In this document: piece after piece, positions 1-64,000 of the stretch
Position numbering within the stretch: the first letter of the stretch is position 1
Layout of the letters: each line of letters begins with the position of its first letter
Assembly (NCBI GenBank): GCA_963701855.1
Contig: CAVPBK010000006.1
Coordinates: 1,216,001-1,280,000 of the forward strand
Direction of reading: 5' to 3'
DNA from: Nitrospirota bacterium
GTDB lineage: Bacteria > Nitrospirota > Nitrospiria > Nitrospirales > Nitrospiraceae
DNA length: 64,000 nt
Made by a program: the position numbers and the translations under genes
Notes under the pieces: generated by a model
Told to the model about the DNA's origin: nothing
What the model saw: only the letters and a program-made list of their open reading frames with translations
Database searches by the model: none

Positions 1-465
1 TTCGAGAGAGCGTGTAATCAGCGCTTCCCGCGCCTTTCTGAGTAAAGACCGTTCGGATGATAGGTAGAGGTTTTTGGCCAGCTGCTGAGTAATGGTGCTC
101 CCCCCACGCTTGAGTTCGCCCGCTTCGAGGTTATACAGAGCCGCGTCCTTGATCCCTTCCCAGTCGAATCCTTCGTGGGTGAAGAACGACGCATCTTCCG
201 CTGCCACGACCGCCTGGCGGAGGTGGGGGGAGATGCGTGAGAGCGGCACCCACGTCCAATGGCGTTCGATGGTGTGGCCCTTGGCCTTGGCCTGAGTCCG
301 TCGCGCTTCCATCAGGGCCGTCACCGTTGGATTGGTGGCGCGTAACGCCGAGACGTCGGGCATCTCGAGTAACCAGAAGAAGAGGACCGCTCCGACCGGG
401 AGGCAGAGGAGGATGATCAGGAAGGCTTTCACGCGGGATCTGGATCGTGCGGTTGACTTCCGCAT
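1..465 (-). CDS. mtgA: Monofunctional peptidoglycan transglycosylase (runs off window edge)
   Basis: Manual minus-strand translation from ATG 465: N-terminal TM helix, then GGSTITQQLAKNLYLSSERSLLRKAREALIT (GT51 motifs). Not in ORF track because its stop lies outside the window. Confidence 0.9.
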   Translation of the reverse strand, partial: MRKSTARSRSRVKAFLIILLCLPVGAVLFFWLLEMPDVSALRATNPTVTALMEARRTQAKAKGHTIERHWTWVPLSRISPHLRQAVVAAEDASFFTHEGFDWEGIKDAALYNLEAGELKRGGSTITQQLAKNLYLSSERSLLRKAREALITRSLE

Positions 466-546
466 TAGAGGCCGCGTATCACAGAGACGATGCGTGCCTG
501 TGTCAATAACTTGATGTTTGCTGGGTGAGTGGCTGGGTGGTGTAGC

Positions 547-1149
547 ATGAGAATCCTTACGGCAGAGTTTATCAGAAGTTGTGCGGGGCCAGAGCAGTTT
601 CTGAAAAGCGACCTCCCGGAAGTCGCCTTTATCGGGAGGTCGAACGTCGGAAAATCCTCTCTCATCAACTCTCTCTTGCAGCGCAAGGGGCTGGCCAAGG
701 TGAGCCGTACGCCGGGAAAGACCCGCTTGGTCAATCTCTTTCGGATCACCAGTGACGATCCTGGATTGGCGCGTTTCGTGGTGGTGGATCTGCCAGGATA
801 TGGCTACGCGAAAGTATCGAAAGCGTTGCGGGCTCAGTGGGCCCCGTTGATCGAGCAGTATCTCAACGGCAGTGAACAGCTGCGCGCGGTGGTGGTGTTG
901 GTGGAAAGCCGGGTGCTGAGCGAACAAGACAGCCAAACGATCGCATGGCTCTCGTCCGTCGGAAGGCCTCCCATCGTGGTGGCAACGAAAGTGGATAAGT
1001 TAAAAATGAGCGAGCGTGTCGGTGCGCTTCTCCGGCTGCAGGAAGGACTGGGATTGGTTGAGAGCGATAAAATTATTCCTTACTCGTCGGTGACGGGCGA
1101 GGGGCGGGAGCGATTGTGGGCGGTCCTGAAAGAGCGGATTCGAACTTGA
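547..1149 (+). CDS. engB: Ribosome biogenesis GTPase YihA/EngB
   Basis: GRSNVGKSS, PGKT, DLPGYG and TKVDK G-motifs; start set to ATG 547. Confidence 0.95.
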   Translation: MRILTAEFIRSCAGPEQFLKSDLPEVAFIGRSNVGKSSLINSLLQRKGLAKVSRTPGKTRLVNLFRITSDDPGLARFVVVDLPGYGYAKVSKALRAQWAPLIEQYLNGSEQLRAVVVLVESRVLSEQDSQTIAWLSSVGRPPIVVATKVDKLKMSERVGALLRLQEGLGLVESDKIIPYSSVTGEGRERLWAVLKERIRT

Positions 1150-2176
1150 TCTCGATGTAGGCCTTGTTTTTGAGGTCCGCCAGCCACGAGTGGAAGTCAT
1201 CTTCGCTTTTCTGCTGAAAAACGAGACCCTGGATTTCATTGCGGACTTGCTCATACCGGCGGAACTGTTTGGGCTTCTTGTCCTCCAGGTGCACGATATG
1301 AAAACCTTCCGAGGTTTCGATCATATCTGAGATGCCGCCGGGCACCAAGGTGGCGATGGTGCGCTCGATCTCCGGCAAGAGTTCTCCCTGCCGCACTAAA
1401 CCCAGATGTCCTCCGTGCGCGGCGTTCGGGCCGTCGGAAAATCGCAGCGCCAAATCCTCGAATGACTCCCCCTGCTTGAGCCGCGCCATCACCTCACGAA
1501 CTTTCTCTCGCGCGTCGGCCGTATCGTTCTGCGAGCGTGGCTTGATGAGAATCTGACTGAGCGTGTATTCCTCCGAGAGCGCAAACCGATCGCGGTGTTC
1601 CTGGAAGTACCGTTTCATGTCGGAGTCCGCGACCGTCACCTTGCTTCGGACCTCGCGGTCGACGACCCTCAGCAGTGTCAACTGTTCTCGGACGCTTTTC
1701 ATATCTGCCGGGTTCGTCTCGTCGACCGTTCTCCCTTGTTGCTTCATCTGTCGAATTGTTTGTTGGACCTCCTGATCGGTGACCGTGACGCCTCGCGCCT
1801 TAGCTTCCTGGAGTTGCAACTTGTGTTCGATCATCGAGGTTAGTGCCATATACTCTGCCGTCTTGAGGCGACGCGCGAGGGCGTCGCCTCGATACTCTTT
1901 CTGAATCCGCTCCCGTTCAGGGGCGAGTTCTCGTTTTATCTCGGACAGCATGATGAGGTCCGAGTTCACGATTGCGACGATCCCATCTTCCACCTGCGCG
2001 GCTGAGAGAAGGGATGCCGGTGCGATCAGCCCGAGCGCGAAGAAGGCCATATGTCGGAGCCAGTCTGGTGCCATCGTGATGAATGAACGGACCGTGAATA
2101 TGGATAGAGGTCTCGCCGTGCGTCGAGATGATTGGCTAGTCGGCGAGAGCCCGACGGATTGTACACGAATTGTCAA
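1073..2176 (-). CDS. SurA-like peptidyl-prolyl isomerase/chaperone (true start likely downstream of 2176)
   Basis: IVAIVN SurA-N motif; FEDLALRFSDG..GGHLG and GFHIV rotamase motifs; signal peptide. Confidence 0.85.
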   Translation of the reverse strand: MTIRVQSVGLSPTSQSSRRTARPLSIFTVRSFITMAPDWLRHMAFFALGLIAPASLLSAAQVEDGIVAIVNSDLIMLSEIKRELAPERERIQKEYRGDALARRLKTAEYMALTSMIEHKLQLQEAKARGVTVTDQEVQQTIRQMKQQGRTVDETNPADMKSVREQLTLLRVVDREVRSKVTVADSDMKRYFQEHRDRFALSEEYTLSQILIKPRSQNDTADAREKVREVMARLKQGESFEDLALRFSDGPNAAHGGHLGLVRQGELLPEIERTIATLVPGGISDMIETSEGFHIVHLEDKKPKQFRRYEQVRNEIQGLVFQQKSEDDFHSWLADLKNKAYIEIKFESALSGPPTIAPAPRPSPTSKE

Positions 2177-2220
2177 GGACTTGAGGAGCCTGAAAGAGGG
2201 AAACTTCGACCCGCGACGCC

Positions 2221-3129
2221 TCAGCGTGTGCCGACGTCGTCGGTGATATAGCGGGAGGCGTCGGCGAGTCGGATGATCGCCTTCGTTCGGATGTCGGCGA
2301 TCACGCCGTCAAAACGTTTTCGGCGCTTCTCATTGAGCAATTCCTGTCGGAGGCGTTCCCGAACGGCCACGTCCGCCTGAATAATTTCCTTGTCGAGAGG
2401 CGTCGTCATGACGAGGTAATAGCCGGCCTCCGTCTTGATCGGCGCACTGATGAATCCGGGCTTGAGGGTATGAATGACTTCATCGACTTCGGGGACGACC
2501 AAATCCTTGCGATAGGGGCCGAGATCGCCCCCGCTCGCTTTCGTTTTGCCATCGATGGAATAGCGCTGTGCAAACCGGGCGAAGTCCCCCCCCTGGTTGA
2601 CTTGCTTTTCGAGATCTTTCGCGGCCGAAATATTGGGCAGCAGCATCTGTGACACTCGTACCTTCAATGGCGTGAGGAGTTCGCGCGCATGCTGCTCGTA
2701 GAAGGCGTCCAATTCCTCCTTCGAGAGTTCGACCTTGGCTTTGATCCGGTCCTTGAGGAGTTCGTCGAGAATCAGTTGTTCCCGGTAGCGTTGCGCTCGA
2801 TCGCGGATCGCATCGTTCTGGTCGAGTCCTAGCTTACGCGCTTCCTGCATGAGCAGCTCTCGGGTGATGAGTTCGTCGAGGAAGAGGCGCTTCCCTCCTT
2901 CTTTCTGGTACCGCGCCTTGGTGGCTTCGGCCAGTTCTCCCCAACGTGCGTCGAATTCGGTCTGCGTGATCTGTCGGCCGTTGACGAGGGCGAGCACGCC
3001 TTCCTCTGGCGGTGGCGCGCAGCTGGTGAACAATAAGAAAGTCCCGCCGATGACGCCGGCAAGCAGGGAGACGAGGCGGCCAGCGACGGCATTCACGGCT
3101 CTGTTCGACGATCGAGTCATTAGAAGCAT
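2221..3129 (-). CDS. PpiC/PrsA-type peptidyl-prolyl isomerase, probable lipoprotein
   Basis: FTSC lipobox, VLALVNG, FARFAQRYSID..GGDLG, PIKTEAGYYLV. Confidence 0.85.
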   Translation of the reverse strand: MLLMTRSSNRAVNAVAGRLVSLLAGVIGGTFLLFTSCAPPPEEGVLALVNGRQITQTEFDARWGELAEATKARYQKEGGKRLFLDELITRELLMQEARKLGLDQNDAIRDRAQRYREQLILDELLKDRIKAKVELSKEELDAFYEQHARELLTPLKVRVSQMLLPNISAAKDLEKQVNQGGDFARFAQRYSIDGKTKASGGDLGPYRKDLVVPEVDEVIHTLKPGFISAPIKTEAGYYLVMTTPLDKEIIQADVAVRERLRQELLNEKRRKRFDGVIADIRTKAIIRLADASRYITDDVGTR

Positions 3130-3139
3130 TTAGACCTTG

Positions 3140-6100
3140 TTACCGAGATGATTGCGGGGGCATCGTGGTGTTGGTATCACAGCCTCCCAGGCTTTGCAAG
3201 GTTGCGGTGAGTTCTCGAAAGATGGAAGGCCAGTCCTGATGCGGCATCTGGAGCTCGAATGAAAGCGGAGACAGGAAGCACACCCGCTTCTTGTACCGGT
3301 CCATCATCCCATGAATCGCCTGGCTTGACACCCGACTCTTGGCGCCGAGCGCGACGACGACGGAATGAGGCTTGAGTTCAATCGAGTCCAGACGCAAGGC
3401 CTTGGCTTGGAGCCGCACCTGCATGACTTCGAACAGTCGCTCGACGGAATCCGGGGCCAGCCCATACCGATCCTGCATTTCGCCATGAAGTAAGGCGAGG
3501 TCTCCGACTCGGGTGCAGGACGAGAGCCGTTTATAACAGGAGAGACGCTGGTGGGGGTCAGCGACGTAGTCATCCGGGATAAAGGCGGAGACGTTGAGCC
3601 GGAGGGTGGGGTCCGGTTCTTCTTCCACCACCTGACCCTTGAGTCGATAGACAGCCTGTTCCACCATTTGCATGTAGAGATCGAGCCCGATGGCAGCAAT
3701 ATGCCCCGATTGCTGTTTGCCGAGGAGGTTGCCGGCGCCACGGATTTCCATATCTGCTGCGGCGATGCGGAAGCCGGCGCCCAGTTCGGTAAACTGTTGA
3801 ATGGCGGTGAGGCGCTTTTGGGCGTCTTCGCTCAATTGCCCCTCATCGGGAACCAGGAAGTAGGCGTAGGCTTGGTCGCCGCTTCGTCCGACTCGCCCGC
3901 GCAATTGGTATAGCTGCGCGAGCCCGAACATGTCGGCGCGATTGACGAAGATCGTGTTGGCATGAGGCACATCGATTCCCGACTGGATAATCGCTGAGGC
4001 GATCAGCACGTCCGCCTCCCTGCGAAAGAATTTCAGCATCACGGCTTCGAGCGGCTTGGCGTTCATCTGCCCATGGGCCATCACGATGCGCGCATCGGGC
4101 ACCAGTTGGTGGAGCCAGGCTCCCGTCTTCTCCATCGTTTCGACCCGATTATGGACGAAATAGACCTGTCCGCCCCTCCCGAGTTCACGCAAGATCGCCT
4201 CTCGGATGAGTGTGTCATTTGATCGGACAACCTGCGTGCGAATGGACAAGCGGCCTGCCGGGGGTGTTTCGATGATTGAGAGATCGCGCACGCTCGCCAT
4301 GGCCATCTGCAAGGTTCGGGGGATGGGGGTGGCTGTGAGGGTCAAGACGTCGACCTGGGTTCGGAGTTGTTTCAATCGTTCCTTGTGTTTGACACCGAAC
4401 CACTGTTCCTCATCGATGATGACGAGGCCTAGATCGCGGAATATCACATCCTTCTGGACAAGTCGGTGCGTTCCGATCACCACGTCGACGGCGCCGGATG
4501 CCACGTCTTTGAGAATGGCTTTAGCCTCCTTCGGCGATTGGAATCGGGAGAGCAAGGCCACGCGAGCCGGGAACGGCGCGAACCGTTCCGAGAAGTTGTC
4601 GTAATGTTGGTGGGCCAACAGGGTCGTGGGGACGAGCACCGCGACCTGACGATTGGCTTCCACCGCCTTGAAGGCCGCTCGCATCGCCACTTCCGTTTTT
4701 CCGTACCCCACGTCACCGCACACCAATCGGTCCATCGGTTTGCTGGACTCCATGTCGTGGGTAATGTCTTCGACCGCTTTGAGTTGATCCGCCGTTTCTT
4801 CGTACTCAAATGCGGCCTCGAACTCGTGGTACATCGTGCTGTCGAATCCATAGGCATGGCGCGTCACGAGTTCACGGCTGGCATAGAGGTCGACCAACTC
4901 GTGGGCCATCTCCTCAATGTCTTGCTTCACCCGCGCGGTCGTTTTGGCCCAACTGGTGCCGCCCAAACGTTCCAGACGCGGCGCATGGCCATCCGCCCCG
5001 CTATATCGCTGCACATGGTTGAGCTTCTCCAGCGGGACGTAGAGCTTGTCGCCGCCGGCGAATTCAAGGATCAAATAATCGCTGTCGAAGTCTTGCACCG
5101 AGAGGCGTTTGAGGCCTTGGTATTTGGCGATGCCATGTTGGACATGGACGACATAGTCGCCCACGTTGAGATCTTCCAGCGAGGAGAGGAAGGTTGCGGC
5201 TTTACTCTTGGCCTGCGGCTTATGGCGCGCGCCTTTGGCAAACAGTTCTTCTTCCGTCAGGATGGCCAGGCGCAAGTTCGGTGCGAGGAATCCCGCGGAC
5301 AAATCGCCGTGCAAGACGTAAAACGGCGATTTGGTTTTACTGGAAGCGGTCCAGGCTCCCACGGTCCACTCTGTTGCCGGCACATCGTGTTCGCGCAAGA
5401 GTGCCAGCAAGCGATCCACTTGGCCGCGACTTCTTGCGACGAGCACCACGCGGCACTCCTCTCGCAGGCGATCCATGATGGCGAGGGTTTGGCTGAAGGG
5501 CATCCCACGAGCCCCGATGCCTGCGCTGGACGGGGTCTGAGCGGGAAAGGCCTGGACCGGGCTCCAGGACGCATTGCTTGCTGTAAGGGGCTCGAGTGCG
5601 AGCATGGGCCAGCTCTGTGTGTGATCCATGAGTTCAGACCAGGAGAGAAACAATCGTTCCGGTGAAGGGTAGGGCACGATCGTTTCTCGATCGGCATGGC
5701 GGAGATAGCCGTCGTCGATCTTGCCCCAGAGGTCCGCGCAGGCCTCTTCCAACGCAGCCGGCTGATCCAGGACGAGTACAGGCTGTTCGGCGAAATAATC
5801 AAAGAGGGTATTCATGTCGGGGTAGAGGTCCGGCGCGCGCCACTCGGCATCCACCGGAATGGGAGCGAGGGCGTCCGACGAAGTCTCCGCACGCAGATAT
5901 TCCCGCGCGGGAAGGACGACCGCTCGATCCAGCTTCGCGGTGGATTTCTGCGTGGCAGGATCGAAGAGGCGGAGCGAATCGACGGTTTCTCCAAGAAACT
6001 CGGCACGCAGCGGGTTAGCGTAGGCCGTTGAAAAAATATCTACAATGCCGCCTCGAATACTGAACTCCCCCGGGATTTCCACCACCGAAACCCGGCGGTA

Positions 6101-6613
6101 GCCGAGACGCAAGAGCCCTCCGGTGAGGGTCTCTCGCTCGATCGTGCCGTGCAGCTTGAATTGCAGGGTGGTATGGGTAAAGGTTGCAACGGGTAACAGC
6201 CGCTGCATCAGTGCCGCAATGGAGGTGACCAGGACCGTCTGTGGTGCGGTTCGGACGTGATGCAGGGCATTCATTCGGCGCGCGATCAAACCGACATGGG
6301 GCGCACTGCCCTCGTAGGGAAGGGTTTCCCATCTCGGGAAGAGAACGAGGAGATTCGTCGGAAGGCCGATGAGGTCATGGAAAAAGTGCAGGTCATCGAA
6401 GAGGCGTTCCGCCGCTTCGTCCGACCCGGCCACGATCAACCACGGTCGACTCCCCAGTGTGCCAGACTGAGGATGCAGGAGCGTAGTGAGAGCAAGCCCA
6501 GCGGTGGAACCGTACAAGCCTGTGAGACAAGGACGCCCTCCTTTGCCGACCAATGCGGCTGCGATAGGAGAGAACCACTGAGCTGTTGGTAAAACGGATG
6601 CGGTGTTCGACAC
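3140..6613 (-). CDS. mfd: Transcription-repair coupling factor
   Basis: UvrB-homology region, VHVQHGI RID domain, GDVGYGKT, DEEQ, TATPIPRT, QLRGRVGR, TRCF C-terminus. Confidence 0.97.
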   Translation of the reverse strand: MSNTASVLPTAQWFSPIAAALVGKGGRPCLTGLYGSTAGLALTTLLHPQSGTLGSRPWLIVAGSDEAAERLFDDLHFFHDLIGLPTNLLVLFPRWETLPYEGSAPHVGLIARRMNALHHVRTAPQTVLVTSIAALMQRLLPVATFTHTTLQFKLHGTIERETLTGGLLRLGYRRVSVVEIPGEFSIRGGIVDIFSTAYANPLRAEFLGETVDSLRLFDPATQKSTAKLDRAVVLPAREYLRAETSSDALAPIPVDAEWRAPDLYPDMNTLFDYFAEQPVLVLDQPAALEEACADLWGKIDDGYLRHADRETIVPYPSPERLFLSWSELMDHTQSWPMLALEPLTASNASWSPVQAFPAQTPSSAGIGARGMPFSQTLAIMDRLREECRVVLVARSRGQVDRLLALLREHDVPATEWTVGAWTASSKTKSPFYVLHGDLSAGFLAPNLRLAILTEEELFAKGARHKPQAKSKAATFLSSLEDLNVGDYVVHVQHGIAKYQGLKRLSVQDFDSDYLILEFAGGDKLYVPLEKLNHVQRYSGADGHAPRLERLGGTSWAKTTARVKQDIEEMAHELVDLYASRELVTRHAYGFDSTMYHEFEAAFEYEETADQLKAVEDITHDMESSKPMDRLVCGDVGYGKTEVAMRAAFKAVEANRQVAVLVPTTLLAHQHYDNFSERFAPFPARVALLSRFQSPKEAKAILKDVASGAVDVVIGTHRLVQKDVIFRDLGLVIIDEEQWFGVKHKERLKQLRTQVDVLTLTATPIPRTLQMAMASVRDLSIIETPPAGRLSIRTQVVRSNDTLIREAILRELGRGGQVYFVHNRVETMEKTGAWLHQLVPDARIVMAHGQMNAKPLEAVMLKFFRREADVLIASAIIQSGIDVPHANTIFVNRADMFGLAQLYQLRGRVGRSGDQAYAYFLVPDEGQLSEDAQKRLTAIQQFTELGAGFRIAAADMEIRGAGNLLGKQQSGHIAAIGLDLYMQMVEQAVYRLKGQVVEEEPDPTLRLNVSAFIPDDYVADPHQRLSCYKRLSSCTRVGDLALLHGEMQDRYGLAPDSVERLFEVMQVRLQAKALRLDSIELKPHSVVVALGAKSRVSSQAIHGMMDRYKKRVCFLSPLSFELQMPHQDWPSIFRELTATLQSLGGCDTNTTMPPQSSR

Positions 6614-6616
6614 TGC

Positions 6617-7099
6617 TTATGTGGATTGTGAACGGATCTGTTGAATGAGAGACGTTGTTGACATGTCTGGCACCAGAGGAACTGTCCGCACTACCCCGCC
6701 TCGTTGTTCGACTACACCCCTACCGATGATGCGGTCAATGTCCCAATCTCCGCCCTTGACCAAAACGTCCGGCTGTACAGCAGTAATCAGGTTCAAAGGA
6801 TCCGGCTCGCTGAAGATCGCCACGTAGTCTACGCATCCCAGTGCCGCGAGCACTTCAGCCCGCTGTGCTTCGGTCACGACGGGACGGTCTGGCGCCTTGT
6901 TCAAACTCCTCACGGACGCGTCGCTGTTGACGCCCACGACCAGCACATCGCCGAGGGCCTTAGCTGCCTGCAGATATCGAGTGTGTCCAATGTGCATGAG
7001 ATCGAAACAGCCGTTGGTGAACACGATACGTTTCCCTTGGGTCCGCGCCGCTTGTAGAAGTGGAACAAGCTGGTCTCTGGTCACGACTTTCACGGACAT
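6617..7099 (-). CDS. rfaE2: D-glycero-beta-D-manno-heptose 1-phosphate adenylyltransferase
   Basis: FTNGCFDLMHIGH, VGVNSDASV, LVKGGDW, STT. Confidence 0.93.
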   Translation of the reverse strand: MSVKVVTRDQLVPLLQAARTQGKRIVFTNGCFDLMHIGHTRYLQAAKALGDVLVVGVNSDASVRSLNKAPDRPVVTEAQRAEVLAALGCVDYVAIFSEPDPLNLITAVQPDVLVKGGDWDIDRIIGRGVVEQRGGVVRTVPLVPDMSTTSLIQQIRSQST

Positions 7100-7147
7100 A
7101 TCTGCATCATACCGACTGTGCGCGTGGATGGAAAGAGAGGGAACTCA

Positions 7148-8302
7148 TTACTCGTCGTCGTGGCTCACGCCGCCTAATCCAATTACCGACGACCCGTGCT
7201 TGGCAATCAGCGCGTCCATCGTCTCGATGGCTTTCGTTCGCCGCTGGTCGAACAGCCCGGGCGGCGCAGGCGCCAAGGAGGAGAGCGCGAGTCCAGCCAA
7301 GCGGTACTCAGCGCCGGGCTGAATGAGTTCCCGTAGCGCTTGTTGGACGGTCGGCCACATGTCAGGATCGTAGCTCAGTGGGTGCGGAAAGCGATGTTGT
7401 TTGGTTGTGATAACGAAACGGGAGTTTTTCAGCTTCACCGTGCAGGATCCGGCGGCCAATCCTTCCTGTCGGAGAGCCCTCGCCAGGTCGCGGAGGAATC
7501 CGCGCAGGGTTCGCTCAAGAAATGGACGATCATGTGTATCGTGTTCGAAGGTGGTTTCGTGGCTGAGGCTTTTAGATTCTCGATCGGCCACCACCGGTTC
7601 GTGGTCGATCCCCTGCGCCAACTCACGAACCCAGTGGAGTCGTGCGCCGAAGATATGACGTAAGGGTTGATCCCAGCGTGGGTCCAACAGTTCGCCGATG
7701 ATCTTGAGTCCGAGCAGTTCCAGGCGCGCGGCGGTCTTGGGACCGATTCCCGGCAATGCACGCAGAGGCATCGGGGCTAAGAATGCTTCTTCCGTACCGG
7801 GCGGGACCATCGCCAATCCATCAGGCTTGTGACTATCCGCGGCAATTTTGGCGACGGTCTTGCCGGTTGCAATGGCGATGGTGCAGCGCAAGCCCGTGGC
7901 TTTGTACAGCGCATCCTTCGCGAGTTGTCCAAGTGAGTGAGGGTCGGGATGGCGGGTCTGGAGCTGTGTCGTGTCGGCATAAAATTCGTCGATGCTGCTC
8001 CATTCAGTGAGCGGGAATAACTGATCGGTGACGGCCTGCATCTGTTCATGCAGCCGGCGATAGAGCGGTCTGTCAGGGGGAATGAGAATGAGCTGGGGGC
8101 AGAGACGTGTGGCTTCGCCTGTCGGCATGGCGGAGCGGACGCCGAATGCTCGAGCCGCGTAACTTGCTGCCGCGATGATTCCTCGCGGGGAGGATCCACC
8201 GACGGCCACCGGTTTGCCTGACAGGCTTGGGTCAGCCAGGACGGCCGCTGAGGCGAACATCGCATCGACATCCCCGAACAGGATCTGTCGCGACCAACGC
8301 AT
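7148..8302 (-). CDS. dinB: Y-family DNA polymerase IV
   Basis: DVDAMFAS, AASYAARAFGVRSAMP, SIDE, AKIAADSHKPDG, LPGIGPKT. Confidence 0.92.
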   Translation of the reverse strand: MRWSRQILFGDVDAMFASAAVLADPSLSGKPVAVGGSSPRGIIAAASYAARAFGVRSAMPTGEATRLCPQLILIPPDRPLYRRLHEQMQAVTDQLFPLTEWSSIDEFYADTTQLQTRHPDPHSLGQLAKDALYKATGLRCTIAIATGKTVAKIAADSHKPDGLAMVPPGTEEAFLAPMPLRALPGIGPKTAARLELLGLKIIGELLDPRWDQPLRHIFGARLHWVRELAQGIDHEPVVADRESKSLSHETTFEHDTHDRPFLERTLRGFLRDLARALRQEGLAAGSCTVKLKNSRFVITTKQHRFPHPLSYDPDMWPTVQQALRELIQPGAEYRLAGLALSSLAPAPPGLFDQRRTKAIETMDALIAKHGSSVIGLGGVSHDDE

Positions 8303-8324
8303 CGTGCGCTCCTAACTAGGAGAT

Positions 8325-8620
8325 TAGATGGCTACAGAAAACCCCGGTTATCCATAAAATACCTCCGGGATCTTCCAGAAAGTCGCTGACGGCACATTAG
8401 CCTGAGGATGCTCAAAAAGACCGCCCAGCAAGGCCGCCGGCGGAGTAAGAACCGGAGGCGTACTATTCTCACCCGCCCACCTCCGAGCTGCCGAGACAGC
8501 TCGTGACCCGAGTGTGGTACGTTGAGGATTCTTGCGAGCTGAGAACGCCGCATGGGAAAAGGCGCGACTTAGCGCGCCGGGGTTGGGCGGGTGAGACGGA
8601 GACTTTTTCAGCATCCGTCA
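8325..8620 (-). mobile_element. MITE-like element, family A (inverted copy)
   Basis: Ends GGCTACAGAAAAC and CTTTTTCAGCATCC with internal AGGATGCTCAAAAAG; reverse complement of the layout at 39869 and 59749. Confidence 0.7.
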
Positions 8621-9280
8621 GAAGGTAAAGGACAATTGAAGCGGCCGCAAGGGACATTGAGAGGAGGACCTTGTTGTGTGGGAAGAACGTTCAGAATCAG
8701 TTGGGACCCGGCTGACCGATCCCACCAATTCCTGTAACGACCCCCGGCAGACGCCGCAGTGGTGCCGCCGAGGTTGAATCGTTCTCCGCTGGCGTCGGTA
8801 CAATTGGCCGCATTGCCGGCAGCGCCAGGAAAATTGCGTGAGGGCGAGCACTTCCTTCTGTAACGAATGGTAGATGGTGATGGCCAGTGTGCCGCCCCGA
8901 TTCATCTCGGTCATCTTGCGGAGAAAATCCGCTCCATGATTCGGCCGCCGTTTCAGGATGTCGTATTGCCATTGATGAATCATTTCGTGAGCCAGTGTGT
9001 TGACGAGCTCCTGTTCGCCATACTCGCTCCGTTGGAGTGCTTGCTGGAGTAAGGGAAAGGACAGGCGAATTTCGCGCTTGGCTGGAGGGCGAAGGCCATC
9101 CTGATTGAGCCGTGGTCTCGGTCCACGCCGACTCACGAACATGCCGACCGAGGAAGTCAGCCGGCGGCTCCAGACCAGATCAATTGGCGGTAGTAGGCCT
9201 CCGAAGTAGCGGCCATTCAGTTCGCTCCACATTTTGGTCAATTGCTGCTGGGTCGCTGGAGGGGATTGCTGTAGAGACAT
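8618..9280 (-). CDS. SprT-like zinc metalloprotease with C-terminal zinc ribbon
   Basis: LNGRYFGGLL, HEMIH (HExxH), HGADF, CRQC...CGVC; tail PLQLSFTF. Confidence 0.88.
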   Translation of the reverse strand: MSLQQSPPATQQQLTKMWSELNGRYFGGLLPPIDLVWSRRLTSSVGMFVSRRGPRPRLNQDGLRPPAKREIRLSFPLLQQALQRSEYGEQELVNTLAHEMIHQWQYDILKRRPNHGADFLRKMTEMNRGGTLAITIYHSLQKEVLALTQFSWRCRQCGQLYRRQRRTIQPRRHHCGVCRGSLQELVGSVSRVPTDSERSSHTTRSSSQCPLRPLQLSFTF

Positions 9281-9290
9281 CCGAAGGGGG

Positions 9291-10283
9291 TCACCCCAAT
9301 TCTTCGTGCACCGCCGCGGCTAACAACGGCACCATGATTTCGTGGTGGCCAATCAGGGAGTAGCCTTTCCCGCCCTTCTGGGTCGGCCGACGCACCACAT
9401 TGGTGAGCGGGCGGTAGTGAGCCAGGAAATCCATGTCCACGGTCGTAATGTTGGTCAGATCGTGACCAAGATTGCGTCCCAGTGACACCGTTTTGAGGAA
9501 GACTTCTGGCAAAATGACGGCAGAGCCAAGATTGAGATACACGCCCCCCTCCATCCCTGCCACGACAGCCGCGAGCCGTCGAAAGTCCAGCAGCGAGGTC
9601 GCTCCAATGGCGGCTCCGTCCGCAGCGGGATGCATATGGATGATGTCGGTACCGATGGCGACATGCACGGTCACCGGAATACCGAGCTTTGCTCCGGTCG
9701 CCAGAATGCTCGTCTCGCGATGGGGGAATTGCCCCTGGCGTCGGTTGATATAGTGGCCGACGGATTCGCCGAGCCCCTCGCGATCGCGAGCCCCGCGGAC
9801 GATCGCCTCGTTCAGCATGCAGCCGGTTTCTTCCGCCATTCCGAAGCGTCCCTCGTCGATCTCTGCGTCGACTTCCTCAGACGTGTGTCCCATGAGCGCC
9901 AATTCGAAATCGTGAATGATCCCGGCGCCGTTCATGGCCACGGCCGACACGATCCCTTGTTGCATGAGGTCCACGAGAATCGGACTCAATCCGACTTTGA
10001 TGACGTGAGCGCCAAGTCCCACGATGACGGGTCGGCCTTTGCGATGAGCCTTCACGATCGCTTTGGCGACCGCGCGTAAGGTTTTCACGCCAAGGATATC
10101 CGGCAGCGAGCGATAGAATTGGCTGAAGCTGCCTCCACGCCGCCAGGGGCCGGCAAAATCGGAGACGCGGACCTTGCTGTGCCGTTTTTTGAGCGGATAG
10201 GTTGTGAGATCCGTCACATTGATCGGCGGGATCAGGCTCGGAGTTGTGACGGGAGGCCGCTGCCGGTCAGGAGGCTTTGCCAA
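9291..10283 (-). CDS. Deoxyhypusine-synthase-like (GSU2086-type) protein
   Basis: GAHVIKVGLS, AMNGAGIIHDFE, VHVAIGTDIIH, GSAVILPEVFLK, GHHE; TTG start at 10283 is a guess (overlaps gmhA stop). Confidence 0.75.
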   Translation of the reverse strand: MAKPPDRQRPPVTTPSLIPPINVTDLTTYPLKKRHSKVRVSDFAGPWRRGGSFSQFYRSLPDILGVKTLRAVAKAIVKAHRKGRPVIVGLGAHVIKVGLSPILVDLMQQGIVSAVAMNGAGIIHDFELALMGHTSEEVDAEIDEGRFGMAEETGCMLNEAIVRGARDREGLGESVGHYINRRQGQFPHRETSILATGAKLGIPVTVHVAIGTDIIHMHPAADGAAIGATSLLDFRRLAAVVAGMEGGVYLNLGSAVILPEVFLKTVSLGRNLGHDLTNITTVDMDFLAHYRPLTNVVRRPTQKGGKGYSLIGHHEIMVPLLAAAVHEELG

Positions 10284-10845
10284 GGAGCTGTTCCTCGATG
10301 AGTTCACACAGGATGTGGCCGAGCGTGATGTGGCTTTCTTGAATGCGGGCCGTGACCGTCGAAGGCACGACGAACGGATATTCCACCAGACCAGCCAGTT
10401 TTCCGCCGGTCCCTCCGGTCCAGCCGATGGTGGTGAGTCCACAGGCCCGCGCAGCCTCCACACCCTTCAACACGTTGGGTGAATTGCCGCTGGTGCTGAT
10501 AGCGATGGCGACATCGCCTTTCTGGCCATGGGCACGGACTTGGCGGGCAAAGAGTTCTTCAAAACCGTAGTCATTGGCGATGCAGGTAATGGCGGCGATG
10601 TCGGTGGCCAGGGCGATGGCGGGGAGCGGGTCTCGCTCTCGTTTATAGCGGCCGACGAACTCGGCTGCGATGTGGGCCGCATCCGTGGCGCTTCCGCCGT
10701 TGCCGAAGAGTAACACTTTTCGGCCTTCGCGAAAGGCCGTGGTCATCAGTTTCACGACTTGCACGATGCGATCGGCATGCTCGCGCGCGAACTGTTGCTT
10801 GACGGTCGCGCTGTCGGCAAACGCACTGAGTACATGTTCTTTCAT
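10267..10845 (-). CDS. gmhA: Phosphoheptose isomerase
   Basis: FGNGGSATDAAHIAAE, ANDYG, ISTSGNS, RIQESH. Confidence 0.95.
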   Translation of the reverse strand: MKEHVLSAFADSATVKQQFAREHADRIVQVVKLMTTAFREGRKVLLFGNGGSATDAAHIAAEFVGRYKRERDPLPAIALATDIAAITCIANDYGFEELFARQVRAHGQKGDVAIAISTSGNSPNVLKGVEAARACGLTTIGWTGGTGGKLAGLVEYPFVVPSTVTARIQESHITLGHILCELIEEQLLGKAS

Positions 10846-10878
10846 GGAAAGCGATTCTAGGCAACCCTCCACCATCTG

Positions 10879-11838
10879 TCAAACGTGACTTGCGGGTTGG
10901 TTAGGCTTTATTGTGGCGAGGGGACCCGTCTGTCGAATAGCGCTCATTGCCAGCGCAATCATGGAGCCGACATCGGAGACCGTCGCCGGCAGGATGAGGG
11001 TATTGTTCGTTTTCGCCAACTCTCCAAACTTACTGATGTACTGTTCCGCCACCCGCAGCTGGACGGCCTCCTGACCTCCCGGAACCTGGATCGTCTCCGC
11101 GACCTTGCGGAGGCCTTCAGCCGTGGCCTGCGCGATGGCGAGGATGGCCGAGGCCGCTCCCTCTGCCTCGTTGATCTGCTGTTGTTTTTTTGCCTCGGAG
11201 GCTTTGATCACTTGTTGTTTCTCGCCCTCGGCCTGGTTGATCGCCGCGTCGCGTTCGCCCTCGGAGGTGAGAATCACTGCCCGCTTTTCCCGTTCCGCCC
11301 GCATCTGCTTCTCCATCGCATCCAGTACGCCCTTGGGGGGGGTGATGTTCTTGATCTCATACCGGAGGACTTTGACGCCCCAAGGATCCGAGGCCTTGTC
11401 GAGTTCGTTGACCACCTGGATATTGATGTTGGTTCGCTCCTCGAACGTCCGATCGAGCTCGATCTTGCCGATCTCGCTCCGTAGTGTGGTCTGCGCAAGC
11501 TGGATCAGAGCGAAATTATAGTCGCTGATGCCATACGACGCGCGCTGAGGGTTCAAGATCTTGAGGTACAAGATGCCATCCACCGACACCTGCACGTTAT
11601 CGCGCGTAATACAAACCTGCTCGGGAATATCGATGGCCGTTTCCTTGAGCGAATGTTTGTAACGAATGCGGTCGATGAAGGGGAGGAGCATATGAAACCC
11701 CGCATCCAGCGTGGCGGCATATTTGCCAAGTCGCTCGACCACATAAGCACTTTGCTGCGGGACCACCACGGCGGTCTTGGCGATGATGATCAGCACCAGC
11801 AAAGCCAATATCAGCACGACAAATAGTCCGCCGGTCAT
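10879..11838 (-). CDS. SPFH/band-7 (QmcA-like) membrane protein
   Basis: VVERLGKY, ITRDNV, AQTTLRSEIG, AMEKQMRAERE; GGAGGAGG RBS before ATG 11838. Confidence 0.92.
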   Translation of the reverse strand: MTGGLFVVLILALLVLIIIAKTAVVVPQQSAYVVERLGKYAATLDAGFHMLLPFIDRIRYKHSLKETAIDIPEQVCITRDNVQVSVDGILYLKILNPQRASYGISDYNFALIQLAQTTLRSEIGKIELDRTFEERTNINIQVVNELDKASDPWGVKVLRYEIKNITPPKGVLDAMEKQMRAEREKRAVILTSEGERDAAINQAEGEKQQVIKASEAKKQQQINEAEGAASAILAIAQATAEGLRKVAETIQVPGGQEAVQLRVAEQYISKFGELAKTNNTLILPATVSDVGSMIALAMSAIRQTGPLATIKPNQPASHV

Positions 11839-11881
11839 CGTTACCTCCTCCATAGTCGTCGGCCCTCTTAGCTGTTCTCCG

Positions 11882-12316
11882 TCATTCGGCTGTAATCCAC
11901 AAGGTGAGCCCTTCGACCCGCTCAACCTTGCAGCGTTGGTTCTTTTTCAAGGGAGCGGGCCCGGCATTGTGGGCGGTCCAGGTGGTGCCGCGCAGTTCCG
12001 CCTTGCCGGTGCCACCCGGCGCCAGATCCTCGAGCGGGATTGCGGTTTCGCCTCCCATCGAATCTACGGCAGGGGTCTCGACCTCCTGCGTCTTGATCCA
12101 GGCCAACAACGGTCCACGGAAGACGAGCAGTGACAGAATTGCAAGTCCTGAAAACAAGAGCCACTGGATCCATTCCGCCTGGGCGAACCCCAGGCCGGCC
12201 AGACTGCCGACGATCAGAGCAGCCAGTCCAAAAAAGAGAATATAGAAGCCCCCGGGCGTGGCCATTTCGACGCCGAGTAGCACGAGGCCGAGGAGCATCC
12301 AATACCACCAGATCAT
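11882..12316 (-). CDS. NfeD-like membrane protein (SPFH partner)
   Basis: Trp-rich N-terminal TMs, C-terminal OB fold (GKAELRGTTW..VERVEGLTL); canonical pairing with SPFH. Confidence 0.9.
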   Translation of the reverse strand: MIWWYWMLLGLVLLGVEMATPGGFYILFFGLAALIVGSLAGLGFAQAEWIQWLLFSGLAILSLLVFRGPLLAWIKTQEVETPAVDSMGGETAIPLEDLAPGGTGKAELRGTTWTAHNAGPAPLKKNQRCKVERVEGLTLWITAE

Positions 12317-12426
12317 CGGGAGACCTTATTCAGTATTCGAGAGGGTTGCGGGGAATGGGAGACCGTCATGAAAGTCTAAGCGCCTTTCCATAGACCGTCA
12401 AGCCGGAAGGCTTTTATGCCGTCCTA

Positions 12427-12435
12427 TGTTATAGT
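12427..12435 (+). promoter_or_regulatory. Extended -10 promoter, near-leaderless transcript
   Basis: TGTTATAGT ends 9 nt before ATG 12445; no Shine-Dalgarno. Confidence 0.45.
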
Positions 12436-12444
12436 TCGCGCGAA

Positions 12445-13701
12445 ATGGCGCAAGACCAACCAGTCAAAGCCTTAGTGCTCGCGTTTACCGATCATGCGAC
12501 GGCGGCAGTCTACTCGATCAATCGTCTGCAGCCGGACTCGCTTTGCTTCGTGTTGCCTGAAGGGGCGAAGTCGCTCATAGAATCCGAGGTCCAGCCGAAG
12601 ATCAAGCACCTGCCTAGACGGTGGGATTGGGTGATTCTCGCAGAGACCGGCGAATTTGTCGGTTGCTATCAGACTCTTGCCAGGACACTCCCGGAAATGT
12701 TGCGTACATGGGAGGTGCATCCGGGCGAACTTGTCGTCGATGTGACCGGCGCCACCCCAGCCATGGCGGGCGCGTTGACGTTGGTTACCATGCCGCTGAG
12801 TTCGCGGATCGTGTCGCTCGTGCCGGCACGAGAGGGGCAGGAGGAGGACAGGATCGATATTGCCGGGCAGCCGTTCATTTGGACGCAGGGAAATCCCTGG
12901 GATGAGGCGGCAACTGTCTCACGTCGCGAGGGCTGCGAGCTGTTCAATCAGAGATTGTTCGCCGCAGCGGCGAAGCTGTTCCGCGAGATCGAAGCACGGG
13001 TGAGCGGCGGGCAGAAACCGCTCTATCGGGCCTTTGCAGACCTGGCAGATGGCTACGATCTGTGGGAGCGATTTCACTATCGTCAAGCCTGGGAAAAACT
13101 CAGGACCGCCGTAAGGGCCTTCGAGATGGCGTCCCTGTGGGGTGGACCACCAGGACTCACGTCCCTGTTACCAGCCATCAAAGCGAATGCGGGATTCTTG
13201 GAAAAGCTCGTCCTTGACCCTGCTCCCGTAAAAGATATGCAGGCCCACGATCTGCTAGCCCATGCCGGTCGGCGATTGCATGGCCTGCACGATTCGGAAG
13301 CAGCAATGGTTTCGCTCGTGCGTGCGCTCGAAGCTTTCGCCCAGCGACAGCTGTTCAAACAATGCCAGATCAAAACTTGGGATGTGCAGCCGGAGCAGTT
13401 GCCGCAGGCGCTGCAAGAAACCTGTCGATCTTGCTGGCTGGAAGATCTCGACGGCAAGTACAAGCTGCCCCTGCAGGCTCAGTTTCGAGCGCTGGCTGGA
13501 TTGGGCGACCAGATGGGCCAAGCCTTTTTGCGCGAGTGGCCGACGATGAAACCCCTGCTCGATGCCGCGCATCATGCCGTCCTCGGCCACGGCTTCGAGC
13601 CGGTGAAAGCCGAGCGGGTGCAGCAGCTATACGACGTGGTCATTAAACTATCGGGCGTCAGCGAGACATCGTTGCCGAAGTTTCCGATGCTGAACGTTTA
13701 G
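12445..13701 (+). CDS. TIGR02710/Csm6-like CARF-helical-HEPN protein with degenerate motifs
   Basis: CARF VVDVTGATPAMAGAL; NPW, LFN, GYDLWERF, RALEAFAQ; C-terminal AHHAVLGHGF in place of RNxSxLAHG. Confidence 0.8.
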   Translation: MAQDQPVKALVLAFTDHATAAVYSINRLQPDSLCFVLPEGAKSLIESEVQPKIKHLPRRWDWVILAETGEFVGCYQTLARTLPEMLRTWEVHPGELVVDVTGATPAMAGALTLVTMPLSSRIVSLVPAREGQEEDRIDIAGQPFIWTQGNPWDEAATVSRREGCELFNQRLFAAAAKLFREIEARVSGGQKPLYRAFADLADGYDLWERFHYRQAWEKLRTAVRAFEMASLWGGPPGLTSLLPAIKANAGFLEKLVLDPAPVKDMQAHDLLAHAGRRLHGLHDSEAAMVSLVRALEAFAQRQLFKQCQIKTWDVQPEQLPQALQETCRSCWLEDLDGKYKLPLQAQFRALAGLGDQMGQAFLREWPTMKPLLDAAHHAVLGHGFEPVKAERVQQLYDVVIKLSGVSETSLPKFPMLNV

Positions 13702-13885
13702 CGCGACGTGTTCGGGGAAGTCTTGAGGACACGAGAACAGGGTTCAGACATGTCGTTCAGGGCGGTAAAGACTGGTCTAACGGAAAATCAAGCGTTTATG
13801 GGTTGCCGAGATGCTGGGTTCCGTGAGTTCAAATTATTATGAGTTTGAAAACTAATCTGACAGCCGTGCAGAGTTGACTGCGCGA

Positions 13886-14275
13886 TCATTTCTTGCCGCA
13901 CGCAAGCTTCCACAGAGTGTGGTCAAGACTATCTGATGAAATTCGTAGCCACTTGCCTTTTCCTGAGCTACGATCAATTACATTACCATTTCCCATATTG
14001 CCAGAAAAATACATGACCGCAAGCCCCTCATAGCGCTGTTCGGCACAGTCATAATCCATGTGCGCTTTTGCCGACGAATATGAGACTCCTTCCTTGGTTC
14101 GTACTGTCTTGAAGTCGAACAGTACCCACATCTTCACCAGATCCCCTTCTCGGCGTATGGTGGTTGGATCCGCATATACAGTCGTTCCTGAGTCGCTTTC
14201 GCCAAGCGACATCCAGTCTGCATACGCAGGTCCGTTACTCAGGAAGAAAAGGATGATTATAAGCAGTCGTGTCAT
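13886..14275 (-). CDS. Surface-adhesin E-like exported protein
   Basis: Signal peptide AYADW, VYADPTTIRR, YDC, terminal LWKLACGKK. Confidence 0.75.
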   Translation of the reverse strand: MTRLLIIILFFLSNGPAYADWMSLGESDSGTTVYADPTTIRREGDLVKMWVLFDFKTVRTKEGVSYSSAKAHMDYDCAEQRYEGLAVMYFSGNMGNGNVIDRSSGKGKWLRISSDSLDHTLWKLACGKK

Positions 14276-14312
14276 GTATCTCACCTTGAACCGTGCAGCG
14301 ATGGCTACCCGA

Positions 14313-14709
14313 TTACTTTTTGCTGCAAGCAAGCTTCCCCAGGTCGGATGAAACGCTCCCTGGTGCAACAGGTTTCCACTTTTGTTTATTTGAGTCCTTA
14401 GAAACCACCTTGCCACTCCCCAACCATATTGCCAGGGAACTTCATAAGTGTAATTATCCGCTCGCGGTCTTTTGTGCAGTCGTACTCGTGTTGCGCCTTG
14501 ACAGACAAGTACGAGATGCCACTTACGATTTGTACAGTCTTGAAGTCGTTCAAATGCCACACCTTCACCAGACTCCCTTTGCGGTGAATGGTGCCTGGAT
14601 CGGCGTATACAGTCACTCCTGCTTCCTCGTTGCCACCAACCGCCACCCACTCCGCATACGCTGGAACGCTACTCAGGAAGAAAAGGCTAAATAGAAGTAG
14701 TCGTGTCAT
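14313..14709 (-). pseudogene. Tandem adhesin-E-like paralog, frameshifted near 14420
   Basis: Same N-terminus as 13886-14275; after GNM another frame gives GSGKVVSKDSNKQKWKPVAPGSVSSDLGKLACSKK*. Confidence 0.75.
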
Positions 14710-14927
14710 TAGGTTGCCCCCGCGTAACAGATCGTCAGTATTGCGGGTGAAACTGTGGAAGTGTGCGCCCATTTGAGGGAGAGTTCAAATGCAACTTGGA
14801 GCAGCTTCGCGGTACCTTGCGGGGGTCAAGGGTTGGTCGCTACGGACGAGTGCGGAGAGTCTGAGGCGTGTCTACCGCAGGCTTGGCTCGGGGGTCTCGG
14901 TGAAGAGCGGACTGCGACGGACCCTAC

Positions 14928-15035
14928 TCAGCAGCCCTTGAACTGCGTTGCCTGACAATGTTGCGCGAGTCGCTGGGCTTCTGCAATCTGCGAGGGAGTC
15001 ATACTACGGGCGGCCTAATCTCGATTGTCTGCTGC
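14928..15035 (-). pseudogene. 3' remnant of a Sel1-repeat protein gene
   Basis: AADNRD*AARSMTPSQIAEAQRLAQHCQATQFKGC* matches the C-terminus of 55701-56498 (SADNRESVARRMTDTQIAKGQQLSQQCQAQQFKGC*). Confidence 0.8.
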
Positions 15036-15405
15036 TTTGATTTTCTGCGCCATTCTTCATGTACAGCTCAATTGCGTCCTTGGCATTTGCCGCGGTGACA
15101 GTGTCCTTGAACACGAACCCGCTTGATTCAAGATGAGTCTTTTGCCATTTCTTACCATAGGCTCCGAAGACTACACACTGCACAACGCTTCCCACATTGA
15201 TGATGAGATTAGCTTGCTCCATTCCAATGCTCGCAGCCGCAATACCCCAAATCGCAAAGAACGCGCCTAACACTCCAAACCCCAACGCCCACATCTTTTT
15301 GGACAGCGCCCAGAAGGGACCAAACCCGCAAGCATTCCACGACCAACCTTGCTCAACAGCCTCATAGCCTCCTTGAGGGTTTGCATAGACCTCGAATTGC
15401 TTCAT
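15004..15405 (-). CDS. DUF2628-like membrane protein
   Basis: AVEQGWSW..FGPFWALSKKMW, two TM segments, GFVFKDTVTAAN; GAAGGA RBS. Confidence 0.7.
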   Translation of the reverse strand: MKQFEVYANPQGGYEAVEQGWSWNACGFGPFWALSKKMWALGFGVLGAFFAIWGIAAASIGMEQANLIINVGSVVQCVVFGAYGKKWQKTHLESSGFVFKDTVTAANAKDAIELYMKNGAENQSSRQSRLGRP

Positions 15406-15478
15406 GTGTCTTTTCCTTCGGTATGGTCGATAACACGATTGCGAAGAGTCTGCGGCGTGACTACTGCGAGCGTGGAGA

Positions 15479-15814
15479 CTAACGAGGAACAGGAAGTTCA
15501 AACAGGAAACGAATGCCCACTATATACATGGTGACGCAGCCGCTTATGGGAATGAGGCGAGTCCAACACACTTCCACCAGTTTGGTAATCTGCTCTTTTC
15601 TCGACTCTGAAGGCACCAGAATCTCGATCACCTGTCGTGTGTTCACTTTCTCAGGAAGCAAGAGCAACATGCCGCTACCGCTGCAATTGATCGAGTGCCC
15701 GTGCCCTTCTGAAAACTCCACAGTGTTGCTGTCCACAAAATTTGCCAACTCGTAGGAGTACGTTCTCCCGCAGGGCACACGCTCGCTATCTCTTCGTTCC
15801 TGTTGATTTGGCAT
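15479..15814 (-). CDS. Stand-alone PilZ-domain protein
   Basis: RRDSER (RxxxR) and NCSGSG (N/DxSxxG), VCW, GIRF. Confidence 0.78.
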   Translation of the reverse strand: MPNQQERRDSERVPCGRTYSYELANFVDSNTVEFSEGHGHSINCSGSGMLLLLPEKVNTRQVIEILVPSESRKEQITKLVEVCWTRLIPISGCVTMYIVGIRFLFELPVPR

Positions 15815-16301
15815 ATCTATTTCCAGGATTGTTGTAGGCGCTAACACCAGACTCGTTAGGCGGGATTCTGCTCCCGGGTCGAGGACATTTGCAAACCCTC
15901 TTTCGTATGGAGCCATTCAGCCAGTTCTACTGTCATGCCCCTCATGTTTGACGCGATACGTGTTTATCGAAAACGCTGGAGAGTTGCGTCAAGCACTTCA
16001 AGCTCCAGTGGCATATAAGGGTAGCAGATCATCGTGGGTCTAAAACATCGACTGAGAGTCTGTCAGAGAGAGACTCGCATCGACGATTGGAGTGGTGAGT
16101 ACGAAGTTCTGCGAAGAGTCTAGATGCTCTTGAGGAAAGTTGTGTTTGTGGAAGGGGGGAGACGATCACTACTTCACAGTTGTTTCCCGAACATTGGTGT
16201 ATTATCGTTGGGTTATCTCAATTAGAAAAGCAAAATATGGCATGAAATGTTGTTGTTTGTTATGAGCAGAAACGGTCAAACTCCAAGTCATTGATACTAT
16301 T

Positions 16302-16682
16302 ATGGACATTCGCATCTACTACGAAGATACCGACTGCGGCGGGGTGGTGTACTACGCGAACTATCTCAAGTATTTCGAGCGGGCGCGGACACAGTATCTC
16401 GAAGAGCGTGGGTTGTCCGTGGCCGGGCTCATGAAGGAAGGCACGGTGTTCGTCGTGGTGCATGCCGAAGTTGATTACAGATCTCCAGCCCGCTATGGCG
16501 ACAGGTTGGTCATCGAAACGGTTGTTTCCGACATGACGGCAGCCTCTTTCACGTTTTCACATGTGATCCGAGAGAAGGAGAGCCGGCAAGTGGTCGTCGA
16601 AGGATCGGCCAGGTTGGCGGCAACGGATGGAAATGGAAAAGTGAAGCGACTCGACAAGGCGATGATCGCCGTATTAAAATAA
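16302..16682 (+). CDS. ybgC: YbgC/FadM acyl-CoA thioesterase
   Basis: RIYYEDTDCGGVVYYANYLKYFERART. Confidence 0.9.
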   Translation: MDIRIYYEDTDCGGVVYYANYLKYFERARTQYLEERGLSVAGLMKEGTVFVVVHAEVDYRSPARYGDRLVIETVVSDMTAASFTFSHVIREKESRQVVVEGSARLAATDGNGKVKRLDKAMIAVLK

Positions 16683-16706
16683 TCGTCTTGAATAAGGAGT
16701 CATGAA

Positions 16707-16859
16707 ATGGAAACGGAGTGGGTGGGTTTTGGATGGGCAGGGATCGGAAGCTGGGTCATCATGGCCGGTTGGACAATCGGTTTAGCCATACTTGCCTGGT
16801 GGTTTTACATGCCAAATCCGATGGCTAAAGATGGCAAGAAGGACAAGAAGAAGTTGTAA
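16707..16859 (+). CDS. 50-aa single-pass membrane protein
   Basis: AAGGAG RBS 7 nt upstream; METEWVGFGWAGIGSWVIMAGWTIGLAILAWWFYMPNPMAKDGKKDKKKL*. Confidence 0.7.
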   Translation: METEWVGFGWAGIGSWVIMAGWTIGLAILAWWFYMPNPMAKDGKKDKKKL

Positions 16860-16952
16860 CCCAACTGTACGTATTCCCCTCCAGCGCAACCTTCGCCATC
16901 ACAAGATTTATCCAACATGACGGGGCTCATCGGTCGCTAGAACGCGCTGCGC

Positions 16953-17134
16953 TAACCCGCATTATTCATGAAGGTTCGTTGCGAAAGCGTGCAGACGCGA
17001 CGCGAGACGGGCACTTGGAGCCGTGAGACCCTGAGGCATACTCGTGCAGTATGGCAAAGGGCTGAACGGCGAGACTGGCCGTCGTAGCAGCGTATCCGCG
17101 CTTGCAGCAGAAGCGTCATGAATAATGTGGGTTA
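16953..17134 (+). mobile_element. MITE-like element, family B
   Basis: TIRs TAACCCGCATTATTCATGA / TCATGAATAATGTGGGTTA; interior similar to 51553-51766. Confidence 0.8.
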
Positions 17135-17171
17135 AGGGCGACCCAACAGCAAGGCCATTGGACGGGCTAAG

Positions 17172-17615
17172 TCAACTCTCTGGCGGGACTTGTTTATCGC
17201 GTATGTGCCGGTTTAGCGCTACGCCGAGTTCTTGGCACTTATTCATGAGGCCTTCATAGGTCTTGAGGTTGGCGTTGTACTCGGCCATCGGATACTTGCT
17301 GAGATCACCTTGGCTCTTCTCATAAAACCGCCCACAGATATCCCGGAGGGCTTGGATAGTTTCGAGCAACGCCGCTGTGTATTGGCGTGAAACCTCCAAC
17401 GATCCCGGCTCGGTTTTTAATGCCGCCGAAATAGCAGTCAGTTTGGAGGCTAACCGATCGAGGTCTTTAAAATGAGCCCCAAAATCCGTGGCCTTGAAAA
17501 GCCCTGGAATTGGGAGTGTCTTGCGCCATGAAAACTTAAAGATCGCGTCATGAATGGCGACGTATTCGCCAAGAATGGCATTCGTTCGGGTCAGCTCCTC
17601 GGGAAGGTCCGGCAT
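17172..17615 (-). CDS. Hypothetical all-helical protein, probable gene cassette
   Basis: 147-aa ORF starting just downstream of an attC core that is interrupted by a MITE. Confidence 0.7.
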   Translation of the reverse strand: MPDLPEELTRTNAILGEYVAIHDAIFKFSWRKTLPIPGLFKATDFGAHFKDLDRLASKLTAISAALKTEPGSLEVSRQYTAALLETIQALRDICGRFYEKSQGDLSKYPMAEYNANLKTYEGLMNKCQELGVALNRHIRDKQVPPES

Positions 17616-17637
17616 ATCTCACTCACGAGAGTGTGGC

Positions 17638-17762
17638 TGGCCCGTATCATTTATGCGCGCTTCGCTGCAATTGTATCCTCGCATGCGGGATACGAGGTTG
17701 GCTTCACGAGAAACGAGCTTTCTGGAGATATCGAGACAAACCGTCATGAATAATGCGGGCTA
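17638..17762 (-). mobile_element. MITE-like element, family B (short, inverted)
   Basis: Ends TGGCCCGTATCATTTATG / TCATGAATAATGCGGGCTA. Confidence 0.72.
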
Positions 17763-17848
17763 TCGACCCAAGCTCAGCGACCGGCTTATGAGGAGCGTAG
17801 ATTCACCCCCTGTGCGATGGCTTGGAATGGTGCAGCTGTTGGTTAAGC
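17758..17848 (-). other. Integron attC site (degenerate)
   Basis: Minus strand GCTTAAC (contains the ORF stop) ... GTCGCTGAGCTTGGGTC-GATAGCC. Confidence 0.7.
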
Positions 17849-18055
17849 GTTATCTTTGCTTCGTCTCTCCCGTTTCCAAGCTCCCCAGGCATAGAAAAAC
17901 CCAACCGGTGCGCTGATGAGGCATACCCATGCCAGAGGAGACGATTCTGCGAACAGCCAACCGGCAAAAGCGGTATAGATCACTGCTCCTCCAAAGTAGA
18001 CATACCAAGGAATCTTGTCTCTTTTTTCAGAAGGTGTATTGGATTGCGATGTCAT
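17843..18055 (-). CDS. 70-aa two-TM protein, gene cassette
   Basis: Preceded by GTTAGGC and GGAG RBS; stop lies inside the R'' box. Confidence 0.68.
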   Translation of the reverse strand: MTSQSNTPSEKRDKIPWYVYFGGAVIYTAFAGWLFAESSPLAWVCLISAPVGFFYAWGAWKRERRSKDNA

Positions 18056-18080
18056 CGAGTGCTCCGAAGCGCCTCGTGAG

Positions 18081-18173
18081 GCCTAACTATGTATTATCTG
18101 GTTCCGGATAACAAGCCACGTGCTCTTCCTCCGAAACATTTCACGTTTCACTGACTGCTGGACTGGTTAGCCA
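18081..18173 (-). other. Integron attC site
   Basis: Minus strand GGCTAAC (contains the YcxB stop) ... GTTAGGC. Confidence 0.7.
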
Positions 18174-18661
18174 TCGACTTTTCCGCCTGACTCACGAACG
18201 CGCTGCACAATATACGCCTGCGTTTCTGGAGGCAAACACGCGAGCGGCAACGTGCTGAACTGTGCCTTTGAGTACAGCAATAGCCACACGCTTGGGAACT
18301 GCCACAACTCTTTGACGGCTGACCACTGAAGCGTGGTCGTGCCGATGTCCGAACTCATGGTGAACGAGGATTCGTCAGCACGGAACATCGCTCGAGGCTG
18401 GCCCATCTGACGGAACTTGTGCAGCGATCTACGATAGTGCACGACATAGACAACAATGGCGAACGCGATGCCCACCAACAGTACGGCTGCAAGACCACCG
18501 ATGATCCAAGAGGACTGACCTAGCGCCACGAGCACAACGAGCCCGAGCGCTGCAATAAGAAGCGCAACAAAAAATCCGACACCGACGGTGCGCCGCCAAA
18601 ACGCGAATACCGCCTGATGTAGCAACGCCTTGCTGTAAATGAGTGTGGCATCGTGGGGCAT
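18167..18661 (-). CDS. YcxB-family membrane protein, gene cassette
   Basis: Two TMs then TTLQWSAVKELWQFPSVWLL..FSTLP; the ORF-track extension is translated attC (GRVAELGS). Confidence 0.8.
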   Translation of the reverse strand: MPHDATLIYSKALLHQAVFAFWRRTVGVGFFVALLIAALGLVVLVALGQSSWIIGGLAAVLLVGIAFAIVVYVVHYRRSLHKFRQMGQPRAMFRADESSFTMSSDIGTTTLQWSAVKELWQFPSVWLLLYSKAQFSTLPLACLPPETQAYIVQRVRESGGKVDG

Positions 18662-18664
18662 GGT

Positions 18665-18757
18665 GGCTACCGATCCAAGCTCAGCGACCCGGCCCACGCG
18701 GGGCGCAGATTGCCACCACAGCGCAATGGCTTGGTTCGCAGCAAGGCATGGCCAGGC
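18665..18757 (-). other. Integron attC site (degenerate)
   Basis: Minus strand GCCTGGC-CATGCCTTGCTGCGAACC ... GGGCCGGGTCGCTGAGCTTGGATC-GGTAGCC; 3' arm nearly identical to attC at 17758. Confidence 0.7.
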
Positions 18758-18998
18758 GCTCGTCATCATGCTCTCAATCTACCAACACAAAGTGATGGAA
18801 TGCTACTGGGAACAACATGACCAGCCTGATGCCGGGCAGTGGAGCAACTCGTGTACGTGGATGCGCGAAAAGAAGAGGAGAGGAGTTGAGCTGACTGCGT
18901 GCCGGCACACTACTTCTGCCAGGCAGATCAATGGTTTCTGGAACCTATATCCGTTCCTCAGCAGCTTTAGAGGCAGGATGGAACGTTTGGCAACGGCA

Positions 18999-19424
18999 CT
19001 AATTCATCCCAGGAATCGGAGGCACTTGAAAAAGGGTCACAAGCAATTCTTCTTTCGCGTCGGCAATACAAAGCCATCGAAGAGCGTCATCTATTTTCCG
19101 GAAGATCTGCAGCTCATGGGGCGAGTCGTCAGACAAAATTTGGTACATACGCGCCATGCCGAAGACTACGTCGCTAGTGATTACCACGGCGCGCCGGGCA
19201 CCGGCCCCGAAGGGATTCAGCCTGACCATCTCTCTGATTGTGGAGACAGTGATCTGGACGTCTGTCACATCACGCAGGTCGGCGAGCTGGCGAAAGTCCC
19301 GCGCGAAGCGTGGATCAGAGGTCAGAGTACGTACGTGTGCCAGAAGCTCTCGATCCGTCACTAAGTCCCATCCGCGGGATAAGACTAAGGACCGCGCCAG
19401 GTCGATTGTGTAGCCGCAAGGCAT
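18999..19424 (-). CDS. STAS/SpoIIAA-like hypothetical protein
   Basis: QLADLRDV, RRAVV..SDVVFGMARMYQ, QIFRKIDDALRWL. Confidence 0.7.
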   Translation of the reverse strand: MPCGYTIDLARSLVLSRGWDLVTDRELLAHVRTLTSDPRFARDFRQLADLRDVTDVQITVSTIREMVRLNPFGAGARRAVVITSDVVFGMARMYQILSDDSPHELQIFRKIDDALRWLCIADAKEELLVTLFQVPPIPGMN

Positions 19425-19550
19425 AGTGTGAAGCCTATGGTAATTCACAGGACGCCGCAAGAGGGGACGAGCGCGGGAAGGCGAAACTTCGTATGCGGCG
19501 AAGGAGATGGGGTCACAATGATCCGACCCGTGTGACCCTTACCCCACGGC

Positions 19551-21134
19551 TTAGCCGAAGAGTTTTCCCTGCGGCTGCACATCGGACCTGATCTCCGGCC
19601 AGCGCTCGACAAACGATGCTGCAGAAATGCGTGCCAGCTCGCTCGGCTCAATCTTGTTCAAACCGCCACCGTAAACCCGGCCTTCGCCACGGAGTTCGTG
19701 GCCAGTAACTTGACCGAGCAAAGCGTGGACAGTTTCGGCACGGTCGGGATGTCGGCGAAGCATCATCGCGAGGTTGTTCTGCGGGTAGAGCATCAGGTAG
19801 AGATTGGTTCCAATCGCCTTCGAGCGGTTCCAGATGAAGCGGAACGGCTGCTTGTCGTTAGAGCCGCGGCCCATGTATGTGCAGAGGAACGGGGTGGGCT
19901 CTCGCTGTTCCTGCTTGTACCACGGGGTGCGCTTGCCGATCAGATAGCCGTCCATGATGCCGAGCGCCTGGGCGGACCTCAGGTATTCCCAAAGTGCCGG
20001 GTGCTTGGCCTCGACGATCGGCTCGGGCAGGTTGCAATCGATGACGCACAGCTGGCGGTCGAGGAGGGGGTAGCCGTCACCGTCCGCGTCGACGCTCGTG
20101 GTCTTTAGATATCGTGGGCTGGGAAGAATTGGTCGGAGGAATTTGCTCGGTAGGCCGAGGCTTTTCGCGTCGGCGCGGGCGAGCACGAAAAACTTGTTGC
20201 AGCCGGTGGCGATGCCTCGCTGGACGCGGAAGAAGTCGCCAAGCGTCGGGCCGTTACTGTCGCTACGCGTATGTCGGTCGTTCTTGGCGTGACTCGGATA
20301 CAGGGTCCACTTGCGCGACTCGCGCAATCGTTCACGCGGGATGAGGTCGCGAGCATGCGGCTCGGCCAGCGTGCCGCCATAGGTAAATTCAACGTCATGA
20401 GTGGCGGCGGGCGGCGTCTTGCGGAACACCAGCACGACCGACGACACAAGGGCGTCACCGAACTGAACATCGTCTGGGTCAAAGCGGTGAGCCCGGATAA
20501 GCGTAACGCGATCCGCGAGGAAGCCCTTGAGTGCCGTGCCGTAGTTGACGTCCATGAACTCCGAGGGGATGAGCCACGCGGCGATCCCACCGTCTTCCAT
20601 CCAGGCCGTGGCGAGCAAAAGAAAGTAGACGTACAGACCTGCAAGGCCGTTGACTTCAACTCCGGTCATCGTGAACGTGAGACTTTGGAGGCGTTCCTTG
20701 TCCTCTCGATTCATGTGATGGTGTCGGACGTAGGGCGGGTTCGCCAAGATAACGTTGGGCGCGAGTGGGCATGAGCCGGTCGCAACGACTCGCGTGAAAT
20801 CGCCGCGCACAACCTCAAGCCCGGCATGGGCCCACAGATTGCGGGCGGCGTCGGCGAATGCGGGATCGAGCTCAACCCCGATGGCGCTGCTGATTCGCTT
20901 GGAGCCAAAGACAGCGAGCGCCGCCGAAAAGAAGCTGCCTGAACCGATCGAAGGGTCGGCAAAGCGAATACTGCCTTTGGTCCGGCCGAGGACTGATTGG
21001 ACGTAGCGAGCGATCTCGACAGCGAATGCATTAGGCGTTGCGAATTGGCCAAGGCGATTCCGCTCGGATTGGGTTCGGCATCCGTCGATCAACCACTGCG
21101 CGACCTGTCGTTCGGATTCGATGCTATGGATCAT
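19551..21134 (-). CDS. Type II N6-adenine DNA methyltransferase (gamma class, XamI/Eco57I-like)
   Basis: LGQFATP, DPSIGSGSF (motif I), NPPY (motif IV), GRVYGGGLNKIEP; ATG 21134 overlaps the upstream TGA. Confidence 0.9.
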   Translation of the reverse strand: MIHSIESERQVAQWLIDGCRTQSERNRLGQFATPNAFAVEIARYVQSVLGRTKGSIRFADPSIGSGSFFSAALAVFGSKRISSAIGVELDPAFADAARNLWAHAGLEVVRGDFTRVVATGSCPLAPNVILANPPYVRHHHMNREDKERLQSLTFTMTGVEVNGLAGLYVYFLLLATAWMEDGGIAAWLIPSEFMDVNYGTALKGFLADRVTLIRAHRFDPDDVQFGDALVSSVVLVFRKTPPAATHDVEFTYGGTLAEPHARDLIPRERLRESRKWTLYPSHAKNDRHTRSDSNGPTLGDFFRVQRGIATGCNKFFVLARADAKSLGLPSKFLRPILPSPRYLKTTSVDADGDGYPLLDRQLCVIDCNLPEPIVEAKHPALWEYLRSAQALGIMDGYLIGKRTPWYKQEQREPTPFLCTYMGRGSNDKQPFRFIWNRSKAIGTNLYLMLYPQNNLAMMLRRHPDRAETVHALLGQVTGHELRGEGRVYGGGLNKIEPSELARISAASFVERWPEIRSDVQPQGKLFG

Positions 21135-21763
21135 GGTCGTAGAATGTCGTTTGACAGCGCACTGATAACGTCTAGATACATGTCCAGAACGGTTCCGTGA
21201 GTTTGATCTGCCGGATCGTAACTCCCTAGAAAGCTCCCTGGCGTACATCGGGGTGGGAGTATCGTCAGCTTCTGTCGAACGAGTTCCTCAAACTTCCCAC
21301 GTGCATCGTCGGAGTGATGAGTAATTGCATTGCGTACCCTCTTCATTTCCTGGATTACGACGTTCTCTGCTCGAAGCTTGTTAAAGCAACTTCCTTGCCG
21401 GAAGACAAGGTCTGCTCGATCGGATACCTGAATCGCGTCGGTCCAGTCAAGGTAGGGGCGATTGCCAGAAAGCTTGTTCAAGAATCTCCACGCTGATGGA
21501 AAGTCCGGTGGGCGGTAGTACCGATGCGGTGGACGCCCGTGCAGTGGCTTGTTGCCCATAAGGTAGCTTAAAAAAGCGTCTTCAAGGAATCGCTCCCATG
21601 CAACGAAGGTTCGCAAGAACGCCACCTCGTACAGAACCTCGTGGAGGTTCTTGGGTGCGTTCGGCGTCTGCAACCCTGCCCGCGCAGTCACTCGTGCGGC
21701 ATGAAGCGACCCAAGCGAGCCCCGCTCAATTGCACGGAATCCAACGACCCTAGCCGAAGGCAT
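21131..21763 (-). CDS. HEPN-domain putative RNase
   Basis: FLRTFVAWERFLEDAF helix and RNAITH (RxxxxH); start ATG 21763 inferred. Confidence 0.78.
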   Translation of the reverse strand: MPSARVVGFRAIERGSLGSLHAARVTARAGLQTPNAPKNLHEVLYEVAFLRTFVAWERFLEDAFLSYLMGNKPLHGRPPHRYYRPPDFPSAWRFLNKLSGNRPYLDWTDAIQVSDRADLVFRQGSCFNKLRAENVVIQEMKRVRNAITHHSDDARGKFEELVRQKLTILPPRCTPGSFLGSYDPADQTHGTVLDMYLDVISALSNDILRP

Positions 21764-21852
21764 AATCAAAGTACCATAGCGAATCAGATCACAAAGGAAC
21801 TTCACTCTCAATTCTCGCTCAGGTTGAAGTGTTGTGGCACGCTTTGCCGCAT

Positions 21853-22806
21853 TTAGAAACGCTTTCTCGTGCTCGTTCCGTCGTCCGTGTTCCAAAATTG
21901 GTGAACTTCAGTTAACTGGCTCATAAGACGTGCAGCTTTCGTCTGACTAATTCGGGCACGTCGAGCATTGAGTTTTGGAAGGCCGAATTGCATGTGCGCC
22001 ACTGCACAGAAGAGGGAGTAGAAAAGAACAGGCCGGCAGAATTCGTGATCGGCCAACCTGTCGGGGAATAGCATACCGATCGTGTCGATGGTCGATCGAA
22101 ATTTATTCTCAAGAGCCGAGCGACCGGGAAGATCGTCATCCCATTGTTTAAAATAGGAATCTAGCCGCCCCTTGTCCTGAATGCCATCAGCCATGGGAAT
22201 GAGTAAGTCTGCGCTCAGTTCAGCATCGATCATGCGGGAAATCGAAGCTTCGGAGAGAATTTCGTTCTTAATCCAGAAGCTTTCGAACTCGTTACCGATC
22301 GCAAAACCAGGAGTACGAAAGGCACGATAGAACTCGGCATGAAGTAGTTCGATCTTGTTTAACTTGACACGGTAAGTATTGAGCCTTGCAAAGATGTCAC
22401 GCACCTCAGGATCACTGATGTTGATAAGGCAATCGGTGGCAATCTGATAGGCGCGGATGGATGTCTGTACGTCATCCGGAAGCTGACGGAAGTAGATACA
22501 CGCGTACTCTTTATTATGAGTCCGAGAGACCGGGAAAGCATCTTCCATGTATTCAAAAATGGCGCGCAGACGCTGTTGTCCGTCTACGACCTCTCGCATG
22601 GTCTTCCGCGTTGCGGTGCTGATGTGTTCTCTGATTAGGATTTTTGGTGTGGGCTTCCCGCGGATAACGGAGTCGAGAAGATAGGATTTGGCCTTCTTTG
22701 TCCATACTTTGCGCCGTTGAAACTTTGGCGATAGCTCTAGGATGCCACCCTCTTTCCATTCGACGAAGTCATTGATCGAGTAAGTCTTGGTTTGGAACTG
22801 ATTCAT
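21853..22806 (-). CDS. DUF262 (GmrS/ParB-like) protein, probably frameshifted near its 3' end
   Basis: PKFQRRKVW, VVDGQQRL, IFARLN hallmark motifs. Confidence 0.88.
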   Translation of the reverse strand: MNQFQTKTYSINDFVEWKEGGILELSPKFQRRKVWTKKAKSYLLDSVIRGKPTPKILIREHISTATRKTMREVVDGQQRLRAIFEYMEDAFPVSRTHNKEYACIYFRQLPDDVQTSIRAYQIATDCLINISDPEVRDIFARLNTYRVKLNKIELLHAEFYRAFRTPGFAIGNEFESFWIKNEILSEASISRMIDAELSADLLIPMADGIQDKGRLDSYFKQWDDDLPGRSALENKFRSTIDTIGMLFPDRLADHEFCRPVLFYSLFCAVAHMQFGLPKLNARRARISQTKAARLMSQLTEVHQFWNTDDGTSTRKRF

Positions 22807-23156
22807 TCTTGAAAATCCTCCGGGTGGAACGCCAGTTTACCTTCCCCCGTGCGGCCGACAAGGTGATTGCTGGAGTCCGCCAAGCCGATTAAGCGATTCA
22901 CGGCAAGGCGTTGAGCCGTACACATGTGGAGAGTCGGCAAGGCGCTGGGGTTCGCCTTGAGCTTGGCTGCATCAAGGCTGCGAAGGTTACGGGTCGCCAA
23001 AAGTGCGGCTTTGACATGTTCGGCCTTATTCACGCGTGTCGCGCGAAACGCCTCGGGTGCGAAGCGCATGAACCATTGGTTGAACTGGTCAACGGAAGCC
23101 GCGATGTCGGTCTTCCAGAGGTGCGGCTTGTCCGCATTGATTCGTCTAGCCATCAT
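22803..23156 (-). pseudogene. N-terminal fragment of a XamI-family restriction endonuclease
   Basis: INADKPHLWKTDIAASVDQFNQWFMRFAP resembles XamI-family N-termini; ends at 117 aa with no catalytic half. Confidence 0.75.
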
Positions 23157-23417
23157 GAATCCGTACGTTGATCGGTATCGGGTTTTCGGCTGTCGCGGTT
23201 ACTGTCTTGGGACGTACCTATTAAGTGAGTTGCGAGAGGGATCTTAGGCCTGGCGGCCTATTCCTCAAAGGATTCCTCTCTCTGTTGAACCAAAGTCCCA
23301 GACACTATCCTCACTTCGGGAAACTCTGTCAAGAACCGCCCGTAGAAAAACACTGTTACTTACGAGCCTATCTCTCTATTGGCTCGCCGCCTATTTTCGC
23401 ATGACCAATTGCCGAAA

Positions 23418-23454
23418 CGCGATGTGCGATGAACCCTCGGAGTTATGTGGGCTA
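23418..23454 (-). repeat. Degenerate solo end of MITE family B
   Basis: GCGATGTGCGATGAACCCTCGGAGTTATGTGGGCTA resembles the reverse complement of the 51553 left end. Confidence 0.5.
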
Positions 23455-23597
23455 GGACCGTGGATTCGCATAGCCTTCTTGAGTGAGCATCTCGGCCACA
23501 TTCTGTCCGTCGACAAAGACATCGACCACGAGGCGATCATAGACAGTCTTGCGGTGTGCGCTTCGGAAGGAGTCTTCTGTGATGCCCGCTTAGTTAC

Positions 23598-23967
23598 TCA
23601 GCAGGTCCTCTTGTCTTGTGAATCCCACTGTCCCTGATCTTCTGGGGGCACGAGTGGGCGACGAGGCAACGTCGACTTGAGGCTTTGGTCCAATGAGCGA
23701 TGCGTTCCCTTCGCGTTCTTGTGCGGACGCAATCCTTTTTCACGGTGAGGTCGTTGAGGCCGCAGGTCGCTGCCTCGGTCTTCCTTCTGGTTTCCTGCAG
23801 AGGTCACACGATGTGTGAATTTCGGACTCAGTGTGCCCGGGGGTCAAGGGCCTTGTGGGCAGAGATGAAGGCGGGGCAGTCGATTGTTGTGCCGGGACCT
23901 GATGGGGAAAGATCAGGATAAAGCCGACCACTATGAGTGCACCAAACGTGGTTGGACCTTGTGCCAT
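23598..23967 (-). CDS. Exported CxxC hypothetical protein, probable +1 frameshift near 23785
   Basis: Signal peptide and CDLCRKPE; removing one base joins ORF 23740-24030 to ORF 23598-23807. Confidence 0.45.
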
Positions 23968-24221
23968 GATGCCCGCAGGAACGCACAGTCCATGCCAGAG
24001 CGATCTGATTGACAATGCAAAAAGCCGCATGCTGTTATAACGCGTATCGTATTATTCCCACGGGGCTTGCGAGAAAGCTGGGATGGGTGAAGTGGTCTCA
24101 AGGCTGAAGCTGGGAAGGCCGAAGGTCGGGGTTCGAAGTCGAACAGCCTTCCTTTCGGCCTTCGGACCGCGCCTGTCGCGCACGTCTTGCTTGTCTCGCT
24201 CACAATTCACGGAGGCTTCTA

Positions 24222-24452
24222 ATGGATATGATGGGACGTGTGGGGCTGATCGAGATTCCGATCTTGATCGCACCCGATCAAAAGGTCTGGATGGATCGCA
24301 TGATCAAGGAAGGCAAGATTGCCATTCCTCCAGGCGGGACACTGGAAAAAGGCTCGCTCTATTCGATGTTTGTCCGAATGCTCCTGCATAACGCGATGGA
24401 AGAGCAGAAACGACAAGAGGTGCTTGACGCGGAAGACGAGGACGACGAATAA
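24222..24452 (+). CDS. 76-aa hypothetical protein with acidic tail
   Basis: GGAGG RBS, protein-like composition. Confidence 0.7.
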   Translation: MDMMGRVGLIEIPILIAPDQKVWMDRMIKEGKIAIPPGGTLEKGSLYSMFVRMLLHNAMEEQKRQEVLDAEDEDDE

Positions 24453-24578
24453 CCAGGATGTTGAAAGCCGCCGCCAGCTGCGTTCTCGCATCGCGCAAGG
24501 CTTCAACGTGCAAGAGCACGCCTCAGCCTTGCGCTCCGCTGCGGCCTTGCTGGACAGCGACTTTGAACATCCTGGTAA
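24450..24578 (+). mobile_element. MITE-like element, family A (short form)
   Basis: Colinear with 61583-61712; CAGGATGTTGAAA ... TTTGAACATCCTG. Confidence 0.7.
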
Positions 24579-24652
24579 GAAAAAGGCTGTATCGAAAGAG
24601 GCTGAAGAGTATCTCCCTTGATACAGCGGAAAGGGCCTACGCGATCAGTTCC

Positions 24653-25936
24653 TCAAAGTGCTTTGAACGCTGAGTGCGCGGCTTTGATTGTGTAGTCGAT
24701 ATCGCGGGCTGAATGAGCTGTTGAGAGGAAGGAGGCTTCGAATTGAGAGGGGGCCAAGTATATCCCCTGTTCCAGCATCGCATGAAAGAACTGCCCGTAC
24801 CGTTTCGTGTCCGACAGTTTTGCGGTATCCCAATCCACCACCGGATCTGATGTAAAAAAGGCTCCGAGTATCGACCCGACTCTGGTTTGCGTGAGCGGCA
24901 CGCCTGCTTTTTTCGCGGCCATTCCAATCCCTTTGGCTAGGGCTGCTGATTTCTCTTCCAGCTGTTTGTAGACCCCGCGGGTTTTGAGCTGCTTGAGCGT
25001 GGCAATGCCTGCGGACACAGCCAACGGATTTCCCGACAATGTTCCAGCCTGATAGACCGGCCCCAACGGCGCGATCAGATCCATGATCTCTTTTCGTCCT
25101 CCGTAGGCGCCAACCGGTAATCCTCCGCCGATGATTTTCCCCAGTACCGTCAAATCCGGAGTAATGCCGTAGAGCGTTTGGGCTCCGCCGTAGGCCACAC
25201 GAAAGCCGGAGATCACCTCGTCGAAAATCAGGAGGATGTTGTTTTCTGTGGCGAGTCGCCGGAGTGACGAAAGAAATTCAGGCGCCGGTGGCACCACGCC
25301 CATGTTCGCTGCGATCGGTTCTAGAATAATGCAGGCCAATGTGTCCCGCTGTTCCTTGACGATCTGTTGCACCGTTCGGATGTCGTTGTACGTGGCGGTC
25401 AAGGTATGTTTTGCAAAATCAACCGGAACTCCAAGCGAATCTGGAATTCCCAGCGTGGCCAGACCCGATCCAGCCTTTGCGAGCAAATAATCGCTGTGGC
25501 CGTGGTAGCACCCTTCAAACTTGAGAATGTTGTCTCGCTTCGTAAATCCCCGGGCCACACGAATGGCGCTCATGACCGCCTCGGTGCCGGAGCTGACGAG
25601 CCGGACCTTTTCCATCGAGGGGAAAGCATCGCGGATCATGCGGGCGAGTATGACTTCCAGCTCGGTCGGCGCGCCGTAACTGGTTCCGTTTGCAGCAGCT
25701 TTTTTGATCGCACTGATGATCGATGGGGCAGCGTGACCCAAAATCATTGGGCCCCATGAGAGCACATAGTCGATGTAGCCGTTCCCGTCGACGTCGTAGA
25801 GGCGGGCGCCTTTAGCGCGCTTGATAAACCGGGGTTGGCCTCCAACAGAGCGAAAGGCGCGCACCGGACTATTCACACCTCCGGGAATTACCTGTTGTGC
25901 GTCGGCAAACAGCTTGGCGGAACGAGTGGTTTTCAT
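24653..25936 (-). CDS. hemL: Glutamate-1-semialdehyde 2,1-aminomutase
   Basis: [49 protein letters not shown]. Confidence 0.97.
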
Positions 25937-26133
25937 AATGGGGGCGCACAGTACCATGCGGTCGAGCCTCGGTCAAGAATGAGAAGATTCATGTGGCGTG
26001 ATACAACAACTGGGGCGTTAATGTAACAAAGATATACGCATCGTGACATTTTTTGATATAGGTTGTGTTGTTGTAAGGCAGGGATTTTTCGTAATCCATT
26101 GTAAATACTCCGATTCATCCCACCAATCGAGCG

Positions 26134-26148
26134 CGGCTCGGATTTTGC
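26134..26148 (+). promoter_or_regulatory. Possible sigma-54 -24/-12 promoter
   Basis: CGGCTC-N5-TTGC with correct spacing, downstream of an AT-rich tract. Confidence 0.3.
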
Positions 26149-26258
26149 GCTAACCAGGCGAGTATGATCAGAAACTCTAACAGGCAGCGAAAAAACTATT
26201 GTGGTAGGCTAACGCTTCGACTATCCGTCCCTGTGGGACAACAGGGGGACAATTCTGA

Positions 26259-26436
26259 TAGGCTGCTCAAAAGACCGGACTTCTCACCCGCCCATTTTGA
26301 GTTTGCCAAGACAGACTTTTTCCCCTGAGACGTGTCATGTCTGAAGCAAGGCTGCGGCTATTGAGCCTGAGCCACGTTTCACCATTCCTGGGAGCGAAGC
26401 AAGGCCGAAGTCTGCGGATCTTTTGGCGTCTGTTAG
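26259..26436. mobile_element. MITE-like element, family A (degenerate)
   Basis: AGGCTGCTCAAAAG, TTCTCACCCGCCC, GCCAAGACAG and GCAAGGC modules shared with 57432-57650. Confidence 0.6.
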
Positions 26437-26457
26437 GCGGCGATTAAGAGATCGACG

Positions 26458-26697
26458 ATGAAGATTATCTGTTCGTGGTGCCGGCAAGAAGGGAAACCCG
26501 AGCTGGTGGGAGAGAAGGCCCCTCTCGACGATGCGCGGGAAACGCATGGGATTTGCGTCGTTCATCGCCACGACGTCAAAGCGCACTGGCAGGCATCGAT
26601 TCACACCGTCCCACGTTCTGGAGGCGTGACCGGATTGTCTTCCGCGCTCTTCCGCTGGACAGGCTTGCTGAATGTGACCAAGAAGATGCGTCCATAG
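26458..26697 (+). CDS. Small putative Zn-binding protein
   Basis: CSWC ... THGICVVH ligand pattern. Confidence 0.7.
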   Translation: MKIICSWCRQEGKPELVGEKAPLDDARETHGICVVHRHDVKAHWQASIHTVPRSGGVTGLSSALFRWTGLLNVTKKMRP

Positions 26698-26870
26698 GAC
26701 AGGCACATCTTCTTGTCGATCTACCGGGAGTTAGACTCCCATTTTTCCCTGAAACATCGTGAGTCTCTAGTCGACTGTTTCCCTTACCGGATGTTGAAAA
26801 GCGCCGTCCGCGTCCATGGTCTGTGGCACATGGAGCGAGAGGATGGGCTGGTCTCTCTTGTCTCGCGTGA

Positions 26871-27431
26871 CTATTCTGCAGGTGAGGTCCGTTTTGAGGG
26901 AGATCGGCGCCGCAATCCAAACTTCCGAGTCGGTTCCCCATTGATTTCTTTCATTCCCCAGTGGGGCCGCTTGGATTTTTCTTGTTCCGAAACAGCGAAC
27001 AGCGCGTGAAAGGGTGTCGCTCGTCGCGCGCCCATCCCTGCCTGTCCGTTTCCCCAAGCCTCTCCCGCATCGCGCAAGACCTCAAGAAAGGTTTCATACT
27101 CTGCCTCGTCGTTGGATAACACATGGGCCGCATTGGTGATGAGCAGGACATAGCCCTTGGCCGGCAGCCATTCCAGATCGGTCAGACATTCCTCCAAGGC
27201 GTCCCAGTTGTGGCCGAAGTAGTCGGGAAAATCTAAGGCGCGGGCACATTCGGTCAACAGGCCGGCGGTGGTCCGGCACTTGACGCCCTGGATGACTTTC
27301 ATCACAAACTCGTTCGGTGGGCGCACCAGGGATTCAGCGCGCTGCCCGTCTGCGACCATCAGCAATGTGGTCCAGGGGGCCTTCGTCGATTGGAGATAGG
27401 CGGTCAATGTCTGTGAGTGTTTCGGGGTCAT
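26871..27431 (-). CDS. Barstar-family RNase inhibitor
   Basis: ALDFPDYFGHNWDALEECLTDLEW. Confidence 0.9.
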   Translation of the reverse strand: MTPKHSQTLTAYLQSTKAPWTTLLMVADGQRAESLVRPPNEFVMKVIQGVKCRTTAGLLTECARALDFPDYFGHNWDALEECLTDLEWLPAKGYVLLITNAAHVLSNDEAEYETFLEVLRDAGEAWGNGQAGMGARRATPFHALFAVSEQEKSKRPHWGMKEINGEPTRKFGLRRRSPSKRTSPAE

Positions 27432-27892
27432 GGTATCTCATTCAGCGGAGTGAACGTTCGGTAGTGGTTACCGGTATAGTAGGCTCTGCCGGTGTCTTGC
27501 TCGATGACGATCCGTTCCGCGTCCCGCGAGCGACCGCGTATCTTCGGATTCACATCGTACTCGCGATAGTGACCGCGAGGCAGTAGTCTTTCTCGATTCT
27601 GAAACACCCCGCCGCCGACATATCCAGGGAGCGCTTTGCCCTCATGTTGCTGAATTGCTTCCAGCAGGTCTTTGGCTTTTTGCAGGGGATCCTTCGCGGC
27701 GCGATGTAATTGTCGATCGAGAGGCGGCGTGGCATTGTGAAGAGCTGGTCCTGTGGGCAGAACGGATGGGACAGAGTCAGACGGTACGGTCGTTTCAGGC
27801 GACGAACCGGCGTTGGGAGTGCCAGTAGGGCTGCCGACCAGTAGCCCACCAAGGACGACGAGTATTCCATAAATCTTCCAAGTTGGACCCAT
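27428..27892 (-). CDS. Secreted guanyl-specific ribonuclease (barnase/RNase Sa family)
   Basis: FQNRERLLP, YREYDV, RDAERIV, YYTGNHYRTF; signal peptide; ATGA overlap with barstar. Confidence 0.9.
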   Translation of the reverse strand: MGPTWKIYGILVVLGGLLVGSPTGTPNAGSSPETTVPSDSVPSVLPTGPALHNATPPLDRQLHRAAKDPLQKAKDLLEAIQQHEGKALPGYVGGGVFQNRERLLPRGHYREYDVNPKIRGRSRDAERIVIEQDTGRAYYTGNHYRTFTPLNEIP

Positions 27893-28137
27893 AGGTTCGC
27901 ACTCGTATCGCGAGGCGAGGAAGCACAGTACGAACCCTAGCATGCACAATCTTGGAGGATCAACGGGCGTAAGAGGGGGCGGGCGCTCGAGGCTGGGAAT
28001 TGTTGCTATCGCGTATCCGCAAGCGTAGCATCCACCTATTCATTTTGCTGAGAATGTTCTCCAGTCCGGTATTTCCCGGCCACCGAACGGGCAGGGACAA
28101 TGCCCACTTACACAGGGACGAGCCAACGAGGTACAGA

Positions 28138-30462
28138 TTGGAATCCGCCGCAGACCGGCTTGAGTTTGTGACAGTCGAAGGGCTCTTGGCCTACGGGGAG
28201 ATGTTGGCGCGTTGTACTGCCGGTGAGGGAATTGCGCTCCCACCCATCCCGAATTCCTCAGCCGATCGACCGCAGCGAACCCGTGACGCTATGGAGAAGA
28301 TCAGAGCGTTTGTGCGTGGTGCGCAAGGGGGCTTTCCTGGGGCAGAGGAGTATCGGACTACCCGGCGCGCGCTGATCGAAGGGGGTTGCCGGGGTGACGA
28401 ACTGGTGTTCTTTGCCGCATGGAATACTCTCCTCGCAGCAGGCGAGTTGGCTCCGCTCCTCCGCATGCCGATCAGGTCAGTGCAGAAGCCGACCCACCGT
28501 CGACCGGTGGCGATCGTGCCGCGCGCGCAACTGACGCCGCAATTGGTCGAGGATCGTATCGTGCTGGACTTGGGCGAGGATCGGTTTTGGCTCTTGCCGC
28601 GCGATCTAACCGGTCGCACGCTTCTGTTCACGATGCGTCACGGTATTTCACGCATGGAGAGCAGCATCTATCGAGTCGGGCGCCGCATCGCAAACGTGCT
28701 GGATCCTGAGCGAGGCGTCCCCAAAGCCGACGCGGTCGGTGCAGCCCTGGCCCGGATGCTGGGCCTGGTGGGGCAACAATTGGACTTCCTGCACATTCAC
28801 AACTACCTCGATCCGCGCACCTTCGTCCATCTGGTGAGCCAGAGCCCCAATACACGGCAATTGTATGAACGGGTGATCGCGGCACTGATGCAGGCGCAGG
28901 CGGACCATGCTGAGGCACTCCCACCAGCCTGCGATCCCGCTTTAGACTCCCAGGATTTCGGTTGGGTCACAGGTCTGGAGAAGAAGGTAGAAGCCGAAGA
29001 AGCCGCAAAGGCATTCGGCGTGGACGTGCCCACGGCCAAGCGTCTGATTAAACATCCTCTCTACAGCTACCCGGGCGGGCATTCTTTCTTCGATGTCTAT
29101 GTGGATATCGTCGACGGCTTCCGCCGGCTCGGTCAGTCCCACCAGGGGAAGGCCGTGTGTGTGTACAGCCACAGCTCCACATTGCGGGCGCTCATGATTT
29201 ATCTCGATCCTCGTCCCTTTGGCGAAGCCTTTACCGAGTTTGGCGAATATAAGGAGGGACAGGATAACGTGGTCTTGTTGGCCTACGAACAGGGGCTCTT
29301 ATCCGGCTATTCCACCGCTGTGGGTTTGTCAGCGCGGGAACGGGCGGTGCGGGAGACCTGGGTGAAGGTCGAGCGCGAACGCAGAGACCGGATCACGCTC
29401 AAGCCCCGACAGATCAAGCGGATCGTGGCATTGGTCTCGGGTGGAGATTTTGCCGGTGCCGGCGCCGCGTTGAAAGAGTTGCGTGTGACAGGACACCGGT
29501 TTGGTCTGGAAGTCCACTTCGTCCGTCACGGGTTCTTAGGTCTGGCCAACAACTGGATCACAGCCGTGACCGAGCAGGATACCCGCGGGATGGGCAGCCA
29601 TGCGAGCAGTCCGATTGGGAGCAGCCGATTCGAAGATTTTAAAGACGAGCAGGTGCAGCAGGCCACCATGCGGCATCTTCGGCCCTATATGGAAGATGGA
29701 GCCTTGGTGGTCATCGGTGGGGACGGGAGTCTTCGAGGCGCGCGGGCGCTCTACGAAGGATTTGGAGTTCAGGCAGTAGGGATTCCCGGCTCGATCGACA
29801 ATAATATCGCGGGAACAACGTCCCTGGGTTTTCATTCGGCCCTGTCTCTGGCGAATCAATCCATCGAGTCGCTGAAAGCCACCAGTTCCGCCATGGGCAG
29901 CGTATTTTTTGTCGAGATTATGGGGGCGGGGTCCGGCCATCTTGCCCTCGCCTGTGCGTATCAGGCCAGAGCCGAAGGCCTCTTGATCAACGAGCATCCT
30001 GATCCCGACGCGTATATCGACGACTTCATCCTGGGCACGCTCACCCGCACCTTTGGCGTCCCAAACAAGAGTCATCTGTTTGTGGTGGCGGAACAGACGC
30101 CCCATCGCCATCACCCGGATGGCGGCGTACGAGGTCTGGTCGAGTATGTCGCCAGCACGCTCGCTACGTGGCCACGGTTTCAGGCGCTTCCCGGAGAATA
30201 TCGCCTTGCCCCTACGACCAAGGCCACGATCCTCGGGCACACGTTACGGGGGGCGCCCCCGACCCCCGAGGACAAGACCATCGGACAAGATCTGGCCTAT
30301 GAAGCGATTCGCCGTCTCGTCAAGGAGCCGGAGCGGGTGGTCGGGTGCATGTTGGCCTATCGCGGGCCAGGCACCATCGAGGCGATCCCACTCCACGCTG
30401 TGGCACCGAAGCAGTTCGACTGGGATATCTTTGCCCGAATGCACGGAAGCGAGCTGCCGTAG
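28138..30462 (+). CDS. Histidine-phosphatase domain fused to a PfkA-family kinase domain
   Basis: MRHG and YSHSSTLRAL; then SGGD, GGDGS, PGSIDNN, EIMG, LGHTLRG. TTG start after GAGGT is a guess. Confidence 0.85.
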   Translation: MESAADRLEFVTVEGLLAYGEMLARCTAGEGIALPPIPNSSADRPQRTRDAMEKIRAFVRGAQGGFPGAEEYRTTRRALIEGGCRGDELVFFAAWNTLLAAGELAPLLRMPIRSVQKPTHRRPVAIVPRAQLTPQLVEDRIVLDLGEDRFWLLPRDLTGRTLLFTMRHGISRMESSIYRVGRRIANVLDPERGVPKADAVGAALARMLGLVGQQLDFLHIHNYLDPRTFVHLVSQSPNTRQLYERVIAALMQAQADHAEALPPACDPALDSQDFGWVTGLEKKVEAEEAAKAFGVDVPTAKRLIKHPLYSYPGGHSFFDVYVDIVDGFRRLGQSHQGKAVCVYSHSSTLRALMIYLDPRPFGEAFTEFGEYKEGQDNVVLLAYEQGLLSGYSTAVGLSARERAVRETWVKVERERRDRITLKPRQIKRIVALVSGGDFAGAGAALKELRVTGHRFGLEVHFVRHGFLGLANNWITAVTEQDTRGMGSHASSPIGSSRFEDFKDEQVQQATMRHLRPYMEDGALVVIGGDGSLRGARALYEGFGVQAVGIPGSIDNNIAGTTSLGFHSALSLANQSIESLKATSSAMGSVFFVEIMGAGSGHLALACAYQARAEGLLINEHPDPDAYIDDFILGTLTRTFGVPNKSHLFVVAEQTPHRHHPDGGVRGLVEYVASTLATWPRFQALPGEYRLAPTTKATILGHTLRGAPPTPEDKTIGQDLAYEAIRRLVKEPERVVGCMLAYRGPGTIEAIPLHAVAPKQFDWDIFARMHGSELP

Positions 30463-30516
30463 CAAGATGAATGGAGCGTGGCGCTTCACCGTGAAGGCCG
30501 TGCCCTGAGTCCATCT

Positions 30517-30688
30517 CTAACAGAATGCTGAAAAAGCCCGCCAGCCTGTCTCGTTTGTTTGGTTTGTCTTGTTTATTTGGTTGAACCAGACTAACCAGAT
30601 AGACAAGATGAACCGAATCAACCAGATGAACCTGGCGGCCTGCGTCTGAAATGGCGGTTGCGTTGTGGGCTTGGTGGTCGCTTGCTAG
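30517..30688 (+). mobile_element. Family A element carrying a 9-bp-period repeat hairpin
   Basis: CTAACAGAATGCTGAAAAAG left end; GTTTGTTTG-like units facing AACCAGATG-like units. Confidence 0.65.
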
Positions 30689-30851
30689 AATGCTCAATGT
30701 CAGACAGGCTCCTAGACATCATCGCGAGCAGAGCGGGAAAAGCAGGATGCGCGCGAAATGCGGGATGAGTCAGAATCTCATGTTCCGTCCGTCCCGTCTG
30801 TCTTGCACGGCGCACATTCCGATTGATCAATGACCAGTGACAGCCTTGTCT

Positions 30852-32303
30852 ATGCGTAAAGCCAAAATCGTCTGCACCATTGGCCCTGCCAGCTATTCGC
30901 CCACCTTGCTGGATCAGTTAATTGAGAGCGGCATGGACGCGGCGCGACTCAACTTTTCTCATGGGACTCACGAATCGCATGTGCGCGCGATCAAAGCCAT
31001 TCGCGAAGCAGCGGATCGTCAGCGCGTGGCGGTCGCGATCATCCAGGACCTGCAAGGACCGAGGATCCGTGTTGGAGAAGTCAATCGGGATGGGCTCGAT
31101 TTGGTTGCCGGCCAGACTGTGAGACTCGTGACGACGCTACTCCGGTCCGGCGGTCAACTCGGCGCACAGTCGATCGCTCCATCCGGCATGTTTGAGATCC
31201 CGGTGACGTACCAATACCTGGTGCGGGATGTCCAGCCAGGCGCCCGCGTCCTGATTGACGATGGATTAATCGAGCTGATTGCTGATCGGATTATCGGCGG
31301 TGCCGTCGAATGCGGGGTCGTGACCGGGGGACGACTCACCTCGCACAAGGGAATGAACTTGCCGGATACTCGCATTAGCGCCCCAACTCTGACAGACAAA
31401 GATCGGGACGATCTCCGGCTCGGCATCGCTCAGGGGGTGGACTATGTTGCCCTCTCGTTTGTCAGAGGTCCCGATGACGTGATGGCCGCAAGGAAGTTAG
31501 TGGCCGACTGGGGCGGGGACGTACCGATTATTGCAAAGATCGAAAGGCCGGAAGCGGTTGAGTCCTTGGACGCGATTCTTGATCAGGCGGACGGTGTGAT
31601 GGTTGCGCGGGGTGATCTGGGAGTGGAGATGGGGCCGGAGGCGGTTCCGCTCATACAGAAACGTATCATCGCCGAAGCCAACCGCCGCCGCCGCCTCGTG
31701 ATCACGGCCACTCAGATGTTAGAGTCCATGACGCAGCACACGCGCCCGACAAGGGCCGAAGCGTCGGATGTGGCTAATGCCGTGCTTGATGGGACTGATG
31801 CCGTTATGCTGTCCGCAGAAACGGCGATAGGACAGCACCCGGTTGAAACAGTCCGAGTCATGGACCGAATCATTCGAGCCGCAGAAGAAGGGGCTCGATC
31901 ATGGTGTATGCGCTCGTTCGACGCGCCACAGGGGGAAGGTTCATTCCCGGAGGCCATTTGCCATTCGGCCTCTTCTGCAGCCTCAGCCATCGGGGCAAGC
32001 GTCATCGTGGCATTTAGCGAACGGGGTGCGACTGCGCGCTTGCTGTCAAAACAGCGACCCGACGCGTCAATTATTTCATTGACTCCATTTGAGTCCGTAC
32101 GGCAGCGGATGGCGCTGTACTGGGGTGTGATCCCTCATACAATGCGGCAGATCGCTCAAACCGATGAGCGGATCGATGAAGCGGAGCGCCGCCTGAAGAC
32201 CGAGGGGCTGGCGACAACGGGGCAGCGGATCGTGATTTTATCGGGGACCAGGATTGGTCAGCCCGGGGAGACCAATTTGATGAAGCTACACACAGTCGGG
32301 TGA
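30852..32303 (+). CDS. pyk: Pyruvate kinase
   Basis: KIVCTIGPAS, RLNFSHG, AKIE, MVARGDLG, ATQMLESM, DAVMLS. Confidence 0.97.
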   Translation: MRKAKIVCTIGPASYSPTLLDQLIESGMDAARLNFSHGTHESHVRAIKAIREAADRQRVAVAIIQDLQGPRIRVGEVNRDGLDLVAGQTVRLVTTLLRSGGQLGAQSIAPSGMFEIPVTYQYLVRDVQPGARVLIDDGLIELIADRIIGGAVECGVVTGGRLTSHKGMNLPDTRISAPTLTDKDRDDLRLGIAQGVDYVALSFVRGPDDVMAARKLVADWGGDVPIIAKIERPEAVESLDAILDQADGVMVARGDLGVEMGPEAVPLIQKRIIAEANRRRRLVITATQMLESMTQHTRPTRAEASDVANAVLDGTDAVMLSAETAIGQHPVETVRVMDRIIRAAEEGARSWCMRSFDAPQGEGSFPEAICHSASSAASAIGASVIVAFSERGATARLLSKQRPDASIISLTPFESVRQRMALYWGVIPHTMRQIAQTDERIDEAERRLKTEGLATTGQRIVILSGTRIGQPGETNLMKLHTVG

Positions 32304-32321
32304 GCTGAGCAAGCTGAGCGG

Positions 32322-32343
32322 GCTCTGTGCCCGCACAGAGCCT
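32322..32343 (+). terminator. GC hairpin after pyk
   Basis: GGCTCTGTGC-CC-GCACAGAGCC; no clear U-tract. Confidence 0.3.
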
Positions 32344-32376
32344 GGAGGAGTGCAGATTGGGAGAAAATAGTACACG

Positions 32377-32937
32377 ATGATGCCTAACGGTATGGGGCGG
32401 CTAGTGTTTATTCTGTGTCAGTTGCTTGTTCTGGTGTTGTCGGCCGGAGATGGACTCGCGCAGACCGGATCCCTCAAGCACTCACCGGCGGATGTGGTAA
32501 AACGATATCTGGCGCTCGATTATAAGGGGGCGCGGCTCGATGCCATGTCGGCCGAAACGGTCGCGTCCTACACGAGTTGGAGTGAGGAGCCGGCGTGGGG
32601 GCATGTCGTCGTGACGCGAGGTTTTGTCGTGGCTGAGCAGTACCGCCAATGGGAGGTGATCGATAGGCTGGAAGTCGTGATTCCAGTCACCTTTCAGGTC
32701 ATAGGCTCGGTGTATCTGGAAACCGCCGGGTTCATCCAGGAGACTGAAACAGAAGAGGTTCGATTTCGCGTGAAAGCCGTTAAGAATCGATGGAAGATTG
32801 TCGAGCCGATGCTTCCCCCTCATGTGGGGCAAAAGCGGATGGCGAATTTTGTGCGCGAAGCCCGGGGGAAGGAAACCGACCCGGCAAAGCAAGACCGTCT
32901 GGGGGTATTACAAGAAGAGTTGCGAAAGGCAAAGTGA
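32377..32937 (+). CDS. Exported hypothetical protein
   Basis: Signal peptide; operonic with the downstream HAD gene. Confidence 0.75.
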   Translation: MMPNGMGRLVFILCQLLVLVLSAGDGLAQTGSLKHSPADVVKRYLALDYKGARLDAMSAETVASYTSWSEEPAWGHVVVTRGFVVAEQYRQWEVIDRLEVVIPVTFQVIGSVYLETAGFIQETETEEVRFRVKAVKNRWKIVEPMLPPHVGQKRMANFVREARGKETDPAKQDRLGVLQEELRKAK

Positions 32938-33586
32938 TGATGGGGAAGACCTCGGTCGAGCTGTTGATCTTCGATTTGGATGGAACGCTCATCGAGTCCA
33001 AATGGGACATTGCCGCGTCGGTGAATTTCACGTTGGCCGAGCTGGGACTGCCGCAGCGGCCTACCGAGGAAATCTTTGGGTTTGTAGGGGATGGGGTGAA
33101 ACAACTGTTGCGCTTGTCGATCGGTGAGGGTAGCCGAGTCACCTTCGACGAGGCGTTGCGGGTGTTCAGAGGCCAGTACTTAGCCCATTGCCTCGATCGC
33201 ACGACATTCTATCCCGGTATTGATGAGATGCTCACGCATTTCGCAGGCAAGCGGAAGGCGGTCGCCACCAACAAGTCAATCGAGTACACCAACGTGATTC
33301 TCCAGGGACTGGGGGGAATCATTTTCAGTTCGTCGTCGGAGGCGATCGCGGGTTTGGATTGAAGCCGGAGCCGGGCATGCTGTTGCATGTGATGGAACAA
33401 TTGAACGTGCCGAAAGAACAGACCGTGCTCGTCGGGGACAGCACCAACGACATCAACGGCGGGCATAATGCCGGGATTCGTGTCTGTGCGGTCGGGTACG
33501 GCATGGGGAATCGCAGCAAAATGGAAGCCTGCAAGCCGGATTGGTTCATCGAACGACCGGAACAACTCATGGAGCTATTCGTATGA
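32937..33586 (+). CDS. HAD phosphatase (Gph-like), frameshift at G6 run 33311-33316
   Basis: FDLDGTL and ATNK in one frame; KPEP and VGDS..D in another; adding one base joins them. Confidence 0.85.
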
Positions 33587-35193
33587 AAAATAGGTTGAGG
33601 TTGAGTAAAGACAGTAAAAAAAATGGTCGGTGCTTTCTGATTCTCTGTGTAATCCTTGGCCTGAACCTTAGCCTTGGCATCGACCTGCCCCATGCCGCCT
33701 CGTTCGGGCTGGCGGATCGTGTGGTGGAACAGAAACTGGCAAATGGGTTGACCGTGCTCATGGTCGAACGGCATCAGACGCCGGTGGTTTCTCTCAACAT
33801 GACCTTTGGGGTCGGGGGAGTCAACGAACAGGTGGGGCAAACCGGTCTGGCGCATCTCTATGAACATATGGCCTTCAAGGGCACAAGGACGGTCGGGACG
33901 AAGAATTACGAAAAAGAACGCCCTATTCTCGAAGAGTGGTTTCGCGTGGGGACCGAGCTGGAGCAGCGGCAACGGGAACTTGCACGGAAGAGTCAAGAGA
34001 GGCCCGCCAGTTCCGAAGATCGGGCAACCATCGAGGGGTTGCAGAAACGATTTACCGAACTACAAGATCAGGCGGGACAGTTTGTCGCGGGCAATGAGAT
34101 GGCCCTCCTCTACCAACGCCACGGGGGGGTCGGGCTCAATGCGGCGACCGGCAAGGATCTGACTCGCTATATGATCAACCTCCCGGCGAACCGTCTGCCT
34201 TTGTGGGCTGCGCTCGAAGCCGATCGCATGGCGCACCCGGTCCTCCGCGAGTTCTACAAAGAACGCGGAGTGGTCATGGAGGAGCGGCGGTTGCGGAATG
34301 ACGACAGCCCCAATGGACTGTTGTACGAAACCTTCACCTCAGCCGCCTTCCGCGCACATCCCTATGGCATTCCGACCATCGGTTGGGAGTCGGACATTCT
34401 GTCGCTCACTCCGGCCGACACCGAAGCCTTCTTCAAAACCTACTACGGTCCCGGCAATGCGACGATCGCCATCGTGGGCGATATTAACCCGAAGGACGTC
34501 ATGACGCTGATCGAGCAGACGTTCGGCACAATACCGGCCTCGCCTTTGCAGCCCTCGATCGTCACCGTTGAGCCGCCTCAACGAGGGGAGCGCCGCGTGG
34601 AGGTGGAGTTCGATGCCGAACCGTCGCTGATCATCGGATTTCACAAGCCGGCGTTGGGCCATCACGACGATTATGTCTTCGACGTGATCGATGCGGTGCT
34701 GAGCGACGGGCTCACGTCCCGGCTCTATGCGAAGCTGGTCCGTGAAAAACGGATCGCCGCCTCGGTCAACTCCGATTCGAATCATCCGGGGGTCCGCTCC
34801 CCGAATCTATTCGTACTCAATGCCACGCCACTTGCGCCCCATACGACGGCAGAAGTCGAAGCCGCCATCTATGCCGAGATCGAACGGCTCAAGACAGAGC
34901 CGGTTTCTGCCAAAGAGCTTGAGAAAGTGCTGAATAATCTCGATGCCGACTTGGTCCGGGCGCTCCGATCCAACGGAGGCCTTGCTTCTCAATTGGCGCT
35001 CTTTCAGACGGTGGCGGGAGACTGGCGCTACGCGATAAAGTCCCGGGATAAGATTGCCGCCGTCACGCCTGCTGATATCCAACGTGTGGCCACTGCGTAT
35101 TTCACGAAATCGAACCGAACGGTGGCGACGTTGGTGAAGAAGGCCGGAGAAAAAAATGTTGCGGCTTCGCCGCAACACGAGGTGGCGCGATGA
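33583..35193 (+). CDS. M16 (pitrilysin) zinc peptidase, catalytic subunit
   Basis: GLAHLYEHMAFKGT (HxxEH), ERGVVMEE, HPY. Confidence 0.92.
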   Translation: MKNRLRLSKDSKKNGRCFLILCVILGLNLSLGIDLPHAASFGLADRVVEQKLANGLTVLMVERHQTPVVSLNMTFGVGGVNEQVGQTGLAHLYEHMAFKGTRTVGTKNYEKERPILEEWFRVGTELEQRQRELARKSQERPASSEDRATIEGLQKRFTELQDQAGQFVAGNEMALLYQRHGGVGLNAATGKDLTRYMINLPANRLPLWAALEADRMAHPVLREFYKERGVVMEERRLRNDDSPNGLLYETFTSAAFRAHPYGIPTIGWESDILSLTPADTEAFFKTYYGPGNATIAIVGDINPKDVMTLIEQTFGTIPASPLQPSIVTVEPPQRGERRVEVEFDAEPSLIIGFHKPALGHHDDYVFDVIDAVLSDGLTSRLYAKLVREKRIAASVNSDSNHPGVRSPNLFVLNATPLAPHTTAEVEAAIYAEIERLKTEPVSAKELEKVLNNLDADLVRALRSNGGLASQLALFQTVAGDWRYAIKSRDKIAAVTPADIQRVATAYFTKSNRTVATLVKKAGEKNVAASPQHEVAR

Positions 35194-36662
35194 TGAACGT
35201 GAAGCGTGAAATGCGAAATGTGAAGCGATGGAGTGTCGTGTTGTGCTCGACGATCGTGGCCGTTGCCATCCCGGTGCTGACAGCCTGTGCTGGAGACCTT
35301 GCGCTGGGCGATCCCAGACAGATGACGTTTAAGACGGTAGAGTTTACTCCGCCTGAGCCGGATCGCGTGGTGTTCGAGAACGGGATGGTCGTTTATCTCC
35401 TGGAGGACCATGAGTTGCCCTTGGTCAGCATGACGGCGACCATGCGAACGGGAAGCTGGCTTGATCCAGCCGATAAGATCGGTCTGGCTTCGTTGACCGG
35501 TTCCGTCATGCGGACCGGCGGGGGCGGCAGTTTGTCGGCCGAGCAAGTGGATGAGGAACTCGAACAGTTCGCCGGAGATGTCGGTATCTCGATCGGACGG
35601 CAATCCGGTTCTGCATCGCTCGATGTGCTCAGCAAGGACTTGAAGCGAGGGCTCCAGATTTTCGCGGGACTCATTCGGACTCCCGCCTTTGAGCCTGCGC
35701 GGGTTGAATTAGCTAAGTTGCAGGCCATCGAAGGGATTCGCCGTAGGCAAGATAACCCCGGCGCGATCGTTGGACGTGAGTTCGTCAAGCTCCTGTATGG
35801 AGAGGATCACCCGACAGCGCGCGAAAGCAGCATCGGGTCCATCACCCGCATCACCAGAGACGACCTGCTCGGCTTTCACCGGAAGACCATTCATCCGAAC
35901 GGCATGATGCTGGGAGTAACGGGCGACTTCGACAAATCCGCAATGCTGGCCCTCCTGCGCGACGTATTCGGCGATTGGAAAAAAGGCGAGGTGCCGGTGT
36001 TGACGATTGCCGACGTACCTCAGAGCGCAACGGCGAAGCCCGTTGTCCGGTTCGTGAACAAGGAGACCTCTCAGACGCATCTCCGCCTCGGTCATTTGTC
36101 TATTAAAGAGCAGGATCCCGACTATGTGGCCTTGGCGATCGCGAACGACATTCTGGGGGGCAGTTCCTTTCGCAGCCGTCTCTTCAACGACGTGCGGACC
36201 AAGCGGGGCTTGGCCTACTCGGTCGGCAGCCGCTTGAACTCCGGGGTGCACGATCAAGGCGTCTGGCTGATGCGTGCGGAGACAAAGTTGCCATCGACGC
36301 AAGAGGTCGTCGCTCGATTTATCGCGAACATGGAACGAATGCGGACAGAGTTGGTGACGGACAGCGAGCTGGCAGAAGCGAAAGAGGCCTATGTAAACTC
36401 GTTTGTGTTTTCCTTCGCCAGTTCGTCGGCGATCGTGGGGCGGTTGATCGGACTGGAATACGACGGGCTTCCCAAGGATTTTCTCCAGCAATTGCGTGCC
36501 CGCGTGATCGCGTTGACGAAAGAGGAAATCCTGGCGGCATCGAAGAAACATTTCAACCCAGAACGTCTGACCATTGTCGCTGTTGGGTCCGGCGAGGCTT
36601 TGCCGAAGTCGCTGTCGGGATTTGGGGAAGTGAAAGAAATAAAGTTAGCTCCAGAGAGCTGA
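35190..36662 (+). CDS. M16 peptidase, non-catalytic partner subunit
   Basis: SRLFNDVRTKRGLAYSV; no HxxEH. Confidence 0.9.
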   Translation: MMNVKREMRNVKRWSVVLCSTIVAVAIPVLTACAGDLALGDPRQMTFKTVEFTPPEPDRVVFENGMVVYLLEDHELPLVSMTATMRTGSWLDPADKIGLASLTGSVMRTGGGGSLSAEQVDEELEQFAGDVGISIGRQSGSASLDVLSKDLKRGLQIFAGLIRTPAFEPARVELAKLQAIEGIRRRQDNPGAIVGREFVKLLYGEDHPTARESSIGSITRITRDDLLGFHRKTIHPNGMMLGVTGDFDKSAMLALLRDVFGDWKKGEVPVLTIADVPQSATAKPVVRFVNKETSQTHLRLGHLSIKEQDPDYVALAIANDILGGSSFRSRLFNDVRTKRGLAYSVGSRLNSGVHDQGVWLMRAETKLPSTQEVVARFIANMERMRTELVTDSELAEAKEAYVNSFVFSFASSSAIVGRLIGLEYDGLPKDFLQQLRARVIALTKEEILAASKKHFNPERLTIVAVGSGEALPKSLSGFGEVKEIKLAPES

Positions 36663-36670
36663 GAGAGGAG

Positions 36671-36772
36671 TGGGCGGGAGGCTCAGGCCATCCCCCCTGC
36701 TCCCGGAGCGCGCACGATCAGAATGTGCTCGCTCAACGGCCGCAATAGGGGATAGCCTGAGCCTCCCGCCCA
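36671..36772. repeat. Palindromic intergenic element
   Basis: TGGGCGGGAGGCTCAGGC / GCCTGAGCCTCCCGCCCA arms around GCGCACGATCAGAATGTGCTCG, related to the module at 53840. Confidence 0.65.
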
Positions 36773-36834
36773 GAAAAGTAGTGAGTAAAAGTAAAAGTTA
36801 GGGAGGCGGCTCCACACTTCGGGAAAGTCATACT

Positions 36835-37659
36835 ATGCCACTCAGTTTCGCGACTGTATCTGGGGTGAACCTTCTTCTTGCCTATCTTGATTTGATCGGA
36901 ACAAAGTACTTCTATGAAAACAGTGAACTAGACGAACAAATAGAAAGGATTTCGCAGATTGTTGGTGCAGTACATGCGGAAATTGATAATACCTTTGATG
37001 AAGACAAAACAAATCTATTCGTCCACATGTATGCGGACTCCCTCGTGATTGCCGAGAAGAATCCGATTGAACGTTGCGCGCAGAAGCTTGTTGATCTGAT
37101 GTTGAAGGTCCAGCGTCAAGTTCTTGTGGATAGCCAATCTAATAAGATCAAGGCGAAGGATTCTGGAAAGAGTAAATTAATGCCAACTTTAAGCCGAGCC
37201 CTGGTAAAAAGAGGTCCTTATTACGGAATGATTCGCAGTGAGATGGAGCAATCGATCGACAACATTTTTTCCAACTTTAGTTTGGTCGGCGGCTCAGCGA
37301 TCGTTAAGATGAACGACGCTCTCGAAGGTTTACCTATGGGGACGTACATTGACGCGTCGCTTGTCAGGGAAGCAGAGATTGCACAGGAAAGACTGATCGA
37401 CATAACTGGTGAGAGCGGATCAAAGTTTGTTAAGCCTAGAGATGGTTTCGATTTCTTGCGCAGTACCCTTTCTCCTATACAGAACGGCTCTGCGGACATT
37501 AAGGTTTGGGTTGAGCAATTGATTGAGTCCTCAGGCAATGACCAACACTTTAGAACTAAAATCACTCCATGGGTAGATGCAGTAAGAGGAGCTTGTCAAT
37601 CGATATGTCGGACACATGGCTACTGTCACCCTACACAGCAACCTCTACCGGGATATTGA
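36835..37659 (+). CDS. AT-rich hypothetical protein, possible class III nucleotide-cyclase-like fold
   Basis: AYLDLIG ... YADSLVI ... RALVKRG ... VGGSAIV pattern. Confidence 0.6.
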   Translation: MPLSFATVSGVNLLLAYLDLIGTKYFYENSELDEQIERISQIVGAVHAEIDNTFDEDKTNLFVHMYADSLVIAEKNPIERCAQKLVDLMLKVQRQVLVDSQSNKIKAKDSGKSKLMPTLSRALVKRGPYYGMIRSEMEQSIDNIFSNFSLVGGSAIVKMNDALEGLPMGTYIDASLVREAEIAQERLIDITGESGSKFVKPRDGFDFLRSTLSPIQNGSADIKVWVEQLIESSGNDQHFRTKITPWVDAVRGACQSICRTHGYCHPTQQPLPGY

Positions 37660-37699
37660 GATGGTTGTAAGTGCGACGAGTCTATGAAAGGAGACGGTC

Positions 37700-37993
37700 A
37701 TGGTGACCTATCTGATGCTCCTCAATTGGACGGATCAGGGAATCAAGAATGTGAAGGATTCGCCGAAGCGGCTGGATGGGGTGAAGAAGCTCGCGAAGGA
37801 CTTGGGTGGCGAGGTCAAATCCTTCTATATGACATTGGGGGAGTATGATCTGGTACTCGTCGTTGATATGCCGAACAACGACAAGCTTGCGAGTTTCGGC
37901 CTCAAGTTGGGATCGCTCGGCAATGTGCGGTCCACGACTCTCAGGGCCTATTCCGAGGATGACTATCGCCGCATCATTAGCGGCCTGAGTTAA
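37700..37993 (+). CDS. GYD-domain protein
   Basis: WTDQGI, YMTLGEYDLV, GNVRSTTLRAY; AAGGAG RBS. Confidence 0.88.
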   Translation: MVTYLMLLNWTDQGIKNVKDSPKRLDGVKKLAKDLGGEVKSFYMTLGEYDLVLVVDMPNNDKLASFGLKLGSLGNVRSTTLRAYSEDDYRRIISGLS

Positions 37994-38035
37994 GATGGAT
38001 GGGCGGGCGGCACAATCATATCCTGAAGGGTTTCT

Positions 38036-38878
38036 ATGCCCTTAGAAGACGATTTTTGCGACATTATCAAGAAGGCCCGCATCGGACAGGCATGGTCTGT
38101 GGAGGATGTGGCGCGTGTTACCGGCCTTCCGGGGGCCGATATCACTGCACTCGAACGGGGCGATCAGCCGCGCGATCGGGCGGAAATGCGCGCACTCGCC
38201 ACCACGCTAGGGCTCCGTCTCGGCCCGTTGGAACAGATCGTCCGAGAGAAGTGGATTCCTCAACCGATTCCGTCAATCCCGGGGATCGAAACTATACAGG
38301 GCGACATCAATGGCTATGCGGTCAACGGCTATATTGTGCACGATTCCGGTGAGGCGCTTCTCGTCGATACGGCATACAACGCTCCGGCCATGATCGCCTG
38401 GCTCGAATCCCATCGACTCCGGCTGACCGGCATCTGTCTGACACATGGGCATGCGGATCATGCCGAGGGCATTCAAGCGCTCTTGGCACGATGGCAAGTT
38501 CCGGTTTATCTGGGGGCTGACGATGTCAGTCTTCTGCATTGGAAGCCTTCGGAGGATCGTCTTACTGCCCCGAACGACGGACGTACGATCTCGGTCGGGC
38601 GCTTGCGTGTGCAGTGCCTGGCCACGCCGGGCCATACTCCTGGCGGGATCTGCTATCGTGTGGATGCCGAGTCACAACGCGTCTGCTTCGTCGGCGATAC
38701 GTTGTTTGCAGGGTCCATTGGCCGCTCGAATCCCAGTACGTTGTATCAGACCCACCTGCGGTCGGTCCGGACTCACGTACTTGGGTTGCCGCCTGAATAT
38801 CGGTTGTTGCCTGGTCACGGACCGGCCACAACGGTTCGCGAAGAGTTGGACCATAATCCCTTCGCCGCAGATCATTGA
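38036..38878 (+). CDS. HTH + MBL-fold metallo-hydrolase
   Basis: N-terminal XRE-like HTH; THGHADH, PGHTPGG, GDTLF, PGHG. Confidence 0.9.
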   Translation: MPLEDDFCDIIKKARIGQAWSVEDVARVTGLPGADITALERGDQPRDRAEMRALATTLGLRLGPLEQIVREKWIPQPIPSIPGIETIQGDINGYAVNGYIVHDSGEALLVDTAYNAPAMIAWLESHRLRLTGICLTHGHADHAEGIQALLARWQVPVYLGADDVSLLHWKPSEDRLTAPNDGRTISVGRLRVQCLATPGHTPGGICYRVDAESQRVCFVGDTLFAGSIGRSNPSTLYQTHLRSVRTHVLGLPPEYRLLPGHGPATTVREELDHNPFAADH

Positions 38879-38888
38879 AGAAAGCATC

Positions 38889-39863
38889 ATGAATCTCGAC
38901 CAGCGGAGCGATGACCAACCGATCCGCAGCGGAGAGCTGCCGGTTGTGATGGGGCCATCCGAGGATCACAGTCATCTTTCCCCGGACGATGAATTCAAGG
39001 AGACCCCCTTTTCGAAATGGATCCTGCCAGTCAGCCTTTTTCTGGCGACGATCTTTACCACCCTGTGGGCAGGGGCCTATCAGGCTTACAACGGGCCGAT
39101 CCGTGGACCGGTGAATCTTCTGCTTGAACAGCCTGAAGTGCTTTTGCAGGGGATTCCCTTTGCCGCAACGCTGCTGTTCATTCTAGTGACCCATGAATGC
39201 GGACACTATGTGCTCTCCCGCATTCATGGCGTACCGGCGTCGCTGCCGTTGTTCATCCCGGGCCCTCCGTACTTTGTCGGAACATTCGGGGCGATCATCC
39301 GGTTACGTGGGCCGATCATGAATCGGCGCGCGCTGTTCGACATCGGCGTGGCCGGTCCGCTTGCCGGCTTCATCGCCGCGGTGGTGGCGCTGATCATCGG
39401 TCTGAACCTGTCAACGGTCGTGGATCGGGCGGCGACCCGTGGATTGCAGTTGGGCGAACCATTGCTCTTGCAGTTCATCGCCTGGCTGGTCGTCGGATCC
39501 ATCCCTCCTGAGGCTGACATTGTCTTGCACCCTATCGGGTTCGCCGCCTGGTTCGGCCTGTTTGTGACGTCGTTGAATCTGATTCCCATCGGCCAACTCG
39601 ACGGCGGACATGTGGCGTACGCCCTGTGGGGTAAACGTCAACGTACGTTGGCGTTTATCATGGTGCCGATCCTCATCGTACTGGGATACGTGGGCTGGCC
39701 CGGCTGGTGGCTCTGGGCCTTCATGGCAGGACTCTGGGGCTTTGGACATCCACCGGTACACGACATCCACGTCCCGTTGGGCCAAGAGCGGATTGTTGTC
39801 GGATGGATTGCATTTGCCGTGTTTGTGCTGACCTTTGCTCCTGTTCCGTTCTCCTTCCACTAG
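38889..39863 (+). CDS. Site-2 protease (M50)
   Basis: HECGH, AGPLAG, NLIPIGQLDGGH. Confidence 0.9.
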   Translation: MNLDQRSDDQPIRSGELPVVMGPSEDHSHLSPDDEFKETPFSKWILPVSLFLATIFTTLWAGAYQAYNGPIRGPVNLLLEQPEVLLQGIPFAATLLFILVTHECGHYVLSRIHGVPASLPLFIPGPPYFVGTFGAIIRLRGPIMNRRALFDIGVAGPLAGFIAAVVALIIGLNLSTVVDRAATRGLQLGEPLLLQFIAWLVVGSIPPEADIVLHPIGFAAWFGLFVTSLNLIPIGQLDGGHVAYALWGKRQRTLAFIMVPILIVLGYVGWPGWWLWAFMAGLWGFGHPPVHDIHVPLGQERIVVGWIAFAVFVLTFAPVPFSFH

Positions 39864-39868
39864 CTGCT

Positions 39869-40079
39869 CTAGCAGGATGCTGAAAAAGCCCGTCAGCGGC
39901 GTTCTCCCCTCGAAAGCATCCTCAACGTAGCCCAGAGGCTACGCCTCCGGTGCTTTCTTCGGCTGCGGCCTTGCTGGACGGTCTTTTTGAGCATCCTGTT
40001 CGCGGTATTCCTCTTGTCCAAGATGTGCCGACCATCGAATTACTGTTTCAGCCAGGTTAGTTTTTCCACAGCCTACTGG
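39869..40079 (+). mobile_element. MITE-like element, family A
   Basis: CTAGCAGGATGCTGAAAAAG ... CTTTTTGAGCATCCTG ... TTTTTCCACAGCCTACTGG. Confidence 0.75.
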
Positions 40080-40166
40080 CTCTCCTGCGAACGAGCCATA
40101 GTCAGCGGGCTGGATCAATCCTGAGATTTTCTTGTCCGATTGCGCGCTCGGCACTACAGTGTGCCT

Positions 40167-40901
40167 ATGGAGTCAGCCGCGACCACGACCTTGCCGTGTC
40201 CCAAGTGCCAGGCCAACCAGCCTGACGGAGCGACAGAGTGCGTGAAATGTGGGATCATCTTTGCAAAGTATCGGCCGCATGTCTCGCAGCAGCAGCATGT
40301 GGTGCAGGATCGTCCTCGCTGGGTCGTCTTTGCTAAGGAATGGCTCGTTGACGTAGATACATCGATGGACTCGTTGACGTTCGCCGGCCGGGTCGCAGTG
40401 TTTCTGTTGCTGCTCTGGTGGGGCCGAGCGTTCATTTTTACGCCGCTCGAAACCAACTACACAGGAGAATCGTTCCTCCATCTGATCAATCTGCCGTTCC
40501 ACGAAGCCGGCCATCTTCTATTTATCCCGTTGGGGCGTTTCATGACGATTTTAGGCGGGAGTCTCGGTCAGATCCTGATGCCGCTCGTCTGCTTGGCGAC
40601 CTTTCTTATCAAGACACGCGACCCCTTCGGCGCCTCAGTGGCCCTTTGGTGGACAGCAGAAAGCTTGATGGACATCGCTCCCTATATCAATGATGCGCGG
40701 GAGATGGATCTCATGCTGCTTGGCGGGGTCACCGGGAAGGAAACGGACGGGCATGATTGGAACAACATTCTGACCATGTTGGGCTGGCTGGAGTATGACC
40801 ATCGCTTGGCCCATCTCGCCTATAACCTCGGCATCCTCCTGATGCTGGCCTCGTTCGCTTGGGGCGGGCTGCTTCTTCTGAAGCATTACCGCCGGCTTTA
40901 G
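40167..40901 (+). CDS. Zinc-ribbon + HExxH membrane protein
   Basis: CPKC..CVKCG, FHEAGH, HDWNNIL, several TMs. Confidence 0.8.
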   Translation: MESAATTTLPCPKCQANQPDGATECVKCGIIFAKYRPHVSQQQHVVQDRPRWVVFAKEWLVDVDTSMDSLTFAGRVAVFLLLLWWGRAFIFTPLETNYTGESFLHLINLPFHEAGHLLFIPLGRFMTILGGSLGQILMPLVCLATFLIKTRDPFGASVALWWTAESLMDIAPYINDAREMDLMLLGGVTGKETDGHDWNNILTMLGWLEYDHRLAHLAYNLGILLMLASFAWGGLLLLKHYRRL

Positions 40902-41058
40902 CCTGAAGGTCACGAAGAGAAAGAGAAACCCCGCACCTCCGCCGTGAATTCGAACCGCACCTCCACGACACCTTCCTGAGTGTAGAAAATCATACTGCAC
41001 AGCCTTGCTTCCCAGGATTGCAATCCCCGTGTTCTTCAATGAGCTTCTGCAGTGAATT

Positions 41059-41107
41059 TTTATATCGTCTTAACACTCTCTCGGTCCGGTTTAACACCGT
41101 TCTGACA
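41059..41107 (+). promoter_or_regulatory. Putative KdpE boxes (distal)
   Basis: TTTATA-N5-TTAACA and TTAACA-N5-CTGACA, 11-bp period like the E. coli TTTATA-N5-TTTACA box. Confidence 0.5.
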
Positions 41108-41163
41108 CGGAGCTTGATAAGGTTCTTGACATGACAGGGGACGCATCACGAGGAGCGACGGCG

Positions 41164-41433
41164 ATGATTACGAATATCTATCCCACCAAAAGCCAATCGT
41201 CTCATGTTCGTGTTGGCCAGCGCCATTTGGCCGGCGATCAGTACAGGCGAGATATGCGTGCGGCGTTGCATGAGTTACAACAGAGGCTGGGACAGGGTCA
41301 CAACGGCCCCAGCGTCGTGCAGCCTGTCGTCAAAGCTGGTCCGGCAGAGTCAAAAGAGAGTCGAACGAGAAGAAAATTGCTTCCGAGTCTCCGCGGTATT
41401 TACACCCTTTTTACTTCTTGCGGCCTATTATGA
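41164..41433 (+). CDS. Small hypothetical protein upstream of kdp
   Basis: GAGGAG RBS before ATG 41164; no recognisable motif. Confidence 0.4.
   Translation: MITNIYPTKSQSSHVRVGQRHLAGDQYRRDMRAALHELQQRLGQGHNGPSVVQPVVKAGPAESKESRTRRKLLPSLRGIYTLFTSCGLL
41399..41431 (+). promoter_or_regulatory. Putative KdpE box (proximal) and -10
   Basis: TTTACA-N5-TTTACT followed by TATTAT. Confidence 0.5.
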
Positions 41434-41499
41434 ATGCGGACAAGTAGAGCAGGACATAGAGACAACATTTCCTTTGCCGTCGATTGAGGGGGTATGCAC

Positions 41500-41580
41500 A
41501 TGGATCTCGTCTATCTGGCCATCGTAGCGATATTTTTTCTGCTGTCCGGCTGGCTCATCTCGGCGCTGGAGCGACTGTAA
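41500..41580 (+). CDS. 26-aa membrane peptide preceding kdpF
   Basis: GAGGGGG RBS; MDLVYLAIVAIFFLLSGWLISALERL*. Confidence 0.72.
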   Translation: MDLVYLAIVAIFFLLSGWLISALERL

Positions 41581-41593
41581 GGAGGGCATGGCC

Positions 41594-41683
41594 ATGAATG
41601 TGATGTACGTGCTCGGTGGAATTCTGTCATTGGGATTATTGGTCTATCTCATGATCGCGTTACTGAAACCGGAGTGGTTCTGA
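41594..41683 (+). CDS. kdpF: K+-transporting ATPase subunit F
   Basis: MNVMYVLGGILSLGLLVYLMIALLKPEWF*; overlaps the kdpA ATG. Confidence 0.9.
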   Translation: MNVMYVLGGILSLGLLVYLMIALLKPEWF

Positions 41684-43488
41684 TGATGAGTAATGGATTG
41701 GTTCAAATCGGACTCTACTTTGTCGTCCTGCTCGCGTTGGCCAAGCCGCTGGGGTGGTATATGGCACGGGTGTATGAAGGTCAAGCCTGTGGACTCGACC
41801 GCGTAGTGGGCCCTCTCGAACGGCTTATCTATCGTCTGTGTGGAGTGCGTCAAACCGAGGAGATGGACTGGAAAACGTACGGGATCGCCATGCTGTTATT
41901 CAACGCGATGGGGCTGGTCGCGGTCTATGGATTGCAGCGACTCCAAGGATTTCTGCCGCTGAATCCAGCGGGGCTGGGGGCCGTCACGACCGATCTTGCC
42001 TTCAACACCGCTGCGAGTTTCGCGACCAATACCAACTGGCAGGCTTATGGAGGCGAAACGACGCTGAGCTATCTGACTCAGATGGGTGGACTCACCGTGC
42101 AAAATTTTGTGTCCGCCGCAACCGGGATGGCAATTCTGGTCGCGTTGATCAGGGGCTTGGCCCGACGCAGCGCTACGACCATCGGCAACTTTTGGACGGA
42201 CCTCGTCCGCAGCACGTTGTACATTCTCCTGCCGCTGGCCCTGCTCTTGTCTTTGCTATTGGTGTCACAAGGCGTCGTTCAAACCTTCGCGCCATACCAG
42301 ACCGCCACATTGCTTCAGCCGGCCAGTTACGCCACGCCCGTAGTGGATGCGAACGGCCAGCCGGTGCTGGATGAACAGGGCCAGCCGAAAACAGAGCCTG
42401 CGACGGCAACTGAACAGGTACTTGCAGTCGGACCGGCCGCCTCTCAGATTGCGATCAAGCAGCTTGGGACCAACGGCGGTGGATTCTTCAATGTCAATTC
42501 TGCTCATCCGTTTGAAAACCCGACGCCCTGGTCCAATTTTCTCGAGGTTCTCGCGATCCTGCTCATCCCGGCGGCGCTCTGCTACACGTTTGGGATGATG
42601 GTCGGAGACACGCGCCAGGGGTGGGCCATCCTTGCGGCGATGACGATTCTCCTCCTCTGTTTTATTCCGCTGGGGCTATGGGCCGAGCAAAGCGGGAATC
42701 CGGCTTTCACCGCTCTGGGGATCGATCAGACTTCCAGTGCAGGACAATCGGGCGGGAACATGGAAGGGAAAGAAATCCGATTCGGCATTGCGAACTCCGT
42801 TCTGTGGTCTGCCGCCACCACGGCGGCCTCGAACGGCTCGGTCAATTCGATGCACGATTCCTACACACCCTTGGGAGGGCTCGTGCCGCTCTTCCTGATG
42901 CAGTTCGGAGAAGTGGTATTCGGCGGGGTCGGCTCGGGTCTCTACGGGATGATCGCCTTCGCCATCATCGCTGTGTTCGTCGCAGGGCTGATGGTCGGGA
43001 GAACACCTGAATATCTTGGGAAGAAAATTGAACCCTATGAAATGAAGATGGCCTCGTTGTTGATTCTCATTATGCCGATGGTAGTCCTCAGCTTCACAGC
43101 AGTGGCGTCGGTGACGGGCGTCGGTACCAGCTCGATTTTCAACCCAGGCGCCCATGGGTTCAGTGAGATGCTCTATGCCTTTAGTTCGATGGGGAATAAT
43201 AACGGCAGTGCATTCGGTGGACTGAGTGTCAACACGCCCTTCTACAATGTGACCGGCGGACTCGCGATGCTGATCTCTCGCTTCTGGTTGGCGATTGCCA
43301 CGTTGGCATTGGCAGGCGCGCTGGCAAGGAAAAAGCTCGTGCCGGCTGGGCCTGGAACCCTGCCGACCCACTCGCCGCTGTTTATCGTGCTGCTGATCGG
43401 CGTCGTCGTGCTCGTGGGCGCGCTCACCTTCGTGCCCGCCCTGGCCCTGGGACCAATTGTAGAACACATCCTGATGGTGAGCCGATGA
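41683..43488 (+). CDS. kdpA: K+-transporting ATPase subunit A
   Basis: [32 protein letters not shown]. Confidence 0.97.
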
Positions 43489-43513
43489 CGGCGTCGGCGT
43501 GGAGGATTTCGAG

Positions 43514-45598
43514 ATGACAACGCAAGACAAGAGAAGGCAATTGTTCGATCCTCAGATTATGCAACGGGCGCTGCTGGAATCCTTCCGGAAGCTTGATCCG
43601 CGCCACCAAATTCGCAATCCGGTCATGTTCGTGGTTGCGGTCGGGAGTGTGCTGACCACAATTCTATTATGCCAGGCGCTGTTCGGAACAGGCGAAGCGC
43701 CTGTCTGGTTTATCCTCGCCGTCTCTCTCTGGCTCTGGTTCACCGTGTTGTTCGCGAACTTTGCCGAAGCGATGGCGGAAGGGCGCGGAAAAGCACAGGC
43801 GGAATCGCTGCGCAGTTCCCGGCGTGAAATGAACGCGAAGAAGCTGGGCCAGCCTGAGTCCGGCGGCCAGTATCTCAGCGCTCCATCCTCCACCGTCCAG
43901 GCGAGCGCCTTGACGCGTGGAGATGTCGTCTTGGTGGAGGCCGGCGATTTTATCCCCTGTGACGGGGAGGTCATCCAAGGCATCGCCTCGGTGAACGAAA
44001 GTGCCATCACCGGCGAAAGCGCTCCCGTTATTCGAGAGAGCGGCGATCGCAGCGCCGTGACAGGTGGAACACGTGTCCTGTCGGATTGGTTGGTCATACG
44101 AGTCACGGCTAACCCCGGCGAGACATTTCTGGACCGGATGATTGCCATGGTCGAGGGGGCCAAGCGCCAAAAGACACCGAATGAGATCGCCCTTAACATT
44201 CTGCTGGCGGCACTCACGGTCATCTTTCTCTTGGCAACGGCCACGCTGCTCCCCTTTTCCCTCTACAGTGTGCAGTCGGCAGGTCAGGGGGCCCCTGTCA
44301 CGGTGACGGTCTTAGTCGCGCTGTTGGTGTGTTTGATTCCGACTACGATAGGAGGATTGCTCTCTGCCATCGGCATTGCCGGTATGGATCGAATGGTACA
44401 GGCCAATGTCATCGCCATGTCGGGGAAGGCGGTCGAAGCGGCGGGCGACGTGGATGTGTTGCTGCTCGACAAGACCGGCACCATCACGCTGGGCAATCGC
44501 CAGGCGACTGCGTTCTTTCCGGCTGAGGGGGTGAGCGATCAGGCGCTGGCCGATGCGGCCCAGCTTTCGTCGCTGGCGGACGAGACGCCGGAAGGGCGCA
44601 GCATCGTGGTCCTGGCCAAGGAAAAATATGGATTGGGAGCGCGCGACATTCACGAGTTAGGCGCAACATTCATTCCCTTTACGGCTCAAACCAGCATGAG
44701 CGGCGTCAATTTGAACGGGCGGGAAATACGCAAGGGGTCTGACGGCGCGATCGAAGCCTATGTGACGGAACGGGGTGGGCACTTTTCTCAAGCGGTCCGC
44801 TTACAGGTGGAGACCATTGCGAAGCAGGGGGGCACACCGCTGGTCGTGGCGGAGGGGCCACATGTGCTGGGCGTGATCTACCTGAAAGATATCGTCAAGG
44901 GTGGGATCAAAGAGCGGTTTGCCGAATTGCGACGCATGGGCATCAAGACGGTGATGATCACCGGCGACAATCCACAGACTGCGGCAGCCGTGGCGGCAGA
45001 AGCCGGTGTGGACGATTTCCTGGCGCAGGCCACGCCGGAAGCCAAGCTCAAGTTGATTCGCGAGATGCAGGCCGGTGGCCGGCTCGTCGCGATGACGGGG
45101 GATGGCACGAACGACGCGCCGGCCCTCGCCCAGGCGGATGTCGCGGTGGCCATGAACACCGGCACACAGGCCGCGAAGGAAGCCGGCAATCTGGTCGATC
45201 TAGATTCCAACCCGACCAAGCTTATTGAGATCGTGGAAATCGGCAAGCAACTCTTGATGACCCGCGGAGCCTTGACCACCTTCAGCATCGCAAATGATGT
45301 CGCAAAGTATTTCGCGATCATTCCCGCTGCGTTCGCCTCGACCTATCCCGCGCTCAGCGTGCTCAATATTATGGGACTGGCGACGCCGGCCAGTGCCGTG
45401 TTGTCGGCCGTGATATTCAACGCGCTGATCATTATCGTTCTCATTCCCCTCGCCCTCCGTGGTATCCGGTATCAACCGATCGGCGCCGCGCGGCTGCTAA
45501 GCCGGCATCTCCTGGTCTATGGGTTGGGAGGGATCATTGTGCCATTCGTGGGAATCAAGCTCATCGATTTGTTGCTTGTCGCTCTGCGTTTAGTCTGA
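43514..45598 (+). CDS. kdpB: K+-transporting ATPase subunit B
   Basis: TGES, DKTGT, TGDN, GDGTND. Confidence 0.97.
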
Positions 45599-45608
45599 GG
45601 AGGTATAC

Positions 45609-46181
45609 ATGCGGACCCAACTTCGCCCGGCTTTGGTGTCACTCGTCGCCCTGACCCTGATCACCGGGGTTCTGTACCCGCTCGTGATCACAGGTCTTGC
45701 TCAGGTGCTGTTTCCACGGCAAGCCAACGGGAGCCTGATCCTGATCGACGGCAAGCCGGTCGGATCATCGTTGATCGGCCAGCCGTTCGACGCGCCGAAG
45801 TATTTCTGGGGCCGTCCTTCCGCCACGTCACCGTTCCCCTACAACGCCGCCGCCTCGTCCGGGTCCAATCTGGGCCCGACCAATGACGCGCTGATAAAAG
45901 CCGTGCAGGCTCGCATCGACGCGCTCAAGACTGCCGACCCAGACAATCCTCTTCCCCTTCCGGTGGATTTGGTCACCGCCTCAGGGAGCGGTCTCGATCC
46001 GCATATCAGTCCCGCGTCTGCGGCATACCAGGTGCGACGAGTCGCGCATGCCCGGAGGATGGAAGAAGCCGTGGTTCGCCAACTTGTGTCTCAGCATACG
46101 GAGGGACGTCAGCTTGGGATTCTCGGAGAACCCCGGGTGAACGTACTGGCATTGAATCTTGCACTGGATACAGTGAAGTAA
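45609..46181 (+). CDS. kdpC: K+-transporting ATPase subunit C
   Basis: [25 protein letters not shown]. Confidence 0.97.
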
Positions 46182-46317
46182 AACGACTGGCTAGAGGATT
46201 CGTGTAGGCTTCGTTCCTCTTCACACTCACTGTGAGTGCTCTCGCAGAAAAACCATGCGCGAAATCATTGGGGAACCCGACATTGATTTCATGGGCAAGC
46301 GACTACGAGGGCCTTAT

Positions 46318-46872
46318 ATGAAGTTACCTGTCAGAACGATTGCCTTTCTCTTCGCACTGATTCTGATTCATGGGTGCACCGGCAAAGACGATGCCTCTAC
46401 GTCGCAACAGAATGCAAAGGGAGATGCGATCACCCAAGAAGAAGGCCTCATCATCACAACCCTCAACGAGGTTGCGACTGCTGAGTCACAATTTTACAGT
46501 ATGAAAGACTCCCTATCCATTCTCCGGTTCTACGCGCAAGATTATGCAGGAATCAAAGATGGGAAATCAGAAACACTCAAGGACAAAAGTAAATACCTTG
46601 CAGGGGTGTTGGAGCAGATTAATCTTGGCGAACCTATCGGCATTTCATCCAACGTCATGAATATCAAGCCTAGCGTCGCAGGGAGATCCGGATGGGCCAC
46701 CTATGAGTATGAATACAAAGTCGGGAGGAGTGGAGGGAGGAGTGGAGTACTCCAGCAAGTTTCACAAGGTCAATGTACTGCCATTTTCACGAAGCAAGCA
46801 GATGCATGGCTGATCCGACACGAACATTGTTCGACGGCAAGTCCTACACCATTCCTTTTAAACTCGAGATGA
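46318..46872 (+). CDS. NTF2/SnoaL-like lipoprotein inserted between kdpC and kdpD
   Basis: LIHGC lipobox; terminal TAIFTKQADAWLIRHEHCS. Confidence 0.7.
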   Translation: MKLPVRTIAFLFALILIHGCTGKDDASTSQQNAKGDAITQEEGLIITTLNEVATAESQFYSMKDSLSILRFYAQDYAGIKDGKSETLKDKSKYLAGVLEQINLGEPIGISSNVMNIKPSVAGRSGWATYEYEYKVGRSGGRSGVLQQVSQGQCTAIFTKQADAWLIRHEHCSTASPTPFLLNSR

Positions 46873-47103
46873 TTCAGGACTTGCCTCAACGGGGGTAAGG
46901 TCGGCAATGTCCAGTCAATGTCGAGTTAATCTCGCGTGGACCGTCACGTGAAAGAGATCCACTAATACGATCATTCCCGGAACCACGATAACTGTAGTGT
47001 CGTAAACGGCATGAGCACTCATTGACCGATCTGGAATCTCTTTTACACTGATACGACCGTTCCCATCTGGACTGCACTCCGTGTCACCGATCGCACACAT
47101 CTG

Positions 47104-49810
47104 ATGGAAGAACGACGACCCGATCCCGATACCTTGCTGAGGCGCGTGCAGACTGAAGAGGCCAAGCAGGCGCGCGGCAAGCTCAAGGTATTTTTCGGCG
47201 CCACGGCGGGCGTGGGGAAAACCTACGCGATGTTGCAGGCTGCGCACGAGCAACGGAGTGACGGGGTCGATGTGGTCATCGGGTGGGTCGAAACGCACGG
47301 TCGTGCGGAAACAGAGGCCCTGCTGGAAGGGCTGACGATTCTGCCGCCACGCGTGGTCGAGCATCGCGGAACGACATTGCAGGAATTCGATCTTGACGCG
47401 AGCGCTCGCACGGCATCCTCAGCTCATTCTGATGGATGAGCTGGCCCATACCAATGCCCCTGGTTCTCGGCACCCGAAACGATGGCAAGACGTCATGGAA
47501 CTCTTGAAGGCGGGCATCAACGTCTATACGACCGTCAACGTGCAACACATGGAGAGTCTGAACGATGTGGTGGCTCAGATCACAAGTGTTCGGGTGAATG
47601 AAACAGTGCCGGACTCGGTGCTCGAACAGGCCGATGATGTCGAGCTGATCGACCTTCCCCCAGACGACCTCCTTCAACGCCTCAAAGACGGCAAGGTCTA
47701 TCTGCCGGAGCAAGCGCAACATGCGCTCCACAATTTCTTCCGCAAGGGGAATCTGATTGCCTTGCGGGAATTAGCCTTGCGTCGGACGGCGGAGCGGGTG
47801 GACCAGCAGATGGAGGTCTACCGCCGCGACCATGCCGTGGTCCGTACATGGCCTGCCGCCGAAACCATCATGGTCTGTGTGAACATGAAGCCCAGAGGAC
47901 CCCGGTTAGTGAGGGCTGCCAGAACGATGGCGACGGGTCTCCATGCGAAATGGATCGCCGTGTACGTGCAGACTCCCAGGCATCTACGCATGCCTCAAGC
48001 CGACCGCGACCGGGCAAATCAGACGCTTCGGCTCGCGGAAATGCTTGGCGCTGAGACGGTGATGTTGAGCGGAGCCAATGTCGTGCAGGAACTGCTGACC
48101 TATGCCCGCATGAGAAATGTGTCCAAGATCATCGTTGGGAAGCCGGTCCGTGCCCGATGGAAGGAGGTGGTGTTCGGGTCAGTCGTGGCTGATCTCGTGC
48201 AACAGAGCGGGGAGACGGACATTTATGTGATCACTGGCGAGGCCGGTGAAAGCCGCCCGTTGGCGAGTCAGGCTGTGAAACGGAGCAGTGAGTGGTCATC
48301 CTACGGGTTTGGCGTGGTGGGCGTCGCGCTCTCGACCGCCCTCGCATGGCTGATGTTTCCGTATTTCAGCACCACCAATCTCATTATGGTGTACTTGATG
48401 GGAGTGGTTCTCGTGGCGATCCGTTATGGACGAGGGCCGTCGGTCCTCGCATCAGTCCTGAGTGTCGCCGCGTTCGACTTTTTCTTTGTCCCTCCGTATC
48501 TCACCTTTGCCGTGTCGGACATTCAGTATCTCCTGACGTTTGCCGTCATGTTGGTCGTTGCGCTGACGATCAGCGGGCTGGCCGTCCGTACCAAGCAACA
48601 GGCCGACCTGGCTCGTCATCAGGAACGACGTACGGCGGTCCTCTATGCCTTGAGCCGCGAGCTGGCCACTCACCGTGGGCTGGCCACCCTCACACAACTG
48701 GCTGTGAAACACGTCCGAGAGGTGTTCGATAGCCAGGCGGCCGTTTTTGTGGCGGATCTCAACAAGCGTTTGGTCCTTCAACGGGACGAGCAACTGTTCT
48801 TCGAATTCGATCCAAAAGAATCGGGAGTGGCGCAATGGGTCTTCGAGCATGGCGAGCGGGCGGGCTTGGGCAGCGATACATTGCCGGGTGCCAGTGCCTT
48901 GTATCTGCCATTGGTCGGATCAAAGGGTCCTATCGGCGTGTTGGCGGTCCGTCCAACCCTCGCGACGCGTTTCCTGGATATGGAGCAACTGCATCTTCTT
49001 GAAGTCCTGGCTAACCAGATAGCCCTTGCCTTGGAACGTGCCCGTTTGGCCGACGAAGCGCAGCAGGCGCACGTCTCGGTGGAGACAGAACGAATGCGCA
49101 ATGCCATCCTCAGTTCTGTTTCCCACGATCTCCGGACGCCCCTGGCGACGATTACCGGAGCCGCCAGCGGTCTCCTTGAAGAGCAAGACCAGCTTGGTCC
49201 CGCGGCGCGTCATGAGTTGGCGCAGTCCATCTATAATGAGGCGCATCGGCTGGATCGGCTGGTTCGAAATTTATTGGACATGACGAGGCTAGAATCCGGC
49301 GCAGTGCAGTTGCAAAAAGAGTGGCACCCGGTCGAAGAGATTGTAGGAGCCGCATTGACGCGCGTGGAGAGTCGGTTGAGTGGGCATCACGTAGGCACCA
49401 ATTTCCCTCCAGACCTGCCGCTTGTGCTCGTGGATGGTGTATTGATGGAACAAGTCTTGATCAACCTGCTTGAGAATGCCCTAAAATTTACCCCTCCTTC
49501 CACGGCCATCGAGCTATCTGCAAAGGCCTCCGATCACGAACTGGTTTTTGAGATCGCCGATCGAGGGCCCGGGATTCCACCCGGCGATGAACAGCGCATC
49601 TTCGATAAGTTCTATCGGGCCGGTCCGGCCCGTGAGGGGGGTGTGGGGCTTGGCCTCACGGTTTGCAGAGGCATCATCGAAGCTCATGGCGGACGGATTT
49701 GGGTTGAAAAGCGTCCCGGTGGCGGCGCCGTGTTCCGGTTCACTCTTCCGATCGAGCAGGCTCAGCCGACGATCGAGCCGGAAGAGGCCGAACGCCATCC
49801 GGTCGTGTGA
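47104..49810 (+). CDS. kdpD: Sensor kinase KdpD, +1 frameshift at 47401
   Basis: GVGKTYAML, VETHGR; GAC GCG [A] GCG CTC; DELAHTN, USP, TMs, SHDLRTPL, HATPase. Confidence 0.93.
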
Positions 49811-49835
49811 GGGAATGGAAGGATCCTGAGCTGCC

Positions 49836-50534
49836 ATGGCAATTCACGAGGCGACCGTCCTCCTCATCGAAGATGAAGCGGAGATCCGGCGATTTCTTCG
49901 GACCTCCTTACCCGCCCATGGCTACCGTCTCTATGAGGCGACCACTGGAGCGGACGGGCTTGCGCAGGCGAAGGCGAGAAATCCAGACATCATCTTGCTC
50001 GATTTGGGTCTTCCCGATGTTGATGGGACCGAGGTTATTCGGCGAGTCCGCGAGTGGTCCACTATCCCGATTCTCGTGCTGTCGGCCCGCGAACAAGAAC
50101 AGGCGAAGGTTGCCGCGCTCGACTTGGGAGCCGATGATTATGTCACCAAACCGTTCGGAGTCAACGAGCTGCTCGCGCGGATGCGTGCCGCGCTTCGGCA
50201 TATCGCCGGACCGCCGGGAGAACCGGCCGAGCCGGTGTTTACCCTCGGCGATCTGAAAGTGGATCTTGGGCGGCGACAGGTGTTTGTGTCGGCGAAAGAA
50301 ATTCACCTCACGCCGATCGAATACAAGCTGCTCACGACGCTGATCCGGTACGCCGGCAGGGTGATGACTCACCGTCAGCTTCTAAAAGAAGTGTGGGGTC
50401 CGCTGCACGTGGAGGAAGGGCATTATCTGCGAGTGTATATGCGCCAGTTGAGAAACAAGCTTGAGGAAAACCCGTCCCATCCACGTTACCTGGTCACGGA
50501 GCTGGGAGTTGGATATCGGCTCCGGACGGAATGA
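49836..50534 (+). CDS. kdpE: Response regulator KdpE
   Basis: LDLGLPD, GADDYVTKPF, HYLRVYMRQLR. Confidence 0.95.
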   Translation: MAIHEATVLLIEDEAEIRRFLRTSLPAHGYRLYEATTGADGLAQAKARNPDIILLDLGLPDVDGTEVIRRVREWSTIPILVLSAREQEQAKVAALDLGADDYVTKPFGVNELLARMRAALRHIAGPPGEPAEPVFTLGDLKVDLGRRQVFVSAKEIHLTPIEYKLLTTLIRYAGRVMTHRQLLKEVWGPLHVEEGHYLRVYMRQLRNKLEENPSHPRYLVTELGVGYRLRTE

Positions 50535-50622
50535 CCCACCGTCATTTTCTTTCTACGATTTCTTACATCAGCGGTGAGGAAGAGCAAGAGCAAGAGCGTG
50601 ATCACCATGGAGGAGCGGAGAT

Positions 50623-51552
50623 TTATGCCGGTGATGCACTCACATGGACTTTGCAGAGGTCTTCAAGCGCCAGTATCAGCGCGTGGGTTCCGCTACGGCC
50701 ATGCCCGAGCGTTTGGACGGTCTGGTAGAGCTGGTGCACCAACGTGAGTCCGGGAAGTACGAGGCCCATACGTTTCGATTCCTCCAGCGCGAGCCCCATG
50801 TCCTTGATGAAATGCTCGACAAAAAATCCTGGGTCGAAGTTGCGCTGTAGAATTTTCGGCGCCAGATTGTCTAACGTCCAACAGGCGGCTGCGCCGCCCC
50901 GGATCGATTCGAGCATGCGGGTCAGATCGAGGCCCGCTTTATAGCCATAGAGCAAACTCTCGCAGACGCCGACCATCGTGCCGGCAATCACGATCTGGTT
51001 GCAAAGCTTTGCCTGTTGCCCAGTTCCTGGCCCTCCCTGATGCACGATCTTTTTCCCCAATAGTTCGAACAGCGGCAGTACGGCTTGAACGGATGTCCTG
51101 TCGCCGCCGATCATGATCGAGAGCGATGCATGCTTCGCGCCGACGTCGCCACCAGAGACAGGTGCATCGATAGCCGATAGATCTTTCGCTGAGGCAGCTG
51201 CTGCAATTTCACGGCTCAATGAGGGTTGTGTCGTCGTCATGTCGATGAGGGTCATCCCAGATCGCGCGCCGGCCAGGACTCCAGTCTTGTCGAAATAAAC
51301 GGTGCGCACGTCCTGGGGAAAACCGACCATTGTGAAAAGGACATCAGATTTGGCCGCTGCAGCCCGCGGACTCTCGGCCCATTGCGCGCCGCGATCGAGC
51401 AATGGTTGCGCCTTCGACTGCGTGCGGCTATGGATGGTCACGCGATAGCCGGCTGTGAGCAGATGGCCACACATCGATGAGCCCATCACGCCGGTACCGA
51501 TCCAGCCGATTGTCCTGTTCTCCGGTACGACCCTGCCTAGAAAGTCTGTCAT
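50623..51552 (-). CDS. Beta-hydroxyacid dehydrogenase family (GarR/MmsB-like)
   Basis: [27 protein letters not shown]. Confidence 0.92.
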
Positions 51553-51766
51553 TAGCCCACATTATTCATGACGGTTCGTCGCAAAATCGCTGAGCCGCAT
51601 CGCGAGACCAGCGCACGGAGGCCAGGGGACTGGCTCCGCCAGTTTGCGGCGGTTGCCTGTCCCCAACAGTACGTTGAAGGTTCGAGGGGCGAGCCCGCTG
51701 GCCGTAGGCTCGTCGTAGCAGCGGATCGGTGATTGTAGCAGAAGCGTTCATGAGTAATGTGGGTTA
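51553..51766 (+). mobile_element. MITE-like element, family B
   Basis: TAGCCCACATTATTCATGA / TCATGAGTAATGTGGGTTA; fills the whole intergenic gap. Confidence 0.8.
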
Positions 51767-52255
51767 GGGCTTCGTCTCATCGAGCAGCGGGGTAATTCGA
51801 TCCGCCACCGCTTGAATGACGCTTTCTTTATCTCTCGCCACCTTCACCCCTTGAAAACTCAAATAGTAGCCCCCGTGACTCGGCGACTGGATCGTGGCAG
51901 TAAGTTCAATTCGTTGCCCGTCTTCAACATCGGGGTCTTTGACGGTTGGGATTCCGCAACGTCCGTAGACGGCGACGTTGATCGAGGATGTTTCGTCTTC
52001 CAGGTAGAACAAGTAGGCGCCGTAGCACATCGTGCCGGCCTGGAGCTTGTAGGGATCGAGCGGCGTCACATTGCGAACCGTGCCCTGCAACGTGACCTGT
52101 TTCAAATGAAACGACTTTGGCTCGTCAACGATCTCGCGAATGGTGATAGGCTCAGCGGCTGAGGCACAGGAAGAGCCGGCCATAGACCACCCAAGCCAGA
52201 GGACGGAGAGGAGACTGACCAATGTTTGTGCACGAGAAGTGCTGCGGTGTGTCAC
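51764..52255 (-). CDS. Exported OB-fold-like protein
   Basis: Signal peptide, VTLQGTV, LEDETSSI. Confidence 0.7.
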   Translation of the reverse strand: MTHRSTSRAQTLVSLLSVLWLGWSMAGSSCASAAEPITIREIVDEPKSFHLKQVTLQGTVRNVTPLDPYKLQAGTMCYGAYLFYLEDETSSINVAVYGRCGIPTVKDPDVEDGQRIELTATIQSPSHGGYYLSFQGVKVARDKESVIQAVADRITPLLDETKP

Positions 52256-52346
52256 GGTTCTATTTTACAGAAGGTCGTAGTAGAAGTCCCTTCCGCCCTC
52301 TCGACGAACTCGTTATAATCCGCCGACCTTTTCTGGAGAATTACTA

Positions 52347-53714
52347 ATGATCGATCACACACGCCTCGAACGCTATATCACAGATACCCGTCCACGATTT
52401 GAAGATCTGCTGGGCCAGATGGTGGAGATCCCTTCGATCAGCATGGACCCGGCCAAGTCTCTCGACATCCGGCGGATGGCGGACTTCGCTCGGCAGGTCC
52501 TCACGGATTTGGGGGCTGAGGTCCAGATCGTAGAGACAGGCGGTTACCCGATCGTGTCGGGAGGCTGGACGACTGGAGCCCATCATCCGACGGTCACTAT
52601 CTATAACCATATGGATGTGCAACCGGCGCAGGAGCCGGAATGGAAACAGGCGCCCTTTGCGTTCAAGAACGAGAACGGGATGTATCATGGCCGTGGTGCG
52701 ACGGATGACAAGGGTCCGGCGCTCTCGGCCCTGTTCGGCGCAAGGTACGCGATCGAGCAAGGAGTCCCGATCAACGTCCGATTTCTCTGGGAGCTGGAAG
52801 AAGAAATCGGCAGTCCGCATTTTGCCGGTGGGCTGAAAAATCGAGCGGCTATTCCTCGACCGGATTCAGTCGTGGTGTCGGACACCATCTGGCTCGCCAA
52901 GGGAAAGCCTGCCATGCCCTACGGTCTGCGCGGTCTGCTGGGCGCGCGACTCATGCTTCGCACCGGAACGAAGGATGCCCATTCCGGCGTGACCGGTGGC
53001 GCCGCGCGTAATCCGCTCGCGGAACTGATGGAAGTGGCGCAAGCCTGCGTCGATGCCAAGACCGGCAAGGTGAAGATCCCCGGGTTCTATCAGGATGTGG
53101 TCGATCCGACTAAAGCGGAGATCAAGAGCTTTCTCGCGTCAGGTTTCCAGGTCAAGAGCTTCAAGCAGGCCTATGGATTTCAGACACTCCGCACGAACGA
53201 TCCCGCCGAGATCATGCGCCGGATTTGGGCTGCGCCGACGTTTGAGGTGCACGGCCTGACCGGCGGCTATCATGGGCCAGGGGTGAAGACGATCGTGCCG
53301 GGCCATGGCGAACTCAAAGTGAGTATGCGATTGGTGCCGAATCAAACTCCAGAAAAGGTCTTTGCGTTACTCAAGAAACATGTCGCCAAGCTGAATCCGA
53401 ACGTGAAGGTGGAGCGGGAAGGGATGCTGCATCCGTTCAAGGGCAGTTTCGACGGGCCTTATGTCGATTGTGTGAAGCGGGCGGTGAAGGCTGGGTTTGG
53501 GAAAGAACCGGCCTTCGTCCGCGAAGGAGGATCGATCGGCGCAGTGGTCACGATGCAGAAAGCCTGGAAGGTGCCGATCCTGTTTATGGGATTGAGTCTG
53601 CCTGAGCATGGGTACCATGCGCCGAATGAATACTTCGACTGGGGCCAAGCCTCCGGCGGGATGAAGGCGTTTGCGCATTACTTTGAGGAGCTGGCGAAGA
53701 TGGGAAAGAAATAG
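52347..53714 (+). CDS. M20-family dipeptidase
   Basis: YNHMDVQP, GRGATDDKG, EEEIGS, HSG, HAPNE; TATAAT at 52314. Confidence 0.93.
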   Translation: MIDHTRLERYITDTRPRFEDLLGQMVEIPSISMDPAKSLDIRRMADFARQVLTDLGAEVQIVETGGYPIVSGGWTTGAHHPTVTIYNHMDVQPAQEPEWKQAPFAFKNENGMYHGRGATDDKGPALSALFGARYAIEQGVPINVRFLWELEEEIGSPHFAGGLKNRAAIPRPDSVVVSDTIWLAKGKPAMPYGLRGLLGARLMLRTGTKDAHSGVTGGAARNPLAELMEVAQACVDAKTGKVKIPGFYQDVVDPTKAEIKSFLASGFQVKSFKQAYGFQTLRTNDPAEIMRRIWAAPTFEVHGLTGGYHGPGVKTIVPGHGELKVSMRLVPNQTPEKVFALLKKHVAKLNPNVKVEREGMLHPFKGSFDGPYVDCVKRAVKAGFGKEPAFVREGGSIGAVVTMQKAWKVPILFMGLSLPEHGYHAPNEYFDWGQASGGMKAFAHYFEELAKMGKK

Positions 53715-54105
53715 GGCAGCCTGGTCGTCCTCCTGCTCGCGGAACAGAGGAGGGGATGGAGCCTGATGATCTTCTGTGCTCGCGCAACGCGCGGCCTCAG
53801 AAGGATGGGAGGAGCGGCCAGGTGCCCTTCTTGCTCGCAGAACGCGCACGGTGAAACCGTGCTCGTTCGATGCGCGCAGTAAAGGGCAGCCTTGGCCACT
53901 CCTCTAAATGTGAGGTATGTAGCGAATTGGAAGGCCCTCGCCCGGGCTAATGGCACGTCTCGGCGTGCCAGTGGGTGGGCGGGTGAGAAAGCGCGCGCAG
54001 TGGAAGATCAATCAGCCCCCATCCCTGAAGATATAACAAGCAAGCTTGGAGGGAGCATTTATTTCGCTCGATGCGCGGAGTGAAGGCCAGCCCTGGCCAC
54101 TCCTT
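53715..54105. repeat. Composite intergenic repeat; ~300 bp inverted copy at 57660-57954
   Basis: CCAGGTGCCCTTCTTGCTCGCAGAACGCGCACGGTGAAA... also inside 59749-60112. Confidence 0.85.
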
Positions 54106-54143
54106 ACCAAGAGAAGGTTGAAATGTACGTGCGCAGATGGAGA

Positions 54144-54401
54144 TCAACGAAGTCGCCCAAATATGGCCTGCTCTCGTTCTCGATCCTTCTTACGCTCGAT
54201 CAGCAATTCTGCAGTCGCTGATGTTGTGTCCTTGAGCATGCCACACATACTTCGAACGTACTCCTTCGTGACTGGCTGAAAGAGGATGTCACTCCCATGC
54301 TCGATGAAGCACACCTTCGTGCCTGGCTTGATGCCAAGTTTTCGACGAAGCCGAGCTGGAATGACAATCCGACCCCTCGTTGTTACATAGACAGAATCCA
54401 T
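54144..54401 (-). CDS. AbrB/MazE/SpoVT-family antitoxin-like protein
   Basis: VTTRGRIVIPARLRRKLGIKPG; GGAGGAG RBS. Confidence 0.85.
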   Translation of the reverse strand: MDSVYVTTRGRIVIPARLRRKLGIKPGTKVCFIEHGSDILFQPVTKEYVRSMCGMLKDTTSATAELLIERKKDREREQAIFGRLR

Positions 54402-54557
54402 AACTCCTCCGTGCTGAAAAACGTTTCCGATAGTCATGACATTCCTGAATCCAAGGTCTTGTCTGTTGCCGATCAGATAAAGTGATCCCCGATACGACAC
54501 GAATGGAAATCCCATGCGGACAATGCAGCATCTTGCCGTGCGGGAGTCTATAGAGAC

Positions 54558-54578
54558 GGTGCCGGAGGCGGGATTTGA
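54558..54578 (-). other. tRNA 3'-end fragment (att-like scar)
   Basis: Minus strand TCAAATCCCGCCTCCGGCACC = T-loop end plus acceptor arm; no 5' half. Confidence 0.55.
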
Positions 54579-54794
54579 TTCGGAGCCATTTCAGCACCCT
54601 CAACACTGACGGGAGTTTCACGGACATTGACTCAGGAGATCAACGACCTGCAACTCGAAAAGCAGTGAGATTGAGTGAGATGGAATGAGCGGAGAATCGC
54701 TCTGCGATACGACCGTGTTGCGACCTCAACGCTTGATCGAATGGGGGTGCATAGACTTCGTGTCGTTTCTTGTTCGTCCACCTCATTGTCTGTT

Positions 54795-54852
54795 CAGTAA
54801 CGCCCCAGCTCAGCCGAGCGGGTAGTGCGCCGTCTGGAGCCGATTGTTATGC
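54795..54852 (-). other. Integron attC site (58 bp)
   Basis: GCATAAC-AATCGGCTCCAG ... GCTGAGCTGGGGC-GTTACTG, 2 nt after the upstream stop. Confidence 0.75.
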
Positions 54853-54854
54853 GA

Positions 54855-55670
54855 TTAAGTGTCGTCATCTGGATCGAATAATTCGATATGTTGGCGGTTA
54901 AGGATATTAAAGCGGCTAAAAAGTTTTCTGTACTCTTCACTTTCAGAAAGCCAGTCATAAAATTCATCTTTTGCAATATCAGCTAATTCTCGTCTGCTTC
55001 GCCTCAGACTTATTCCATTATTACAAATTTGGGCAACACACCAAGGATGGTTGACTGCTTTTATAGATACACCTTTTAAGCTCAACGGCTGTGTAATGAC
55101 AATGTCATAGATAGCCCCAGGCTTCATCTCTAAATCGTCCCCATTCACATCCTGAAAGTACGTTGCAGGATTGATGTTACGCCACAGCTGTTTGCCAAAA
55201 CTGTACACGGGGATTCTCGCTTCATACTGAACAAAGAAATGTCTGTGGCGATCGTTGCCTTGGCGTCTGAAAACCATAAAATGTCGGTCGTTTAGTGCAC
55301 GTAGCGGAAATTCTAGTACGAACGGGCCGTAATAGTTCCCTTTACTAAAATAGTTCAGTCCTACCCATGTCCCAGGTGCCGACCATTCTCCGTGTTTGGG
55401 TAATCTCAACGACCACTTGCTTCGAAGCCCAAGCTCGTTGTTCTTGAGAATACTTCTAAGTCCGTCGTCATGGCATGCATGATAAAGCACGCCACCAAGC
55501 TGGGCGGTGAGTTTTCTGGTCCACTTGAAATAACCTCGGAAATCACCTTGTTCAAATGGTCGCTTATAGTCAGGTTCGGTCAACGGTTCTTTTACTCCGG
55601 GTTCGTATAACAACTTGGCGATGAGCCGCTGCATTCTTTGGAGTCGGTCTCCATCCCCGCTTAGGTACAA
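54855..55670 (-). CDS. AT-rich cassette-borne hypothetical protein, possible ADP-ribosyltransferase-like fold
   Basis: LYHAC..LRSILKNNELGL and NYYGPFVLEF; attC downstream. Confidence 0.65.
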   Translation of the reverse strand: MYLSGDGDRLQRMQRLIAKLLYEPGVKEPLTEPDYKRPFEQGDFRGYFKWTRKLTAQLGGVLYHACHDDGLRSILKNNELGLRSKWSLRLPKHGEWSAPGTWVGLNYFSKGNYYGPFVLEFPLRALNDRHFMVFRRQGNDRHRHFFVQYEARIPVYSFGKQLWRNINPATYFQDVNGDDLEMKPGAIYDIVITQPLSLKGVSIKAVNHPWCVAQICNNGISLRRSRRELADIAKDEFYDWLSESEEYRKLFSRFNILNRQHIELFDPDDDT

Positions 55671-55700
55671 CCGATCACTACATGACGCGGCGGATCCTCC

Positions 55701-56498
55701 TCAGCAGCCCTTGAACTGCTGTGCCTGACACTGTTGCGAGAGTTGTTGGCCTTTTGCAATCTGCGTGTCAGTCATACGACGTGCGACACTTTCGCGATTG
55801 TCTGCTGACCACTTCTCTAAGTCACCCGTCGAGTGGATTGCTGCGAGGTTGTACCACATATATGCCCGCACATAGTCCTTTGGGATGCCGAGTCCCGCGT
55901 AATACAGTTCCCCGAGGTTGTTTTGCGCGTGCGCGTTACCCTGCGCCGCGGCTTTCTCGTACCACTGTCGCGCCTTCGCATAATCCTGCGGCACGCCCTG
56001 TCCCTTCTCATGCAGTACCCCAAGGTTGTACTGCGCCATCGCGTAGCCCTGGGCGGCGGCTTTCTCGTACCACTGTCGCGCCTTCGCATAATCCTTCGGC
56101 ACGCCCAGTCCCTGGTAATACAGCACCCCGAGGTTGTATTGCGCCATCGCGTATCCCTGGGCTGCCGCTTGTTCAAACCATTGCCGCGCCTTCGCATAAT
56201 CTTGCGGTACGCCGTGCCCAAAGGCATACGGCACCCCGAGATTGTACTGCGCCTCCGCGTGACCCTGGATTGCCGCTTTCTCAAACCACTGCCGCGCCTT
56301 CGCGTAATCTTGTGGCACGCCCCGTCCCTGGGCATACATCTGCCCGAGGGCGTTCTGCGCATCCGCGCTGCCTTGTGTTGCCTGTGTTTGCAGCGTTTGC
56401 AGTTCTTCTGCCGAAATGTCGATCGGTGGGGAAGCTAACGCATGCCCAGAGAGGAGGACGAGTGCGGTGAGGAGAATTATGACGAATAGGGCGCGCAT
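55701..56498 (-). CDS. Sel1-repeat exported protein
   Basis: Five 36-aa AQYNLG..GVPQDYAKARQW repeats (108-bp DNA repeats). Confidence 0.92.
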   Translation of the reverse strand: MRALFVIILLTALVLLSGHALASPPIDISAEELQTLQTQATQGSADAQNALGQMYAQGRGVPQDYAKARQWFEKAAIQGHAEAQYNLGVPYAFGHGVPQDYAKARQWFEQAAAQGYAMAQYNLGVLYYQGLGVPKDYAKARQWYEKAAAQGYAMAQYNLGVLHEKGQGVPQDYAKARQWYEKAAAQGNAHAQNNLGELYYAGLGIPKDYVRAYMWYNLAAIHSTGDLEKWSADNRESVARRMTDTQIAKGQQLSQQCQAQQFKGC

Positions 56499-56691
56499 GG
56501 GAGCGCAGTATGGCGCGGAGCCCTGGGGCGGTCAAGGTGGAGGGGGAGCACTGTTGCATAGGCACTAAACAGGCAGACTCCGACGTTGCTGTAGAGTTCG
56601 TGTGAGTCGTGCCTTGCCCCGCCAGTGTAAATTTGCAGTAACATCAACTTGTTGTAAGGTGTACGACTGAGCTACTGGCTCACGACTTATA

Positions 56692-57388
56692 TCATGGAAT
56701 GTCGAACTGCCAGCGCCCGCGCCGTTCAGGAAGTGCGAGCGCCGCGGTACAGGTGATCGAGAAAGTCTCGGCGGGGGATTTCTTCGGCTCCGAAGCGCGT
56801 CACATGCGGCGAGGATTGTTGGCAGTCCATGAGGCGAAATCCCCAGGTCTGGAGTTGGCGCACAAGCGAGACCAACGCGACTTTCGAGGCATCGGATGCA
56901 CGGGTGAACATCGACTCTGCGAAAAAGGCGCCGCCGAGCGCCACGCCATAGAGTCCGCCAACCAACTGTCCTTCCTGCCAGGTTTCAACGGAATGGGCGT
57001 AGCCTTGTTCGTGTAAGCGCGTGTAGGCTTCGAGCATCTCCGCCGTGATCCAGGTACCGCCGTCTGGATATTGCGGTCTTGGTCCTGCGCAATGCTGCAT
57101 CACGTCGCGAAAGCACCGGTCGAGCGTGACGCTGAATAGGCCGGGACGAAGGCTTCTCTTCAGGCTGCGCGAGATATGGAGTTTGTCTGGAAAGAGGACT
57201 GTCCGTGGATCGGGCGACCACCACAAGATGGGCTGATCGTCGCTGTACCAGGGAAAGATGCCATGTCGGTAGGCTTCGAGCAATCGTTCTGGTCTCAGGT
57301 CGCCTCCGACAGCAAGCAGGCCTTCAGGCGATGCCGAATCGACAGGAGGGAAACGCAGATCGGACGGGTTTGCGCTGAGCCTGAACAT
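56692..57388 (-). CDS. aat: Leucyl/phenylalanyl-tRNA-protein transferase, probable +1 frameshift at 56749
   Basis: [32 protein letters not shown]; removing one base gives the tail [20 protein letters not shown]. Confidence 0.92.
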
Positions 57389-57431
57389 GGACGAGCAAGG
57401 TACGCGAAGCGACGCGAAAAGGTTACGGTTT

Positions 57432-57954
57432 CTAGCAGGCTGCTGAAAAACTCAGTTCATACACAAAACGCTGATGGAATCTTCCGTGGGCGCCGATGTC
57501 AAAGTAGTCGCAGGGTGCTCAAAAAGGCTCGATTTCTCACCCGCCCAACCCTGGCGGCTACTTCACCATCCCGCCCTGAGTCTGCCAAGACAGCCTCTTC
57601 GCCCATGGGCGCGCCTTTTCCCAAGCAAGGCCGCAGCGAGTGATCAAAATAGGATCTTTCCAAGCTTGCTCGTTATCTCTCTAGGGATGGGGGCTGATTG
57701 ATCTTCCACTGCGTGCGGTTTTCTCACCCGCCCACCCACTGGCACGCCGAGACGTGCCAGTAGCCCTGGCGAGGGCCCCAATGCGCAAAACTTTCGTTCA
57801 AGGGGGCGGCCAAGGCTGCCCTTTACTGCGCGCATCGAACGAGCACCGTTTCACCGTGCGCGTTCTGCGAGCAAGAAGGGCACCTGGCCGTTCCCTTCCC
57901 ATCCTTCTGAGGCCGCGCGTTGCGCGAGCAAAGAAGATCATCAGCCTCCATCCC
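57432..57954. mobile_element. Family A composite element
   Basis: CTAGCAGGCTGCTGAAAAAC end, CAGGGTGCTCAAAAAGG, then the inverted copy of 53753-54050. Confidence 0.75.
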
Positions 57955-59673
57955 TCACCCTTTCTTTTCTTCCGCCTGAGCCAACAAAGGCTTGAAGATA
58001 GGATCTGTGTCCAGCACCGCCTTCAGCGATTCTGCCCCAACGAAGAAGTTCCAGATATCCGGCGTCTGGCCGGGAATTTCAACAAACCATCGTTTGGCTT
58101 CCGTCAATCGCTCCAAGAGTGCTCGATTGTCCCGATCCGGGGTGAACAGCAAACTGTAGGATTTGGTGTATTCGGCCATGAATTTATCGAGCGGCAGGTC
58201 AGCGAGCGTGAGCGCTTCATCGGCATCTTGATAGGCGGCCCGAATATCCGAGTCGTCGAAGATGCGGTTCCAGGCCACTTTGTTGACGCGGGACCAGGCC
58301 AGTTGGAGCAGGGCTTCGGCTCTGCCGGCTCGTTGCTCAGCCGGGATGACGTTGACTAAGGATCGGTGGGTTTCGATCGAGGCTTGTTGATCGTTATTCC
58401 AGCGCAATGCCACGCCCAATCGAAATCGGTTATCGAGTTGGTCCGGCCGTACGACGGCCAAGGTTTGCATGGCTGAGAGCATGCGGTACAGGTAGTCGGC
58501 GGTCGTCGGTTTGTCGAACCCTCCCATCTCCATTCCCAGCGACAGGTCCATGCGCACTGATTGGGAATAGATGTTCCAGAAATGCTCGTTTACCACCAAG
58601 GCAAGCGCCGGATCATTCACCGTGAGTTTGTGGAAGGGGATGGCCTCGCGCAGGACGACGGCATAGAGGTGTTGGCTCAGCACCATGAGGGCATCGACCT
58701 GATTGGGATCGATGATGAGCACGCGGTTCAACATGGCCACGCGGTCACGCAATTCAGGAAAAGTGGCGGCGCGAGCTGCCGCAGCAGTTAAGAGCCCCGG
58801 GCTGTCCGTCGGTCCCCACCAGACCAGCGAGTCGGTCAGGGCATGGCTGGTTTCCGTGACAAACGGAATCTGTTCCTGCCTGCCGCTACCGAAAATGGAG
58901 CCGCTGGTGACGGGAAGATTCACGACTGCTGTGTCGCCTGCGAATCCGTGTTTCTTGAGCCCGGAGAGGACAATCCACTGGGTGGTGATGTTTTTCAGCG
59001 CGCGTCTGGTCCGCTTAATCGTATTGGTCCACTTGACCGAACCAGCTGCGTAGGTCACTGGAGCAGTCAGGGGATCTTGGTAACTGATGGACAATTTCAC
59101 CAAGGTTGTCGGCACTGCCACGATTGGGCCATTCGGTCGAAGGCGGAACGAGGCGGAAGGGAGCGGCGTGCTTCCAACAATGTGAGTATGGAATCCGGTT
59201 CCCGGTGGTTTCAGACCCAACGAGTCGGTCACGAAGGCCGAGGCGGGGTAGCGGTTTACGTCTTCACTGAAAAAGACCAGTTCGCCATTACTCGGCCACA
59301 GGACCTCCATGCCGATGTCGGTTCTGATGAGGGTAGGGGCATGGGCCTCTCGCAGGCGCTGCCAGCAGGAGTCGTAGCCGAGGTCGGAGTCGGCCGGATA
59401 GTTTTTGATGCCATTGGGGGCTGCGGCCACGAGGGGATATTGGCAGGCGAAGTCGAGCTGGCCGACGCCCACCTTGTTTCCCGCTCCCAATGCTTTGGCG
59501 TAACGCTGAGCCGTCGCTTCAGCAGAGGTGATGGCTTGCTTCGACTTCTTCACAGCGGCAGCGGCTGATGCCGCTGAGGCTTCGATCAGGGTCGTTGCAA
59601 TAAAGATCAATAGGGTTCCGGCGAGGAACAGGGTCTTGAACCGGCACTGTTGGAGGATCTGCAGGCGCATCAT
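57955..59673 (-). CDS. Exported hypothetical protein with TPR-like C-terminal half
   Basis: Long ORF, signal peptide, helical repeats; start uncertain. Confidence 0.75.
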   Translation of the reverse strand: MMRLQILQQCRFKTLFLAGTLLIFIATTLIEASAASAAAAVKKSKQAITSAEATAQRYAKALGAGNKVGVGQLDFACQYPLVAAAPNGIKNYPADSDLGYDSCWQRLREAHAPTLIRTDIGMEVLWPSNGELVFFSEDVNRYPASAFVTDSLGLKPPGTGFHTHIVGSTPLPSASFRLRPNGPIVAVPTTLVKLSISYQDPLTAPVTYAAGSVKWTNTIKRTRRALKNITTQWIVLSGLKKHGFAGDTAVVNLPVTSGSIFGSGRQEQIPFVTETSHALTDSLVWWGPTDSPGLLTAAAARAATFPELRDRVAMLNRVLIIDPNQVDALMVLSQHLYAVVLREAIPFHKLTVNDPALALVVNEHFWNIYSQSVRMDLSLGMEMGGFDKPTTADYLYRMLSAMQTLAVVRPDQLDNRFRLGVALRWNNDQQASIETHRSLVNVIPAEQRAGRAEALLQLAWSRVNKVAWNRIFDDSDIRAAYQDADEALTLADLPLDKFMAEYTKSYSLLFTPDRDNRALLERLTEAKRWFVEIPGQTPDIWNFFVGAESLKAVLDTDPIFKPLLAQAEEKKG

Positions 59674-59748
59674 GTCGGACAGGCTCCTAATATAAGGGAC
59701 GAGAAGCAGGCGGTACTGTACCACGCTGCTTTATGGACCTGAAATAGG

Positions 59749-60112
59749 CTAACAGGATGCTGAAAAAGTCCGCCAGCAGGGGAGGGAGCGACCAGGTGCC
59801 CTTCTTGCTCGCAGAACGCGCACGGTGAAACGGTGTTCGTTCGATGCGCGCAGTAAAGGGCAGCCTTGGTCACTCCCTTTAAGAGAGATATAAGAAGTCG
59901 GAGGGTCCTGTTGGACGTGCGCAGTTGGGGACCAAGCCAGGCCACCCCATGAAAGAAGATAACGAGCGAGCTTGGAGGAATCATCTTTGGTCGCTCGCCG
60001 CGGCCTGCTGAATGGCCTTTTTGAGCACCCTGCGAGGGGTGCCCCTGTTATTCCAAACGTGCTGAAAAATAAAATTCCTGCATATCTAGAGAGTTTTTCT
60101 GCAGCCTGCTAG
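59749..60112 (+). mobile_element. Family A composite element (both TIRs present)
   Basis: CTAACAGGATGCTGAAAAAG ... GTTTTTCTGCAGCCTGCTAG. Confidence 0.8.
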
Positions 60113-60155
60113 ACGAGAGACGAATGGCGTAGGAAAAGGACGCCCTCTTTCCTGG

Positions 60156-60617
60156 CTATTCGACTACAATTAGGGCCTGCATGTTGTGACCTGGCATGTC
60201 GCACAGGTAAGAGAAGGTTCCGGTATGTGCCGGTATGAATTGAAGCTCAACCAGGCCCTCAGCGGGGATGATCACCCGCTTGAGTCCGTCTGGACCGAAC
60301 TCCGGGGCTCCGTTGCCCCCCACGTTGAGGTCGGTGCCGAAGAAGAGCTTCGTGGCGACCACGGTATGGAGTTCCGTGTCGTAGCTGCGGAACCGTAGCA
60401 TGGTCTTGCGGTCATGATGCAAGTGGACCTGCTGTGGGATGAACATCCGCGAGCGGATCTCCACGGTGATCGACTCCACCTCGGCCTCGGCTGGGAGTGC
60501 GCGAGGAGTCTGTTCAACATTGCCGTTTGTGAAAGTAGAAAGACCAATGTCGGATAGGCTTCTTGCGGGAGCTGTGAGTAGTAGGGCCAGACATATGAAC
60601 CCGATCGTCCTTTTCAC
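60156..60617 (-). CDS. Exported cupredoxin-domain protein
   Basis: ELHTVV and YLCDMPGHNM type-1 Cu ligands; GTGA overlap with the anti-sigma gene. Confidence 0.82.
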   Translation of the reverse strand: MKRTIGFICLALLLTAPARSLSDIGLSTFTNGNVEQTPRALPAEAEVESITVEIRSRMFIPQQVHLHHDRKTMLRFRSYDTELHTVVATKLFFGTDLNVGGNGAPEFGPDGLKRVIIPAEGLVELQFIPAHTGTFSYLCDMPGHNMQALIVVE

Positions 60618-60919
60618 CGTGCATTGGCCCCATCGAGAATCGCGCGGCGCATGTTCGCCCGGTCGGCCGAGTTCAACGGTGGGGCAGGATGATGTTGGCA
60701 GAGCGTCACTGTGTGCTGGAGGGAGGCAATGAAGACTTCGCAATTCTGGCAGGCTCCCAGATGTTGGCGTATCTCCCGGCAAATGTCGGAGGGGAGTTCA
60801 TCGTCGATATAGGCCGACAACTGCCGGAGCAGATCCACGCAATGGCCTTGGCCATGGGTATGGTGGTGGGACGCCGGCCTGGACCGTTTTTTTGGCGCTG
60901 CCGTCTTTTTCTTGGTCAT
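60614..60919 (-). CDS. zf-HC2 anti-sigma factor with His-rich N-terminus
   Basis: LSAYIDDEL, HLGACQNC (HxxxCxxC), SHHHTHGQGHC. Confidence 0.88.
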   Translation of the reverse strand: MTKKKTAAPKKRSRPASHHHTHGQGHCVDLLRQLSAYIDDELPSDICREIRQHLGACQNCEVFIASLQHTVTLCQHHPAPPLNSADRANMRRAILDGANAR

Positions 60920-61536
60920 GAGCGCAAGCCTCCAGACTTGTGGTCATCGTGGTGGGTGATGCCGCGGGCGCTGAGTTCTCGCCGCACAAACAAGCGTGCT
61001 CGGTGCAGTCGCGATTTTACGGCTCGTTCATTCAAGCCCATGATGGTCCCCACTTCTTTGGCACTCAACCCTTCCATATCGCGGAGCACTAGAGCCATCC
61101 GATACTTTTGAGGTAGTTTCTCGATCGCCTGGTCGAGGGCCTGCCTGAGCTCTTTGTTCTGCAGTGCCTCTTCGGGACTGAGCCCGTCCATCGGGATCTG
61201 GAGGCGAAATTCTCCCTCGGAGGTGGGCACGAACTCCTCGATCGACAACTCGTGTTCTGGTTGCCCTTTGCGCTTGCGCCGCATCCGTATGCAGGCCCGT
61301 GAGGCGATGGTGTACAGCCAGGTGGAGATCCGTGCCTCGCCTCGAAAGTCTTTGAGTCCCTGGTAGGCATTAAGAAAGGTTTCTTGAACGAGATCCTTCG
61401 CCGACTCCGTTTCGCCGCACAGGCGATAGGCGTACCGATAAATCAGATCGACATGGTCTCGGTACAGCCTATCAAACTTATCAGGCTCTTGCATGGCTGG
61501 GCGTTGGGGAGGCGTTTGGGAAATATTGGCGCACAT
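60916..61536 (-). CDS. ECF RNA polymerase sigma factor
   Basis: DLVQETFL, STWLYTIA, LRDMEGLS, VKSRLHRAR; true start may be 61494. Confidence 0.93.
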   Translation of the reverse strand: MCANISQTPPQRPAMQEPDKFDRLYRDHVDLIYRYAYRLCGETESAKDLVQETFLNAYQGLKDFRGEARISTWLYTIASRACIRMRRKRKGQPEHELSIEEFVPTSEGEFRLQIPMDGLSPEEALQNKELRQALDQAIEKLPQKYRMALVLRDMEGLSAKEVGTIMGLNERAVKSRLHRARLFVRRELSARGITHHDDHKSGGLRS

Positions 61537-61582
61537 GATTGGGGCGGAGTCTAGGGGGTCGGCTGAGGCCTGTCAAGCAAAC

Positions 61583-61726
61583 CTAGCAGGATGCTGAAAA
61601 AGTCCGTCAGCGTCGTTCTCGCATCGCTCAGAGGCTCAACGTACCGAAGCGTACGCCTCGCCTCTTCGCTCGCTGCGGCCTTGCTGAACGGCCATTTTGA
61701 GCATCCTGCTCGAGCAGGGCCGCTAG
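61583..61726 (+). mobile_element. MITE-like element, family A (short form)
   Basis: CTAGCAGGATGCTGAAAAAG ... TTTTGAGCATCCTGCT. Confidence 0.75.
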
Positions 61727-61738
61727 TATGGGTGTCGG

Positions 61739-62641
61739 TTAGGGGGTTGGTGAGGCACTGCGCCGGGGAGTTAGCGTCTCTGTGGTTGGAACGGTGACGG
61801 TCACATGCTCATGGTCGATATACAATGTCAACGGTTGTCCCACCTTCACACGAGGGACCCCGATTTTCGAGTTGAGCATGACTAGGCCGATGGGTGTGCG
61901 GACAAAGACGAAGTTGGATTTGAGCTTGGCCACGGTTCCCGAAAGGAGGATCTGCACATCGGCGCCGACCGGCGGGGCCTGATTGACTTGGATGTCGAAC
62001 TGTAAATCATGCACTCCACTGATGGTATTCGTTTCATCAACTTCGACGGTCAGAGGATCTCCCTCATGATAGCCGGTGAGGCGTTCTTCCTGTGTGCCGA
62101 CATGGACAGCCTGGTCACCGTCAGGCCCCCACCAGCGTAACGTTCTTGGCGCATCGGTCCCGGACGTCATAGGCCCGCTGAGGTAGCGATGGACTAGGGA
62201 TCCATCGGCCCTCTTTCGGATTTCGACGACGGAATGGCGCTCATGCACCCAAAAACGTACTTCCTGCGAGGCTTTGAGATCCTTCAACGTTGTTTTGGAA
62301 GTGAGAGTCAGCAGTCCGATCGGGGTCTTGAGAAAAACGATCCCAGCCTTGGTTCGCCATACAGATCCCCGTAACTGTATGAAGGGATCAATCGTGACTG
62401 GGTCACCGGCGGCAGGAATGGGACCAGGGGTGTTGGTGGATTGGGGTGAGAGTGTTTCTGTGAGCGCAGATGGCTCCTCGGCGCATACTGATCCCAGGAA
62501 GCTGAGGATGATTGCCCCGGCACAAAGAACTTCAATCGCACCCCGCTGCAGCTTGCGAAACAATGAATCGCGCATCCCGAAGGCCTGCGGGTTGTCATGA
62601 GCCGCAGGGGGATATGTCTTTGTATTGGTGGAATAACACAT
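61739..62641 (-). CDS. Exported beta-rich hypothetical protein with an internal duplication
   Basis: VFLKTPIGLL and VFVRTPIGLV repeated units; start uncertain. Confidence 0.7.
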   Translation of the reverse strand: MCYSTNTKTYPPAAHDNPQAFGMRDSLFRKLQRGAIEVLCAGAIILSFLGSVCAEEPSALTETLSPQSTNTPGPIPAAGDPVTIDPFIQLRGSVWRTKAGIVFLKTPIGLLTLTSKTTLKDLKASQEVRFWVHERHSVVEIRKRADGSLVHRYLSGPMTSGTDAPRTLRWWGPDGDQAVHVGTQEERLTGYHEGDPLTVEVDETNTISGVHDLQFDIQVNQAPPVGADVQILLSGTVAKLKSNFVFVRTPIGLVMLNSKIGVPRVKVGQPLTLYIDHEHVTVTVPTTETLTPRRSASPTP

Positions 62642-62719
62642 TAGCCTGTGCGAATAACATGATGCTTTCGAGGAGTCAAGACGAAAGCCGCCTGAGCAGT
62701 GACGTGGAGAATGATGTCC

Positions 62720-63289
62720 CTACGAGATCGAGCTATTGCTGGTGCCCGGTACATCAGACGGCGGGTGGTGGCGCTGCGAATCTGTGGATGTGCAAGGAGT
62801 GGAGTGCAGTGGGTCGAGGGTCAGGATAATCCGGATCTCGCGGTCAGATGAATTTGTCACCCCAAACCCTGTGAGCAGGAGGGATGGTGTGACCATATGG
62901 CAGATGCGGCGCATTTCGAATTGTGCCCAGTCCTGCGCCTCGATTCGCCGTCGGAGCTGTGCCAGCACGTCGTAACAGAATTCCGTGAGGATGGACGGCA
63001 TGGATTCGGGCGCCATCTGCGGCCAGCGCTCATGGGATGTACCGAACAACGCCATCAGCGCCCGGGCCGGTCCATTCATGTGCAAGATGCGAGCGGATGA
63101 GGAAAATACGATCATGCCAGAGTCGGGGGAAGAGAGGAGTGGCTGTGGCATCGCACATGTTCCATGCGTAGCCGTCTCCGTTGTTGTGGAGGCAGTATTC
63201 TGCAAGGAGTTGGTTTGGTTTTGTGGAGATGGTTGCGGCACGCGTGTCCTTATCAGGGAAATGGTCTTCGGACTGTGCAAGAGTTGCAC
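62720..63289 (-). CDS. Hypothetical protein with PAS-like N-terminus
   Basis: GMIVFSSSARILHMNGPA; true start probably downstream of 63289. Confidence 0.6.
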   Translation of the reverse strand: MQLLHSPKTISLIRTRVPQPSPQNQTNSLQNTASTTTETATHGTCAMPQPLLSSPDSGMIVFSSSARILHMNGPARALMALFGTSHERWPQMAPESMPSILTEFCYDVLAQLRRRIEAQDWAQFEMRRICHMVTPSLLLTGFGVTNSSDREIRIILTLDPLHSTPCTSTDSQRHHPPSDVPGTSNSSIS

Positions 63290-63400
63290 CGAAGGGACAG
63301 GCGTAGGAAACGCGATTATCCTACGAATACCGACTACAACGTGACGCGTTGAACCAGGTTGTGTACAAAGACGGTGTCGGAGTGGCAGAAGTTGAACCAG

Positions 63401-64000
63401 TTATTTCTTGCGAACCAGCATACGGATCGGAGTTCCCTCGAATCCATATTCCTCGCGGAGTTGGTTTTCGAGAAAGCGGAGGTAGGCGGGTGTGATATTG
63501 TCCGGGTGGCCGACAAACAAGGCAAAGACCGGCGGTTGTGTCGCGACCTGGGTCATGAAGGCAGATTTGGTGATCTTCGTCGGTTTGCCCTTGCGCACAG
63601 GCAAGGGATGGGTGGCGAGGATCTCCTGGAGGAACTTGTTCAACGCTCCGGTCGGGATCCGCTTTGAAAAAGCCGCGAATACCCTGTCAATGGTGGGAAA
63701 GAGCTGGCCAAGCGAATCGGGATGGGCCGCGGATGCGAAGAGGACCGGCGCCCAGGTCAGAAAGGGAAAGCGCCGCCGAAGTTCCAGTTCGACCTCCTGG
63801 CGAGCTTGGCTATCGCCTTCCCGAAGGTCCCATTTATTCACCAGCAGGAAGCAGGCCCGCCCTTGCTTGATGATGATCCCGGCAATCTTGGTGTCCTGCT
63901 CGGTCACGCCTTCTATGGAATCGAGTAACAAGATCCCGAGGTCGGACCGGCCGATGGCCAAGTGTGATCGGACCACGCTATAGCCCTCGATCCCCCGGTC
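63401..64000 (-). CDS. der: Ribosome biogenesis GTPase Der, C-terminal part
   Basis: VTEQDTKIAG, VNKWD, TQVATQPP, YLRFLENQLREEYGFEGTPI. Confidence 0.95.
   Translation of the reverse strand, partial: DRGIEGYSVVRSHLAIGRSDLGILLLDSIEGVTEQDTKIAGIIIKQGRACFLLVNKWDLREGDSQARQEVELELRRRFPFLTWAPVLFASAAHPDSLGQLFPTIDRVFAAFSKRIPTGALNKFLQEILATHPLPVRKGKPTKITKSAFMTQVATQPPVFALFVGHPDNITPAYLRFLENQLREEYGFEGTPIRMLVRKK

Follow-up and report, generated by a model that had tools for sequence, protein, structure and literature searches.

Gene content of the locus

We examined the minus strand of a 64,000-nucleotide stretch of a Nitrospirota genome (the window), where positions 19551..23156 carry four co-oriented ORFs encoding a XamI-type endonuclease stub, a DUF262 protein, a HEPN protein and a methyltransferase (Table 1). 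This arrangement had been reported in a preliminary description made from the sequence, and it holds, as do the two ATGA overlaps placed at 22803-22806 and 21131-21134. Rfam and tRNA searches of the window gave no match, and none of the stub, DUF262 and HEPN proteins has an NCBIfam family.

Table 1. Features of the locus, in window coordinates
Feature	Position	Strand	Evidence
Conserved promoter-bearing element, putative attI/Pc-like integron platform remnant	23215..23395	-	73-78% identity, five genus-mates
Sigma-70-like promoter TTGACA-17-GATAGT, likely operon driver	23304..23332	-	10/12 consensus; hexamers conserved in relatives
5' third (108 codons) of XamI-type restriction endonuclease gene	22833..23156	-	Pfam PF09572; PADLOC REase_II; residues 1-108 of 319 by tblastn
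DUF262 leader with GGAG ribosome-binding site and ATGA overlap	22803..22832	-	unalignable to intact endonucleases
DUF262 (ParB-like NTPase) with helical C-terminal domain	21766..22806	-	Pfam GmrSD_N 6e-20; 346 codons in homologues
Stretch between the two indels breaking DUF262	21773..21881	-	indels absent from 4/4 runs compared and from L016
HEPN protein, 210 aa, R144-x4-H149, predicted RNase effector	21131..21763	-	invariant R/H; HEPN fold
First ~23 methyltransferase codons, carried with the module	21061..21134	-	94% identical to L016 over 71 nt
Amino-methyltransferase of XamI-type system, 527 aa, intact	19551..21134	-	PADLOC MTase_II 7e-158

The first ORF had been described as a 117-aa XamI-like stub. 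It does match RE_XamI (Pfam, 8e-7; PADLOC REase_II, residues 6-109 of 315) and aligns with codons 1-108 of an intact 319-aa relative, but its last nine codons and stop are DUF262 leader and not endonuclease, and the ATGA shared with DUF262 stems from that leader. The stub lacks the catalytic part of the enzyme. Measured against a XamI-type type II restriction-modification (R-M) system (PF09572), the genome has lost the catalytic two-thirds of the endonuclease; tblastn found no C-terminal remnant or other further match in it. The cognate amino-methyltransferase is retained as an uninterrupted frame that includes motif I and NPPY, intact as originally described.

As assembled, the DUF262 gene is frameshifted, which the preliminary description missed: its ORF stops at 317 aa (21853), and close homologues are 346-350 aa long (346 aa in 21 of the 22 cluster members retrieved), extending ~30 residues past that point. 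A base is missing at ~21881 and one is extra at 21773, and because of these indels the last ~30 DUF262 codons fall in the HEPN frame; neither indel occurs in the contigs of the runs compared (Table 1). The window protein also has 14 private residues, where each of 21 homologues has 0-5; the 14 are all confined to positions 103-309 and several of them radical (G146R, G161R, A204P, T166P); G161 is invariant in 106 DUF262 sequences. The contigs of run X1, which are shallow (depth 2-5), show no differences from the window in four of the pieces listed, 950 bp in total, but have neither indel, and 16 of the 18 window-X1 substitutions are transversions with one strand bias, whereas the natural divergence in X3, X7 and X8 is transition-rich. 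Genome-wide, 5 of 103 genes were frameshifted, compared with 3 of 106 in a control; this background does not mark the assembly as unusually error-prone, and the count failed to separate consensus error from decay. Overall, the damage to DUF262 is likely consensus error, which we favour about twofold over real decay. The DUF262 motifs are present in the window ORF, and the residues of QR-x3-W, DGQQR and F-x-R-x-N are invariant in 106 homologues. A structure model of homologue P0012 matches BrxU, ParB and SspE, the model of the 346-aa protein is helical after residue 130, and the DUF262 alignment had no match among PDB sequences.

The start of the HEPN gene, previously placed at 21895, is corrected to the ATG at 21763; the extra N-terminal residues come from the DUF262 tail, displaced by the frameshift, which rules out a DUF262-HEPN fusion or a 254-aa HEPN protein. 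The reading of RNAITH as the HEPN motif is borne out by its R and H, which all 134 aligned homologues conserve without exception. The best structural matches of the HEPN model are HEPN toxins (Z 9.8, rmsd 4.0, 125 aligned), and the top structural rows are HEPN domains with Z of 7.7-9.8, a size that is modest for helical bundles; Foldseek alone gave nothing for this model at E 0.001. From the model and the motif we predict an RNase effector carrying R-x4-H on a HEPN helical fold.

Upstream, the element at 23215..23395 stands 5' of differing cargo ORFs in five genus-mates, and its end coincides with the start of the leader common with the R-M allele and with the attC position in G004 and G052. 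An attC site bounds the intact R-M pair on both sides in G004 and upstream in G052, and both of these genomes have TIGR02249 (IntI) matches above the cut-off. The parent R-M pair thus appears to be an integron-type cassette in relatives, a feature missed in the preliminary description. The attI/Pc-like label for the element is tentative, and the element has no IntI next to it. The window genome has no TIGR02249 match above cut-off, fragments only, and a scan of the window locus found no attC, the same scan giving 0-3 matches on shuffled controls. Promoter sites of the kind listed in Table 1 are not above shuffles in the region (2 versus 1.9).

Replacement of the endonuclease and recurrence of the gene order

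In genus-mates the XamI-type endonuclease-methyltransferase pair is intact, and in G004 it occupies the same chromosomal site as the window locus. The proposal that the DUF262-HEPN module occupies the endonuclease slot is upheld by this comparison, the slot measuring 737 bp in the intact allele and 1782 bp here. An intact endonuclease lies directly 5' of the methyltransferase in 37 of the 41 non-module loci of the methyltransferase family; two of the remaining four are cut by contig ends and two are without an endonuclease. Along the window locus, similarity changes partner. Positions 23037-23156 are 91-98% identical to intact alleles, 22857-23036 reach merely 66-80% identity to either allele type, and 22856 to 21061 are 90-97% identical to the module locus L016 in the bins listed. 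From 21060 down, identity is 85-95% to intact alleles, and the preceding methyltransferase 5' end (21061..21134) has no blastn alignment to them. The right crossover lies near 21061-21065, other contigs showing loose ends at 21062-21065, and the left joins are of at least three kinds, at endonuclease nt 323, ~296 and ~264. By these alignments, the window locus appears to be a recombination mosaic of an intact R-M allele and the module. As a side observation, the same sequencing runs contain contigs of either allele type, the loose ends in X3 and X8 resembling the methyltransferase start of the intact allele.

Methyltransferases of genus-mates are 89-93% identical to that of the window locus, which is nested in the tree among methyltransferases of intact systems, and the module-linked methyltransferases do not form one clade (p-AU 0.0001, 4 rows versus 10; a 45-row tree agrees). 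This test rules out descent of module and methyltransferase together as one lineage, and the methyltransferase body exchanges freely between module loci and intact systems. Its relatives in 8 viral loci and 11 plasmid records are all less than 60% identical, and none of the viral loci has the module. The XamI site is GTCGAC. Among the 64 six-base palindromes this hexamer ranks second in depletion in the genome (0.63), which is a weak hint only.

We found the order DUF262-HEPN-methyltransferase in seven other loci, Planctomycetota included, which with the window locus make up the eight "close loci". L016 aligns with the window over 3279 bp at 87.7% identity through all four genes, and both joins are crossed by single contigs from two studies (X7 record 24, 21036-23089; X8 record 29, 21036-23058). 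The question whether the sequence is chimeric at 22803 is thereby answered in the negative: although the region has apparent consensus errors, an assembly chimera unique to the window genome is refuted by L016 and these contigs and retains a negligible probability.

DUF262-HEPN-methyltransferase is an invariant unit in all eight close loci, and in each the HEPN stop overlaps an in-frame methyltransferase start, across saturated synonymous divergence. The three genes are under purifying selection (dN/dS 0.06-0.19 for DUF262, 0.09-0.29 for HEPN and 0.07-0.17 for the methyltransferase). The stub is variable. Three loci (L018, L020, L025) have a similar GGAG leader before DUF262 without an in-frame XamI stub reaching it. 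In L020 and L025 the stub is absent and the unit begins at a G|TTAGGG box 46-47 nt upstream of DUF262. In all, of the 7 close loci for which upstream sequence is available, 4 have the stub missing, frameshifted or ended at a different codon; a role for the stub is thus unsupported, and a functional stub is rejected. Its low dN/dS (0.06-0.20) is explained by time spent inside intact endonucleases, and it is likely a dispensable leftover recombination arm. Separately, 15 of 40 family loci have a GTT box 5' of DUF262, a count made without a shuffle control and given no weight here.

The DUF262-HEPN family and known systems

Across the family, 76 of 80 genome loci have HEPN next after DUF262, the other four ending within 470 bp, and the HEPN family comprises 1303 clusters at 50% identity. 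In 62 of the 72 distant loci the nearest ORF is not an R-M gene. The pair also lies directly behind solitary methyltransferases of two further types, unrelated to this one, in L042, L082 and L097 and in L038, with no PADLOC endonuclease match among the scanned neighbours of these four loci; a second DUF262 clade (4 rows, 100% support) is found in this position. The pair is part of a widespread, uncatalogued family found in many phyla, for which no PADLOC model fits.

PD-T4-2, to which the pair had been likened, shares its two-gene DUF262-HEPN architecture, but the pair fails the PD-T4-2 sequence models. According to Vassallo et al. 2022 (PMC9519451), PD-T4-2 defends E. coli K-12 and its native strain and consists of DUF262 followed by HEPN with RNA-x-x-H, at 375 + 167 aa as against 346 + 210 aa in our family. 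Identity to the pair is 26%, in the DUF262 part only, and the two HEPN proteins have the motif alone in common (hhalign probability 12%). The PD-T4-2_A model matched residues 10-89 only, at 59 bits, compared with 538 bits for the control protein; PD-T4-2_B had no match in the window and reached 1 of 134 members, at 7e-4 (control protein, 213 bits). The E. coli copy of PD-T4-2 that we examined adjoins a polarity-suppression gene and an integrase at ssrA, without a methyltransferase. Among HEPN families, RiboL-PSP-HEPN (PF18735) and MAE_28990 (PF18737) (Anantharaman et al. 2013, PMC3710099) match 35 and 3 of the 134 relatives, respectively, in Pfam at E up to 0.01, and neither matches the window protein; the nearest named Atlas cluster is PF18735, with 28% of members. 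In its text on these two families PMC3710099 gives no function and describes no endonuclease replacement.

Closest on the DUF262 side is Menshen NsnA, a DUF262 and helical domain without HNH nuclease, which is the best PADLOC match for 106 of 106 members; the NsnB ABC ATPase and NsnC effector of Menshen are absent here, the downstream genes being HEPN and methyltransferase. Dazbog likewise has DUF262 and a helical domain without HNH, and it is described as abortive with a phage methylase as trigger; its name is absent from the PADLOC matches, in a search without positive control. The type IV systems GmrSD, BrxU and SspE have the DUF262 NTPase motifs and fold in common with the window family. 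The DUF1524 HNH domain of GmrSD and BrxU is absent here, whether fused or adjacent (Pfam gives GmrSD_N only), and the predicted effector is instead a separate RNase, HEPN. Known R-M operons may hold a co-oriented defence module between intact genes; here the module replaces the type II endonuclease instead.

Interpretation of the locus

Building on direct observation of gene content, replacement relative to intact alleles, mosaic boundaries, recurrence and purifying selection, we think it probable, though well short of assured, that a two-gene DUF262-HEPN module, predicted to be abortive and anti-phage and likely autonomous, has taken the place of the 3' two-thirds of a XamI-type endonuclease gene. 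It was likely inserted by recombination, with the methyltransferase gene common to both alleles and the endonuclease 5' end as arms. The analogy of BrxU, SspE, Dazbog and PD-T4-2 suggests how the module would act: the DUF262 protein, which is ParB-like, would bind DNA and NTP; it may sense modified or otherwise foreign phage DNA and activate the HEPN RNase, which would arrest the infected cell. The methyltransferase may have stayed intact for two reasons: it would serve as an arm for the exchange, and loss of the endonuclease gene would oblige a cell to go on methylating until the remaining enzyme has decayed. Against autonomy of the module stand the overlap of HEPN stop and methyltransferase start in all eight close loci and the pairs behind solitary methyltransferases of two further types; the ordinary frameshift background and the shallow X1 contigs weigh against consensus error in DUF262.

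The module of this particular strain may be dead, DUF262 being a pseudogene and the orphan methyltransferase alone working, with the family unaffected. The two indels, the private residues, the frameshift background near the control rate and the scans that found no intact IntI in the genome and no attC at the locus all point that way, but the one-directional transversions are unlike natural divergence, X1 is identical to the window over the other pieces, and decay would be expected to strike first the unrestrained HEPN RNase, whose R and H are intact; we regard a dead module as doubtful, though the most serious of the alternatives. Less likely again is a methylation-licensed three-gene system, in which the methyltransferase would mark self, DUF262 would detect unmethylated incoming DNA and the HEPN RNase would be triggered, that is, R-M logic with an RNA-cutting abortive effector instead of an endonuclease. 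The constancy of the three-gene unit beside a variable stub, its start at the G|TTAGGG box without a XamI stub in two loci, and the second clade favour it, and the occurrence of the pair beside solitary methyltransferases of three unrelated types keeps it under consideration. Dependence on the methyltransferase, whether by reading its marks or by guarding it as the preliminary description suggested, is nevertheless unproven, because most distant loci have no adjacent R-M gene and the methyltransferases are interchangeable with those of intact systems; moreover, characterised DUF262 systems, in the parts of PMC10952713 and 10.1101/2022.08.27.505566 that bear on this, react to modified and not to unmodified DNA. 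We give a similarly low probability to the broader proposal that R-M was rewired to abortive RNA cleavage with three unrelated methyltransferases, one form invading XamI-type loci, knocking out the endonuclease and keeping methylation.

A guard arrangement as in PrrC, with the methyltransferase or stub restraining a HEPN RNase that phage anti-restriction attack would free, is very improbable. It would accommodate the HEPN-methyltransferase translational coupling of all close loci, and the relevant part of PMC3710099 proposes HEPN-R-M guard logic for many clades, but the stub is lost or broken in 4 of the 7 loci, most family members lack an R-M partner, and no working endonuclease remains to guard.

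On the replacement reading that we prefer, the locus shows one defence system displacing another at a fixed address, with resident genes as recombination arms. The natural versions with and without a methyltransferase allow a test of whether a partner methyltransferase can license DUF262 sensors, with a response to unmodified DNA; if such sensors cannot be licensed in this way, the locus would represent ordinary defence turnover at an integron-derived hotspot. The DUF262-HEPN family itself, given its tight pairing, its spread over many phyla and the lack of a fitting PADLOC model, is a ready defence candidate.

Gene content of the locus and its intact counterpart

The four co-oriented minus-strand ORFs and both ATGA overlaps of the preliminary description are seen in the window sequence. 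The first ORF, a 117-aa stub, resembles RE_XamI (Pfam) and a type II endonuclease model of PADLOC, the match covering the first 109 residues. GmrSD_N (DUF262) is the match of the second ORF, the fourth encodes a type II amino-methyltransferase (MTase), and the third, the HEPN gene, has no match of its own in Pfam or PADLOC. The HEPN model has a pLDDT of 96 and HEPN toxins as its top structural matches. The stub corresponds to codons 1-108 of the 319 in an intact relative's endonuclease, and tblastn found no further endonuclease piece in the 4.3-Mb genome, in agreement with the claim that no C-terminal remnant persists. The stub ends in nine codons that belong to the DUF262 leader, so its overlap with DUF262 is no evidence for stub function.

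The MTase was found in 6 of 85 genus genomes, with an intact endonuclease directly upstream in G004, G052, G105 and G008; the contig of G111 is cut. At non-module loci of the MTase family the endonuclease is present in 37 of 41, two others being cut and two lacking it. The intact pair of G004 occupies the same chromosomal site as the window locus, 737 bp of that allele corresponding to 1782 bp in the window, which bears out the view that the DUF262-HEPN pair (the module) sits in the endonuclease slot. Window positions 23037-23156 are 91-98% identical to intact alleles, 22856 to 21061 resemble L016, another module locus (90-97% in the bins listed), and the part below 21060 shows 85-95% identity to intact alleles versus 73-90% to L016. 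Loose contig ends in sequencing runs X3, X7 and X8 fall at 23032 or 21062-21065; sequence at the 21065 ends resembles the MTase start of the intact allele. Module-linked MTases are interleaved with intact-system MTases, and a single clade was rejected (p-AU 0.0001) on a quick tree of 14 rows grouped by gene context, the test having been chosen after a 45-row tree was seen. Judged from these comparisons, the window locus is a mosaic of intact allele and module, with the direction of each exchange between allele types unrooted. Separately, open frames of ∼860-880 aa (L127, L128, L130, L141-L147) cover both endonuclease and MTase matches, form their own clade and are apparently natural XamI-type fusions.

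Canonical attC hairpins bound the G004 intact pair on both sides, and G052 has one attC upstream; both genomes have IntI above cut-off, each on another contig. In the window, the leader that it shares with the intact allele lies after an element carrying a promoter, and relatives have different cargo behind this element. An attC scan found no attC at the window locus, and a profile search no intact IntI remaining in its genome (G000). We infer an eroded integron-cassette site; R-M and HEPN-type systems are reported to occur in integrons (10.1101/2024.07.02.601686).

Features noted in the window, in its genome and at homologous loci
Feature	Location	Observation
Small co-oriented minus-strand genes	window 13700-19500	degenerate repeats between (16950-17134, 17731-17825, 18660-18734); likely an eroded cassette array
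Tandem paralogues, small secreted-type protein	window 13864-14772	copy 14398-14772 apparently shifts frame close to its end when compared with the other copy
Motif	near window 18095	matches G052 first-cassette junction
Frameshifted gene	window 32790-33583	relative to G004 orthologue
Second, unrelated DUF262+HEPN pair in G000	C6:175546-177723 (L178:1046-3223, minus strand)	GmrSD_N 1e-24; HEPN_RiboL-PSP 1e-12; MAE_28990 2e-10
IntI fragments	C6:177961-178097	second pair lies just downstream
Unit within type IIG gene	L020:271-600 and about 4100-4200 (flanking pieces)	between N-terminal and apparent C-terminal pieces
Pair in type I R-M locus	L032:1540-7677	after hsdM-hsdS, before HEC-06/GmrSD-like gene
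XamI-type MTases	L110:4938-6569, L134:1486-3075	no upstream endonuclease match; one in viral contig
MTase-DUF262-HEPN operons	L042:5242-8819, L082:5201-8818, L097:5206-8727, L038:5758-8712	Blastocatellia/Pyrinomonadaceae and Anaerolineae

Recurrence of the arrangement and frameshifts in the DUF262 gene as assembled

The alignment of L016 with the window runs through stub, DUF262, HEPN and MTase for 3279 bp, with 87.7% identity, and single contigs from two studies (X7 record 24, X8 record 29) span both joins; the order recurs, which answers the concern that it was unique or a chimeric join. In all eight close loci (the window, L016-L019, L020=L024, L025 and L026; three carry a Planctomycetota label) an in-frame start of the MTase overlaps the stop of HEPN. 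Their DUF262 proteins, seven rows being long enough to include, form one clade with 100% support, and purifying selection acts on DUF262, HEPN and MTase alike in this group. One join, at endonuclease codon 108, is common to the window, L016 and L017; in L018 the endonuclease is interrupted at about nt 264, with a frameshift, and in L026 at about nt 296, with added filler, and L025 has no stub (the L019 record includes no upstream sequence). In L020 the DUF262-HEPN-MTase unit appears to take the place of the middle of a type IIG gene, a second instance of such replacement, the C-terminal piece being assigned by eye.

Both module genes are present as described, but the DUF262 reading frame, as assembled, is broken by two indels and the HEPN gene starts at 21763, giving 210 aa as in its homologues. 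Close homologues extend ∼30 residues beyond the end of the 317-aa window DUF262 ORF, and the tail missing from it is encoded in the HEPN reading frame; relative to L016 DNA, one base is absent near 21881 and one is extra at 21773. Fourteen residues of the window protein, all between 103 and 309, are absent from the 21 full-length cluster members compared (22 were fetched, a 293-aa partial being left out), each of which has 0-5 private residues. Among the altered residues is G161, invariant in 106 homologues.

Neither indel is found in contigs of the four runs compared. X1 contigs are identical to the window over four pieces (950 bp) and carry 18 substitutions overall, of which 16 are transversions with one strand bias, whereas differences in X3, X7 and X8 are mostly transitions. 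These patterns favor consensus error, which we regard as appreciably more probable than real decay of the window copy, although the X1 contigs are shallow and frameshifts in ordinary genes are of similar frequency here (5/103) and in the control (3/106), where some cases mirror the same events.

Function of the DUF262-HEPN family

The HEPN profile returned 1303 clusters at 50% identity, and the motif R and H are invariant across 134 aligned sequences. Among the best 80 of 265 genome matches to the DUF262 family, the same HEPN lies directly downstream in 76, the other four ending within 470 bp, and a XamI-type MTase adjoins the pair in only three. At distant loci with HEPN, an R-M gene is a neighbor in 10 of 72 and absent from 62 (nearest ORF each side, one duplicate dropped; 129 proteins, one added by hand).

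PD-T4-2, also DUF262 plus HEPN, is reported to protect against T4 (PMC9519451). Because this family fails PD-T4-2 models that a positive control passes, it is not a member, though by analogy it likely works in a similar way. Operons that combine RiboL-PSP-HEPN with ParB, or MAE_28990 with both ParB and DNA methylases, have been listed (PMC3710099); Menshen is described beside solitary methylases, with sensing of unmodified DNA raised (PMC12065111), Dazbog as responding to a phage methylase (10.1101/2022.08.27.505566; PMC10952713), and defence genes as embedded in R-M-like operons (10.1101/2024.01.29.577857). Literature that mostly excludes subscription papers, and to which preprint supplements (such as Payne's candidate tables) may add, yielded no account of this family or of a type II endonuclease replaced by such a pair.

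The structural model of a homologue of the ParB-like DUF262 protein matches BrxU, ParB and SspE. By comparison with published DUF262 systems, this protein would sense DNA state and hydrolyse NTP, and the HEPN protein would cut RNA and arrest the cell. Since R-M neighbors are missing from most of the family and the MTase body is exchangeable, we lean towards a self-sufficient pair. The MTase may then persist because it offers an arm for exchange and shields the cell until leftover endonuclease is gone. The unbroken HEPN-MTase coupling in the close loci and three unrelated MTase partners speak for a licensed system of MTase, DUF262 and HEPN, which we nevertheless consider doubtful; a PrrC-like guard is very improbable.

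Four of the 10 distant loci with an R-M neighbor stand out: a 577-588-aa beta-type MTase lies directly upstream of the pair in L042, L082 and L097, and an unrelated 416-aa MTase in L038, with no PADLOC endonuclease match among the neighbors scanned. The DUF262 proteins of these four group together with 100% support, separately from that of the window, and ∼230 aa at the N-terminus of the Blastocatellia MTases carry no annotation. The window arrangement is real, recurrent and explicable, and these four operons are the best test cases for coupling to the MTase.
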